A stretch of DNA of 63,837 nucleotides, the filler included, from Atractiella rhizophila (taxonomy: Eukaryota): the NCBI GenBank assembly GCA_021432655.1. It is 4 parts of 4 records of this genome, joined end to end, with 100 filler letters (N's around TTAATTAATTAA, not from the genome) between each part and the next. Parts side by side here need not be neighbours in the genome. Positions count along the whole stretch, not along the records: positions 16,191 to 32,202 come from MU271916.1; 3 more parts are not named here. One strand, written 5' to 3'. The stretch's first letter is position 1. The number at the start of each line of letters is the position of its first letter. The translations under genes and the position numbers were made by a program. Shown here one piece after another: positions 1 to 63,837 of the stretch. The notes beneath the pieces are model-generated. The model did no database searches. It worked only from the letters and a program-made list of their open reading frames with translations, and had not been told where the DNA came from.

Positions 1-1800
1 TTCCTCTCTTTTTCCAAGTTCAGCTTGCTGTCGCTCTTTTTTGATACAGTGCTTGCAGTTTTGAGGACAGAAATTGTCGATGACATTGTCAGTGATCCCC
101 ACCCCTCGGTGTCTTATCAAGGGGTACGTCTCTCTTCAGGACTGTCAAGGGAAGCGACTGATGGAATTTTTCGATGAAGAAATGGACAAACAATCCAGCA
201 CATCCGGATCTCTACTACAATCAAACAGCCCACCACGCCGCAAACGAAGGGTCCATGGTGACGCTACGCTTTAATGGAACTGTTCGTCCTCTCCCTCTTC
301 ATCCTCCTTTCCTCCTGCACTTTTTCATACTCAAACCCTCCGTCTTTGCACAGGAAGTTCACTACGTCGGTGTAAGGAACACAGATCACGGCTCTCTATC
401 CTGCACTCTCGACGGTGGCCAAACGACGACAGTCAACGGGAAAGGGACATTCGAGGCGCATTCAAATTTGTGTTCTTTCTCTGCGTTGGACAACGAGACT
501 GAACACTCCCTCGTGGTGAAGAATGAGGGAGGAGGTAGCATGGACATCGATTACTTTCTTGTCACGTTCGATGATAGGACGGAGGTGTTACAGCAGAGCT
601 TGACGGATGACCAGATCAGGAACCAAGGGTTTAAGAGGACTGTGTCGGTGGATGATCGCGATCCAAGCATTGTCTACGAAGGGGTACGCGGTGCTGGTTC
701 GATTTCGGAGGGTGACTGATGAAAGGGATGAAGGTGTGGGAAGCGAAGGACCACCTGAGCTTCTTCAACCATTCAACACACACTGCCAACACCACTGGTG
801 CACGAGCGACCATAACATTTCAAGGAGCTTCAGTAAGTTCGTCCCTTCTTTTCCTAATCTCCCCTCGGGCTCTTCCTGCTCTATTCTACTTGCATGACCC
901 ACCCTCTTCGCAATGTAGGCAATCTCTTTCTTGGGTTCCACGAAAGCAGATCATGGCCTTGGAACGTGCGAGATTGAAGGCGGCCCACGATCCACGTTCA
1001 ACGGAAGCGCTGCTACGCAGGGATACACGCAGGTATTCTGTGGATTTGATGGATTGGATCCTACGCAGGAACATGTACTCCATGTTGTGAACTTGGAAGA
1101 TAAGTTTCTCGATGTCGATCTCTTCTTGTTGCGTTTTCTTTGTCTACCCTTGCGCTTTTGAATTGAAGAATAGCAGGTTGACAATTGATTACTATCCACC
1201 TTCGACCGGGGGGAAGAACGAAGAGAGTGGGAGTGCAGACGGCAGTGAAGCTAGTAGCAGCAATTCGGGATCTCCTGTCGGTGCAATTGTGGGAGGCGTG
1301 TCTTCCTTCCTCAGCTCGGTTTTATATCATGAACTAACGACCATCTTCAAGGCGTAATCGGGGGTCTAGCGGTCATCGTTCTCTCCATCTTCCTCTATCG
1401 CCGACACAAAAGCTCGCACAAACGCATTTGGTCCCATCAGGAAGACTCAACTGCAATCCTAGGCACGATTGAAAAGCCTTTTACCCCGTCACCATTCACT
1501 CCCCCGCCTTCAAGTCAAGCAGGTACAGGAAGCATCATCTCCTTCGGCGGCATGGAGAAATACTACGCAGGCGGGATGGGAGTTTATGGCTACAACGCAG
1601 ACAGTGGAACAAACGATGTACGCAACGCTCACCAATTGCGATCGTCGCCACCTGGCAGCTCGAGGCTCAGTGGTCTTAGCGTTCCGGGTGGTGTAATAGA
1701 GCAGAGGAGAAGGAGCGAGAGTGGTTATGGAGGAGACCCCATCCCATCACAATTTCCTGAAATTCAGGATTGGCATGGGAATATGGGACGGATTCGCTAG
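1..1800 (+). CDS. Single-pass cell-surface protein: signal peptide (start just outside window), two tandem VDD-x-D-P-S-I/V-x-Y-x-G-x-W extracellular domains, Ser/Gly linker, TM helix, cytoplasmic tail; multi-exon
   Basis: Frame 1 from base 1 reads FLSFSKFSLLSLFFDTVLA-VLRTEIVDD. Manual splicing joins ORFs 174, 719, 931, 1112 and 1552. The repeats share DHGxxxCxxDGG/EGG and DxDxFL motifs. TM segment GGVIGGLAVIVLSIFLYRRHK; stop at 1798-1800. Confidence 0.75.
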
Positions 1801-2959
1801 GGAGATGAGAACAATCTGAAACTTGGATGAGGTTTGCGAATTTGCATTTTTTTTTCGTTAATTATCTATCTACACGCTGTTTGTGGCTGTAAGAACGTGA
1901 ATTCTGGTCTGAGTCAGATACAGAAATGTTGGCGTTTGCATTCACAACGCTTGTCCCAACTAGAAACTGAATAGGAATCGAAACACTCTGAAACTACAGA
2001 AACACGATCGCCTTCTTCAACTATCGCATTCTTTCAGCTGTTGCCCTATATCTCCACGCAGTGCTCTGACTTTTGGCTGGCTTCTACAGTAGCTCGGCTG
2101 GGGGGATCAGTTGTGCGAGTAGAGTGCATGGTTGCTTTGTGAAATAGCCATTGCATCTGCCCACTGCTTAGGCGCCAAAGGGGATTGGACAGTCACAGCG
2201 TTCATCCGGGCTTGTCTGTAGCGCTGCTCGCTATTGGGCAACTCGAAACTTAGTGGACTCAGCGCTCTTTCTAGTAGTTAGTGTAGATGAATGGAGAGGA
2301 GAGGAGATCTCGTCATGCCCATCCATAGCACCCATCGTAGTTTCTGGAGAGGGAGAGAGAGACTGATGATTCGCATAGGGGACACGCAATGACGGATTAC
2401 TTATAAAGATAAGTCAGGATTTTCGAGTTTCCCAAAGTTCATTAATTATATTGTTGTGTTTGTCTTGTTGACTGAGGAAACAGATTCTAGAGGATTGTAG
2501 GGTGGTCTTCGATCACGGTGAGCGACGAATGAGTAAGTGAACCACCAGCTGAACAAAGCGAAAACCTTCATTTTCATTTATTCGAAACAAAGGTCGAGGA
2601 CGACACGGAAGTCCTGACGGAAGTTGCGACGATGCATCCAGTCACGGTATTGGGAGTCAGAGAAGTAGAAGGAGAAACATTGACAGCTGGCGAAGGTTGG
2701 CCACAGCGGTACACAATTGTCAGAGCCACTAGTATTCCGCTCGACAGCTTCACCGCGGACGTTTTGCCGATCTAGTGTCATTCGTGAGCGCTCCACTTCG
2801 TCTGTGATTGAGTTCTAACTTCTCTCTACTTTCTTCTGCTCCCCGACCATAGTCGCGAAGCATGCCGTGTCTAGGTCTTGATGTGGGTCGCGGGGACCCT
2901 CCAGCAAGGCTTTAAAGCAGCCCAATGTCCTACTTGGGCGGAATCAGGAGTAGCAGAAG

Positions 2960-4741
2960 ATGATGCTTCTCCTTCTTGTCGCCATTGCGTACGCGCTCGA
3001 AACCGCCCATGATTTTGAGCGACGCGAAGTCGAATTACCTGCTAGAGGAACAGCCCAAAGAATCAAGTCTTTGACTGAATATTGTGACTCCAATAGCCCT
3101 TTCCCCGGCGTCCTGGGAAGACGGCAATCTTCTTGCACAGATCCTGGCTACGGGAAATGCAACTCGTACGATTACTGTTGCCCGCTAGGTGGGAAATGCT
3201 GTGGAAACAACAGTGAGAAGCGATTTTTCTAACTGTTTTCGACTAAAGTGAAGCGGGCAGAATGTTGTAGTTCTGGGAAATGGTGTTATTCCACTGGTCA
3301 CTTCCTCGTTCTGTTTGCTTTGCAGAGAGATAATCAAGGAGATCAGGTTGTTGTTATAACAACGAGAATGGCTGTGATTCCAAGGGATGCTGTCAACAGG
3401 GAGAGCAATGCTGCAAAGGTTGAGACCCTTTCCTCACAACCGAATTTATCTAAATTTCGCGGGTTGCAGGAGGAGGGTGTTGCGAAGCCGGGTATGCCTG
3501 CTCCAACGAAGACCAAACTTCGAAATTAATCATTGGGAGAACCCAGCACGCATTGCATCAAGTTTGCCAGTGGAAACCCTGGCTGTTGTCACACTGATCA
3601 AGGCTATTATCCTTGTGCAAGCGCACTCCATGACTTTTGTTGCCGTTAGTCTTATGACCATTTTTCTCGCATGCCTGGTCGCTCATAATATTGCGGCAGC
3701 GCTCGGTTCGACCTGCTTCGTCGATGACTTAGGTGTTCCGAAGTGCAGGTCATCTGGTAGCGTCCCAACGTACTCACAGCTCACCAATACGCGTGGGTGC
3801 CTCAGCTCAATCCTCTTTGCGGAAAGAGCTCACACAGTGCATAAGCTGCGGAGGAAACGACATCGCCAAATGCTGCAGAAACTAGCACGCAAAGTTCGAC
3901 ACGAAGCCTCTCTATCCCAACATCCTCCACTTCGAGTGATCGTGCGTCTATGTTTCAGAGTGGAATGAGCGAACGGGACTGAAGTCAGTACAAGTTGCCA
4001 CGATTACTCCAACTCCTCCAAGTGTTCCACGCTCAACGACTCAATGGGTCCCTCTTGATGACCCAAGTTTTATTGTTTGGTCTGGGGATTGGACCAATTC
4101 CGGCTCGCCTTGCAACAGTAGCGATAGCTCTCGATCAGCCCAAGGTACCGGGGATTTTTTGGTATCCTTATCCCTTCGGGTTGCTTTCGTTCTCCAATGT
4201 TGGTCACATTCGTTCTCCTGCAAGCACCTCCCGCTCATGTCAGCATTAACAGCTGGCCAAGGAATCTACATAAGCTTCAGAGCCTCAAGACTCACCGAAT
4301 ACTCCATCGGTTTTATCAATAACCAATTGTCCTACGTTGGCAACTCTGCTGCAACAACGCCGACGGAAGATGATGTCTGCGACGACGGCATTGCATTCGA
4401 AAGTCACTCCGAAATCACATCAGTCGAGTTGAGACTTGTGGGATATGCCTCAAGTTCGAGTGGTAAGATGCTTCAAGCAAGGCAAGAAGCTCCGTTTTGG
4501 TTGAAAGTGAACGGCCTTTGGTGCGTTGCGCTAGTTGCTAGTTGATGGGCTCATAGCTAGGTTCTGGCATAGGACATACGACTTAGACATTTCCAGTGCT
4601 ACTTCATCTCCAACGTCATCCGCGAGACCTTCCGCAAGCTTGGTAGGAAACATCGGGTCGACGGCGCACAGAATATCTACGACACCTCGGTGGGCGATGC
4701 TTGTAGCAGCACTTTGTTGGTTGTTTCTGCCACTTATGTGA
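2960..4741 (+). CDS. Secreted Cys-rich (CC-repeat), Ser/Thr-rich, probably GPI-anchored surface protein; multi-exon
   Basis: Signal peptide MMLLLLVAIAYA; Kex2-like RRQ; many CC motifs over small exons; Ser/Thr linker; WVPLDDPSFIVWSGDW domain; hydrophobic C-terminus WAMLVAALCWLFLPLM*. Confidence 0.8.
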
Positions 4742-5478
4742 TATATGAAACTACATTCTGAAGGATGAAAGGATCATGTAACTTAGGGACGACAACAATG
4801 ATATTTGTATGTGCAACTCGATGTGCAAGAATTAGATATCACTCCCACAGAACTCAGATGAGAGGGTTGGATGGAGGAAGGCAATTGCGATATCAGTTGT
4901 GGTATCAGTTGCAGATGAACTGATTCCTGTGCTCAGGAAGCATAGCAAATCACAATTGTTGGACTATGCGCAGTGCAAGAGGGAGTCTTAAATCTGACAT
5001 GAATGAAAATTATTCGCTTTGTACTAATAGATCTGACCAATGCTGAAGTTATGAAGTACTAATGAAGCTAAAAGCTCGAACGAGGCAGAAGGAGGATTAT
5101 CCTTTCGAATGAGTAATGGGATACCTGTTGCCCCTGATCTGAAATTATGCAACGACAGGAATGCGATCACTCAAATTGCTCGCACAATTCCCTCTGAGGC
5201 ATTTAAGCGTTGTGACAGCAAAGCATCAAAAGGTCGGAAAATGCGAAATATACCTTCCTCCAGGTCCAGACCCTGACTGGTATTAAATATAAAAACAGGA
5301 AATTAGATCTTGATGCAGGATTACGAAGAACATGACTGTTTGTTGACGACAATTAAAATCATTGAGCACGTTGTTACCATGCTGGAGGTGGACGAACAGC
5401 CTTGCTGGGACTATAAAGAGGCAGGAGTAGCGAGTTCATCCTCGTTCCCACCTTAGATTCCAGGTGCGGCGAATCAGA

Positions 5479-6424
5479 ATGCGTTCTCTGCCTAGTTTAG
5501 CCTTGCTCAGTTGTTGCGCTCTCACCATCGCTCAAACCACCGCTGATCCGCCTTATAAATGGGGGTACTTGGCATTTCCCAACTTTACAGGCTTGGTGCG
5601 ACACTTTGCCTCCTCCCCTACATTCTTCACAAATTTTAAAACCCGGCGCAGGATATCTTCGGTCCACTTGAATTCTACGGCATGGGCGCATTTAGCACCC
5701 CTCTTGATATGGCAATCATTGCTTCGGATCTCTCCTTTGTGCCTTCGACAGCGAAGACGAAGTCTGGACATCCCACTGCTGGCGTCATGCCTACGTCTAC
5801 CTTCAATGATCCCAAATCGTATGCCATAGATGTCTTGATCATCCCTGGCGGTGCGGGAAGCAGAGTCGCAATTAAAGACCAAAGGTTGTTGGACTATGTT
5901 AGAGAAGTAGGGAAGACGGCAAAATATGTTCTAAGTACGTGTACTGGTGCACAAATTTTAGGTAACGCTGGATTGGTACGCGCCACTCATGTCACCTCTA
6001 CAACAAAAGCATAACATTCTTGGGAGGCAGCTCGATGGAAAGCGCGCGACGACAAACAAGTTCTCCTGGCGTGAAATGGTACAGAGCTGTCCAGATACAA
6101 TTGAATGGGTTCGTCCATAGAATTGCGTTTATTATTATCTGTTACAATTCGACTCAGGTCCCGGAAGCACGTTGGGTGGTAGATGGAAATATATGGACAT
6201 CATCAGGGGTGACTGGTACGTCACTTTCCTCCAAAATTTTTGCTGAAAGAAGCTGAACCGCTTCAACTCAGCTGGAATGGATATGATCCACGCCCTTTAT
6301 CAGCCAAGTGATGCAGAATGAAACACTGGCTGATCGAGCGGCAAACATCATTGAATATGAGGTGCATCGAGATCCAAGCTGGGACCCTTTCAGCGGGGTG
6401 TGGAATGCTACTTTCCCATTTTGA
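5479..6424 (+). CDS. DJ-1/PfpI family protein (class I glutamine amidotransferase-like) with N-terminal signal peptide
   Basis: Spliced motifs FPNFTGLDIFGPLE, DVLIIPGGAG, LSTCTGA (catalytic Cys), LDGKRATTNK, ARWVVDGNIWTSSGVTAGMD, EYEVHRDPSWDPF. TATA-like CTATAAAG at 5411. Confidence 0.9.
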
Positions 6425-6959
6425 AAGTCAAGTGGATATCTAAAAATACTCATACAAGAGACGGAATGGCAAGGCTCGTTGTATTTACGCATTTTGGCCT
6501 TGAGAAAAAGATTAGAAATTGAATTAGCAGATCACAGCCTCTTCAGGAACTTGATGGCAACCTTTGTCACCTACATCTACGTTACTGTACTGAAGCAGCA
6601 ATTCGAAAAATCAATTCCATGAAAGCACGGCACGCGAAAGTATGGGTCAAGAAGCAACGTGCGGGTGAAGCAGATGCAGATTCAAGCGCAAAGCGCACCA
6701 CGATCCATCATCCCACACTCATCCCTACAACTTCACCTACTTTTATCAATCCTTACCATTCCATAATGCCCCATGTTGTAGTTAGTTTCAACTGTTGATC
6801 TTTCAAACCTTAATGCAGTAGTTCTTTTCACTTATTGAAGCAACGCCACCCAACTATTTATGCCTGGTTCCATCTCCAAAACCCACATGACCTTCTCAAT
6901 TGCATAACAATCGACTGGTGAGATATTGGGCTAAGGCAGCACTCAACCAGTCTCTTAGT

Positions 6960-7330
6960 TACTCCCGATTCCGCAACTCTTCCTATGACCATAAAGCTCG
7001 ATGTGGACGACGTTTGCGACGAGGAACTTTTATCGAAACCAATTACGGTGCCTTTGCAACCAGGCAAGAGGCCCCTTTTTGATAAAAGGTGAACGGCCTG
7101 TGGTTTGTTCATAGCTCCACAATCCAATGTTGTGAACAATTGGTTGGAATAGGTTTTACAGTTTGTTGTCCTCATCCACTGTTTCCTCGACACGGTCGAC
7201 TTCTTCACAAAATCTGCAAGTGGCTCTTCAAGAATCAGCGACTCTGTCACTGCCATCTTGCCGGTGACACTTAGGGCTTTGTTGGATCGATGCTCTTCTG
7301 GATGTTTTGCATTTCTGATCTGCAATGAGG
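6960..7330 (+). pseudogene. 3' fragment of a third paralog of the Cys-rich surface protein family, with a frameshift and premature stops
   Basis: Reads DVDDVCD/GTFIE and ATRQEAPF**KVNGLW, with TGA TAA at 7080-7085 where the paralogs encode WL. Same intron position after NGLW. Boundaries approximate. Confidence 0.75.
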
Positions 7331-8272
7331 GAACTGTATGTGAAGCTCATGAGGTCTTGCTGATTCATATTGTGATGCTATTATTCAGTCGTCGGTCGTA
7401 AAGGTTCTTATTCAATTACCCTGAACATCATTCGCAGAGGGAATGATTATTGCTTAGATCGCACGTTGAGGGCGACCTTAAGGCAGGCTCGTCCGCTCAC
7501 CCGTTTTATGTTGCACGATTACGAGAGCTCCTTCATTTTGATTTTGCGGCTACCACTTATTTGCAAGCTCTCGACGTGAGAATTGGGGATTGTTGTCCCC
7601 TGCCCTCTCCCTTTACGCCGGTAACCGGTGAAGTGGGACGAACATTGACAACCTGAATGAATCTGCAGTACTGCGTTTAGAGTTATTTTGAAACCCCTTC
7701 TCCAGCCCAATGCAATTCCTTTTGCTCTGGGACATGAGATCAGAACGAAGCAAGTATAAGAGGCCTGGTTGCCTTTTACGTGACAGGCCTTTGATATCAA
7801 CGTATTAGCTCATCCATTATAAGTGTTTTTACTCATCCTTTGAGAATTATATTGCGGCTCTTGTGTTTCATTGGCTGGCTGGACGCCTGTGTCTAATTAG
7901 GCTAGGCCGCGTTTCCAATCCAAAAGGAACTTTTCAGGCTTCAAAGCTTCAATACAGGTTGATGGGTGGGGCACTGTTTAGTGGGCGAACATCGACACTC
8001 CAAGCTACCGTCAGCAATCCACACATATTCAGTCGTTAAATTGGCGTCCGATTTGGGGAGCATGAGTGCTGCTTTCATTGTCACTTCGCATTAACAAACA
8101 ACCTTTCGTACCGAACAAAGCAGCGACGTTGTGGGTCTGGAAGGGCGTCTGCCTCCGTGCAATTGCTGCTTGGGTCATGGGCAGCGAGAAGAAAGCAACA
8201 TAAATATAAGACTTGTAATTGAGCCCAGTTCCCTTTCACATCACCACCTTTAGCTGAATTGGATCACCAAAG

Positions 8273-9749
8273 ATGGTGCTGCTTGCTTTCTGCAGTCTTT
8301 TGAGTTTGGTGGTCGCTGCTTCAAAAGATTTTGACCTACACGGCGCCAATATCCTTGGTGAATTCAAGACTGGGCGGGCAACGAGTCCATTTTCAAGCTT
8401 ATTGAGCAAACGGCAATATTATTGCGACGCCGGATACTCGTCGTGCTTCGATGGTTGTTGTCCAGTGGGAGATGTCTGCTGCACGGATGGTATTCTTCAA
8501 TCCGTTCTTCAAGTATGCACTTCTCACCTTGATATCAGCATGCTGCTTTCCTGAGTACGCTACGCTTATTATCCGTGGAGCAAATTGAATGAGGCGGCTG
8601 AGTTAGTTATCCAGAGTGCGTCCATGCGCCGGATGGAACCCCTGGATGCTGTCGAGCTGGTTATTTTGCTTGTGTGACACCAGGAGTCAGATGGTGCTGC
8701 AGTTCGTCGTTCAAACATCATGCAGCAATTCTCTCTAATAACTTAGTTGCACTTAGTAACGCCAGGGTCGCCGTGCTATTATGATAGTCAGGGTGTGGGA
8801 AAGTGCGGCACTCAACCTGAGACGGAAACGTCGACGGGTCAGTAATCATCAGCTACTGTAAAATTGACATCGCATTCCGCAGCTCCTACCACTTCACTCA
8901 GTTCGACTTCGCTTACCAGCGATTCGCTACCGACACCGTCTGCCTCGAGCAGTGGTACATTATTACATTCACCACATGAAGCTTTTTTGACAGTCTGAAG
9001 GTGTACCTTATCCAACTACTCCAAGCGTCTCCAGTGCAACATTCATATGGATCTCTTTGGATGACCCAAATATCAATCCCATCTGGCTCCCGCCCTGGAA
9101 CACATCCTCCTCGTCGCCTTGCAATGCCTCTGATGTCTCTAAATCAGTTATACCTTCTGAGTTTGATCAAGTTATCTCTTTCATGTTTGACCTCCAAGGT
9201 TCGTCCCATGGATTTTCATTTTCACGACAAAGTAAAATCAATTGTATTTTATAGTGGGCCAAGGCGTGCAAATAGGTTTGAGAGCAAGAATAGGCGCACA
9301 GTACTCAGCAAGCTTCTTCCTCAGTCCGGCACCACCACGTCCTGCCTTTATAGGAAGTTCTTCTGGTGCCACGCCGGACGATGACGATGTCTGCGGAAAC
9401 GGAACCTACATAGAAAATGTTTATGATCAGAAACAGACGGTGCTAGTGTCGCTGGATTCATTCACCTCTTCTTTCAGCGCTAGGAAGACGCTTCTTGCAA
9501 CAAGACAGGCGGCTCCGTCGTGGCTCAAGATCAACGGTCTTTGGTTCGTGGAAAGTTGCGTAGCCCAGCATTATTGGCTGACTTCGCCAGGATAGGTTTT
9601 ATAGTTTATCACCGCCATCAACCGCTAGTGGACCATCCGGCTCTTCAGGAATTAATGACTCTGCCTCTGTCACGTTGTTGGTGACACCTTGGATCTTCGT
9701 TGGAGCGATCATCTTTTGGTTATTTTTTGAGGTCTCTGATCAGTATTGA
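8273..9749 (+). CDS. Secreted Cys-rich, probably GPI-anchored surface protein; paralog of 2960..4741
   Basis: Signal peptide, KRQ site, CC motifs, WISLDDP..W..PW, GQGVQI, TPDDDDVCGNG, ATRQAAPSWLKINGLW, hydrophobic tail. Confidence 0.8.
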
Positions 9750-10100
9750 ATCAATGAGGAAAGATTTCCGAATCAAATGTGGTGTAGTTTAGTTGGAGGT
9801 GGTGCGGTGGGATTGTGTTTCTAACCGTGTTTTGGCTCAAGAAGCTCAGATAGTGTATGATCCACCCTCTAATGAGATGGAAGGGATACGTTTAAGGATC
9901 ATTACATACATCTGGGTCGACTAAGAGGACACCGATCTGGTCCTTACATCTGCCCCTTCCGCGTATCACAATAAAGTTATACAAAGATGAAGAAAATGCA
10001 CGACGAAGGAGTCAACAAGTTGAAGCTCGAGGGGGACAAGTGGGGCAGGTACCTGAGAGCAGCAGATAAGTCTGTAGTCGCGTGGATACTCCTTGGAACG

Positions 10101-13100
10101 TCAGCGAGGGGTGTGCAAAGCTGAGCTGTGAGCATTTTGGCTTGCTATCGGAGGCTGCATTACCATTATTGGAGGGACAATAATCGATGACCTGGTAGGC
10201 GTCTTGCTTCCCTTTTCGCGCCGTGACTTTATGACACCTTTCCAGCGATCCTTAAGCTTCTTGTACAGTGTCTCTTCTGCTTCCTCATCCATTCCATCTA
10301 CCATGCTAAGAGCTTCTCGCTCTTCAGCAAGAGTATTAATACAGACCCCCAATGTGCGAAGTGAGCGATAACTGGCCGTTGCGCCTTTGGTCGCTTGCGT
10401 CGAGAGAGCAATGGAAGAAAGTTGACGGAGTGTGTAAAGAATGACAGATATCTGGTTGAGAGAGATCGGAAGCGGAAGGTCCTCTGGCAAAGTGATGACT
10501 TGCGAACTCGAAGCCCCTTCAGGAGTTGTTCTGGCCTTCCCTTTGCCATTTGACTTCTTATTGGAAGGGATTATGAAATCTGGAGTAAATGCGGTCTGAT
10601 TTGAGGGGAGAATCTTGATGATTAAACGGACGACACCGAGGCCTATCTTGTCCTTTCGGAACTCTAAGACCATCGCAGCTCCTATATGGCATGAGGTTGG
10701 GTTAAAAGAAAACTGGGAAAATCCACCTGCATGACCACTTTCCTCAGCCTGGATATCCTGCTGACCAGCAGTGAACTTACTCTCACCGTGCCTAAAAAAT
10801 GTCATCCTGATATTTACACCATAAGAGAGGAGGAACACGCACCACATGAGAAACCTGAGGAGGCTTGACCAATTATCAGCCTCGATAGCCCAAGTGCTCA
10901 ACTCTCTTTCGCTCTTATTCGATAGTTCCATTGTCCTTGGGAACTGACCGTCCTCTAAGGATGCTGGATTCAACTCAGTTCCAGCTGTATCTCCCCCTGG
11001 CCTTCCGAAGCGGACACCGGTGGCGAAGACAGCGTTCATCGTGCGTTCTCCGTTGGGTAATTCAGTGTTCTCGAGAGATTGTGGGTTGACCATCGGCGGC
11101 GATGGAACAGGTATCTGGTTCAACAGTACCGTAGAGGGTATCGTGGGTGTCGTTGAACGCGAAGGGGGGTCAGGTTGAAAGGCTGTTGGTTGCTGTGGTC
11201 GCGGCGCTGAAAACGTCGGCGATGGTATAGCAGTTGAACCATCAAGAAAGGAAGAACGTCGCGAAGTTGTAGGCTCTGTGACTTCTTCAATAGTGTACAT
11301 AGAAAAGTTGTCGTGAGGTATTTCGGCGTTGACGAAGTCACCCTCTCCTTCCTGTGTAGATGTGGGAGAAGATGGGGCGGGATTGGGGTCATCTGAATTT
11401 GAGGAACCTGAACTGTTGCGAGAGTTCGAAGGCTGCGTGTTTGTTTGAGTGGCACGAAAGGGAGAAGAGGGTTGATCATCAACAGGCGAAGCTATGGCAC
11501 TGGGTGACCTAATCAACGTTGTGGTAGATGATACAAGGCTTGGGGAGCCTGGACGTCTAGCAGTATCCCACTGGTCCCTATTAAGGCTGGACTTTCGCCG
11601 TAAGGAAGAAGGTGATGTTGGAGATTCACGGCGTTCTTCCTGCTTTTCTGAAGGCGATTGGGTGGAGGTCGGAGAAGTCCGTATAGGCGGAGGTTTTGGA
11701 GGAGGTAACTTGGGAGATCGATTTGTTAGATCAGATTTGAGGTCGTTAAGAGGAGATCTGGAACGCATGGCAGGGAGCAGGATGAGAGGTGAAGACCAAG
11801 CTGCCCCGTTCTCTCCGTGGGATGGCTTATGACCGTCAATCCGCTCCACAGCCGAAGTCTCCTTCTCTAACCTCGCTCTCCGTAACCGCTCCTCTTCTCT
11901 ACTTAGTCGTAGAGCTAGTTCAAACGTCTCCTCTTCCTGCCGCGCAACATCGACAGGACTGAAACCATTGTCTAGAGGAGCTGCGCCAGGTGGTAACCAG
12001 CCATGTTGACCTCCCGGATTTGCCCACAGATGACCTGACTTCTCATTTCCAGGTCCGAAGAGAGTTGGTGTCCCCAACAACTGGGAATAGAAGTTAGGTT
12101 GAGCAGATAGAACATAAGTCAGCGGTTGATCTGTTTCCGCACGCGGGGGTGAATGTGGAGGATTTGTATCGTCTTCTTCCTGCATGCCCAAAGAAATGTC
12201 AGCCATAACTATTCCAGTGCCAGTTTATATGATGAGGAATTGGCCACAGTTGCGAATAATGGCATTCTCATGACCGTGGGGGAGATGGTGCAGCGTGTAT
12301 TCCAGAGAAAAAGGCTGGTCAACGCCGTTCAAAGAGCAACCAAAAGATGTTGACGTCCGACTCGTAAGAGATTGACGTACATTCTTCTGTCTATCCTGTC
12401 CCCCTTTCCTACTGTTCTCTGGGAAATGCCGTAGTGTGTCCCGTTCCTCGACTGCAGCTGGCTCCTCCTCTTTCTCCGGCCGTTGCCTCTCCCTCTTCTT
12501 CGTGAACGCAGTTTGCTCCCCTCTCAGCCTACCGACCTGGTCCGCAGGTTCTCCCAGAGTTGCTTTAAATAATCCCAGCTTCGTCAACAGTCGTGAAACC
12601 TCATGAGTCGACAGCGCCGTCGATTCGTTTGCTCCTGCAGAAGCCAAAGGAGCATCAACACCGTTATTCGTTGACTGGTTACTGGAAGACGAAGCCCTGC
12701 GTCTATGACGTCGCTTAAAGAGGGAGGCCAATCCGTTGTAATCTACATCTCTGTCTGATGGCACATTAGTGAGCATTTTGGCTTGCTATCGGAGGCTGCA
12801 TTACCATTATTGGAGGGACAATAATCGATGACCTGGTAGGCGTCTTGCTTCCCTTTTCGCGCCGTGACTTTATGACACCTTTCCAGCGATCCTTAAGCTT
12901 CTTGTACAGTGTCTCTTCTGCTTCCTCATCCATTCCATCTACCATGCTAAGAGCTTCTCGCTCTTCAGCAAGAGTATTAATACAGACCCCCAATGTGCGA
13001 AGTGAGCGATAACTGGCCGTTGCGCCTTTGGTCGCTTGCGTCGAGAGAGCAATGGAAGAAAGTTGACGGAGTGTGTAAAGAATGACAGATATCTGGTTGA

Positions 13101-15933
13101 GAGAGATCGGAAGCGGAAGGTCCTCTGGCAAAGTGATGACTTGCGAACTCGAAGCCCCTTCAGGAGTTGTTCTGGCCTTCCCTTTGCCATTTGACTTCTT
13201 ATTGGAAGGGATTATGAAATCTGGAGTAAATGCGGTCTGATTTGAGGGGAGAATCTTGATGATTAAACGGACGACACCGAGGCCTATCTTGTCCTTTCGG
13301 AACTCTAAGACCATCGCAGCTCCTATATGGCATGAGGTTGGGTTAAAAGAAAACTGGGAAAATCCACCTGCATGACCACTTTCCTCAGCCTGGATATCCT
13401 GCTGACCAGCAGTGAACTTACTCTCACCGTGCCTAAAAAATGTCATCCTGATATTTACACCATAAGAGAGGAGGAACACGCACCACATGAGAAACCTGAG
13501 GAGGCTTGACCAATTATCAGCCTCGATAGCCCAAGTGCTCAACTCTCTTTCGCTCTTATTCGATAGTTCCAATGTCCTTGGGAACTGACCGTCCTCTAAG
13601 GATGCTGGATTCAACTCAGTTCCAGCTGTATCTCCCCCTGGCCTTCCGAAGCGGACACCGGTGGCGAAGACAGCGTTCGTCGTGCGTTCTCCGTTGGGTA
13701 ATTCAGTGTTCTCGAGAGATTGTGGGTTGACCATCGGCGGCGATGGAACAGGTATCTGGTTCAACAGTACCGTAGAGGGTATCGTGGGTGTCGTTGAACG
13801 CGAAGGGGGGTCAGGTTGAAAGGCTGTTGGTTGCTGTGGTCGCGGCGCTGAAAACGTCGGCGATGGTATAGCAGTTGAACCATCAAGAAAGGAAGAACGT
13901 CGTGAAGTTGTAGGCTCTGTGACTTCTTCAATAGTGTACATAGAAAAGTTGTCGTGAGGTATTTCGGCGTTGACGAAGTCACCCTCTCCTTCCTGTGTAG
14001 ATGTGGGAGAAGATGGGGCGGGATTGGGGTCATCTGAAGTTGAGGAACCTGAGCTGTTGCGAGAGTTCGAAGGCTGCTTGTTTGTCTGAGTGGCATGAAA
14101 GGGAGAAGAGGGTTGATCATCAACAGGCGAAGCTATGGCACTGGGTGACCTAATCAACGTTGTGGTAGATGATACAAGGCTTGGGGAGCCTGGACGTCTC
14201 GCAATATCCCACTGGTCCCTATTAAGGCTGGACTTTCGCCGTAAGGAAGAAGGTGATGTTGGAGATTCACGGCGTTCTTCCTGCTTTTCTGAAGGCGATT
14301 GGGTGGAGGTCGGAGAAGTCCGTATAGGCGGAGGTTTTGGAGGAGGTAACTTGGGAGATCGATTTGTTAGATCAGATTTGAGGTCGTTAAGAGGAGATCT
14401 GGAACGCATGGCAGGGAGCAGGATGAGAGGTGAAGACCAAGCTGCCCCGTTCTCTCCGTGGGATGGCTTATGACCGTCAATCCGCTCCACAGCCGAAGTC
14501 TCCTTCTCTAACCTCGCTCTCCGTAACCGCTCCTCTTCTCTACTTAGTCGTAGAGCTAGTTCAAACGTCTCCTCTTCCTGCCGCGCAACATCGATAGGAC
14601 TGAAACCATTGTCTAGAGGAGCTGCGCCAGGTGGTAACCAGCCATGTTGACCTCCCGGATTTGCCCACAGATGACCTGACTTCTCATTTCCAGGTCCGAA
14701 GAGAGTTGGTGTCCCCAACAACTGGGAATAGAAGTTAGGTTGAGCAGATAGAACATAAGTCAGCGGTTGATCTGTTTCCGCACGCGGGGGTGAATGTGGA
14801 GGATTTGTATCGTCTTCTTCCTGCATGCCCAAAGAAATGTCAGCCATAACTATTCCAGTGCCAGTTTATATGATGAGGAATTGGCCACAGTTGCGAATAA
14901 TGGCATTCTCATGACCGTGGGGGAGATGGTGCAGCGTGTATTCCAGAGAAAAAGGCTGGTCAACGCCGTTCAAAGAGCAACCAAAAGATGTTGACGTCCG
15001 ACTCGTAAGAGATTGACGTACATTCTTCTGTCTATCCTGTCCCCCTTTCCTACTGTTCTCTGGGAAATGCCGTAGTGTGTCCCGTTCCTCGACTGCAGCT
15101 GGCTCCTCCTCTTTCTCCGGCCGTTGCCTCTCCCTCTTCTTCGTGAACGCAGTTTGCTCCCCTCTCAGCCTACCGACCTGGTCCGCAGGTTCTCCCAGAG
15201 TTGCTTTAAATAATCCCAGCTTCGTCAACAGTCGTGAAAACTCATGAGTAGACAGCGCCGTCGATTCGTTTGCTCCTGCAGAAGCCAAAGGAGTATCAAC
15301 ACCGTTATTCGTTGACTGGCTACTGGAGGACGAAGCCCTGCGTCTATGACGTCGCTTAAAGAGGGAGGCCAATCCGTTGAAATCTACATCTCTGTCTGAT
15401 GGCACATTAACGGTTGGAGATGGTGGTGTTACAGAGACGGCTAGGAAGGGAGGCGACGGTGAGACCTCCAGAAAGGAGCTGATGGAATGCCGCAGTCGCG
15501 GCTTAGAGAGAGAGTCTTTGAGGCGGCTCACTGGGCCGACGAGGAGCGGAAGCGCTGAACTGGACTTTGGGCGCGGAAGCGTGCTCACAGGTGCACTTGT
15601 GGTTGGGTTCGACAGTCGGCTGGAGCTCGACGGGTAGGAGAAAGTTGTGGCTGTTGTAGGAATGGTAGTGACGGAAGTGGGAGGAGCGGAGGTGAGAGGG
15701 AATGCGAAGAAGTCGCTCGATGTCGAAGGAGATGCAGCATGTGTCCCGACCGAATTTAGTGAGGCAGAGCGCTTCCTATTCTGAGAATGGCTTTGGATGG
15801 ATGGAGAGGGCGACAGGTGATAGTAACAGAACTCTTCTGTATCAGCCGAGATAATGCTATAGTGGGACCTTCTGTCAGCGTTAGTGGTGGCCATTGGGCT
15901 AATCGAAGGTTCAGAATCTGGGGACGCCTTCAA
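10101..15933 (-). CDS. Ser/Pro-rich hypothetical protein with a ubiquitin-interacting motif-like helix; internally duplicated by the tandem repeat
   Basis: ORFs 14866..15933 and 12766..14847 are in one frame, separated by a single TAA inside a likely intron (GTACGT...GCTGAC...ATGCAG). EEETFELALRLSREEE fits the UIM consensus. The true 3' end may extend below 10101 through a last intron. Confidence 0.6.
10128..15409. repeat. Head-to-tail tandem duplication of 2641 bp (10128-12768 and 12769-15409)
   Basis: Constant offset of 2641 throughout; about 17 substitutions counted by eye; no indels seen. Confidence 0.97.
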
Positions 15934-16090
15934 TGGAGATTCGAAGACTGTATCTTCCCCTCAAAAGATAAGTAACAGAGACGAAGCACATCGCCCTTCG
16001 AAGCTATCTAAGTATCCCCACGGTATTTTCGTCCCTCCAAGGACATTGGGAATCCGCCGAAGTCATGCCATCCCTTTTGCCGAGCGAAGG

Positions 16091-16190
16091 NNNNNNNNNN
16101 NNNNNNNNNNNNNNNNNNNNNNNNNNNNNNNNNNTTAATTAATTAANNNNNNNNNNNNNNNNNNNNNNNNNNNNNNNNNNNNNNNNNNNN
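16091..16190. other. Artificial contig linker (N44-TTAATTAATTAA-N44)
   Basis: Six-frame stop linker flanked by Ns; identical at three places. Confidence 0.98.
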
Positions 16191-16700
16191 TCTAATTGAG
16201 GAGCATAGCTCGAGAGGCAATGTTCCTTACCACTCGGTCATCAGCACTTAAGCTTCGAATCGCTGCTCTTAAATCTCGTCGGTGTAAAGGAGGTCCAGAC
16301 AACAAGGGCCTGTGTCCGGAAATCTTCCTCAATGTTGTCGCAGACAAACTCGCTTATACTGCTGTGATGTTCATCAACATTGAGCTGTTAGCAGAATTCT
16401 TCTATCAAGTCTGTCCTATTTTGAGCCCCGAGTGCTTTCTTGCTAATGCGAATCGTCTAGTTTCCTCGGGAGATTGACAATCGTCTTTCGTACGACCTTG
16501 ACCGGTCAGAAATCAGTAGATTCGCTCGAGAGAATCCCGCGGTGAAGAAGCACCTCGATCTTCAGGAACGGAAAGAAAAACTCGAACTCGTAATGGAGAA
16601 GCTGGACAGTTTAGTCAAGCTACAGGCAGAACAGAAGCATGGGGGTCAAGCACGCCCTTCAGCTCGAGAACGGAAAGGTCTCTTCGGACTATTTTCGTAG
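16191..16700 (+). CDS. MGM1: Mitochondrial dynamin-like GTPase Mgm1/Msp1, C-terminal part (5' truncated by contig end)
   Basis: [14 protein letters not shown]...[32 protein letters not shown], intron, then FPREIDNRL...[28 protein letters not shown]; stop at 16698-16700. Confidence 0.9.
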
Positions 16701-16960
16701 AGACGTCGAAGGTGTCTGTACAATGCTGTTTCGTTCGTCTAGTGAATGTATTTGACGTTCTTGTTTCTAATTTTCACCCTTGATAATTCTTCCAATGTTA
16801 AACGACTAGATAATACCAGTCACACCTACTCTGCCATTGAGGCAATCTGAATGGATAGAATAAATTTCATTCTTGCATCTACCTACAAGGTAGTTAACAC
16901 GTTGGGTATCAGGGACAAAGGAACACCAGATGGCTACATGATACAAGAGTGTTGATGCTG

Positions 16961-18350
16961 CTAGATATTGAACTCATCACCAATGAAGTGGGCAAAGAGT
17001 TTCATCTTCACATCCACATGCATATCAGGGGTCTTGCCAGGGATGTTGTACAGTAACCGGTCCACTCTCTTCCTGCAAGCACAATTAGATGAGAGGGCTC
17101 ACAATATAGGCACATGTGCAGATACTTACCTGATATGTACTCAAGGGTTCTTCTTGTTTCGGGTAACAGGTCATAGACAACCTCCATCTTTGGTGGTGGA
17201 TCTAGAGATGCCAACAAGTATCGACCAGCTTAAAGCCTGATTTGTAACTTGTTGTGACCTTTGACACAGGTACCCTGTACTCATGAGTGCAACTCACGGG
17301 TACCCTTGTATTAACTTAGACTCTACTCATCAACATTGTTGAAGCTATGGTATAAAGGCTTAATCTGCACTGTTGGTAAATGACTGGTCATTCTAGCTCA
17401 ATGGTTAATCCCACGTGGTAGCAAGAGAGTGAGAAATGTACTTTCTACCACTTTGCACTAACAATCCCCAATCACTTATTAGTGAGTGCAAATGATATAA
17501 ATGAATATGTGATTGGGGAGAAAGAAAAGGAAAGAAAACACATCAAGCATACCTATAAGTCCGGACTAGCGGTGAAGTGCACATGTTTGGCACGGCATCC
17601 GGAACGCAATGCAAATAGAACAAACAAGTGACATCCACAGATCTCCAACAAACATAATTTTACAGTTTAGGCACATTAGTTTACATAGATGACTTATTGT
17701 ACATTACTTATGGCTTAAACACCACTATTACTTGTATCTCAGAGTCAGATAAGCCATTTTGAATGTAAAAAAGATCAAAAATTGATATAAAACTCTCTTT
17801 AACTCTTTCAAACAAGTACTCCACGGGTACCTGCCATTTCAGGACATATGCTCATGAGTACTCTTAGGTACGTAGCAGAGAACATGAATGGGTACCCCTG
17901 ATGAAAATTTACCCTCTGTAGCTGATTTGTAACTTGTTGTGCACAGGTCCTGTGGCACAAGTACCCATGAGTACCATACTCATTGACATCTCTAGGCGGA
18001 TCACAGGGGTGAGGGAACATTGGAGGTGACCCTTGTGGAGGAAGTACTGCTGGTATGGAGAGGAGGGTTGGGACGTATGAGGCAATTGGCCATCCCTGGC
18101 TTGCCCACTGAGGCATGTGACAATCCCATACTACAGCACAAGTTACTACTCATCCTGTTACAGAAGCAGTGAGGCACTCATGTTTACTGTTGGCAGCCTG
18201 CATGTTGTGCAAGGTGGCCTCATTGTGGAACATCTTCCATTGGAAGTCGTGAACGGTATCTTGGTGCTGCTCAATTCAGCCTCTGTTCGTTGCATCTCAT
18301 GCTCCCCTGTGCCCTTGCCCACTCCTGTGTTGTATGTGAAAGGCAAACGA
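16961..18350 (-). pseudogene. Degenerate Mug135-like protein gene interrupted by the hAT-type MITE
   Basis: Removing 17203-17994 and one TSD copy joins FPHPCDPP to PKMEVV in frame. C-terminus YNIPGKTPDMHVDVKMKLFAHFIG matches the neighbouring paralog. Stops and frameshifts present; 5' end approximate. Confidence 0.55.
17203..17994. mobile_element. Non-autonomous hAT-type DNA transposon (MITE), 792 bp
   Basis: TIRs TAGAGATGCCAA / TTGACATCTCTA (11/12 match). 8-bp TSD GGTGGATC (17195-17202) / GGCGGATC (17995-18002). Subterminal GGGTACCC-type motifs and a repeated TGATTTGTAACTTGTTGTG. Confidence 0.9.
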
Positions 18351-18475
18351 AAACAAAGTGAGAAACCTTATGGGCAGGCTAGGATTGTGGCAAGGTGCTA
18401 AAGTTTAAAACAACACCACAGCTTGGAACCAATGACGGAAAAGAAAACCACCACATTGCACCACACCCAGTCACG

Positions 18476-19138
18476 ATGGAACCACCGATGGCCAACCTCA
18501 GAGTCAACTTGAGAGCCGCATCGAGGACTTTCCTAAATATTTCAGAGAATCTGGAAAACTTGTACGAACACTTTGACAACCGACCAACTTGGGCCCACAA
18601 TCAGCAACAATTGCTACAGCAAATCCAGGCAGATCAACAACGAGCATTGCACCATCTCAATTGGGCCAAATACCTGAGGAAAATTGAAATGTACAACCTG
18701 AAGGTTGCACAGCAACAAGTGTAAGTACTTCTTTTCCATGTGAGCCATGGTGAATGATAACTGGAACCATTGTCAGGGCTGAATGGTCCATTGCTTGAGT
18801 CCATAACTCCAATGTTGACCTCCATACGACACCACTGACCCAACTCAATATCAAGAGGAAGTGGCTCCACCTATCCCAGCCTTCTTGCCTGGGGTAGCTC
18901 CACCCATCCCTCCTCCCTTCAACCCCCCTCCTTTAAATGCAGCATCTTACAACCTTTGGGTCAGGTTAGAAACCTCTCTGGTAAGTGTGCTCTAGAATCA
19001 GACCCCATGCTTAGTTGCATTACAGTTGAAGCCATGAATGAGTTGATTGCGGCGTATGGTATTCAAGTACCAGCTCGCCAAATGACGGTACAGGACAAAC
19101 AACGTCTCTTCAGCCACTTCATTGGTGCGAAGTATTGA
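18476..19138 (+). pseudogene. Mug135-like coiled-coil protein gene with an in-frame stop
   Basis: Q-rich coiled coil; two introns; SIA*VHNS with TGA at 18796-18798 where Arg is expected; C-terminus LIAAYGI...KQRLFSHFIG. Family call from motif memory. Confidence 0.55.
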
Positions 19139-20445
19139 GTCACTCCTTTTGAATCATGAATCCATTACAAGGTGTTATACTGTATTCTGTATCTGTTTCA
19201 CAATTCTTAGCCAGAGTTCACAATATCTTATCATCTATTCCTCTAAGATTCATCAGTTCTTGGTGTGAGTCATAAAACGCACTTTTGAGCCTTCATACCT
19301 CTCTCACCAGGCACATTGAAATGAAATGAAGTACACCATCTTACTGCATATGTTTGCGCCTTTCTGAAAGTGCAAGGAAATTTTATTTTAAAGTTATGAA
19401 AAAAAGGGTTTCCTCCTGGATTTGAACCAGTGAAGAGGCCCACAAAGCTGATAATGCCGTGCGCAGCAGCCCCACAAATTTCATGCTGTGCTGGAAGCGC
19501 CTTACGCAATTTCTACAGCGCGTTTTGGGTTTTTTCAGGTTGTGTGCCAGAAGAACATGTTTGCCTACCATGAGGGGAAGAAAGTGAGCACATGTGAGTT
19601 GGAATATACTCCTTTACATTATGTTCTCATGCCATCTTAGAATCATCATGCCCCATCCTAAGAAAAAGAAACTAACGCATCCATGCTCAGCAACAAAGGT
19701 GGGAGGAGAGCCCATCAGATACACCTCAGGTTGCTCCACGTCACTCAGAAAGACGTCATGCGGGATTGCCGCAGGTTACACAACCGACACCACCTCAGCA
19801 TTTGACCTGTCAAATTCGTATGCAGCAACAGCAGGAGGATGAACCTCCTAGAGAACACTGATGCTGACAGCAGCTAGAACCTCCATCTTTACGTGAAGAA
19901 TTCAATGACAGTTCCTCTGATGGACAATAAGAGGGAGTATTTGAGAATACTGATCTGCCTGATCAAACAGTGGTAGCTCCTTGGGATACAAGACGAAATC
20001 AGCATCCTTTTCTCGCATTCAACTATGTAGCAGACACAGTGGAGGCAATCCGACTTTCGGGCTAGAATGAATCCTTTTGCTCAGAATGTAGTCCCTTTCA
20101 TTGGCTGGCTTGAGGAATGGATAGCCAGGAGCTCTAAACGGAATCCTTATGTCCTTTGTTGGTTTACAGCTCATATCAATGTGGAACTCTGCATCTCCAT
20201 CAAATATGTCAAATACCTGTTCAAATGCATCTACAAAGGAAATGATCAGGCACAAGCTATCCTTCATAGCACCCGAGGTGATGATAGGGTGGTGGATATG
20301 TTGAGACTAGGATTCTTCCTATCACACTGGGAAGCGTGAAGGGAAAAAAACCTTGTGAGGGGGGTATATGTGTATTTTACATTGCGGGGCATTGCGGGGC
20401 ATTCATGTGACCATAATTGTCACTGTTTGTCGCTTATCTCCAACA

Positions 20446-20457
20446 CTCCCACTCGAC
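20446..20457 (-). promoter_or_regulatory. Polypurine tract of the Copia element
   Basis: Minus strand TCGAGTGGGGAG directly abuts the 3' LTR TG. Confidence 0.85.
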
Positions 20458-20507
20458 AAAACAGTGATGCTGAAATCGCAAAATCAAAAACTCGTAAAAA
20501 TCAAAAA

Positions 20508-23500
20508 CTAAGAAGTTGTTCTCCCACTCGATGAAGCAGTGCTTGGTTTTGACACCAAAGATAGTAAACTGCAGAGATATTCGTGTTTCCCTTTTTCTAA
20601 TGGTTTCGTGAAGATGTCTGCAATCATTTCTGTTGTGGGGCAGTATCTGAAATCGAGGATATTGTTCGCTTGTGCCTCTCTGATCCAAAATAACTTGATG
20701 TCCACATGCTTCATTCGTGAAAAATGTTCTGGGTCGTGTGCATTTTCAAGAGCTGCTTTGTTATCGTTAAATATTGGTAGTGCCCGTTCTTGCTTTCTTC
20801 CCATTTCTTCAAATAAACTCCGATACCAAACTCCTTCTACTCCACCATGTGTCATCGCTAAGAACTCGGCATTTCCTGTGGAGAGTGCTACTCCATCTTG
20901 CCGTTTGCTACTCCAACTGATCGGTCCTTTGCCTAAGAAGAAGGCAAAACCCGACGTTGATCGTCGCGTGTCTAAGTCTCCGGCATAATCCGCATCTGTG
21001 TATCCGCAGAAAAACGGACGGGAGTCCCCTTCACTTTGTAGGCCATATTCCAAACAATAATGTTTCGTGGTTCGCAGGTAACGTAAAACTCTCTTGACTG
21101 CCTCCCAATGCTTCGGCCCTGGATTAGAAGAAAATTTCCCAAGGTGACCCACAACCCAAGCTATGTCAGGGCGCGTTGCAATAGCAAGATAGATTAAGCT
21201 TCCTATCGCATTTAGATATGGGACCTTTTTCATATATTCAATCTCTTCCAGTGTGTTTGGGCAATCTGCTTTTGAGAGCATGTTCCCTGAGTCGTAAGGA
21301 GTGGAGACTGGACGACCTTCATCTGTCATATTGTACCGCTTCAGCACTGCATCAAGATATCGATGTTGATGCAGGTACAGTCGACGATTTGGACGATCTC
21401 TGGCTATCTCAATTCCAAGGTAAAGGCTGGCATCACCATTTTCAACCATTCGATAACGAGTGTGGAGCTTCTGTTTGACACGATCCATTATAGCTCGGTC
21501 ATTTGAAGCAAGAAGAAAGTCATCAATATGTACTGGTGTTATAACGAATTTTCCGTTCTTTTCCCAGACATAGATTGAATGATCACTTTTACACCTCTTG
21601 AAACCATCCTCAACAAGTGTTTTATCAAGGTCTCTGTTCCAGCAACGTGCTGATTGATGAAGGCCATAAAGTGACTTCTTCAATTTCAACACCATGCCTT
21701 CGGGAACATCTAGACCAGGAGGAGGTTCCATAAAGACTTCTTCTTCTAGATCACTGTTTAGGAAAGCAGTGACCGCATCCATTGTCTCACACTCGAGATC
21801 TTCAATGGCTACCAGGGACAAAATGGCACGGATGGCTGCCAATCGTGCTGTTGGTGCAAAGACTTTATCGTAGTCTATTCCAGGGATTTGACTGTACCCT
21901 AGTGCCACAACACGAGCCTTAGGCTTTGTCCCCCCCTCAGGTAGTATCTTGTCAGAATACACCCATCTGCTACCAACAACCGACTTTTGCTTTGGTCGAG
22001 GATGCAGTTCCCACGTTTGGTTCCGCTCATGAGATGCTAGTTCTATGTCCATGGCTCCCACCCATTTAGGGTCTTTGGCAGCTTTGATATAAGAGGATGG
22101 AACAGTAGCATTCATGGCCCAGTGCAACAGCTTCTCTCCTGCAGCTGAATCACCAGCTTGCATAGCCACCTCAATGTTGTGTTGCGTAGAACCATCATAG
22201 CTTAGCCTGCGAACAGGTTGACGCTGTCTTTGGGGCCTTACTGCAACTTGAGGTTCATCTCTATCTCGCTCTAGAGTATTGGCTATGGGGAACTCTTCTT
22301 GTGGCAAGAGGGTAGGAATTGATCTAGATGTTTGATCTTCATCTTCGTCCTGGGCAAGTTCAACAGGCTTGCCTTTAGACAGATCAGGGACATCCGCCGT
22401 TGGAGATGTTTGTTCAGGAGCTATGGATCTACGATTCGAATACTCATCGAAGATCACATCACGACTGACTATCACCTTCTGGTTATCTGGATTCCAGAAT
22501 CTCCATGCTTTTACACCTTCTTCATATCCCAGGAAAATGCATTTTGCAGTCTTTGACTCAAACGGACGTCTATCCTTCTTGGGAATAAGAACATAGGCAG
22601 TGCATCCAAAAACTCGGAGGTGTGATACTGAAGGTTTCCTCTTGAAGAGCACTTCGTATGGTGTAGTTGTATCCATCAATGCCCGTGTTGGCAGTCTTCG
22701 GATAACATGAACAAGAGTAGCAAGTGCTTCACCCCAAAAGCTTGGTGGTAGACTAGACTCTGAGAGCATTGAAGTGATTCGTTCTTCAAGAGTTCGATTG
22801 ATACGTTCAGCAACACCATTCTGTTGAGGAGATGCTGTAGCAGTCTGCTGACGAATGATTCCGGATTCTTTGAGAAATGCGTCAAATTCGAGGGAGGAGT
22901 ATTCTCCCCCTGCATCATCTCTGATTTTCTTAAGCTGCTGTCCAGTCTGCTTCTCTGCCATCGTCTTGAAGTCACGAAAAGCTTGATATGCTTCGCTTTT
23001 CTTTCGGAGAAGGTATACCCATGGGTATCGGGAATGGTCATCTACAAAGGTCATCCAATATCGAAATCCCCTTGCAGTCCTAACCGGCATAGGTCCCTTT
23101 AAATCGGTATGCACAAGCTCAAGAACTTGTGAGCTCCTGCTGGTAGATAATTTGGGAAATGGATGGCGATGTTGTTTTCCTTTGATGCAACTTTCACACA
23201 TCTCAGGAAATCCTGTTTTGCTATCCATGCGCATATCTTTAACCAGATCCTTTTGTATAACCAGATCCAGTCGATCTTTCCCTATGTGACAGAGACGGCG
23301 ATGCCATAGGTCCAAGTCGTGAGTATGACATGACTGAGCCTTAGCTTCTGTACGTGCGAGACTTAGGAACTGAGTGTTAACCTCTGTTATTCCGTCCAAA
23401 GTGGCAACCTTGTCCTCTATTGTTGCTGTGAATCGAATCTTTCCCTTTTTCGAGAACTTTTATAAAGTTCTCACGGATAACAATTACGTATTGTTTTTAG

Positions 23501-24733
23501 GGAGAAGACTGAGAGGAGATTTGATTTCAACTTCGGAACGTAGAGAACATTTCTGATAACTATTGGCTTTGTAGGTTTTTTGTTTGAACGGAAATATATC
23601 GATCCTTTTCCTTCGGAGTAGATGATGGTTCCATCTGCAAGTTCGATCGGAATGCGATGGTTCTGGTAATCATTCTGAATCCAATGGCGATGAGGCGTCA
23701 TAGGAGCTGTGGCTCCAGTGTCTACCGTCCATCTTACATCAGCCTTCTCCATCGCTCCATTCGCAAGCAATGCTCGTACTCTGGCAGTCTTTCCAGCCTT
23801 CACCACCTTCAATTTTTCTTTATTTTCTTCCTCGGAGTCACCAGATGATGGTTCCTCCTTTGAGCCACTAGCAACCTTTGCCTTTGCCATCCTTTTTCTT
23901 ATCCTCTCGTTCCTTTTTGAAGGTATCTTGGGCCTTCTTTCTGAAACGACACTCTGCCTCGGTATGATTATTGTATCCACAGAATGTGCAACTGAGGCTT
24001 GAAGGAGGTTTATTCGATATAGTCGTAGGCAGCTTCTTCGAGGATGGTTGGACACGCATAGCTATTTCTGACTTCGCTTCTGACCTCTTCTTTTCTCCTT
24101 CCTCTTTCCTAAATGCATCTTCCACCTCTGCGATCGTAAGGTCTTCGGAACTGATTCGGAGAGTTGTAAGAAGGACTTGATATTCATCGTATGGAAGGGA
24201 ACGGAGGAGTGTCATGATCGCAAGTTCGTTATCCATCTTTGCCAAGGTATAACCAGTTGGACGAAGCTTTTGAATGAGACTGATTTGTTCGTTGACTTTC
24301 GTAATGAGTTGTTCCATTGACATCTCTGCCGTCTTGCGTCTTGCGAATATCGAGAAGATCATCAAAAGCATTGAATCGAGCATTGCGTTCAGGCTTGACA
24401 TGGATTTCTTTTAGCTTTTCCCAAACAAGCTTCGGATCCGTGATGTCAGTGATATGGTGTCGCTGACTATTCTCAATCGAAAGACGTAGATATCCCATAG
24501 CTGCTTCTTTTCGCTCATCCCAATCTGTCTGTCTCTTCTCCACTTCAAGTTGCTTCTGATAATCGATACTCGTAGGTTTCTCAGGAAGAGAATGGTCTAC
24601 AGGACGAGTTTCTGTCCCAAGAATGATTCTCCCTGCTCGTTTCGTCTGGAGGAAGGGCAAAGATTTCTTCGGACCATATTGCGTAGTTTGTATCATTGAG
24701 TTTTTCAGAGACGAAAGTGGAAGCGTAAGACAT
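20508..24733 (-). CDS. Copia gag-pol polyprotein; IN-RT-RNaseH part is open (963 aa), gag/protease part is frameshifted
   Basis: KLNDTNYAIW (gag), CTFCGYNNHTEAEC (zinc knuckle), VDTGAT (protease), LWHRRLCH...CESC, VHTDL, QQNGVAER (integrase), KARVVALG, KSLYGLHQS, HIDDFL (RT), YTDADYAGD...ADIFTKPL (RNase H). Confidence 0.93.
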
Positions 24734-25226
24734 CTTGAGACTAATCTGCGGTTTATTGATAGGTTGTTTGGAATGAGATATACAGTTTGTAACCAAACTT
24801 AACAAGAACTCCAAAGTTGAGGGTTACTGCACTATTATAGGATGATTGACGTCCTTGCTATGTGATAAAGCAGTCTAAAAGACTGTCTGACAATATCACA
24901 AGGGCGTACTGTAAAACAGAGGTCCCAAGAAGAAGGCCTATGGACTTCTTCCGTGACTTGGTACGTTGCCTGGTGTAGAGACTTGTTTACAGTTTCCAAA
25001 TGCAGCACTCCAACACAACTCCTTTATCCTTATCAAGATTTGATCACTCACTGTTGATAGTACCTTCAGCTCCTAGTCAGAATACGCCGATCCTGCTAGT
25101 CTAGGGTATGCACCGATCCCCTGCTGAAAATAATCTAATCTCCAACCCCTGCTCCTTGTTGATAGGGTCCAAAGTCTGTTGTTAGGTGCGGGTGCGAGAT
25201 AAGGGTTTTCTCCCGGCTAGAGTGTT

Positions 25227-25238
25227 GGGCTCATAACC
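25227..25238 (-). promoter_or_regulatory. Primer binding site complementary to the anticodon arm of initiator tRNA-Met (half-tRNA priming, copia/Ty5 type)
   Basis: Minus strand GGTTATGAGCCC immediately follows the 5' LTR CA; it is the complement of GGGCUCAUAACC. Confidence 0.9.
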
Positions 25239-28168
25239 TGTTGAGACTAGGATTCTTCCTATCACACTGGGAAGCGTGAATTGCAGAAGAAACTCACCTA
25301 GGATTCTTCCTATCACACTGGGAAGCGTGAAGGGAAAAAATCCTTGTGAGGGGGGTATATGTGTATTTTACATTGCGGGGCATTGCGGGGCATTCATGTG
25401 ACCATAATTGTCACTGTTTGTCGCTTATCTCCAACAGGATGAGATTCAAGGGTGCTTGGATGCTAGATTCATTGGATCTTCTGAAGGTAAGTGTTTAGAA
25501 CTACTCTGAGATGATGTTAGGGCTTATTTGATACAATTTTACAGCCTATTACCGGATTTTCCACTTTACTTTACACCAGCATTTTCCTGTGGTTATTCAC
25601 TTAGCAGTACACCTTCCTGATCGGCATTCTGTGACCTTTAATCCTCATTACTGGAGACCATACATATCCTAAGGCTCCTCAATTCCTTACCTGGAAGTCA
25701 GGCTCAAGCTCTTAGAAAATCCTGGAGAAACAAGAAGCTGTCGGCTATATGTACTATGTTGCGCTGTCACAAGGGGAGTTATTCCATCTCCGAATGCTTC
25801 TGCATCAGGTTGCCAGTCCGAAATCTTTTGAGGATATCTGAACAGTAGAGGGAACTGTCTATGAGACGTTAAGGCTACATGCGTGGCTCTTGGGCTATTA
25901 GAAAGTGATGAAGATGGGATTATTGTCTCAATGAAGCCAGCACCGTCAAGAATGGCTTTGCAATGTGATCTCTGTTTGTCTACATCCTGCTATTCAGAGT
26001 CACCAGCGAACCCAGAAGATTATGGGACAGCCATCATGAGCAACTCAGTAACGATTGTAAACACCTTCTATGGACAAAATATGGTGTACATGATCCAATG
26101 AATGAGCAAATTATCAGCCTCTGTCTCCTCGAAATTGAAGATCTCTTCCAGGCTCATGGTAAATCCCTTAGTGACTTTGGACTCGCAGAGCGACCACAAA
26201 GATGGGAGGCAAGATAAGGATTATTGGGAAGAACTTGCATATGATCGACCACTACTTCATGCACATATTCAGACAGAGTTACCGTTATTAAATCTGGACC
26301 AACGTCATCCTTATGACACAGTTGTAGAAGCATGGCAAAGTGAAAATGGTGGATTATATTTTATTGATGGGCCAGGAGGGACTGGAAAGACTTTTGTTGA
26401 AAACCTATTACTTGCATGGTGCGTTCAGTGGGGAAAATTGCGCTGGCAGTGGCCTCTCCCGGTATTGCCGCTATTCTCTGGAAAGTGGACGAGCAGCCCA
26501 TACTCGCTTCTGGATCCCATTGGACATTGAAGCTGATTCTGTCTGCGGTGTTACGGCTCAAAGTGATCACAGCCGACTTTGTCGAGACGCAGAATTGATA
26601 ATTTGGGACGAAGTGGGAATGAGTAACAGTAAATATGCGCCTGCTCCGTCGTCGGGCCGAATTGAGTAGCTGAGACTTTGCTATTGCCTCTGGCTTTGCT
26701 GAATGGTTGTTGTCAGTTGGTATTGGCACTACAGATAACCTGGAAGACTGTAGCCGTGGTCCATTGACTATGAAGGACCAAACAATAGTCCGGCAACCCC
26801 GTGGTCTGGACGGTCTCCTGACTGACATATACCCCGGACTGAGCACCATAACGCAAGATGTCAACCCAGTCGAGTTGAGGCAATACTTTCAAGAGCGCAG
26901 GTCGTTACGGCCCGGAATGTTGATGTTGACATGATAAACGATCAGCTTATTCAACAATTTGTCTCCCGACAGGAACATATCTACCTTAGTGCTGACCGCT
27001 TAATGGATAACAGTGAGAACATTCAACAAGGCTTCACAGTTGAATACCTCAATACTCGCGATATGATGGGTCTCCTTCTTCGTCGTCTTCATCTCAAAGT
27101 TGGAGCCCCTATCATTCTAATATGAAACCTCAATCCTTCAGCTGGGCTCTGTAATGGTACACGGTTGATCATCACCCAGCTGCTCTCCAGTGTCATTGAG
27201 GCTACCATCATTACAGGCGGATTCACAGGTACCTCAGTCCTCATCCCACGCATTGCATTGGATAGCAAGGTCTCCAATTCATTCCCGTTTACCTTATGCC
27301 AGTTTCAATTCCCTGTCAAATTGGCTTTCTGTCTCACCATCAACAAGTCACAAGGCCAGTCAGTGGAGACTGTTGGATTGTATTTGGATACACCAGCTTT
27401 TGCACATGGACAACTTTATGTAGGAATTTCTAGAGTTTCGAACGCTAAGAATCTTCGAGTTTATTTACACCAAGTGCAAGGGATAGAGAATAAGACGACA
27501 GAAAATATAGTGTACAGAGAAGTTTTGAATTTTCACAATTCGATGCATGTAGACCTATAATGAAATCATATAGATTCATACCAAACCCCATGTCCATATG
27601 TGCTCACCGAAGGCGAGGCCCCATGCAGTGGCCACCTGAGGCTGGAGTCCAAGGCATGAAGCCCCTGGCAGGGGGGATGCCCGAGGGACAAGGGCACTGA
27701 CACACTTGTGTATCCTGATTCATTACACAATTCTTAACCAGACTCCTGACTCATTGTCAATATGAATTACCACGAGAATGTCAATACAATTTATCATTAC
27801 TAGTGAGACTGCATTTGGTGAATGCTGTGCATGACACGCAGGACTTTGAGGTGCATGAAAAGGGTAAAAGTCTGATAACTCTGTTTTACTCCAACATCTT
27901 GGTTCTTGGTAATATAGTGTGCATTTTACATAATGCGATACAGCTAACGAGTTAAGATGAGCACGGGAAATGAGCGTAGTTACAGTTACAAGAATGTGCA
28001 GAATACTGCAGATAGGGTATAGTAGGTTGCTGCACTGAAGCACGGCTGGATGGTTTTGACAAGGCTAGAATAAGCAAAATGTGTATCGACCATCAGGGCC
28101 ACAAAGGAACTTGAGTACACAACACGAATTTGGATCGAGAGGCGGCGGCACACCAGGAGCCCATCAGG

Positions 28169-30576
28169 TCAGATCCCTGATGGACCTGAAGGACCAAATG
28201 TATTGTGCGTGAGGCTTGTGAGGACGGATGCATCGGAAGTGAAGCTCGCCGTTTTCTTGATGCTGAAATCATGATTGAGGCGCGATCTTAAGAAAGGGTA
28301 GTTTTTGCTTACCTGGACCCTCTTCTACCCACATCCGTCTCGTGACTCGCAGCAGTAAAGAACGAAGCATCACTCGCCTTCTGCTCAATTATTTCGTCAG
28401 CGAGAGGGCGGGTGAATGGAACAACCACATACCCGACCATAGTCAGTCGGTCCAAAGCTGAAGGAAGAGTAACGCTTCTCTTCCTGTTCTTCCAGGATCG
28501 GCGACGGTACTGGACTTGGATGAGAAGCTTGCGACTTCCGCTTGAAAGATTTGAGCGACTTGAGAGATTCGACGGAAGGTCGTAAGTCGAGAAAAGATCC
28601 ACGAAAAGCTGGCGGGATGGCGGGGACACGAGGACGGGAAGAGACCTCGCTCCCACTCGCACTGTCGAAATGCAAGAAAGGGGCATCGACATTAACTGCA
28701 TGCTCCAGATCTAGTGAAGGAGGTTTGGAGTTTACTGGAGTGTCGAGGGATGGGCTCTGAGATGTTCCATTCTGAGAGCAGGTCGTTTCTGACCACTTGG
28801 ACCTGGGTACCACTTCGTGCTCATGTGTCGTGACGGACCATTTGCTGCTGAGCACAAATTCTGGAGGTGGTGCGGCGTCGTGAAGAGAAGGTGTAGATAC
28901 CGACCATTTGCTGCTGAGCACTTGCTCTGGAGGCGGACGGAATGTGGGTACACTGTCCAATCGTAGCTGATCAGCAGATAGAGAGTTTGAACGACCATCA
29001 AAGATGGGGTGGGTGATCGTGCTCGTACTCGCTCTTGCCGCTGGCTCGGGCATTAATTCCTCTCGAGTAGAAACTGCTCGTTGAGAACGCCCCTCTGTGG
29101 GCATGGATGATGGCGACTTGCTTCTACTTTCATTGATTTCCGCAATTGGCGTCAGAGGGGTTTGAGAATCTCCTGTGCCTGGTCGAGATCTGCTCTTCTG
29201 CATCGAAGGCGCTTTCGAACCCGGGGGCAGATAGCTGGTGATTCCTAATCCCATACCAAAATTTTCGCTTTGGGGGTATCCGTTGTTGGGCCAACGAGCT
29301 GATCCTGGACTGCGCTGCTTCGTCAGCGTATATCCAGTCGAATCTCTTTGTTTCGAGAGCGAGTATCCAGTTCTAGAAGCCACAAGCGTTGAAATCGAAT
29401 TCGTACCCCACGGCGAATAATCTTCGGTGCGCATCAGCTCAGCCGCAGAGCGTGGATCGGGAGACACGTGGGTGTGATGATGGTGATGGCTGGGCTCCGC
29501 ACGGGAAGTAACGAGGTAGTAGAGGAGAGTGATCGAATAACCTGTGCATTGGTCAATTGCCGTCACAGTATAACTGACGAAAGAGCCGGCTTGCATTTTG
29601 ATAAGAAGACGAGGGGGAAATATCCCCACATTGGTGACATATGCGAGGATAATTCGATAATCCAAACCGTACCAGCAAATATTTGAACCTGGAGAAAGTC
29701 AACAAAGGTAGCTGTGCCGACTGAAGACGAACACCAAGGATCAAGACCCCACTCTCCACCACCAGAAGAAGCAATCGATTGACGATTTTGGCGGTTTCGG
29801 CGTTTCTGTCTCGAATAGACTTCTTTGTCGTGTACAGCTCATAGATTAGGAGAATGCTGAGGACGACATCGATTTTGGCGGAAGATATGAGCCAAATCCT
29901 GGAAAACAGTCGAAACAGGTGTCCATGTCCCATCCTCCCTGTCCCAGGATCCGGAAGGCTCAATTCACGGATGTCCTTGACAATCTGGGTTCCACGGAGT
30001 GGTTAGCCTCATATAACTTTGCAAAAGGACTTAAGACACATACGGCGACCTGAGCGGAAGTTACACAACCTGCGGCGAGAGCTTCGACAATGAAGAATAG
30101 CTCGAGTGCAAGGACAGTCCGGAGGATCCACGTCTTCCGTAAGCGAGCAAAGAGAAAAGAACGTTGGAGGAGGAATAGTTGGCAGGCGGCTTGGATGAAG
30201 GCGATAAGGAAGGAAGATATGGCGTCCTCTGGTCGGCTTTGGAACGTTGCATCGAGATCCCCATACGCTACCGAAACCCTTGCACGTTTGACTATTTCAC
30301 ATACTGTCTGGATGATTTCGAGGGCGACGACAGAGGTAACGAAGACTCGTAACCACAAGTTGTTCTCTCGAGGATACAAGTGGTAGAATCGAGTTAAGAG
30401 AGGGAAGAGGAATCCGAGCAGAATGCAAGAGACAAAAGTTCCCAGGAGGGGAGGCAAGCAGACATTGCTACCAACCTATCAATGCGCTTGAGCAGTCAGT
30501 CAACTCGTCCTCAGCACAGACAGAAGCGAATCGAAAGGCTCACGGAGGCATCGGTCACCGTCGCGGTGGTGGCCAT
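28169..30576 (-). CDS. Multi-pass membrane protein (DUF6534-like) with a long Ser/Pro-rich cytoplasmic tail; multi-exon
   Basis: PLLGTFVSCILLG...FYHLYPRE...LRVFV, IQAACQLFLLQR, IWLISSAKIDVVLS, IVNRLLLLVVESG: the pattern of basidiomycete 7TM-like DUF6534 proteins. Confidence 0.7.
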
Positions 30577-32202
30577 AGGTTGGAGCACCAAAGTGGTGAA
30601 AGTGTAACTGGAGATGCTAGATGTTATGTCGTAACCACAGAACCAACAATGCACAGTCTTCAAAATATTGCAGGCAAGGGACCAAAACGAGAGACGCAAA
30701 GGGATGATACTTGGAGAAACTGGTCACTTTTAACACTCCAAAGCCGACGTAGCTTTGCTTTAACGCGATCGGAAATTAATCAAGTGGACATCCAATCAAC
30801 TGTGATTGTGCTCGATTTTGTTGCTTGAAACTTCTGGAAATGAGATTTTCAGGAATAGGCGCACCCGAGCTTATGGCTTCGGAACACTTTCTAGTCGATT
30901 CCATCATCCTGGTTGGAGGAACAAGTGGTGCGCCTGATTCCGTCTTTTTGTTGTGCACCACACGAACATTTGAGGACTAGGACGGATAAGCGCTTGCAGG
31001 GCTCAGAAGGAGCGCATGACGGGGCAACAAAAGAGAATGTCAAATGTTGCTCAGGTGGCTGCGTGCGGCTGGGGGAACGTTTGAACGGCCGCAAGACTCC
31101 GCTAGCATCGTGATTACACCGTGACCACGTACAATCTCCTCTCGGGTGAACTGAAAATGTAACCTCATGGCACGACATCCAAGGAGAGACTTGCAAAACC
31201 CAATTTTCTCTGAGTTTGCCTTCTCTCCTGAAAAGGGTGGGAAGTCTAAGACCGGTAAGGTCAATCTTCCCTCCCCCACACCACACTCACTTAGATTCTA
31301 GGAGTAGTAAGTTAGAGGGAACTTTGACACCTCAACGAGTATAAAGCGAGGGCATGTCGAAAGCTTGACAGGCTGAAAGGATAGACTGTTGAAATGCAGA
31401 AGGTGATAAGTTCTCACACGCCGGGTTGCCAGTCTGACGTCGCAGTATTAGCCCATGACACTCATGACACTATTGCAAGACATCGAGAACAAAAGGGAAT
31501 GCAAAGAGGGTTAGGCCGATACATCGATGTCCATGATATCAGGAAAAGAGGCTTTCATGCCCCGCAGAAGAGCTCGTTCTTGCAGTCGATGCTGCTGGAA
31601 TTGAGATTGGTTCAAATCTATCATTGAGAAATCTCGAGTCGCAAACCTTTATACCTACTAATTAGCAGTGTGCCGTTCAGGAGAAGAACTCACCTCGGTC
31701 ACAAGTCACTTGTGTCATGCACTAGGCAAACCTGATAACGAATTCAGGCTGCACACCGAGAATGGTTTCACATTATGGCATCACCCCACTCATTAGTTGA
31801 GAGACTGTTGTCTCTCGCTTTGGGATTAAAAAGTGGTTCTTCGAGAACCACGGATCGAAAGTCGAAAAAAGGTATGTAAGATTAGTGAAAAAATGATGGC
31901 AAATCGTGATGCTAAGCAGTAATACACATACAAGAGAGCGCAATATCACTGGAAATCAAGGAATGGATGACGACGGTTCGACTGCACATCTAGAAGGCAA
32001 ATCGCAAGGAAAGGGCAAAAGAAATGAGAGACTAGAAATGACGAAGGTAAGCCAAAGTTTTGCAACGGAACCAACTTCACGGAACCAAACTGACTGAAAG
32101 GGCGATGGAACAAAAGAGAAGGAAGGAATTCAAGTCATCCTGTTTCTAGCCTCTCCAGACTCGACGAATCCTTTCCACTCTGTTCTCCACTCGTCCATCT
32201 TC

Positions 32203-32302
32203 NNNNNNNNNNNNNNNNNNNNNNNNNNNNNNNNNNNNNNNNNNNNTTAATTAATTAANNNNNNNNNNNNNNNNNNNNNNNNNNNNNNNNNNNNNNNNNN
32301 NN
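32203..32302. other. Artificial contig linker
   Basis: N44-TTAATTAATTAA-N44. Confidence 0.98.
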
Positions 32303-33204
32303 TGAATGTGGAAGAAATAGATCCAAAAATATGCTGCTCCATCTCAAGCTGGTTACCCTTCATGTTCCTGTTTTAGATAAGCAGGTGGTGTTGCCAAGCT
32401 GACATGCAACAGCTGTGTCTCCAGGATATTCTACTCCAAGCGAAGGTGTTCACCAGCAAACGGGACGCAACAGCGGTACCTCAATCTGCAGTGTTTGCTC
32501 GCACCACAATGGGGACCCTAATAAACACTCTCCGCCTTGAGCTCTGCCAAGATGTAGACAGCACTTGGCACTTGCTCCCTCCTTCCTGTTTCCTACTAAC
32601 TGAAAGGAAAAGGTGAGATACGTACCACTCGCCGTACCACATCTCTGCCACCCATTCTTCGAGAATGGTCCTATGTTTCTTTTCCTCGTCAGTTGCAGTC
32701 GCAAGTTCACCCGTCCATCCTCCCTCATTTTGAGCAAGATAGCCGACTTTGTACCTGTGCCAAGCACCACCATGTCATCCTCTATCGTAAATAACCCATT
32801 CCAACAAGAAGGACGAACCATGCGGGCAAAATGCCAGCCTTCTCCGCTGGGATTCCTCCAGGAATAGCACTCTCTCCCTCGAGAGCTTTATTGAGTTTTT
32901 CGACCTCCGCGCTATCCACCGTCGTCTGGACCTTTATTCCTTTCGTTCCCAAATCCGACGCGACCGCTGTTGCCCAACAGTAGCGTCAATCCCCGCACCC
33001 GCATCCTTCACTCAGCGGCGAGAACCAGAACCCATTTTTGGACGGGCGGGAAAAGTGACGGGACGCACCAGCTCCTTCGCGTCCCCCTGGCTTGAGCTTG
33101 TCTCCTCCTTCGACGGCTCCCAGTCGCTCTTCGCGTCCTTTGGAGACGAGAGCCTTCTTCTCGCCCGGTTTGGAGTCGGGGTCGAACGTGTAGGTGGTGG
33201 ACAT
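32303..33204 (-). CDS. Probable tricalbin (extended synaptotagmin) N-terminal part, 3' truncated by contig end
   Basis: Spliced translation YTFDPDSKPGEKKALVSKGRE...LPAWYKVGY...ILEEWVAEMWYGEW resembles basidiomycete tricalbin N-termini. The SMP/C2 domains are not in the window. Confidence 0.55.
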
Positions 33205-34019
33205 GCTCGATGTCTGTCCTTGTCGAAATATATCGCACACAAAGCACTAAATGTTGGTGGGTAGATACAGGCAATAAGAGGGGAGTGAGTAGTGGAACGT
33301 AATGGGCGTCGTGGTTTTAGGGGAAGTGAAAGTGAGATGGAAATGGAACAACGTCATAGTTAGCCCTTTGCCTTTTCCGGCCGTCTCTTGGACTCTTTCC
33401 GGTCGCCGGAAGCAGCACAGGGAAGCCAGCCAAAGCCAGCCTTAGTGCTTAGCCTTGCCAGCACCAGCCATTGTTCAGTACTTCTTCCGAGGGATGGAGC
33501 AATTTGGGGACTTGAGCACTTCGCTTGGCCGCGATGCGAACTGCAGAAAACGGAATCCATGCTGCTGCGATTGGGAGGCGGAATAATTCCAGTCGGGGCC
33601 ATGAAGCTACTTCAGTCGTTCTCCGAAACTTATACTATGAAGACTTCGCTGACAACGATACACCAGCAACTTCCACGCAATATGCGAATAGGTATAGAAG
33701 AGTAACACTGGTTGTATGAAGCAAAACATTTGCTACAATCATGATATTGTATCCGGTATCTACCAGTGTGTGTACAGCAATTCTATCGCATCATGATAGC
33801 TTTCATCTCGAGAGATAGAACGTCTGGAGAGGAGACGACTGCTTGTTTCTGGCAGAACCAATTTCTTCCTTGCGAACCTAACCCTACTCAAGCCACCAGC
33901 CTGAAGATTCGAGAGCATTCGTCGTCGATATTAAAGTGCCCACGACAACTGATAACTGCAGCCCATAAAGCCAGCAAAGATACGAAGATACAGTATACAT
34001 CCCAACGAAAGAAATAGAA

Positions 34020-35984
34020 ATGTCCACGCCCCTCTCCCGCCGCTCTCTCGTCTCCTCCATCCTCTCCTTCCTTCGACAGTCGCTCACTGACGGCAGCGTC
34101 AAATCCGAAGATGTAGAGGGTTTGGAGGTCGCCATACAGTGTATAGGGGAGGCGTTCGGAGTGGATGCTGCTGGTGCTGGAGACGCGGAAGGAAAGGAGC
34201 TGGGGAAGGCGTGGGAGGCGTGGGTCAGGACGAAGGAGAGATTGGGGAAGAAAGACGTATGTTGTTCCTTTGCTTCGTTTCAGGAGGTAGATGGTTTCGA
34301 TTAAACTATGCCTTCTCATCGTAATATTTGTGATCGAAGCAATATGTCATGAAGCATTCTTCTCTGCCTCAGCCATCTAATATTACCTTGCCCGTCCATC
34401 ATTTGCCTTTTTTTCAAGTGGAGATGCCGTCATGAACACTTTCAGTCTCAGCTGAGGAACGTGTACCTGTTTAGTTGCACAATTTGACAATTGCGCACCA
34501 ATGATCATCGCACTGATGTCGCCTTCCTTCACTTCAGCTCCACTTTACTACTCAGAACAAATGCGATGAGTGATCCATCACCAAGTATTGAAGCCTCTTG
34601 CTGCTTACCGATAGGCAAGCTTGATTTCTCTAATTGTGAAAGGTCGCCGCATCATCACGGCTTTGCGAGGACTACGTTTCTAGACGAGGTGGTCTCAATG
34701 CACAATGTGACTTGCCACGATGCTCCGTTGCCGCTGTGTCCTCTGTAGTATCGAAATAGCTCAATTTGCACAAGCACCCTTGCCTTTTTCATGTCTAACG
34801 AGGAGATCGCCAACCATCACTTTATCTTCCGTGTTCTCTCTCCTTGCTCATCCGTTAAAATGAGAACACATTGCTCAGATGAGCTAGGCTTATTCCCCTA
34901 CCTTGCAACATTACGTGACTTTGAAAGTTTTTTTTCGTCGCTGACTTGTATTTAGACTCCAACCGCTTCGACATCGGCTCCATCGCCGCCGTCAGCAGAA
35001 GATAAAGCTGCCGCAGAAGCTTTCAAATCCACAGGAAACGCATTAATGGCTTCGAAAGACTACTCTGGCGCGATCACAGAATACACGAAAGCGATCGAGA
35101 AAGATCCCAACAACCCTGTCTATTACAGCAATCGGTATGTCTTGCCCAAAACGCAAGTTCGCCACCTGATGGAATTCAAAGGGCCGCCGCTTACTCCCAA
35201 ATGGGAGACCATACCTCAGCCATCGCGGATGGAACTAAGGCTGCAGAAGTCGACCCCAAGTTTTCTAAGGCGTATTCGCGCCTAGGACACGCACTATTCT
35301 CCAGTGGAAAGTATTCAGAAGCCGTCAAGGCATACGAGAAAGGCTTAGAGCTTGATCCTAATGTTAGTCACTTTCCCTAATTCATGGTCAGTGGTTGAAA
35401 CGCTAGACAGAACGCGGTGATGAAGAACTCCCTTGTGACTGCTAAATCGAAGGCGGCAGCTGAGGAGGATGCAGATGAAGATGACGCCGATGACGTTATA
35501 GACAATGCTGGAGCTCGAGGTGGAGCTGTGACTGGAGGAATGCCTGATTTGGCCAGCATGGCTAACATGTTCGGAGGAATGGGAAGGAGTGGTGGAGGAA
35601 TGCCTAATCTCATGGAGATGATGAACAACCCAGCTATCATGAACATGTGCGTGGATTGATTCCCATTAAGCCCCGCGCCAAAAGGACAAACAAGGCCAAA
35701 AAAGTCCCCAAAGCCCCCGCCGGCCCCAAACCCAAGAAAAAACCCAACCGGCAAAAAAAGGGTGGGTGCCCCTTAACGAACCCGAAAACAAGAGACGGCT
35801 GATGAAACAAAACAGGCAAACCAGATGCAATCTGGAGGTGGGATGCCAGACTTCAGTCAGCTCATGAATGACCCGGCGCTGAGGGATATGTGAGTTACCG
35901 CTTCGAACTTGCAAAGCGAGGTGGACCTGATTCCATTGGGATCGTAGGGCGGCACAATTTGGACGGGGTAGAGGAGGTCCGTGA
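34020..35984 (+). CDS. SGT2: Small glutamine-rich TPR co-chaperone Sgt2/SGTA
   Basis: Dimerisation domain EGLEVAIQCIGEAFGVD; TPR FKSTGNALMASKDY...VYYSNRAAAYSQ...FSKAYSRLGHALF; C-terminal MPDLASM...MMNNPAIMNM. Confidence 0.93.
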
Positions 35985-36216
35985 GTTTCTTGGGCAGGGG
36001 AAGGGCAGCAGATTGTACAGCCGTTTGTTGTGTTATGGAATGCATCTGAAAAATATTTAGAATACATCCTCCCTGCACCGTCGATCATGGCAGTATCTGA
36101 CTTCAGATGTCTTGAGGTTTCGGTTGCCTCAATGCCTTGTATATAATGGGTATAAGCAGCCCTGCTGGTATTATAATACGACTACTCTCCTCGCGAAAGA
36201 CGAATTAAACGGTCAA

Positions 36217-38124
36217 TTAGTCGTCCTTCTGCATGTAAGCCTCATGCAGCTGGTTAGCGACATAAGTGCCAAAAGTCGAATCCTCCGTCGCTGCCCAACA
36301 CATCGTCAACAGTCCTCGCCATGCAGTAGGGAGAAGAGTGGGAGGACGAACGGATAACGATCCGAGCTCTCGCAGCCACCATACCATCCAGGATAGGCAA
36401 CATGAGCCCACCCAGCTTCTCGCCAGAGTCTTGGAGATTCCTCCACTCCATCGCGTTCCTTACCCCAGCCGCTAGATCTTCATCTCCTTCCAAGAAGTCC
36501 CTATGTTGACACAGTCAATGTATGTTGTGCAAAGGAAGGATAAAGACGGACGAGAGGGTGTGTAGACATGGAAAGGCGGCGTAGAACCTGTTCAGGTGCA
36601 CGTCTGTTGAGGGAGAATGAGAGTCAGTGGCGAGGTAGAAAGGCGCATTGAAAGGTGATAGTAGGGGATTGTCGTGGAGTGAAGTGTGGCAGGACAATCC
36701 GTTTTCAAATGGGTCTGTGTCTTGAGGAAGGGGGAGCGGCAGTGGTGACCGAGTCGAGAGCTCGTCTCCTGCTTGTTTCGAAGACAGTTGTAAAGCTGAA
36801 TCGATAAATGACCACCCTCCTTCCCGCCGGATAAACTCCTCCCAATCCCGCTTCCCTTTAGAGATCGAAGCTCTCTTCCTCTTCTCGTCCACCAGACTCT
36901 TCCTCCTTTGCTCCTCCTTCACCTTTAACAGTTCTAGGACATCCTTGAACCGTTCATCCCTCAACCCCTCCTCCCAGTGTTCATCCACCATGGCTCTCAC
37001 GATCCCCTCAAACAATCTCTGCTGCAGCTCTTCCGCCTTTTTCTTAAACACTCCATCTCCAACTCGAGCCAAAACGCTCGCGTAAGCCGCCTTCCCGCCC
37101 AACTTCTCCCCCATCTCGCGCGCCGTATGAAGTAACATGGGATGGTCGAAGATCAGACGCTTGGCCATGTAATGGTGAGGCTTTCCCTTAATCACCACTC
37201 TGTCGCTACCGAAGAGGGAGCCAAAGAGGATTAAGCGTTCGGGGACGGTGGAGAGAGTGGGGAGGGAGACGGCACGGTTGAATTTGTACCATTCTTCGGC
37301 TGTTACATTGGAGATGAGAGGCGAGGAAGGGGGGAGACGATCGGTGTAGAGGAGGTCGTAGCGCTCGCCAGTCTCCGTGATTCTGAGCTAATCCCTCATC
37401 TTCATTGAACGTTCGCTCAAGGAGATGTTGGAAAGGTATAACTCACTATGTCAGCTTCGGAAAGACCCCCAGCATCGATCAGAGCCCCTTGTTCCATCAT
37501 CCCCGTCACTTCTCCAGTCCCATCACCCCACCACCTGTTCGCCAAAGAGATCCCCTCCTGCACCTCGACCGTCCTAAGATCGAACACAAAGTCCCAACTG
37601 ACAAAGCTTCGTCCTGTCAACTCCTCTTCCTCCTTCATTTGAGTCTTGCCGCCTCCCCGTCGCTTGACGAACGGTGCCCTCCCCTTAGTTCCCTCTTCCC
37701 ACAACGCTGAGAGCATTTCGTACGTGTGCATTCCAGGTGATCCAGCGCCTGTCCATATCGGAGGGACGAGGACGGTGCGATTAAGGTACTGTCCGAGTAA
37801 GAGGGCATTTTGGAGCGCTATGCGCTGGTTGTGAAACCCGCTATGAGGGAGGTAAGCGAGGTATTTCCTGTCTTCTTCTAGCTGACGGGGTACTGGTAAT
37901 GTCGACAGGGGGTCCTTCGACGACGGTCGTATGCGAGAGGTGCCAGTGGCATAGTTGGCGTTGTCTGAAATGACCTCGATGGTGGGTAGTGAAGGATGTG
38001 TGAGCACGTAGAAGGAGATGGTGATGAAGGCGAGTGGAGCAGCGTAGAGCAGAATGGAAGTGAGCACACCGGGTCGCTCTGCCGTTTTGGAAGCTGATGC
38101 CCAGCGAGGAGGATACGATGACAT
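36217..38124 (-). CDS. GDP-fucose O-fucosyltransferase-like (GT-B) type II membrane protein
   Basis: N-terminal TM; YLAYLPHSGFHNQRIALQNALLL...NRTVLVPP; ARVGDG; FYLATD; LDGMVAA...STFGTYV. Confidence 0.8.
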
Positions 38125-38466
38125 CGCCTGATGCCCACAGTCAATCTGAAACGAGTATTAGGCCTTCAATCCTGCTGCTCAATGATCCAATGATCCAGTT
38201 GTTGATGGTGTACTTTCAACGAGTACGTACAGCACTCAGAGATTCTCAACACGGCAGTGTCACAAATGCAGCTAGGCTCACTGTATTCATCAGATTTAGA
38301 CGAAATGAATCCTGTTTGGTTCCTCCATGTTCTTACATGGAATTGCAATATCATGCACTTTCTCAGACGCGAGCTGAAACCACACCATCTTTGGCAAAAA
38401 TGGCGGACATAATCTTTTATGCAGACAGAACACAAACCCCTGCGGGGCGGAACTTTTCGAAAAGCC

Positions 38467-38757
38467 TCTTCCTTACCTCTAAAAGCCATCCGTTCTTGGC
38501 ATGAGTCATAAAACGCACTTTTGAGTGTTCATACCTCCCTCAGCAGGCACATTGAAACGAAATGAATTACACCATCTTACTGCATATGCTTGCGCCTTTC
38601 TGAAGCCACGAGGAAATTTTGTTCTGAAGGGGGTAAAAAATTCGTTTCATACTGGACTCGAACCCACACAACAGTCACAGTAGGGTTCAAGGGGCCATGC
38701 CCCTTGCCAGTGGGTTGGGGGGCCCTGAGGGATGAAGCCCTGCCTCTGACACACTTG
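38467..38757 (+). mobile_element. Short non-autonomous Helitron related to 19231..27708
   Basis: The first ~190 bp align with 19231-19428. The 3' end has hairpins (CAAGGGG-ccatg-CCCCTTG; AGGG-atgaag-CCCT) and the same CTGACACACTTG terminus as 27697-27708. Confidence 0.75.
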
Positions 38758-38917
38758 ATCCTCTTATCCCAACAGTGTATCAGGTATCCGAAAATCATAG
38801 AAAGTATTCAGCGATGCTGGAGCTGGAAGTTGAGAATGAAATTGAACACAAAGGGAATTTGGTCCTTGGGTGCTTACCATTTTTCAAGGCATGCTTTTCG
38901 TTGGAAAAACAGTACTT

Positions 38918-39172
38918 TAGGGTTCAACCCTGCCTCTGTCAGCAACAGGATCCTGGCTGAATTCTTGCCTCCTAGCCGCCCAGGGTACAACCCTGCTGCT
39001 GTCAGGATCCTGGCTGAATCCTTGCTCCTGGGTCCCCAGGGTACAACCCTGCCACTGTCAGGAACAAGATCCTGGCTGAATCCTTGCCGCTGCCCCGGGT
39101 ACAACCCTGACTCTGTCCAGAACAGGATCCTGGCAACATCCTTACCTCCTAGGCACCCAGGGCATGACCCTA
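38918..39172. repeat. Minisatellite, ~4.3 units of 56-63 bp with internal palindromes
   Basis: Units start at ~38918, 38981, 39037, 39095 and 39158; they carry CAGGGTACAACCCTG and CAGGATCCTG or close variants. Confidence 0.88.
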
Positions 39173-40439
39173 CTTCCAATAAAAGCAGCATTGTGACGAA
39201 AATGTTGGCTGTCAGCCAACCAGAGTAGAACCTTGCCATAGATAAGAACTCGAATACAGTTAAAATGTCATGTACTCATAAACACTGGTAGGCACAGGCA
39301 ATGTCCTCTCTAAGACACATCTCAAATCACTTATCCGTTGAAATCCATGTGTATTAGACTACCCTGGTTCATATTCAGTATATATTGGCAAGTAAATAGG
39401 GTACATTCAAAGTTGCAAAAATTAATTTATGACAGTTGAGGTATGTGGCATCTAGAACATTTTATCATATGAAGCGTATAAAGTTGGAGAATCTCTGTAG
39501 TGGTCATATATCATTCATACATAAATTGCATATATAAATGAACATTGTCTCCACATTCTCATTAGCTACTTTTGGTGAAAACCTACTGGGGAAGTTTTGA
39601 ACGAAATTGCACTTTCCACACCCCTCTGTACCTGTGTCGATAACCTATTGGCTGGGACATTTTGAAGGAAATTGCACTTTCTTCACCATTTACCCTCTTT
39701 TCTGCAATGTTTCTGATGCCCCTCTATATACTCTATATGTCGTCGATGCACGACATTCTTCGCCATCATCCCAAATCCCTTTCCATCACAAAGCACCTGC
39801 TTGCCTTTCTGATGTTTGGTCCAATAGCTCATCCCTGAGTACTTACCATACATCTGGCTTACCACCTTTGTATCTGTTTGTTGTCATCCTACATGACCAC
39901 ATCTGTGGTAACAGGACACATTGTATCGAATAGATTGATCACTCTTCGAACCGATCATCCCACATGGCTTGCATTGTAACCTTGATACACAAAAGTTATA
40001 ATAGACCCCTCGCCTACACTTGTTCCCCAGACAGATTGTCACCCAAAGCATTGATCCAGAACATATCAAACACCCAAGCGTTAAACCCCCTATTAACATA
40101 TCAAATCTACAAACAATCGTAATGGCTTTTGTTACAGCTGCGTTTCCTTCTCACTCTGTTTCATTTGGACCCGGATTGGCTTTCAGTCCCCAATTGGCTC
40201 ACAAGATCAACTTCTGCCTCAAGGCAGATGTGGTGAGACCTGCCATTATCAAGTTTGCAGCCATCCACGTGAACTCAAAAGTAGAACTCCTAGCCCTCTA
40301 ATGCCCCAGTGATCAGCATGCTGATTCAGATATAGGATAAGCTCAGTCTGGCCTGGCTAAGAAAAGGATGCCCCATACAAAGCCCATCTCCAAGCTTTGG
40401 GCATTCAGACCATGTGACTATGTGATCAGTACTAATCCT

Positions 40440-42300
40440 GACAATGAAGGCTGGCAACCATCATTGCACACCCACATCTACAGGCAAAGTGGGTAAGGGA
40501 GGTGAAGCTCGCAAGGCTTGCACTGAACAAGCAGCCAAGGTTCAATGCCCACCCCATGTGTCCTGCATCAGCAGGACCCACATGAAGTTGCAGAGACCAG
40601 TCGGTCTTCATCATATCAGTCTGGGTATGATGAAATCTGCAAAGCAACAAGCTAGCCCCCCAAAACACGATCATCTTCACTTAGTCCCCTCGAAGAGCTC
40701 CTCTCACGATTTACCCACAATTCTGGAAGCAACTAGCACGGTGCTGTCCGGTCCTCCAAGTTCAAAGGTAGTCACTGGAGCCAGTGGGAGAAACAAACCA
40801 CAAAAGAGTACAAAGAGAAACAGTATTTCTGTTGACCATGGAGGAAAGAGACATGGTAGGACATCTGCTAAGGTGGGACAAGGAGGACATTGAGGAATGT
40901 CAACGAAGAGGGGAAGTGGAGGGGCTGGCAGGGAGGAATTGAGCAAAGAAGTTTGGCACCTGAGAAAGAAACGTGGGATTACGGACGTTGATGTTTCAGA
41001 GGAGATAATATCAGAAAGCGAAGGGGAGAAGAGAGCGAAGGAGAAGAAAACGCCAGCCGCAAAGAAGAGAAAGACTGAAGGAAGAAGAGGGTAGGAAAGA
41101 AACTGGTTAATATGGACTGGAAAGAAGTGTTACAGTCAGCGATATTCATCTCATTGGGTTTGCTGACCATGGTGCAGTGTCATGACACCAGAGACAAGCA
41201 AGGATGAGACAATCAGGCGCCCATTCAACTTCATGTCTCCACATCTAGGGTAAGTGACACTGTCTGGATGACAGAGCTAACAGTGCTGCAGGAGGATCAG
41301 AATGGAAGATAGCAGCGTCTGTCTACACCAGTTCACAGACTTTCCCACCTTGGCCCCACTCTTCTTGTGGTGCGAATTTGGATATCAGCCATTGGCAGAG
41401 CAAGCAAAGAAACATGTGTTATCCCAGGCAACAATCAATACACTTACAAATGGAGCCGCCTTCATCGACAAGTATAAAAACACAGCGGTGGCCATCGATC
41501 ATTGAGGGTATCAGCTTGAGGACATGCCTCCTGCCCTTTACCAGGCCAGATTCAGCAAGGAAGCAGTCAAATCCATCTTCTACAAAAAAAGCAAACCAGG
41601 CTGTGTCTAAATGCTACGATTGGCACAGGAATTTGGAATGGTACCCTGGGCACACCTCCATCACTACACAGAAACCACCAAAGTAGATCAAGCGATTTAT
41701 GGGAACCCACTGCAAGATTTGTGCACATCGATAGGCTTGACCCCACCATGGCGAAGGTGAGGGCTGAAGTGAAAGTCACATTCAAGTGACTGAGAAAGAT
41801 CACAGTCAAAAGTCATGCTCAACAACTGCCAACCGAAAACAGCAGATCAGGCATGGAGCACTTGTCAAGCTGGAAGGATCGCCATCACAAAGCTCTGGTT
41901 TGGTCATGAAGGTGAGTCCTCACATCTTTAAGACAACAGGCTAATCCACTTGACAGCAGAAGATAAGGAGGTGATCTCGACAGGTACTGTGAGAGAGCAG
42001 CTCAGGCTGCTTTCACAAGAAAAGTATTTGAACCACTGGCTCTCACATTCTGTCAACAATACAACAGGGCTATGGAGAACTGGAGAGACATCACCACCAT
42101 CCTGGATAGTATGCAGCCCCAGTGCTTGTAGGCAAACTGACGATGAGGACAGAGTTTATGCCTGACTGGGACAAGCCAGATGAGGGGAAGATGTTGGATG
42201 TGGAAACCATCAAGGCAGATGGAAGGGATGCCTCGCCAAACAAGCACAGATTGACTTCATGAACAGCAAGCGATCGAACTCCTACACCTTTGCTAACATG
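40440..42300 (+). pseudogene. Decayed intron-containing coding remnant of unknown, probably transposon-associated, origin
   Basis: Fragmented Lys/Arg-rich frames, clear splice signals (GTAAGT..CTAAC..CAG; GTGAGT..CTAAT..CAG), many stops, CpG-poor. Boundaries approximate. Confidence 0.35.
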
Positions 42301-42362
42301 TCATCTCAGTATACTCCAGAAGCAGACAGACATTCCCTGGTTTCTGCTCAACAGTCTACCCC

Positions 42363-42781
42363 TGTCAGGTTTGCATCTTACGCAAATCGGCGCCCGTTCA
42401 CCGGATTGCGTCTCCTATCGCCTATTTGCGTTCCCTGCGAATCCGCACCCCGTTGCCACTCTGCGTTCGCCCGTTCGCCCATTTGCACCTACATCACCAC
42501 TTAGCCCAATTGTGCCTATACTCCTCTTATTAACTCCGCGTAATCCCACTGTCACTTCCCCTTTTAGTTCTCTTACATGTTTCATCTGCTCTCCTCTACG
42601 CTCTGTGGCAGTGTTATTCCGCTTGTATATATAGATCAGAGAGTAGTGGAGGTGACCTTAGAGTATTCTCTTAGGTTTATCTCCACTACAGGTTAGTCTT
42701 CATGTCATATCATGCACTTAGGTTTATCTCCACTACAGACGCATCGCCCATCGGCGACCACACATAGTGTCAGCCCTAACA
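42363..42781 (+). mobile_element. Solo LTR, 419 bp, unrelated in sequence to the Copia LTRs
   Basis: TGTCAGG...CCCTAACA termini; perfect 5-bp TSD ACCCC (42358-42362 / 42782-42786); TATA-like TATATATA near 42626. Confidence 0.88.
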
Positions 42782-43164
42782 ACCCCATCAAGTTTCTGAC
42801 CTTTCCTGCTTCTTTCTCGCCTTGCTTGAGCAATGAAGACGGGTGCTTTTATCACACAGCGCACTTTGCCCATCTTTAAACCGGTTTTTGTGAGATGGGA
42901 TAGATCTGTAGGGTTTGTAGCAACAGTATCGTGCTGCTCATGATTTATTGTGGCAATTGCTTGATGGTTTGTGGCAGTGGCGACTAGTCTTCTGAAGGAT
43001 TTGCGACGAAAGCATCTACATAGTTTTTGTCTATTGCCTTCACTTTTAAAGTTGATCTCAACTTTGCCATATAACGATGTAGTTTAGCCAGTCAAACTGC
43101 TCTACTTTCAAACAACCATTGGTTCCTTTAAACAAGAGCTCCATGTCCTTTTTGTCAATATATT

Positions 43165-44732
43165 TCATTCTACAAACAGAAACTGCCCCGATAATGCCCC
43201 GATGACAATCATTAGGATGACAGCATACTTGTGGTTAGCCTTGTAAAGTGCAACAAGAGTGACTAGATAGAGCACAGCCGCTGTGGCATCGTAGGACAGC
43301 ATGCGAGCGGTGTCGTCTGCCGTTGATCCTTGCCGCGGTATGGCACCAACACAGGCTTTAAGAAATTGAAGAGCAGTGATAGCTATAACCCCTACTACCG
43401 CCCCACCGATCCCGTCAAAGAAAGCGGATAAAAACTGTCAATCTGTAAGCATGGGCTACACAGGTTGCGGATAAATGGTTACCTTGTTGCGACATAGTCT
43501 TTCGAGCAAATCATGACCCGCTATGGTAAAGAGAAAACATGGGAAGAACATGCCAAGGGTGATGACAGTTGCACCTGAAAAGCCGTATCCAACACCTCGC
43601 AGCGTTTTTCCACCTTGAAATCCGACAAATGTCGCAAAAATGACCAAAGGGGCAGGAATGATATTTCCAATTGCAATACCATCGAGGAAGACGCTCTGGG
43701 GTAGCCATGCACCACGGAGGACAGCTTCGGCTTGAATAAACGGAATAGCAGTGTATGCACCTCCAAATGACAAGCTTCCGGCAATAAGCCCAAGAGCGAA
43801 AAGGTGGACTGTATCCGGAATTCGAGCAACGCCAACAGCGAGAGCAACAGGGGTTGGGACGCCTTTGAAAACGACATAGACGGCATAAACAACATATTGA
43901 AGAATGAACAGTCCCGCGGCCAGAACGTAATAACGGCGGGTGACAACCATATTGAAAATGCCGTAGAAAGAAAGGGAAATGAGCCTATATCGATATTGTG
44001 AGAACTTGCATCCGTAATCATACCATACACACTTACCAGTTGATGCGAAGAGCACTGTTCAATGTTGTGAAGAGTGCGTAACTCAGAAACCAAAGACTGA
44101 ATCTTCCTGATCGTTGGCTTCGGAGGGTATGCTCGGCAATCTTATGCGTCGCACGAACAATCTGAAGCAGATATCACCACAAAATAAAGACGGGACGAAT
44201 AACACACCATCGCCCCAACCATAGGTTGAAGTGCTCGGAAAGATGCAGAGACATATCTGTTACTAAAGCCACCCAAGGCGTAGAGATAGCTCGCGAGAAG
44301 CATGAGTAAGAAGCCAGGAAGGATAAATCCAACGCCAGCCGCGATGCCGCCTAGACGTCCTCCAGCTAAACAGCCAAAGAACATACACAGTTCAGCAGCC
44401 TCGGGGCCAGGGAGCATCTGATAGACGGCAAATACACGGTTGAAGCGCGCGACGCTGATCCATTTTTCCTGAATGACCAGCTGTTCCTTGATCAGGGCTA
44501 TTTGCGCGACCGGCCCCCCCCAAGCAAAGATTCCGAAGCGCGAAAAGAAGAGCCAGAAGATGCGCCAGACAGTCAGTCGAGGAACATTAGAGTTGTCATC
44601 GAGAGGGTGTGATTCTGAACGCTCTTGGCTCGTCTTGTCGTCGATAATGGCGTTTGGACTGTCAATCGCCGCTACTGACGCCTCGGCGGAGTGCTGGACC
44701 TCAGGCTGCGCTTCGACGTGCGTCAACGACAT
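43165..44732 (-). CDS. Chromate ion transporter (CHR family, two-domain)
   Basis: FGIFAWGGPVAQIALIKE, YQMLPGPEAAE, GFILPGF; second repeat GSLSFGGAYTAIPFI, GNIIPAPLVIFATFVG. Confidence 0.92.
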
Positions 44733-44935
44733 TTCTTTCCCCACTGGCTTCAACCGCACACACAAAGTTGGTACTTTATCTTCTTATATCATCTTAAGTG
44801 GATCAATGTCGCCATCAACCAATTCAGGTGACTCGGTACGGATGTCGCCACTCGACCATTTGGTCTTTGGTCTTTTTGTTCTCAGAACAGTCGGGAGCAA
44901 AGATCCGACAAGGTGCCGTAGTGTTATAAACATAA

Positions 44936-46608
44936 CTAGGGCCGCACGCTTTCCAGTTCAAGCAGAGACTGCAAGCGTTCGGTTTCTCGATCCATCTCCC
45001 CAGCGGTTGTGAGCTTTTCAGCCGTCCAAGAATGCGAAAAGTCGTAAAAGTAGCATCTCGAGTCTCCAACGTACATATTTCGCAACTCGATGTCGCCATG
45101 CAGAATTCCACATCTGTGAATTTTCTTCATCGCGGTGACGAGTTCCAACCTGTGTCCAATTCATCTCTCTCAAAATCCTGGAGGATCTCTGGACACTCAC
45201 CTCTTTTCCGGTGTCACATCTTTCGCATCGTGACATTCCGACGCTCTTTCTAGGAACTCCATAACAATTAATCCCATACCCTTTGCAAAGGTGTAAATGC
45301 CATAAATTATCGGCACGACGTCCCCATGACAACTCTCGAGAAGGCGGTAAGCTGTCGATTCACTTTGGAAACAATCATCCTTCGTCTCGTCAAAGAGCTT
45401 CACTGCCACTCGCAGGTAATTGCCATGTCCGTCGACAATGTAGCCTTCGTACACCGCTCCACCACCACCAACAGCAAGAAATGACCAAATTTCCAGCTGA
45501 GCAACGCAGCTTCCACAACTACCGCGCCTCGTCCATACATCTTTCAACTGGAAGGCGTGCTGAGGACGGCAGGATGTTGGAAATCTGACTGTGCTTAATC
45601 CGAGGCAGACGGAAGCGAAAGCTGGTTGTTTTCCGGAGCTGGGCCGTAAATTGTAACGGTTCGATGTTGACGGTTTTACTCGTGATGGAGGTTTTTCGTC
45701 CGTACATGGCAGTCGTGCAGGGACTGGTGGAACGAGGTAATTGTGGTGTCCTTGGATGCCCAGGTCATCTCCTAGGGAGAGACCGTAGAGCAGCTGGAGA
45801 AAAGGGTTGTCCACGATAGAGTAGACATCGGAGCAGGCGAGGTAGAACCGGTGTGTGGTGTCTTGGGTCGGAAGGTAGATTTTCTGCAAAAGAATCGCTT
45901 TGAGACCATCAAACAATAATCCAAACCTAGTTCTGTTGTGAATCATCTTTACTCCCAGCTAGAGAAAGGAGTGCTTTGAGAAGATGTCAATCTCTCGACA
46001 AGTTCGGCACTAACCTTGAAGATGATGGACCTTTCTTCACTCTCTCGGGAATCGCTGATCTGCAAGGCAGTTCCATTGTTATTCTCACCACGGGCAAGGT
46101 CGAGGATCCTTGGTGCATAGTGGTCGAAAACGATTGTTGAAGTGAGCTCGAGCATGCAACTTGATTCCCCTTGAAATTTCAATATTCTATCACATTGGAC
46201 GCGATGCCCACTGTCAATCTGGAGATCGACTGCTTGTGTCTTTCCTCCTCGGTAGTGACGTAGTGCCCTAACCCAAGTTGCGAAGGCCACGCCAGCCTCG
46301 ACCTTCGGCCCCAAATAGCTGTCTCGATGCAATTGAAGACAAAAATCGGATATCGTCTGAAAAGTGAGATCGACGGGTGGATTTCGGGTGGCCTCAGCAG
46401 CGAACCACTGATCGACTGCTGTGAGGATATTGGGAATAATATTCGGATGGTGGAGGATGTGGAAAGGGACTACGTTGGCATCAAGGTCGACAGTCGTGAG
46501 CGCCGCTGTTTTGATGCTGCCGCTGACAGCCTCCTTCCTGATGAATTCAGCAGTGATCCTAAATGTGTGCAAGCATTCGCTGAGGAGCGGACTGGGGATT
46601 GTGGCCAT
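44936..46608 (-). CDS. Atypical protein kinase-like protein with an uncharacterised N-terminal domain; multi-exon
   Basis: LAVGGGGAVYEG, VAVKLF, ESTAYRLL, VVPIIYG, LIVMEFL, IHRCGILHGDIELRNM, FYDFSHS. Confidence 0.82.
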
Positions 46609-47215
46609 TGTTGTAGATGGTGTCCTAGCATTCCTGATCAGCCAATAAACAAGGTAACGAAAGACGCAGCGCACGTCGCTCAGCTATGTCACCTCTAAAT
46701 TTCGCCTTCGTCAACGCCTCAAAGTTTCGTTCCTTTCCTATTTCTTATCAACTTCAAAAACAGCTTCGGAATTCGCTGGTGAAGACCCAGAGTGCTCGAA
46801 TCGCGCTTAGGGGTGTTGCTGCCTATGACAAGTTGTGCGAGAACGAAACGTTCGCTAAAAAGCCAAAAATCCCCAGGCGAATCAGACTTGAAGATAACAG
46901 GCTCCTCAGGACCGTCACTTCCACAAAGCTGATGGACTTTCGAGTTGTTTGCTCGGTTCGGGCTCTGTCTTACCTGCGGGAGACTGACACGTGGATGACC
47001 TGTTCATCGCATGACTTATTCTCATGGGATATGGGATCATACAATGCATTCCTTCATTTTGAGGGCCGAAAAAACCAAACAAAAAGCACTGAAAGGTTGA
47101 AAAATGAAGCCAAGCATACTGACAAGACGAGGATTCAAGAGAGTATAGTCGAGAGAGTACATAGCAGTAGAAGAGGAGATGAGGCAAGAAAAACAGAACA
47201 TAATAAGCATTGTTG

Positions 47216-48267
47216 TCAGTTGAAACCGCGGAATCCACCATTCACCTGAGCCTTCAGACTCTCATTCTCTTCTTTCAAGTCTTCGATAAGTTCGAGCATC
47301 CGATCCTCGTTTGCTTTGTGTAGAGCATTCTCTTCCTCCAACTTCTTCACATACGCAGCTTTGGCGGCTCGGGATTTGCGCGCGGCTAACGTCCCTATTA
47401 GCGACCAGTTTGTCAATAGAATAGAGACTAACCAAGGGTATTCTGACGCCTCTTCTCATCCACCAATTTCAGGATACCATCCCGATCGAGCTCCTCCTCT
47501 TCGGTATCCTTTATCCTTTTTGCAATAGATCTTGGTATAGTCTTCCTAGTCGTCTTAGATGAACAAGTATATTGCCTAGATTTGCATGAGCGAGAAGACA
47601 TGTGGGAACTGAAGTAAACTCACCTAGTTTCGATAGGCGCGTCCAAGTTATTGAGCGTAGTGGGAACCCTCCCCCTCTTCCTCTTCCCGACCCCCTCTCC
47701 GTCATTGGAAGTCGTATTGGATCCCGATCCAGAAGCAACAGCGGTGACAGACATGGGCATGCCATCATCGTTTGCCAACAAGTTCTCAGCCTTTTGACGT
47801 CGACTCCTTGTCTCTCTTCCTCCTAGCATTCCTTCAAGAACCGCCAACTTGGCGGACCTTGTCGAAGTGGAGGAGGAGACGAGGGAGAGCGGGTCAATTG
47901 TTGATGGAGCCCTTAAAGGGGAGGGGAGAGGCGCCATGGAAGTGAGGAGCCAGGAAGGGTCGAGTGTGCCGTCGCCGTTGGGGTCAAGGAGATCGGCATT
48001 CGTGAAGATGGGGGAATCGGTAGAATTGTTGGGAGAAGGGAAGAAAGAGGAATTCGAGTGGGAAGTCTGATTCGAGGAGGATGCAGCAGACCCGGAAGGG
48101 ATGGGAGGATAGAAGACCTCTTGGCTCTCCAGGCTCTTGAGGAACGACGGACCTTTCCCCTTATCCTTTGCCTCGATGAACCGATCCATTAAATCTTTAT
48201 TCGTCCCAAAATCTGCCGGGAGATCGTCAAAGCTGAAAGGATTTCGATGAAAAGCGGCATCCGCCAT
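47216..48267 (-). CDS. Gcn4/Cpc1-like bZIP transcription factor (possibly 5' truncated)
   Basis: Spliced basic region EKRRQNTLAARKSRAAK followed by a leucine zipper; upstream DAPIETRQYTCSSKTTRK motif. The ATG abuts the contig end. Confidence 0.8.
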
Positions 48268-48367
48268 NNNNNNNNNNNNNNNNNNNNNNNNNNNNNNNNN
48301 NNNNNNNNNNNTTAATTAATTAANNNNNNNNNNNNNNNNNNNNNNNNNNNNNNNNNNNNNNNNNNNN
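48268..48367. other. Artificial contig linker
   Basis: N44-TTAATTAATTAA-N44. Confidence 0.98.
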
Positions 48368-48462
48368 CCTAACCCTAACCCTAACCCTAACCCTAACCCT
48401 AACCCTAACCCTAACCCTAACCCTAACCCTAACCCTAACCCTAACCCTAACCCTAACCCTAA
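48368..48462 (+). repeat. Telomeric repeat (CCCTAA)n, ~16 units, at contig start
   Basis: Perfect CCCTAA array in the orientation expected at a left chromosome end. Confidence 0.96.
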
Positions 48463-48729
48463 AAATCCATCAATCTCAATCTCCCCATTCTGTTTGCTAA
48501 CTGTTCATAAAGGTGTGTCTCCCTCATCGTTTGGGACCTCGTTTGACTTTTTCCTGAACCTTCATCACAGTTTCAATCACATCAAACATGAAGTTGAGAA
48601 GATTGAGGAGGAAGCTGTCTGTCGATGTGGCGATTCAGGCACAATTCCATCTCCACCTTCCCACCTTTTGCTCTCAGTTTCTTATTTGACGTGCTTTATG
48701 GGAACTAGTCTCCTCTATTTGCTGAGACG

Positions 48730-50412
48730 ATGACGGAGCAGCAAACAGCCAGCTTTTGGAATCGTTCTCCGGAACTAGACTCGATGGCACTTGTCCATGT
48801 TATCACCCCAGAGCATTATCCCGATTCAATCCACCTCTCCATTCTTCCCTCCTTCCTGTCTAGCCTATCTTCGTCAATTCACACGCTCCGGATTGCGTTT
48901 GTCCTATCTCGTTCATTGAACAGACAATGGCATTCTGGAGAGATATCCTCAAAACTGTCTGATTTATCACTTGAATTGGTGAAGAACGCTCTCCACGAGG
49001 AAGGTGTAATCAGCCTTCACATTACCCTCAACTTTAAAAATGTCACAGTAACCTGTTTCGATATTGAAGGGGATCCGTCGGCTGAAGGAGCTCTCGAATC
49101 AGATGTCAATTCTCCTGATTCATACAACGATACATTTACCCGCACGTTTCGTCTCCTTCACGAGAATGTCATCTTCGCCCCCATAGCGTTGTACTCTAGA
49201 GACAAAGATTGCTTCCACCCTATCAGTAACGACGAATCATCATCCCTCCCTCCCCTCCCTCCCGGTAGCATCATCCAACTCTCGGTCCCACCTCTAGATG
49301 TTATTCCGTGCTTAATCTCATGCTTGCCTGTGGAGCTCCTCTCTCTCATATTCAGTTTCTCCGGTGCTTCCGCCGTCTTTGATGTGTGCAAGCTCTGGAG
49401 AGAGGTTTCAGCTCCTTATTGCGACGAACCTGATTCTGTGGTGGAAAAGTATAAGCGGCTGAAATCCTATCCTGGTGCCGGACGACTGTGGGAGAAACTG
49501 TGGTTTGACGAATTTCTGAGTGTTGAGATGGCGAGAGAGGTCATCGTGGGCTCGCCGAATGTCACGAGGGTGTGGATTCCTGCATTTTGGAATGAAGAGG
49601 AGGCGAAGATAGTGTTGCATGCGATTGAACACTTACAACGGGTGCATGACGTCACCTTTGAAGACAGCGGTTTCGGAAAGTGGAGGTCGCAGCAGATTGA
49701 GGACTTTGTGAGGAGGGCGAAAGGGACGATCGCACGACTGGAAGCTTGCTCTGTGGAAGACTGTTATGGTCTTTCAACAGGCCTTCACTTACCTCCTGGC
49801 CTTACAGAACTCAGCCTTCAATGGTACCCGCCTCTTGCATCGCTCTTCCTCCCAAACACGCTCACAAAGTTGTGTCTGTCCAATGTGTGCCCACTCCCCC
49901 CATCCATCTCAGGCGACCATCTTCCCCCTCTTCTAGAACATCTTGAGATCCATCTTGCACCCTATTCGCCTGACGGAAAGACTTCCATCTTATCCATTCC
50001 GCTGGACTTATCACATCTCACGCATCTTACTTACCTCTGCCTCGACGGTGGCGAGGAAACGTCGAACCTTGTTCCCCACCAGTTCTTTAGCACTCTAACA
50101 AAAGCGCCAGCAATACAACACGTTGACATTCGGTACTGCGATGTGGACTGGATTGATTTCCCAGGCTTCATCTGCTGGTTCTTTGGGGACCGCGGGTTGA
50201 AGAAAGTCGAGAGGAGGGTTAAGGAGGCTGAAGAGCATGGATCTGAAAAGGAAAACTGGACGATCGGACGCAACCTATATGTGCTTCTATTCTTTGGAGT
50301 GTGGTCTCCGGGGCAAATCGAGGTGTCAAAACAGGTCATGAGAAAGTGTGGAGTGAGCGAGAAGGACGAATCGTCATGGGTTAGGGAGGCCGGAAGAACG
50401 TGGCAGGCATGA
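48730..50412 (+). CDS. F-box-like / LRR (RNI-like) protein, intronless ORF
   Basis: ISCLPVELLSLIFSF...VCKLWREV (F-box-like) followed by LPPGLTELSL, LPNTLTKLCL, LPPLLEHLEI repeats. Confidence 0.75.
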   Translation: MTEQQTASFWNRSPELDSMALVHVITPEHYPDSIHLSILPSFLSSLSSSIHTLRIAFVLSRSLNRQWHSGEISSKLSDLSLELVKNALHEEGVISLHITLNFKNVTVTCFDIEGDPSAEGALESDVNSPDSYNDTFTRTFRLLHENVIFAPIALYSRDKDCFHPISNDESSSLPPLPPGSIIQLSVPPLDVIPCLISCLPVELLSLIFSFSGASAVFDVCKLWREVSAPYCDEPDSVVEKYKRLKSYPGAGRLWEKLWFDEFLSVEMAREVIVGSPNVTRVWIPAFWNEEEAKIVLHAIEHLQRVHDVTFEDSGFGKWRSQQIEDFVRRAKGTIARLEACSVEDCYGLSTGLHLPPGLTELSLQWYPPLASLFLPNTLTKLCLSNVCPLPPSISGDHLPPLLEHLEIHLAPYSPDGKTSILSIPLDLSHLTHLTYLCLDGGEETSNLVPHQFFSTLTKAPAIQHVDIRYCDVDWIDFPGFICWFFGDRGLKKVERRVKEAEEHGSEKENWTIGRNLYVLLFFGVWSPGQIEVSKQVMRKCGVSEKDESSWVREAGRTWQA

Positions 50413-50463
50413 TTCTCTTTCTTTCGCTTTCAACTTTTCATCTAACGTGATTCACTGTGACAG

Positions 50464-52008
50464 CATGAATCCTTTCTTCATGGAGATATCGACCTGCAAA
50501 AGTCTGACTTATCCCCAGCGTTGGTCAATGTCGTTGGGTCAACGACACACAACGGTTTACTCCACGTTTCTATTCTTCCCTCGTTTCTATCACGCCTACC
50601 TTCGTCGATCCGCGCACTTACCACTTTTGTCTTGCCTCCTCGATCTTCAAAATTATCCGGCTGCTCATTCGAATACATAATTGATTCCAATCCCAAGATT
50701 GGTCCGACAGCAAATTTATACATCATGTGCGACGCAGAACCTACCACAATGACCCACAATGACGGAGGGACTGCAGTCAACGTGCCACGAAGGGTCATTG
50801 CTCGTACGTTCAGGTTTGGAGAGGCCATGTTCGCCGCCATCGCCACGTATTCCGAAGACGAACGGGGTTTCCTCCCCAATCTCCAGGACAACTCGGGATC
50901 CCCTGCAACCATTATCCAGGTATCGCTCTGCCCGCCAGGTGTTAGGCCATGCCCGGTCTCACGACTCCCTATCGAGCTCCTCACTCTCATCTTCGATTTC
51001 GTTGCAGGTGGTGAAGGCGGAAGAAGTGCTCCCAATCTATCTACTGTCTGCAAGTTCTGGAGGGATCATTGGGTGCCCTATTGGAATGAACCTCCTTCCT
51101 CAAAATTGAAACATGCTCGCTTGAAACGTTATCGTTCTGCCGGGCGTCTGTGGAGGAATCTTTGGTTGGAAACACACGTCGGAGTTGAGATGGTGAAAGA
51201 AGTAATCGTAGGCTCTCCGAATATTAAGGAAGTGTACCTGGATGCATTTTGGAACGAGGACGATGCGAGTAAGGTATTGAATGCAATTGCACGGTTGAAA
51301 TATGTGGACAAGGTGACATTCGGGAGCCTTGGCCGGAGGAAGTGGAGGAAGGTAGAGGTGGAGGATTTTATGCGGAGGGCGGCTGGGAAGATTACATCGC
51401 TCGGTGCTTCTGCAGTGGACGGTCTAATCTCCACCTCCTCTGCCCTTTCTGCGTCAACGAGCCTTCATTTGCCTCCTGGGCTTACACACTTAACGCTTCG
51501 CGACAATTCGCCACTCTTCTCTCTCTTTCTCCCAAGCACTCTACAAGGCCTAACCCTCTCCCACATTTGTCCACTCCCGCCGTCCATCTCAGCATCACCT
51601 CTGCCGCCACTTCTAGAACATCTTAAGCTCGAGCTTGGGTCCTTCTCGTCTGATGGGATGACCTCGGTCCTAGCCCTTCCAATCGACTTATCACACCTCA
51701 CACAACTCACCTACCTCTACCTCGACGGTGGTGAGGAAACTTCAGGACTTGTTCCCCCTCAGTTCTTTGGCACTCTCAAGAATGCAAAGGCAATTTATGA
51801 CGTTGACCTTCGGTGTTGTGTAGTGGAGTCATCCGGGCTCCCAGACTTCATCCGCTGGTTTTTTGGGCCTCGGCGGACTCATAACGAACGATCGTTTTGT
51901 GTTGTTTTATTCTTCGGAGCATGGTCCAACCTGGAGATTGAAGACTCCAGGAGCACCTTAAGGAGGTGTGAGACAGAGGAGAGTAAATGGAGCCTGAAGG
52001 AGTGCTGA
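50464..52008 (+). CDS. F-box-like / LRR paralog; no ATG at the homologous start, possibly a second exon of the upstream ORF
   Basis: VSRLPIELLTLIFDF...LSTVCKFWR; strong similarity to 48730..50412 (AGRLW, EVIVGSPN, AFWNE, LDGGEETS). First in-frame ATG only at 50725. Confidence 0.72.
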   Translation, partial: HESFLHGDIDLQKSDLSPALVNVVGSTTHNGLLHVSILPSFLSRLPSSIRALTTFVLPPRSSKLSGCSFEYIIDSNPKIGPTANLYIMCDAEPTTMTHNDGGTAVNVPRRVIARTFRFGEAMFAAIATYSEDERGFLPNLQDNSGSPATIIQVSLCPPGVRPCPVSRLPIELLTLIFDFVAGGEGGRSAPNLSTVCKFWRDHWVPYWNEPPSSKLKHARLKRYRSAGRLWRNLWLETHVGVEMVKEVIVGSPNIKEVYLDAFWNEDDASKVLNAIARLKYVDKVTFGSLGRRKWRKVEVEDFMRRAAGKITSLGASAVDGLISTSSALSASTSLHLPPGLTHLTLRDNSPLFSLFLPSTLQGLTLSHICPLPPSISASPLPPLLEHLKLELGSFSSDGMTSVLALPIDLSHLTQLTYLYLDGGEETSGLVPPQFFGTLKNAKAIYDVDLRCCVVESSGLPDFIRWFFGPRRTHNERSFCVVLFFGAWSNLEIEDSRSTLRRCETEESKWSLKEC

Positions 52009-52603
52009 TTTCACTACTCCAAAACGATGCAATACAATGATAGGACCCCATCGCACTTTAGCTCTCTGAGGATGAGCTAGATTTCTTTGTGCATAGCAAA
52101 GATCTGAGTAGCGATATGCTAGGATCCTTCTGCTCAAAGTGTGACCTGCTTTTTGAGGGTTGCTGCAAGCAAGCGCGATTATTCATCGTTCTCCCAAATT
52201 TTGCTATACTTATCCGCAGTGGACTGAAATTGGTTTCAAATTAGGATAACAACAATATGACATATGCTGCCATTTGTGAAGGTCCCCTGCTGTGATGCAT
52301 GATGTTTTGCAAAGAATTTAGCGCAGCAGAAGTATTCGGCTGGTAGGGTCAAGGAAGGATCATAGGAGGATAACTTTGGCCTCGATCCTGTCCCGGTGAA
52401 GAGTGGCTTGTAAGAGTAGGAAAACGAAACTTGGAAGAGCAGAGGGACCGGTGGGTCAGTTGAAGCGTTCCGTTTTCAAAGTCACCGAGTGTTAGGTCTT
52501 CGAGCTGTAGCGCAGCGGTCGTCTTCCTCGTCAAAGATTTCTCGACTAGATTGCAGAAGTTTGAAAGTGTAACCAGTGTGACATTATTCACTAATAGAAT
52601 AGT

Positions 52604-54771
52604 TCACTCACTTCGAACAAGGAACCTTGCGCCGTCGGTCGTTTCTTTCCACTTCTCATCTTGCAAGGCGCGCTCCAGTTCGCTTCGAACGTAGTCGTGA
52701 AATTGAAACAGATTCCATGCTTTCTCCTGCTCAGTGAGCTCGTTCTCCATCGATTTCACCGCCTCTGGGTCTTCACCATCCAATTCCATCGCTGCGAACG
52801 CCATCAGCATCTTTTTCAATGACTCTGTGTCTTCATCATCCAACACAGACCCTGGGACTTCATCTTCTTTGGCTTTAGCTATACGATCGAGCGCCACTTG
52901 GAATTCGACTGCTGTGGATAGCGTGTCCAGCAGACGGACGATGAGTCCTCGTAAGGTAGGGGGTATAACCGCAAAATTTCTCGCTTGGTTTATCAAACCA
53001 AATTTTGACACCCAGGCATCTTGGTTATTCTCTTTGCGGTCGAATGTTTTGAGGTATGACCTTCGCTCTTGTTCGGTCAGTCGAACTGGGCCACAATTCA
53101 CCGTTAACCAAAGGAGCACGTAAACGAAAGATTCAATATCGTCGGCGACACAATGTTTCACCCTAGGTTTTTGTATGAGTCGAAGGGACAAGAACTGATA
53201 AGTACCCTAAATTTCCATTTAAATGAAATTATAGCAGATCGTGGTGATGTTCACACTTACGGTTCGTTCGCGCAGCCGCGCTGACACATCGTCGATGCCC
53301 TTTGCAAATTCCCAGTCTATAAGCATTCCTCGCGCTTCCCCGCCTTCGGTTCGTAACAGCAGTACATTCCCAACAGAGACATCTCGATGGAGCAAGTTAG
53401 CAAGCTGGACAGCCTGTTGGTGTGCTGCAATCCAAGTCATTCATCGTGAAGAGAACAACTGGAAACAGACCTGTGAAAGCATCCAACAGAACCTTCACCA
53501 GCTCCCAACTCGATCTGAAGTTGGACAGCGGTTCTCCCACCTCGTTCAGGACAATCCTATAATGCTTCATTCTGAACCCGCCCGCTCCAATCGCTTCCTG
53601 CAAAGGATTCTTGGTCTCCACGTCCTGATCAACGAGAACAGTGGCGATATTTGGGATTTTTCTGTCGTGCAGATGGGCATATATGGTTCCTTCCTTCTGG
53701 TACTCCATCTTGCGCCATGTATCCTTCAGCAAGACGATTTCCTTCCTTTTGAACAAATACGCGCGGTAACATTTCGTTCCACGCCCAACCGCCAAAAAAT
53801 GACTGCTTGTGAAGGGCTGGGAAATATAGAAGCTCTCCCTGCCCACCCAAACCTTGAAAAGAGGAGTGTCGTCATCTACCTGGAGAAACCTCCTCGCTTC
53901 TTTTGCTGCAGAATCACAGCCAGCCGGTGTAAAAGTCAGGTCATACCCTCTTCGATCGGGAGGAGCGTGAGTGTAGCGGTCGATGTAATCGGATAACGAG
54001 TTGTCAAACCTAACGTCGAAGCTACGAGACACTTTCGATCCGGCGCGAGAGTGAACAATGAGGCGCGCGAAGGCACCATGGAGAGAAAAAGAGAAGACAC
54101 AAGTGCGATGTTGCAATGTCTGGATAACCGTATTGTAAACGGTAATTTGGCCGCGGATATCTCGTGCAACTTTAGAGTCCCGTTCGAAAGGAGAGCGTTT
54201 GGAGTCGAAAGCATCAAGTATTTTCTCTGTTTTGAGCTCTGCAAACATGTCGACATCTCGCATACTGTTCCCTTCCACCGCGACCGCTTCCGCCGAATAC
54301 AACACCAGGTCAGGTTTTACCGCAGTATAGTCGTAAACAGGATGTATTGTCTTATCGGGGAGCGCAGAAGTATCGACCCAGTGCCAATCACGAGCGAGGT
54401 AGCGGTCTAACCCAGTGATCTACACTACTTCTCAACGCAGACCAATCACCTCAAGGTTTTGAAACACTAACTACTTGAGAATATAGCTCGCTTTCATTGG
54501 AAACTGGTAAAGAGATTTGGATAGGGCGAGGAGGTGGTCGCGATTCCGAGTATTCCTCTGGTTTTGGTGCAGGGAGCATCTGAAGAATTTCCTCAACGGA
54601 AACCTCTTCAAACTTTCCACGCATATCGCGCTCTGCGAGTACATAGGCGTGCTCTGCATTGGAGGACAGGGAGAAAGGTGCGGTCGCGTTGTCTGAGTAG
54701 TGGTGCGGCGTGCTGGGAGGCTCTAGTAACGCCTTCGATGAGGACTGATTCGAGGTCGCTGGTGTTGACAT
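52604..54771 (-). CDS. Fungal-type protein kinase (FunK1 / Pkinase_fungal); multi-exon
   Basis: FAELK, RGQITVY, HRTCVFS, GRGTKCY, LLKDTWR, HYRIVL, LLHRDVSVGNVLL, GMLIDWEFA, GTYQFLS, DDIESFVYVLLW. Confidence 0.92.
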
Positions 54772-56477
54772 TTCTGGTTAGGGTTAGGGAAGCAGACGAA
54801 CAACACGCGTTTACTCCTGCTTAATTAGTTGAATTCTGTCGTGCTGAAGAGAAGAGGAGGCAGAATGGGTTAGGGTCATCCCGCCCCTTCTTCCGTAGCC
54901 AACTTCCTCACATTTCAATTGCGATCCCCTCACCTACGTCTCCTAGCCCTTTCCTGTCGAGGGGCTGAACCCCACACGATAGCTCGCCGCCTCGTTTCAG
55001 AACGAAGCGGACAGAGTCCAAGTCAATCCTGACACTGTTGCCCTTGGTTTCAGGAGCGGAAAGGAGACGGTGAAGGTAGAACAAGATGTGAAGGAGCCAT
55101 GAACCGACCTGAAAGCTTCCCTGTTGGCATCAAAGAGGAGATAGCTTCCCAGGGTGGAAACTATGTCCACATCACGTCAGAAGATAGGAAAGGTGAACTC
55201 ATTGCCATGTCTGATGCCCTTGAAAAACAGCGCGGAAACGTTTTGTGTGGGTCAGATGTGAGTCTCATTTCTGGCTGAGAAAGTAAGGATCCTCTATCAT
55301 CCAAGAGGCTCTATCGAAAGAGGGAGACCATTTCCCTTAGTCAGAGCATGAAGGAAACCCTCTCTCTAGCCTCTCATGGAACGGCCGGATTTCTCCAACT
55401 CCCACCTCCCAAAAAAGCCCAACTCCACTCCGAATGAACCTCCAGCACTTTGCAATCCTGGAAGCCAAACCCCGGGTACAATAACACAACGGCGCCAGCT
55501 TCGTCGAGATCTCCCTGCGATGCTGCCAAGTGTAAGCTGCAGTGCTTCTTCAATGTGGGCTTTTGAATGTGGTAAAGGCTTGGATGAAAGGGACCTCTTT
55601 TCGGGTTATCCCTCGTCCTCTCACTCCTCTTCTCGCTCTCGCTCTCTGCAATGGACTCGGAGCAAGACGTCACTATTAGCGTATTAGCGTGAGTGATCCA
55701 GACGAGGAGGGAGCCAATACACAATAAATGGGCATGTAGATAATGCTATGTACGAGAAACCCTTGACTGATTGAAGGTGAAACCAACTGGCAGAGAAGGT
55801 CTAACAGAAAAGCAAATGTGAGTGAAAAGAGACACTCATGAATTGCACCCTGGCTGGGTTATAACGCTACCGACTGCGAGAGTCTATCCCCTTTTGATAT
55901 TTCTCCATCCGCCTCCTCAATCAGTCCTGCCAGCACAGCCTGATAAACGCTCGCATATTGTCTTAAGTTCGCAACACGCTCATCGGTTACTCTCCACCCT
56001 ATCGCTATGGCAAGTGAGTAGTGAGTTCTCGTCTGCTGCCCCAAAACTGCGGGGAGTATCTGTCAGCGGAGCCTCAAGGGACAAAGGAAGACGCCGTTGC
56101 CCCAGTGAGATGGACCGGAGCAGAAAGACGAGGTTGGTACAGTTCCGGGTAGTAGGAGAGGTAGAATTGACATTCGTGGGGTTAGCCAAACGGGGAGGGA
56201 GGGAGGAGTGCCGCTTATATGCGCGGAGAAAACAGCTGTCAGAATGAATGGAATCTATCACCATGAAGCTGCCCGTACGTCCCCAAGCTGACAATGCACT
56301 AAGATGGGTTCAGGCTTTGATGGCGCGATGTCCGAGGCATAGTCCTGTTGCAACTTGTTCTTAAGATGTTGGGCGGATTTGATCTTGGACATTCCGCTCA
56401 TCAACGTTCATCAACCTTCATCAACGAAACACATTGACCAGCATTCGGAAAACTCTTGTACGCTACTCCTTCCAAGC

Positions 56478-57057
56478 ATGGCATCTCCCTCTCCTCCGTC
56501 CACCACAACCCTCGTCATCAACCCATCCCCACCGACTCCTCCGAACCCTGTCCTCGTCTCACCCTCCAACCCCGACTCGCCGGCGCCCCTCCTCACACCC
56601 CAATCACCTTCCACTGAGCCGAAACTCTTCGATGTCTCTCTCGGCGAGGCTATGCAGGACTCGTGGTTGACTTTCAAGGAAGTGGCGAGCGAGGATGCTA
56701 AGAATTTGAGGAGACCCTGGACAAAGATTGGGGGCGGAATCAGGGCAGGGAGGGCGTTCAGTCTCACTTCTACTTCTGCTTCTACAGGAGGCAGGACCAC
56801 TGGCGATCAAGCTGCGAGGGAGGAAAGAGAGAAGGAGCGAGAGCAGGAGAAGAGGAACGAGGAGATGTTTTCTTTCGAGCACGTCTACGACTTCTTCTCT
56901 TCCACTTACTGATGTGGTGCGGAACAGCTATGACACCGAGTTGAAAAATGAGACGAACGTCGCTTCGAGCAACCCTTCGTACCGCGAAGAGAGCGATACA
57001 GAAACTGCGAGCGTCACGTCACCCTCTTCCCCTTCCAGCTCGTCCTCTAAGATCTGA
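56478..57057 (+). CDS. Small Pro/Ser-rich hypothetical protein
   Basis: ATG at 56478. A candidate GC-AG intron (GCACGT...ACTGAT...AACAG) extends the frame to the stop at 57055-57057; without it the ORF stops at 56912. Confidence 0.45.
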
Positions 57058-57424
57058 GTACTGTCTTGTCCTCTGCAATTCGCTGACTGTCTCGCCGCTA
57101 CAAGTCAGAATTAACCCTCATCGAAGTGTCAGTTCGACTCTCAATGTCAAAATAACAACATCGGCATGTCTCCATCTTGTGCTGAACGAAAAAAAAATGG
57201 GGGAAAAAAAGTAAGGTGCGAATTGTAACCTGTCAGAGTTACCTTGTTGGTTTGAAGTGGTTGTCAGTATGCTATGGACGCTTTTCTGGACTTTGGCTCT
57301 CTTGCTTGTTATCCCCGCTTTCGTTGTGCATCCTTCTTGGCGATCTGAAGCAATACCATATCATATCTGTGCCTATCAATCTACACATCCGGCCTAGAGC
57401 TTGTGATGCGACCCCAAATGCACA

Positions 57425-58908
57425 TCAACCCAACTTCAAACACCCCGTCTTCAATCCCTCACCGCCGTATCCTGCCACGCGCCGCGCCAACTCCGCCTTC
57501 CTCCTGCCCGCGGCTTCCGCCTCGCTCGTCAGCTCGTACGTGGTTGCGAGGTTAAAGAGGAGGGCCTCAGTGGAGAGGAAGGAGGAGGGGGAGCGATCAA
57601 GGATGGTGTGTAGGATGTTAGATGTGGATGACAGACGACCGTGGAAAAGGTGGGTCACTGACAAGTTATTCGCCGCCTGTCGTCGTCGTCATCCACATTG
57701 TTTCATAGTAGAACACAGGGGGACGGAAGAGGGAAAACTTACCACGTAATCGGTAGGATCGAGCGTCAAGCATTCCCTCCAACACGCCTCCGATTCCGTC
57801 CACTCAGCCCTCGCCGCGTGGAGTAAGCCTCTGGCGACCAGCTTCGTCCTCTTCAGCTCTTTTTCTTCTTCTCCATCCCCTCCTAAGGTCTCTAGAGAAG
57901 GGGATGAAGAAACTCGGAGGTTCTCGATCTGATCAAGGATGGATGTGGCGCGGTTTAAGTTCCCGGTGGTAATGCTTAGACGGAGGAGGGAGAGCAGGGT
58001 TGGCGCGGTTGGCGGAAGGGAAGATAACAGAGAGGAGGCCGAGGGATAATCCTTTCATCAATCTCTCGTCAGTTTCACGCTTCGAGTCTTACCAAAAAAG
58101 TGAAGGGGACAAAGGAGGACAAACCCGCATTTGGATCAAAAGTCCAACGACCTCAAATACCAATCTCGTCCCTCGCTCTTCCCAGATCGGATCTGTACCT
58201 TCGAGCGCGGCGCAACGCCGTATGAGGACGGAGAGATTAGAGATAGCATCCGGAGGGCTGTTCTTCAAAGCAGGCAGACGAGCAAAGAACACCTGATGGA
58301 TTCAAGGGGTCAGCATTGGTGCGTTCATCGGAAGGAAGAAAAGGAGAACAGACGAGGAGCGGAAAGCAGAGGGTGAGGGAGATGGTCTCTAACGGGGGAA
58401 GTAGAGCTTGTAAGGAGGACGCTTCGGATAGGAGGTGAGCTGAGAGACGGAGTCGGAGGAGGGAGAGGAGTCGGAGGTGCCACCACTGTTTCGATTGTGT
58501 TAACGCGTCAAATCGCGAGGGCTGTAATATGAACCTGACAGAGAGTAACGACCTACTTCAAGTATTTCTGTGGTGTGAGTTGCATCTGAATCCACTATCT
58601 TCTCCCTTGCATATTCCGCCACAGCTCTCCAGCGGTTCTCAGCCTAGCAGAAGTGTCATTGATCGACATCCCAAAGCACAGAAACATACGATCAATCTCT
58701 CTAACGGCAGTCCATTTGAGCTCCCACTAAGGTCTCTCTGCGGTATCTGTCCCGGTGCGACGTGTCTTTGAAGTATGGAAGTGAGAGGGTCTGTGGACGG
58801 GAGCGAAGAGGAGCCAGATGAGTCGCGGTGGAAGAGTGACGAGGATGTCAACCCTGGGATGTATGTATCTTCTGGCTGTGGAATCGTAGAGATGGACAGT
58901 GGAGGCAT
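57425..58908 (-). CDS. TRAPPC12/TTC15-like TPR protein; multi-exon
   Basis: C-terminus EALLFNLATTYEL...ELARRVAGYGGEGLKTGCLKL; ANNLSVTHLFHGRL; helical TPR-like exons. Confidence 0.7.
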
Positions 58909-59037
58909 CGAGCTTGCTTATGTAAATCCTGTCTTCCAACCTATGAGTCACAAGTGGTAGTTTGTGACAACATCCGGTTTGGACTTGGCGACAAGTGCAG
59001 AGGTCACAAAACCGATAAACAAAGTCAGTGACCATTT

Positions 59038-59782
59038 ATGATGGCAGAGCCAGAACGCGATCCCGATGAGGAGACGCCGCTGTTGGCATCACACTCCCCC
59101 GCTTCCATCATTCGTCGGGTTAGGTCCGTTTGGAAGGATTTCATCGGTTAGTGCCAGTGCTTCCTCCTCTTTACTCTCAAGCACTGCAGCTAATAAGATC
59201 CACAAAAAGATTTCGTCGCTTCAGATAATGTCCTTCAAGTAGCCGTCGGTCTTATAATCGCTCAAGGGTTCACTTCCGTGGTTAATTCAGTCGTCACCGA
59301 CCTGCTCCTGCCTCTCGTCTCCCTCTTGCCTTTCATCCAAAAAAACTTCGCCCAGAAGTTCTTGGTTCTTCGATATGTGCGTATCCTACTTTCTCCTTTA
59401 CAATAAGCATACTTGTCCGCTCAAAGAGTGGTTTTGTCAGGGTCCGCATCCTCCATACAACACTGTGGATCAAGCGCTTGAAGACGGTGCCGTGGTCATG
59501 ACGTATGGGTATGTTTTCTCTTACACCTTTCGAGACAAAAGAATTGACTTGTGAACAATCGAAAACAGAGCCTTCATAAGCAACGTCGTGAACTTTTTCT
59601 TTCTTGGTGTCTTCCTCTTTTCCGTCGCCCACGTCTACACCTTCATCACCAAGAAACCCATCATCTCTCATACTGTTCGTTGTGAGTATTGTCGGAAGTA
59701 CGTGTCTACCAAGGCCAAGCGGTGCTTCAATTGTACCAGCTGGTTGGACGGAAGGGAAGAGAAAGCGACCAGTACTAGGTGA
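59038..59782 (+). CDS. mscL: Large-conductance mechanosensitive channel MscL homolog with a C-terminal CxxC...CxxC motif; 3 introns
   Basis: Spliced: WKDFIDFVASDNVLQVAVGLIIAQGFTSVVNSVVTDLLLP...YNTVDQALEDGAVVMTYGAFISNVVNFFFLG...CEYCRKYVSTKAKRCFNCTSWL. Confidence 0.88.
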
Positions 59783-60565
59783 CGTTCAAGCAGTTCTCAG
59801 TTTCTTTTGCGTGAATCTACGTAACGTGGGCTCTTGGGTCGGAAGTTCAGCATGCCGTTTCTGTCCGCAATGTTGCAACACCGGATGTGCAGTGGTTCAC
59901 AAGCTAGTTCTGTCAGCAAGACTCTTCTTATACACTGCCCTTTCTTCTTTCAGTAATTAGTAACAATTTATGCACTGAGAGGATTCGTCCCTCCTGTATT
60001 CGGTTGGCGTTGAGATTTGAAAGCGGAACGTCGAGTATTGTCACCACACAGCAATGGCAGGCGCAAACGCGTATGCAAAACTTGAGATTGGGTGATAAAT
60101 ATCTCTTAACGTTAGAAACAGAGGTTGATAACGAGGTATGTAATTGTCGGAACCTGAAGCCCGTTCCATTGGTCTAACGGAGATGTCCTTGCGTTCTCTC
60201 TGCTAGACACTACTGTGATGCAACATTAAGAGGCAGTAAATTGAGTGTCCATATGAAATTAGCAGGAAATATTATAGGCTCTTTCCAAAATCAAAACTAA
60301 CGCTTGAAGGGTTTTAAGGTCCATTTATAGTACTAGTAGTGAGCGACTTGATGAGAATTATAATACTTCAGAAAGCATAACCCAGTTTCTCGCCAGATTC
60401 GACGAGCCCATTGTCCCTCAATAAGCTAGCACGTATACTGGTGGCGTCATGAATCCAGCAACGAAGTCTACATACAGACCGTATGCAGCTTATTGCGTTC
60501 GTGTAGGTATATCCTTGAAGGAGAGTAAAAGTTGAGAAAGCTGCTCAGCAGTCCGTCTCGCTCGA

Positions 60566-62370
60566 TCACCGTCTCCTCTCCGTTCCAGCCAACGGGCGGC
60601 CTGTCACCCTCCACCATTCCTATTCCCATCCCTGAATTAGTACCCGCCTAATACAGATGATCAAGAGGAAATAGACCTTCATACAACTATGTTTCTTGGT
60701 ATCGAAACTATACCTCGGATTGCAATTGCACTTCCCCCTGTCCAGCGCCTTCTTGGAGTTCGGACAGTGCATGTAGCTCGTATGCCGATATGCGATGTCA
60801 TCGAATTGGTGGAGCGAGGAGGAGGGGAGGAAGAGTGAAGCTGCGATGGAATGCACGGGTGCATCACCCCAGCGCTCGAAAAAGAAACCCCCCGCGCGAT
60901 CGAGGTGGTCGAAGAACTGAAGCATGGCCGTTCAGCAAAGAAGGGAGGAGACGGAGGACACGAACATCATTGTACGCTTTGCTACGCCAAAAACGGAGAT
61001 CCCCGATCTCAAAGTTCGACCAGAAGTGGCACACTGTAATGTGATGAATCTTCGCACATCGTAAATATGGAGAAGCACGCACGGTTGTAGCCTCCATCCA
61101 TGCCGTTCTCCTTCTCGTCGACAATGAAGTTGAGTGAGTTATCCTTGGCGATATGTTCAGGATGAAGCCTAGCGAACTAGCACATTCGGTCAATCACCCG
61201 CAGTTACAAACAATCCAGGACGCACCTCTTGCACCGTTGGCCAAAGAGTCTCGATAGTCTTCTCCCGTTCGTGTAGACTGATGGTGAAGGCATAAGACTT
61301 GTTGTTTACCTCCATCTACCACTGGTGGTCAGCCATCGGAAGGAAGAGATAGGGAAACAACTGACGAAATGGAAAGGATCGTAGTTGAGGTCGCAGTAAA
61401 ACTCCACATCCCTATTCCCAACACATGCTGTTGGCATTCGTAAGGTGGGTCCTCGAAGGAGAAAACGCACGGTTCGACTCTCCAGTAATAGTCGAATTGT
61501 TCCAAAATCTTCTGCTTATAGAAGAACCTATGTTACAAACCTCATCAGCCACACTCAGCAACAGAGATGAGTCGCACCCAGACTGAAAGCGGCACATGTG
61601 ATGGTAACTCTCCATGCCACCATACATCACGCCCTTCCTCTCCATCTCCTTCCTCTTCTCCCGCGCAACCTCCTCATCCACCCACTCCGGATAGCTCCAA
61701 TGCTCACGAGGGATGGTCTCGAAATAGCACTTCGACCGTGTCAGAGACTGCACTGCCTCTTTGAAGGCATCCGTGAAAGGCTCGTCGTTTAGGAAGACCC
61801 AAGGGTACTGGACAAAGTCAGCGGGGGGTCAGCAGAGGAGAGGAGACGCACGCCTGCTCTGCGATTGAAGTGGGACTCTACAGATCGGATAGAATCCTAC
61901 ATCACTGCCATCTCAGCTCCTTTGACGGTATGGTGAGAGGAACGGCAGCTTACTTTCATCCCACTCAGCTCGCTGTTCCTTACCAAGCTAACAAAAGCAG
62001 CATTGCTCTTCTTGTACTCGTTGTGCTCGCTGATATCCGGCGGATACCAGAGCCCCGTCTCCTCGTCTTTTCTGTACCCAGGCTCTTTCCATCCTTGATC
62101 CGGGAATAAGACTTTCTGTCTCTCCCGTTGAGCGTCTGAAATGCCACCAAAGAGTGCTGGGAAGAACGAGAAAAATCCAGAGTCGTCGTTCATCGAACTC
62201 ATGGGGAGCATGGAGGAGGAAGAAGCAGTGTAGGAGGAGATGCTGGTCAGGATGGACTTGGATTGCGAAGAAAAGGAGAAAGAGATAAGGATGGAAGAAA
62301 CGAGGAGGAGGAGGAGGAGGAGGAGGAGGTTGCGCCTCAGTGGAGCAGACGCCCCGCTGGTAGGAGGCAT
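60566..62370 (-). CDS. Alpha-1,2-mannosyltransferase, KRE2/MNT1/KTR family (GT15); multi-exon
   Basis: N-terminal TM; NAAFVSLVRNSEL; YPWVFLNDEPF; YGGMESYHHMCRFQSG; YYWRVEP; CHFWSNFEIGDL; GGFFFERWGDAPVHSIAA. Confidence 0.95.
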
Positions 62371-63837
62371 ATTATTCGAGTTGTAGCGTAGCGTAGCGAA
62401 GAGCGGAACTTGAGATGGATGAGCTTTATTGTAAATCGGTTCGAAGTGACGGCGGACGACCTTCTTAGATTGAACTGCGACACAACGCACGTTCGTGCGA
62501 GGAGTTTGAATCAAGATGAAAACGGCAACACTTCCAGCTGAAATAGCAACTGACAAAAGAGAGTGTGAAACAAAGTAGCGAGAGTGGACAACTTTTAAAA
62601 TGCTAATGGTCGTTCGGAGCTCGTCTTGTCGTCCTGCAGCAAATAGACTATGACTTTGAACATCTGGGCTCCCGTTTCAAAGGCCTGTCGGATAATCGGG
62701 ATGGGCGATCTTGAATACTAATGTCTAAAACTGTAAATGTAAGGAGTACGTAAGCTTGAAACCGGTGGAAATAATAGAACAGCATCAACACTGCGCTCGT
62801 AAATTGCCTCAGGACGTAAAGAGTGTAAATTCGTAGGGACGAGTCAACTTACTACGCGGAGGTAATGGAGGGAACGGAGCATCAATAGCCTTGAATAATG
62901 TGGCAACGAGAAATCGGAGTCAGTTTTTCATGCTCTGGATGGGCAACACATGTACAAGAGCATTGATGGGGAAGAAGAGGTTCAATAGATATCCCAATAC
63001 CAACGCCAAGCATCAAAATGAATGACCGTAGATGCGGCCAGCTAAGGCACTCGTCACAACTGAGAAGCACGAAGATCTTGTCGCTCAGGGTATATGTGCG
63101 CGCGAGGGCAACAGTGTTCATTTGCTTCTGCTGTACCCTCTCCTCTCGGGCCCTCGGGAGCGGGCACGGGTAATCACGAAATCTTGGGAAGAATGCTGGG
63201 TCAAGAGAAGGTAGAGAAGCCCATATGACCGCCTATAAAGAGAAACAAGAAACAGCCGACGAGACACTTGATACCCGAAGGCTTAACAGGTTCAACAAGT
63301 TTGAAATCGAACAGCTGGCAAAAGAGAGTTATGCGGAATAGCACCGAGAGGGTGCGCTCAATGACAACGCATCATGGATTGTGACGAAGCAAGAGGAAGA
63401 AAGGACGGACCTTCAGCGATTTTTCAGGCACCCTTTGGCACTCCAATGAGTGATTCGAGAGCATTCATCCCCTTGGGAGCACCGTAAGAAGGCCTGTTCG
63501 GCCTGTAATCTCGTCGCTCTCCTTCATTCTGGTTTCCATACTAATATGGATCACCTGAAAGTAGGGAAGGTCAGATATTTCAGATCGTCATACCATTGCT
63601 TAGTCCCCAGCAGTATGAGGAATCAAGCATATTCTTCAAGTCTTTTCAGAACCCGAGGTCTCAAACATGTCAAAGAGGTATAATCGATACCATTTAACTT
63701 GAAGTCGTGCTCGTCATCCGAATGCTACTTCCAGTGGTTGTCATATGCCATTTGAGAATGGTAGCTTGTAGAGCGAGATGGCCTCATTTCAAATGGAAAT
63801 AAAGAAATGCAAGTAAGACTAGCGAAACGATTGTCAA

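Follow-up and report, generated by a model that had tools for sequence, protein, structure and literature searches.

A repeat-bordered putative intron in the LTR of a Ty1/copia element of Atractiella rhizophila, with a counterpart in an unrelated solo LTR

A copia-type element with unequal LTRs

The window analysed here (63,837 nt of the Atractiella rhizophila genome, assembly GCA_021432655.1) is made up of four pieces of approximately 16 kb joined by N spacers. Within the piece at positions 16191–32202 lies a Ty1/copia LTR retrotransposon of 5138 bp on the minus strand (20299–25436), delimited by its LTR pair, its Pfam domains and its reading frames, and present in the window, as judged by BLAST, as a single copy. 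Pfam domains recovered were Retrotran_gag_2, Pol_BBD, gag_pre-integrs (residues 25–76), rve (92–190), SH3_retrovirus and RVT_2 (460–701); integrase thus lies ahead of reverse transcriptase, which is the Ty1/copia order. This domain order, the direct LTRs with ‘TG..CA’ termini and a 5-bp target-site duplication all fit membership of that group. The left copy of the duplication, GGATA (20294–20298, plus strand), has one mismatch to the right copy, GGATG (25437–25441). The pol frame is open, and the gag region is frame-broken.

Directly after the 5′ LTR stands a primer-binding site, GGTTATGAGCCCAAC (25224–25238, minus strand), which we take to match the anticodon stem-loop of initiator tRNA-Met (for the copia type, its inner part); no tRNA gene was found within the window. 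A purine-rich tract, GTCGAGTGGGAG (20446–20457, minus strand), adjoins the 3′ LTR. An open frame flanking the element continues on the other side of the insertion, and the flank so interrupted is part of a repeated element with a PIF1-like helicase; Pfam searches of the 52- and 89-residue flank pieces and of four nearby frames returned no family.

Both LTRs, on the minus strand, have the ends TGTTG..CAACA, the 5′ LTR (25239–25436) being 198 bp long and the 3′ LTR (20299–20445) 147 bp. An end-to-end alignment of the two shows a single gap, of 51 columns, and a single substitution, private to the U3 arm of the 3′ LTR; BLAST between them returned two segments, one of 139 nt (99.3% identity) and one of 42 nt (100%). 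In element sense the 5′ LTR runs U3, a first copy of a repeat (‘X1’), a spacer, a second copy (‘X2’), 8 nt and then the primer-binding site. U3 contains a TATA-like box, GTAAAATACACATATAC (25355–25371, minus strand), with a putative promoter role, and an arm, CTCACAAGGATTTTTTCC (25333–25350, minus strand), defined by the lowest-energy RNA fold. X1 (34 nt, 25298–25331, minus strand) begins approximately 28 nt past the TATA core, ends in TAG directly before a splice donor and is a putative first exon, or R. The 17-nt spacer (25281–25297, minus strand) opens with that donor, GTGAGT (25297–25292), and ends in GCAA; X2 (25247–25280, minus strand) is identical to X1 at 34/34 positions and also ends in TAG, the last AG of which is the putative acceptor. 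The remaining 8 nt of the LTR, TCTCAACA (25239–25246, minus strand), form a putative U5. Spacer and X2 together make up a putative intron of 51 nt. A first-pass annotation of this DNA had described a 51-nt GT-AG insert in the 5′ LTR, missing exactly from the 3′ LTR, with a final 34 nt that duplicate the 34 nt preceding the donor, and the alignment bears out each of these points; the range 25247–25331 singled out there comprises X2, spacer and X1. A perfect repeat of this length is far beyond chance. When the origin of the spacer was sought in the window, only a chance-level match with three mismatches was recovered (5/100 shuffles give at least two matches).

Since the insert consists of the spacer plus X2, its removal leaves X1 collapsed onto X2, a product identical in sequence to the spliced form. 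The earlier claim that the 3′ LTR ‘equals the spliced form’ is therefore true in sequence and not diagnostic of splicing, and the caveat that had accompanied it, that repeat collapse yields the same deletion, is upheld by the layout of spacer and X2. When an LTR element is reverse-transcribed, the minus strand of the 3′ LTR is the template for plus-strand strong-stop DNA, which becomes the 5′ LTR. Both LTRs are thus derived from one minus-strand template. A 3′ LTR with one copy cannot yield a 5′ LTR with two copies and a novel spacer; the element would therefore have been born two-copy and its 3′ LTR would have lost a unit later. Under this canonical scheme, what removed the unit from the 3′ LTR must have been a later collapse of X1 onto X2 and not splicing, and the proposal that the asymmetry of the LTRs is itself the outcome of a regeneration cycle could not be sustained.

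The 51 nt may have been lost when reverse transcriptase slipped in making the last plus strand, repair following later, or through slippage in host replication. Reverse transcriptases delete readily between direct repeats, according to the accessible portions of two papers (PMC3678115, PMC3187697); deletion by template switching, as far as it is set out there, would explain the 51-nt loss, but neither the origin of the module nor the coincidence of repeat borders with splice signals. Relative to the majority of family contigs, the window copy has one letter added in a T run (23893), seven in a 7-nt tandem repeat (24330) and one in a G run (24655). Taken together with the frame-broken gag, these are consistent with a slippage-type collapse of the 3′ LTR.

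The forms present across the family were read from the contigs of four DNA runs, built from 31-letter words, which cannot phase a 34-nt repeat, and all figures refer to the contigs listed. In two DNA runs from one sample the family proved highly repeated, word depth being approximately 1000–2000 within the element and reaching 9571 and 23031 in the LTR. All contigs listed over positions 25278/25279 (4/4 and 6/6, at depths of 2280 and 4011) begin at the edge of the LTR and extend at least 40 letters, and they read A,C where the window copy reads G,A. A single contig from one run joins 25280 to 25333, skipping 52 letters, at a depth of 75.9; close by in that run the depth is approximately 4011. 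The contigs listed lean towards the two-copy LTR as the norm of the family, and towards an exact repeat of 31 nt, starting at an A after a C, in most of its copies.

The same layout in an unrelated solo LTR

A second LTR in the window, a 419-bp solo LTR on the plus strand (42363–42781) with TG..CA termini and a perfect 5-bp target-site duplication (ACCCC), has no sequence similarity to the copia LTR by BLAST within the window. All of its features lie on the plus strand. Its TATA box (42625–42635) is followed by a left arm (42643–42662), by a 22-nt X1 ending in CAG (42670–42691), by a donor, GTTAGT (42692–42697), which belongs to a 25-nt spacer extending to 42716, and by an X2 (42717–42738) that matches X1 at 22/22 positions and likewise ends in CAG; 43 nt remain to the end of the LTR, and the putative intron is 47 nt long. 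The exon-repeat layout therefore recurs in two unrelated LTRs of one window. In both, the left border of X1 falls about 28–43 nt past the TATA box and the spacer ends in GCA or GCAA, an ending that looks like a cleavage site and may have served as one.

How unusual the arrangement is can be judged from a scan of the whole window, on both strands, for every direct repeat that is exact over 12 nt or more and whose copies start 30–120 nt apart. Thirteen pairs were recovered, several of them within a satellite of 57–63 nt at 38906–39247. A GT immediately after the first copy combined with an AG end was seen only in the copia and solo LTR repeats, and in 0/11 of the others in either orientation; the repeats at 28825 and 39589, for example, were without donor or acceptor. 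A separate repeat, at 10128/12769, was considered as a possible LTR pair and rejected, since identity extends past the repeat and LTR features are absent.

The splice signals themselves are GTGAGT...TAG in the copia LTR and GTTAGT...CAG in the solo LTR. For comparison, two host introns, of 46 and 52 nt, were inferred from frame continuity in the gene at 43456–44765, where removal of both gives one frame of 403 codons. Measured against these two inferred introns, the putative LTR introns (51 and 47 nt) fit the size expected of the host, and the first-pass remark that the insert resembles host introns in size and donor stands: the copia LTR combines a consensus donor, an AG acceptor and a length of 51 nt, as against 46 and 52 nt. 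The weak branch point and internal AGs noted at the same time were also found again, the candidates in the copia LTR being restricted to a GTGAT that precedes the AG by 15 nt or to TTCAC, with two AGs between branch point and acceptor. One of the inferred host introns likewise has GTGAT as its sole branch-point candidate.

The spacers are informative as to the type of duplication. Repeats made by slippage are contiguous blocks set head to tail, and any stretch between the copies is then part of the block. In the copia LTR the spacer matches the 17 nt before X1 at 5/17 positions and the 17 nt after X2 at 2/17; in the solo LTR the corresponding figures are 10/25 and 4/25. Both spacers resemble neither flank, which rules out tandem duplication of a block: X alone was duplicated, and was placed 17–25 nt downstream. 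This points to an origin by template switching and argues against simple slippage. In the model attributed to Rogers, an intron is said to arise by tandem duplication of a piece of exon holding AGGT. That, too, does not describe the present case, X2 being followed by TCTC in the copia LTR and by ACGC in the solo LTR, and not by GT.

Origin and working of the module, and rival explanations

The architecture of the module is non-random and recurrent and, judged from sequence, appears to be accounted for best if spliced RNA was reverse-transcribed. Its order would be TATA box, U3 arm, X1, 5′ splice site, spacer, X2, a very short U5 and the primer-binding site. The reading that we favour, and hold tentatively, is that the 51 nt are an intron belonging to such a leader module, with X1 as first exon and R, followed by the donor, the spacer and an X2 that supplies the acceptor, and that cDNA of spliced RNA created this arrangement and could rebuild it. 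At its origin, strong-stop cDNA made on a spliced 5′ end, and so consisting of U5 and X1, would have joined the 3′ end of an RNA that terminated inside an older intron, thereby writing X1, spacer, a copy of X1 and U5. A single event of this kind would leave X copied alone, a spacer led by a donor, a right border of X at the exon end, a left border of X 28–43 nt past the TATA box (where RNA is expected to start) and a spacer ending in GCA or GCAA. A repeat that runs from just past the TATA box exactly to the donor has the expected look of a copy made from RNA start to exon end.

In its working, a second R downstream of the spacer would place the intron in territory inherited from the 3′ LTR, as U3 is. 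Strong-stop cDNA of spliced RNA would anneal to X2 plus the 8-nt U5, where it would find 42 nt of homology, as against 34 nt at X1, and would then copy the spacer, X1 and U3, rebuilding the full LTR; cDNA of unspliced RNA would anneal in register. For rebuilding, transcription would have to begin at X1, the 5′ end would have to be spliced and the 3′ LTR left unspliced, and the RNA would have to extend past most of X2. Regeneration by this route, a somewhat sharpened version of the hypothesis in the first-pass annotation, is plausible on sequence grounds. If, on the other hand, the poly(A) site lay at the end of the spacer, X2 would be absent from the RNA 3′ end, regeneration by annealing would fail and the proposed origin alone would stand. 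Frequent annealing to X1 would moreover predict many one-copy LTRs, of which the contigs listed hint at very few, although such scarcity, itself no more than hinted at, would fit an insert that is never spliced equally well.

A broader form of this proposal, about which we are more doubtful, is that unrelated LTR families of this genome each acquired an R rewritten at the end of a leader intron, so that spliced RNA could serve as template without loss of the intron, the arrangement being born when strong-stop cDNA was joined to an RNA polyadenylated inside that intron.

Predicted RNA folds bear on the alternatives. The copia LTR piece folds with a z-score of −5.4 (0/200 shuffles fold as well), and in the lowest-energy structure the arm in U3 is base-paired with the 3′ portion of X1 while CUCAC pairs with the donor GUGAG. 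Across the ensemble, X1 and X2 are not separated (predicted unpaired probabilities 0.28 and 0.31). In the solo LTR a hairpin of approximately 20 bp (z −4.0) has X1 as its right arm, and X1 is predicted to be unpaired with a probability of 0.15 when U3 is included and 0.63 when it is not, in an RNA starting at the loop, X2 remaining at 0.67 in both; X1 is masked there and the donor is not (0.53 versus 0.43). The folding model thus supports gating of X1 by U3 for the solo LTR, but not for the copia LTR.

These folds lend some weight to an explanation without splicing, which we regard as rather unlikely, namely that X is a structural hairpin unit serving in packaging, dimerisation or strand transfer, with incidental GT and AG and a copy number altered by collapse. 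X does fold on itself and with its neighbours, the only variation seen is the exact gain or loss of one unit, and reverse transcriptases, in what is accessible of the two reports, readily make deletions between direct repeats (PMC3678115, PMC3187697). A weak branch point in the copia LTR, and a predicted accessibility there that does not switch between 5′ and 3′ contexts, are of the same tendency. Left unexplained are the donor and AG borders in two unrelated LTRs, set against none among the 11 other repeats, the dissimilarity of the spacer to both flanks, and the host-like size of both putative introns.

A further alternative is modelled on foamy virus, where, in the accessible text of Schrom et al. 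(2013, PMC3694450), the major splice donor lies in the LTR and the RNA fold differs between the 5′ and 3′ LTRs. The copia LTR is similar to the extent that this text describes, in that its donor lies inside the LTR past the presumed start and that a U3 segment, going by the lowest-energy fold, could pair with the donor region only where U3 is transcribed. It differs in that the foamy virus acceptor, as presented there, is far outside the LTR and is accompanied by no exon copy, whereas the copia LTR holds a whole putative intron ending in a copy of its first exon. By analogy, the donor would act chiefly as a U1 snRNP binding site that holds back premature polyadenylation within the 5′ LTR and is masked by the U3 fold in the 3′ LTR, and X2 would be a relic of a single aberrant strand transfer with no continuing role. 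Pairing of CUCAC in U3 with the donor is what such a switch would call for, but in the ensemble the predicted unpaired probability of the donor is nearly the same with U3 (0.17) as without it (0.23), and the scheme leaves unexplained the perfect retention, at 34/34 and 22/22 positions, of an AG-ending exon copy in two unrelated LTRs. We consider it unlikely.

Far less probable is a gain of the intron at the DNA level, by staggered breakage of the LTR and repair with filler and border repeats, in which reverse transcription would have no part. Its layout of repeat, filler and repeat fits, and direct repeats are known from intron borders (PMC11782384, in the portion of that paper accessible to us), but repeats of 22–34 nt are long for repair of this kind, and the pattern was confined to LTRs, just past a TATA box, with no example among the window's host genes. 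Collapse or expansion of one LTR by the assembler is the least credible explanation of all: the window copy does show 1-nt homopolymer changes relative to the majority of contigs, as noisy assemblies do, but one DNA run contains a contig of the joined form, built as it is from 31-letter words that cannot phase the 34-nt repeat, and the flanks, the target duplication and the remainder of both LTRs are coherent.

Known systems and distant relatives

Elements copied through RNA are expected to shed their introns. In Drosophila copia and Arabidopsis EVD, the host spliceosome removes an internal pol intron to produce gag mRNA, and only the unspliced RNA is reportedly copied. The present element resembles these in being of copia type and, if the leader-intron reading is correct, in its use of host splicing; they differ in that no intron inside the LTR is known to be involved. 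In engineered split-intron retroviral vectors, duplication of the LTR rebuilds an intron in the provirus. Here again the intron would be re-formed by the copying logic of U3, R and U5, but those vectors are man-made, their intron halves are placed in separate parts of the vector, and they are not known to have a duplicated R past the intron. Penelope-like elements, as Arkhipova et al. reportedly observed in 2003, retain introns. The available part of a further account (PMC4209133) presents them as retroelements that keep spliceosomal introns, and so, like the proposed module, they would carry an intron despite being copied through RNA. They are nevertheless of another class, with target-primed synthesis and without LTRs of the copia type, and within that available part no exon-repeat layout is reported. 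A search of full-text literature, with subscription journals outside its scope, found no LTR-internal intron ending in an exon copy.

Were the leader-intron reading correct, the module would be a natural way round the rule of intron loss, in a host where introns boost expression. In Cryptococcus, Armillaria and Ganoderma, introns are required if genes are to be expressed well, as stated in the accessible parts of three papers (PMC3744415, PMC4935854, PMC8379801), and a boost to expression of the kind described there for basidiomycetes is a possible selective motive for keeping an intron in the LTR. The module would also be a new twist on U3-R-U5 copying and would help to explain how elements thrive in hosts that depend on introns. 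In that event, an exon copy at the end of an intron would provide a searchable signature of past reverse transcription of spliced RNA.

Relatives beyond this genome were sought in two kinds of data. A metagenome scan with a 28-nt word of X gave 0 matches, and viral contigs contained 0 relatives of the element. A protein-guided scan of metagenome contigs recovered six pol-related loci at 32–45% identity, only one of which (L001) reaches a putative LTR, of 100 nt. The word adjoining that LTR, GGTTATGGGCCC, is of the same type as the primer-binding site of the copia element, and the 100 nt themselves contain no donor and no repeat, so that the module looks like an add-on of particular families.

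The copia insertion and its host element

The single Ty1/copia LTR retrotransposon in the window (20299–25436, minus strand) is nested in a frame-broken repeated element, whose two parts lie at 20031–20298 and 25437–27560 and which codes for a PIF1-like helicase with the Pfam families PIF1 and Pif1_2B. This flanking element is Helitron-like, but Pfam did not confirm a Rep part; its contig depth, too, was very high. A 151-letter contig from a rhizosphere metagenome run (X3) matched 25362–25512, a stretch that spans the boundary between the 5′ LTR and its flank, with 0 differences, indicating that the same copia insertion is present in an environmental sample.

Relative to most, or all, of the family's contigs, the window's copia copy carries additional letters at 23893 (+1), 24330–24336 (+7), 24655 (+1) and 24913 (+1), which fall in homopolymers and in one 7-nt tandem repeat. 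The gag frame of this copy is disrupted, which makes it defective, but the family consensus may be intact.

LTR, leader and a distant relative

In both LTRs, U3 contains two tandem copies of a 10-nt unit, GCAATGCCCC (25376–25395 in the 5′ LTR, element sense), immediately upstream of the TATA-like box. A second GTGAGT (25047–25052, element sense), which may mark a further, putative leader intron, lies in the leader, whose 500 nt separate the primer-binding site from the start of gag.

L001, a distantly related copia element from a metagenome contig (regions of note 719–830 and 1700–2700), has a putative LTR of only ~100 nt, and the word ATGGTCACATG is common to it and the window's copia LTR. 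A hAT-like frame appears to have been inserted in L001 between the primer-binding site and gag.

Composition of the window and other repeats

The window comprises four separate pieces of ~16 kb each, joined artificially at runs of N around TTAATTAATTAA (16091–16190, 32203–32302 and 48268–48367), and features are consequently not to be read across these joints. The fourth piece starts with a telomere-type CCCTAA repeat array (48368–48462), and a satellite-like array of approximately six units, each of 56–63 nt, lies at 38906–39247.

The stretches 10128–10427 and 12769–13068, 2641 bp apart, are 100% identical, and their identity extends past the 300 nt reported. Considered as a possible LTR pair, they were without LTR features; the repeat looks like a segmental duplication.
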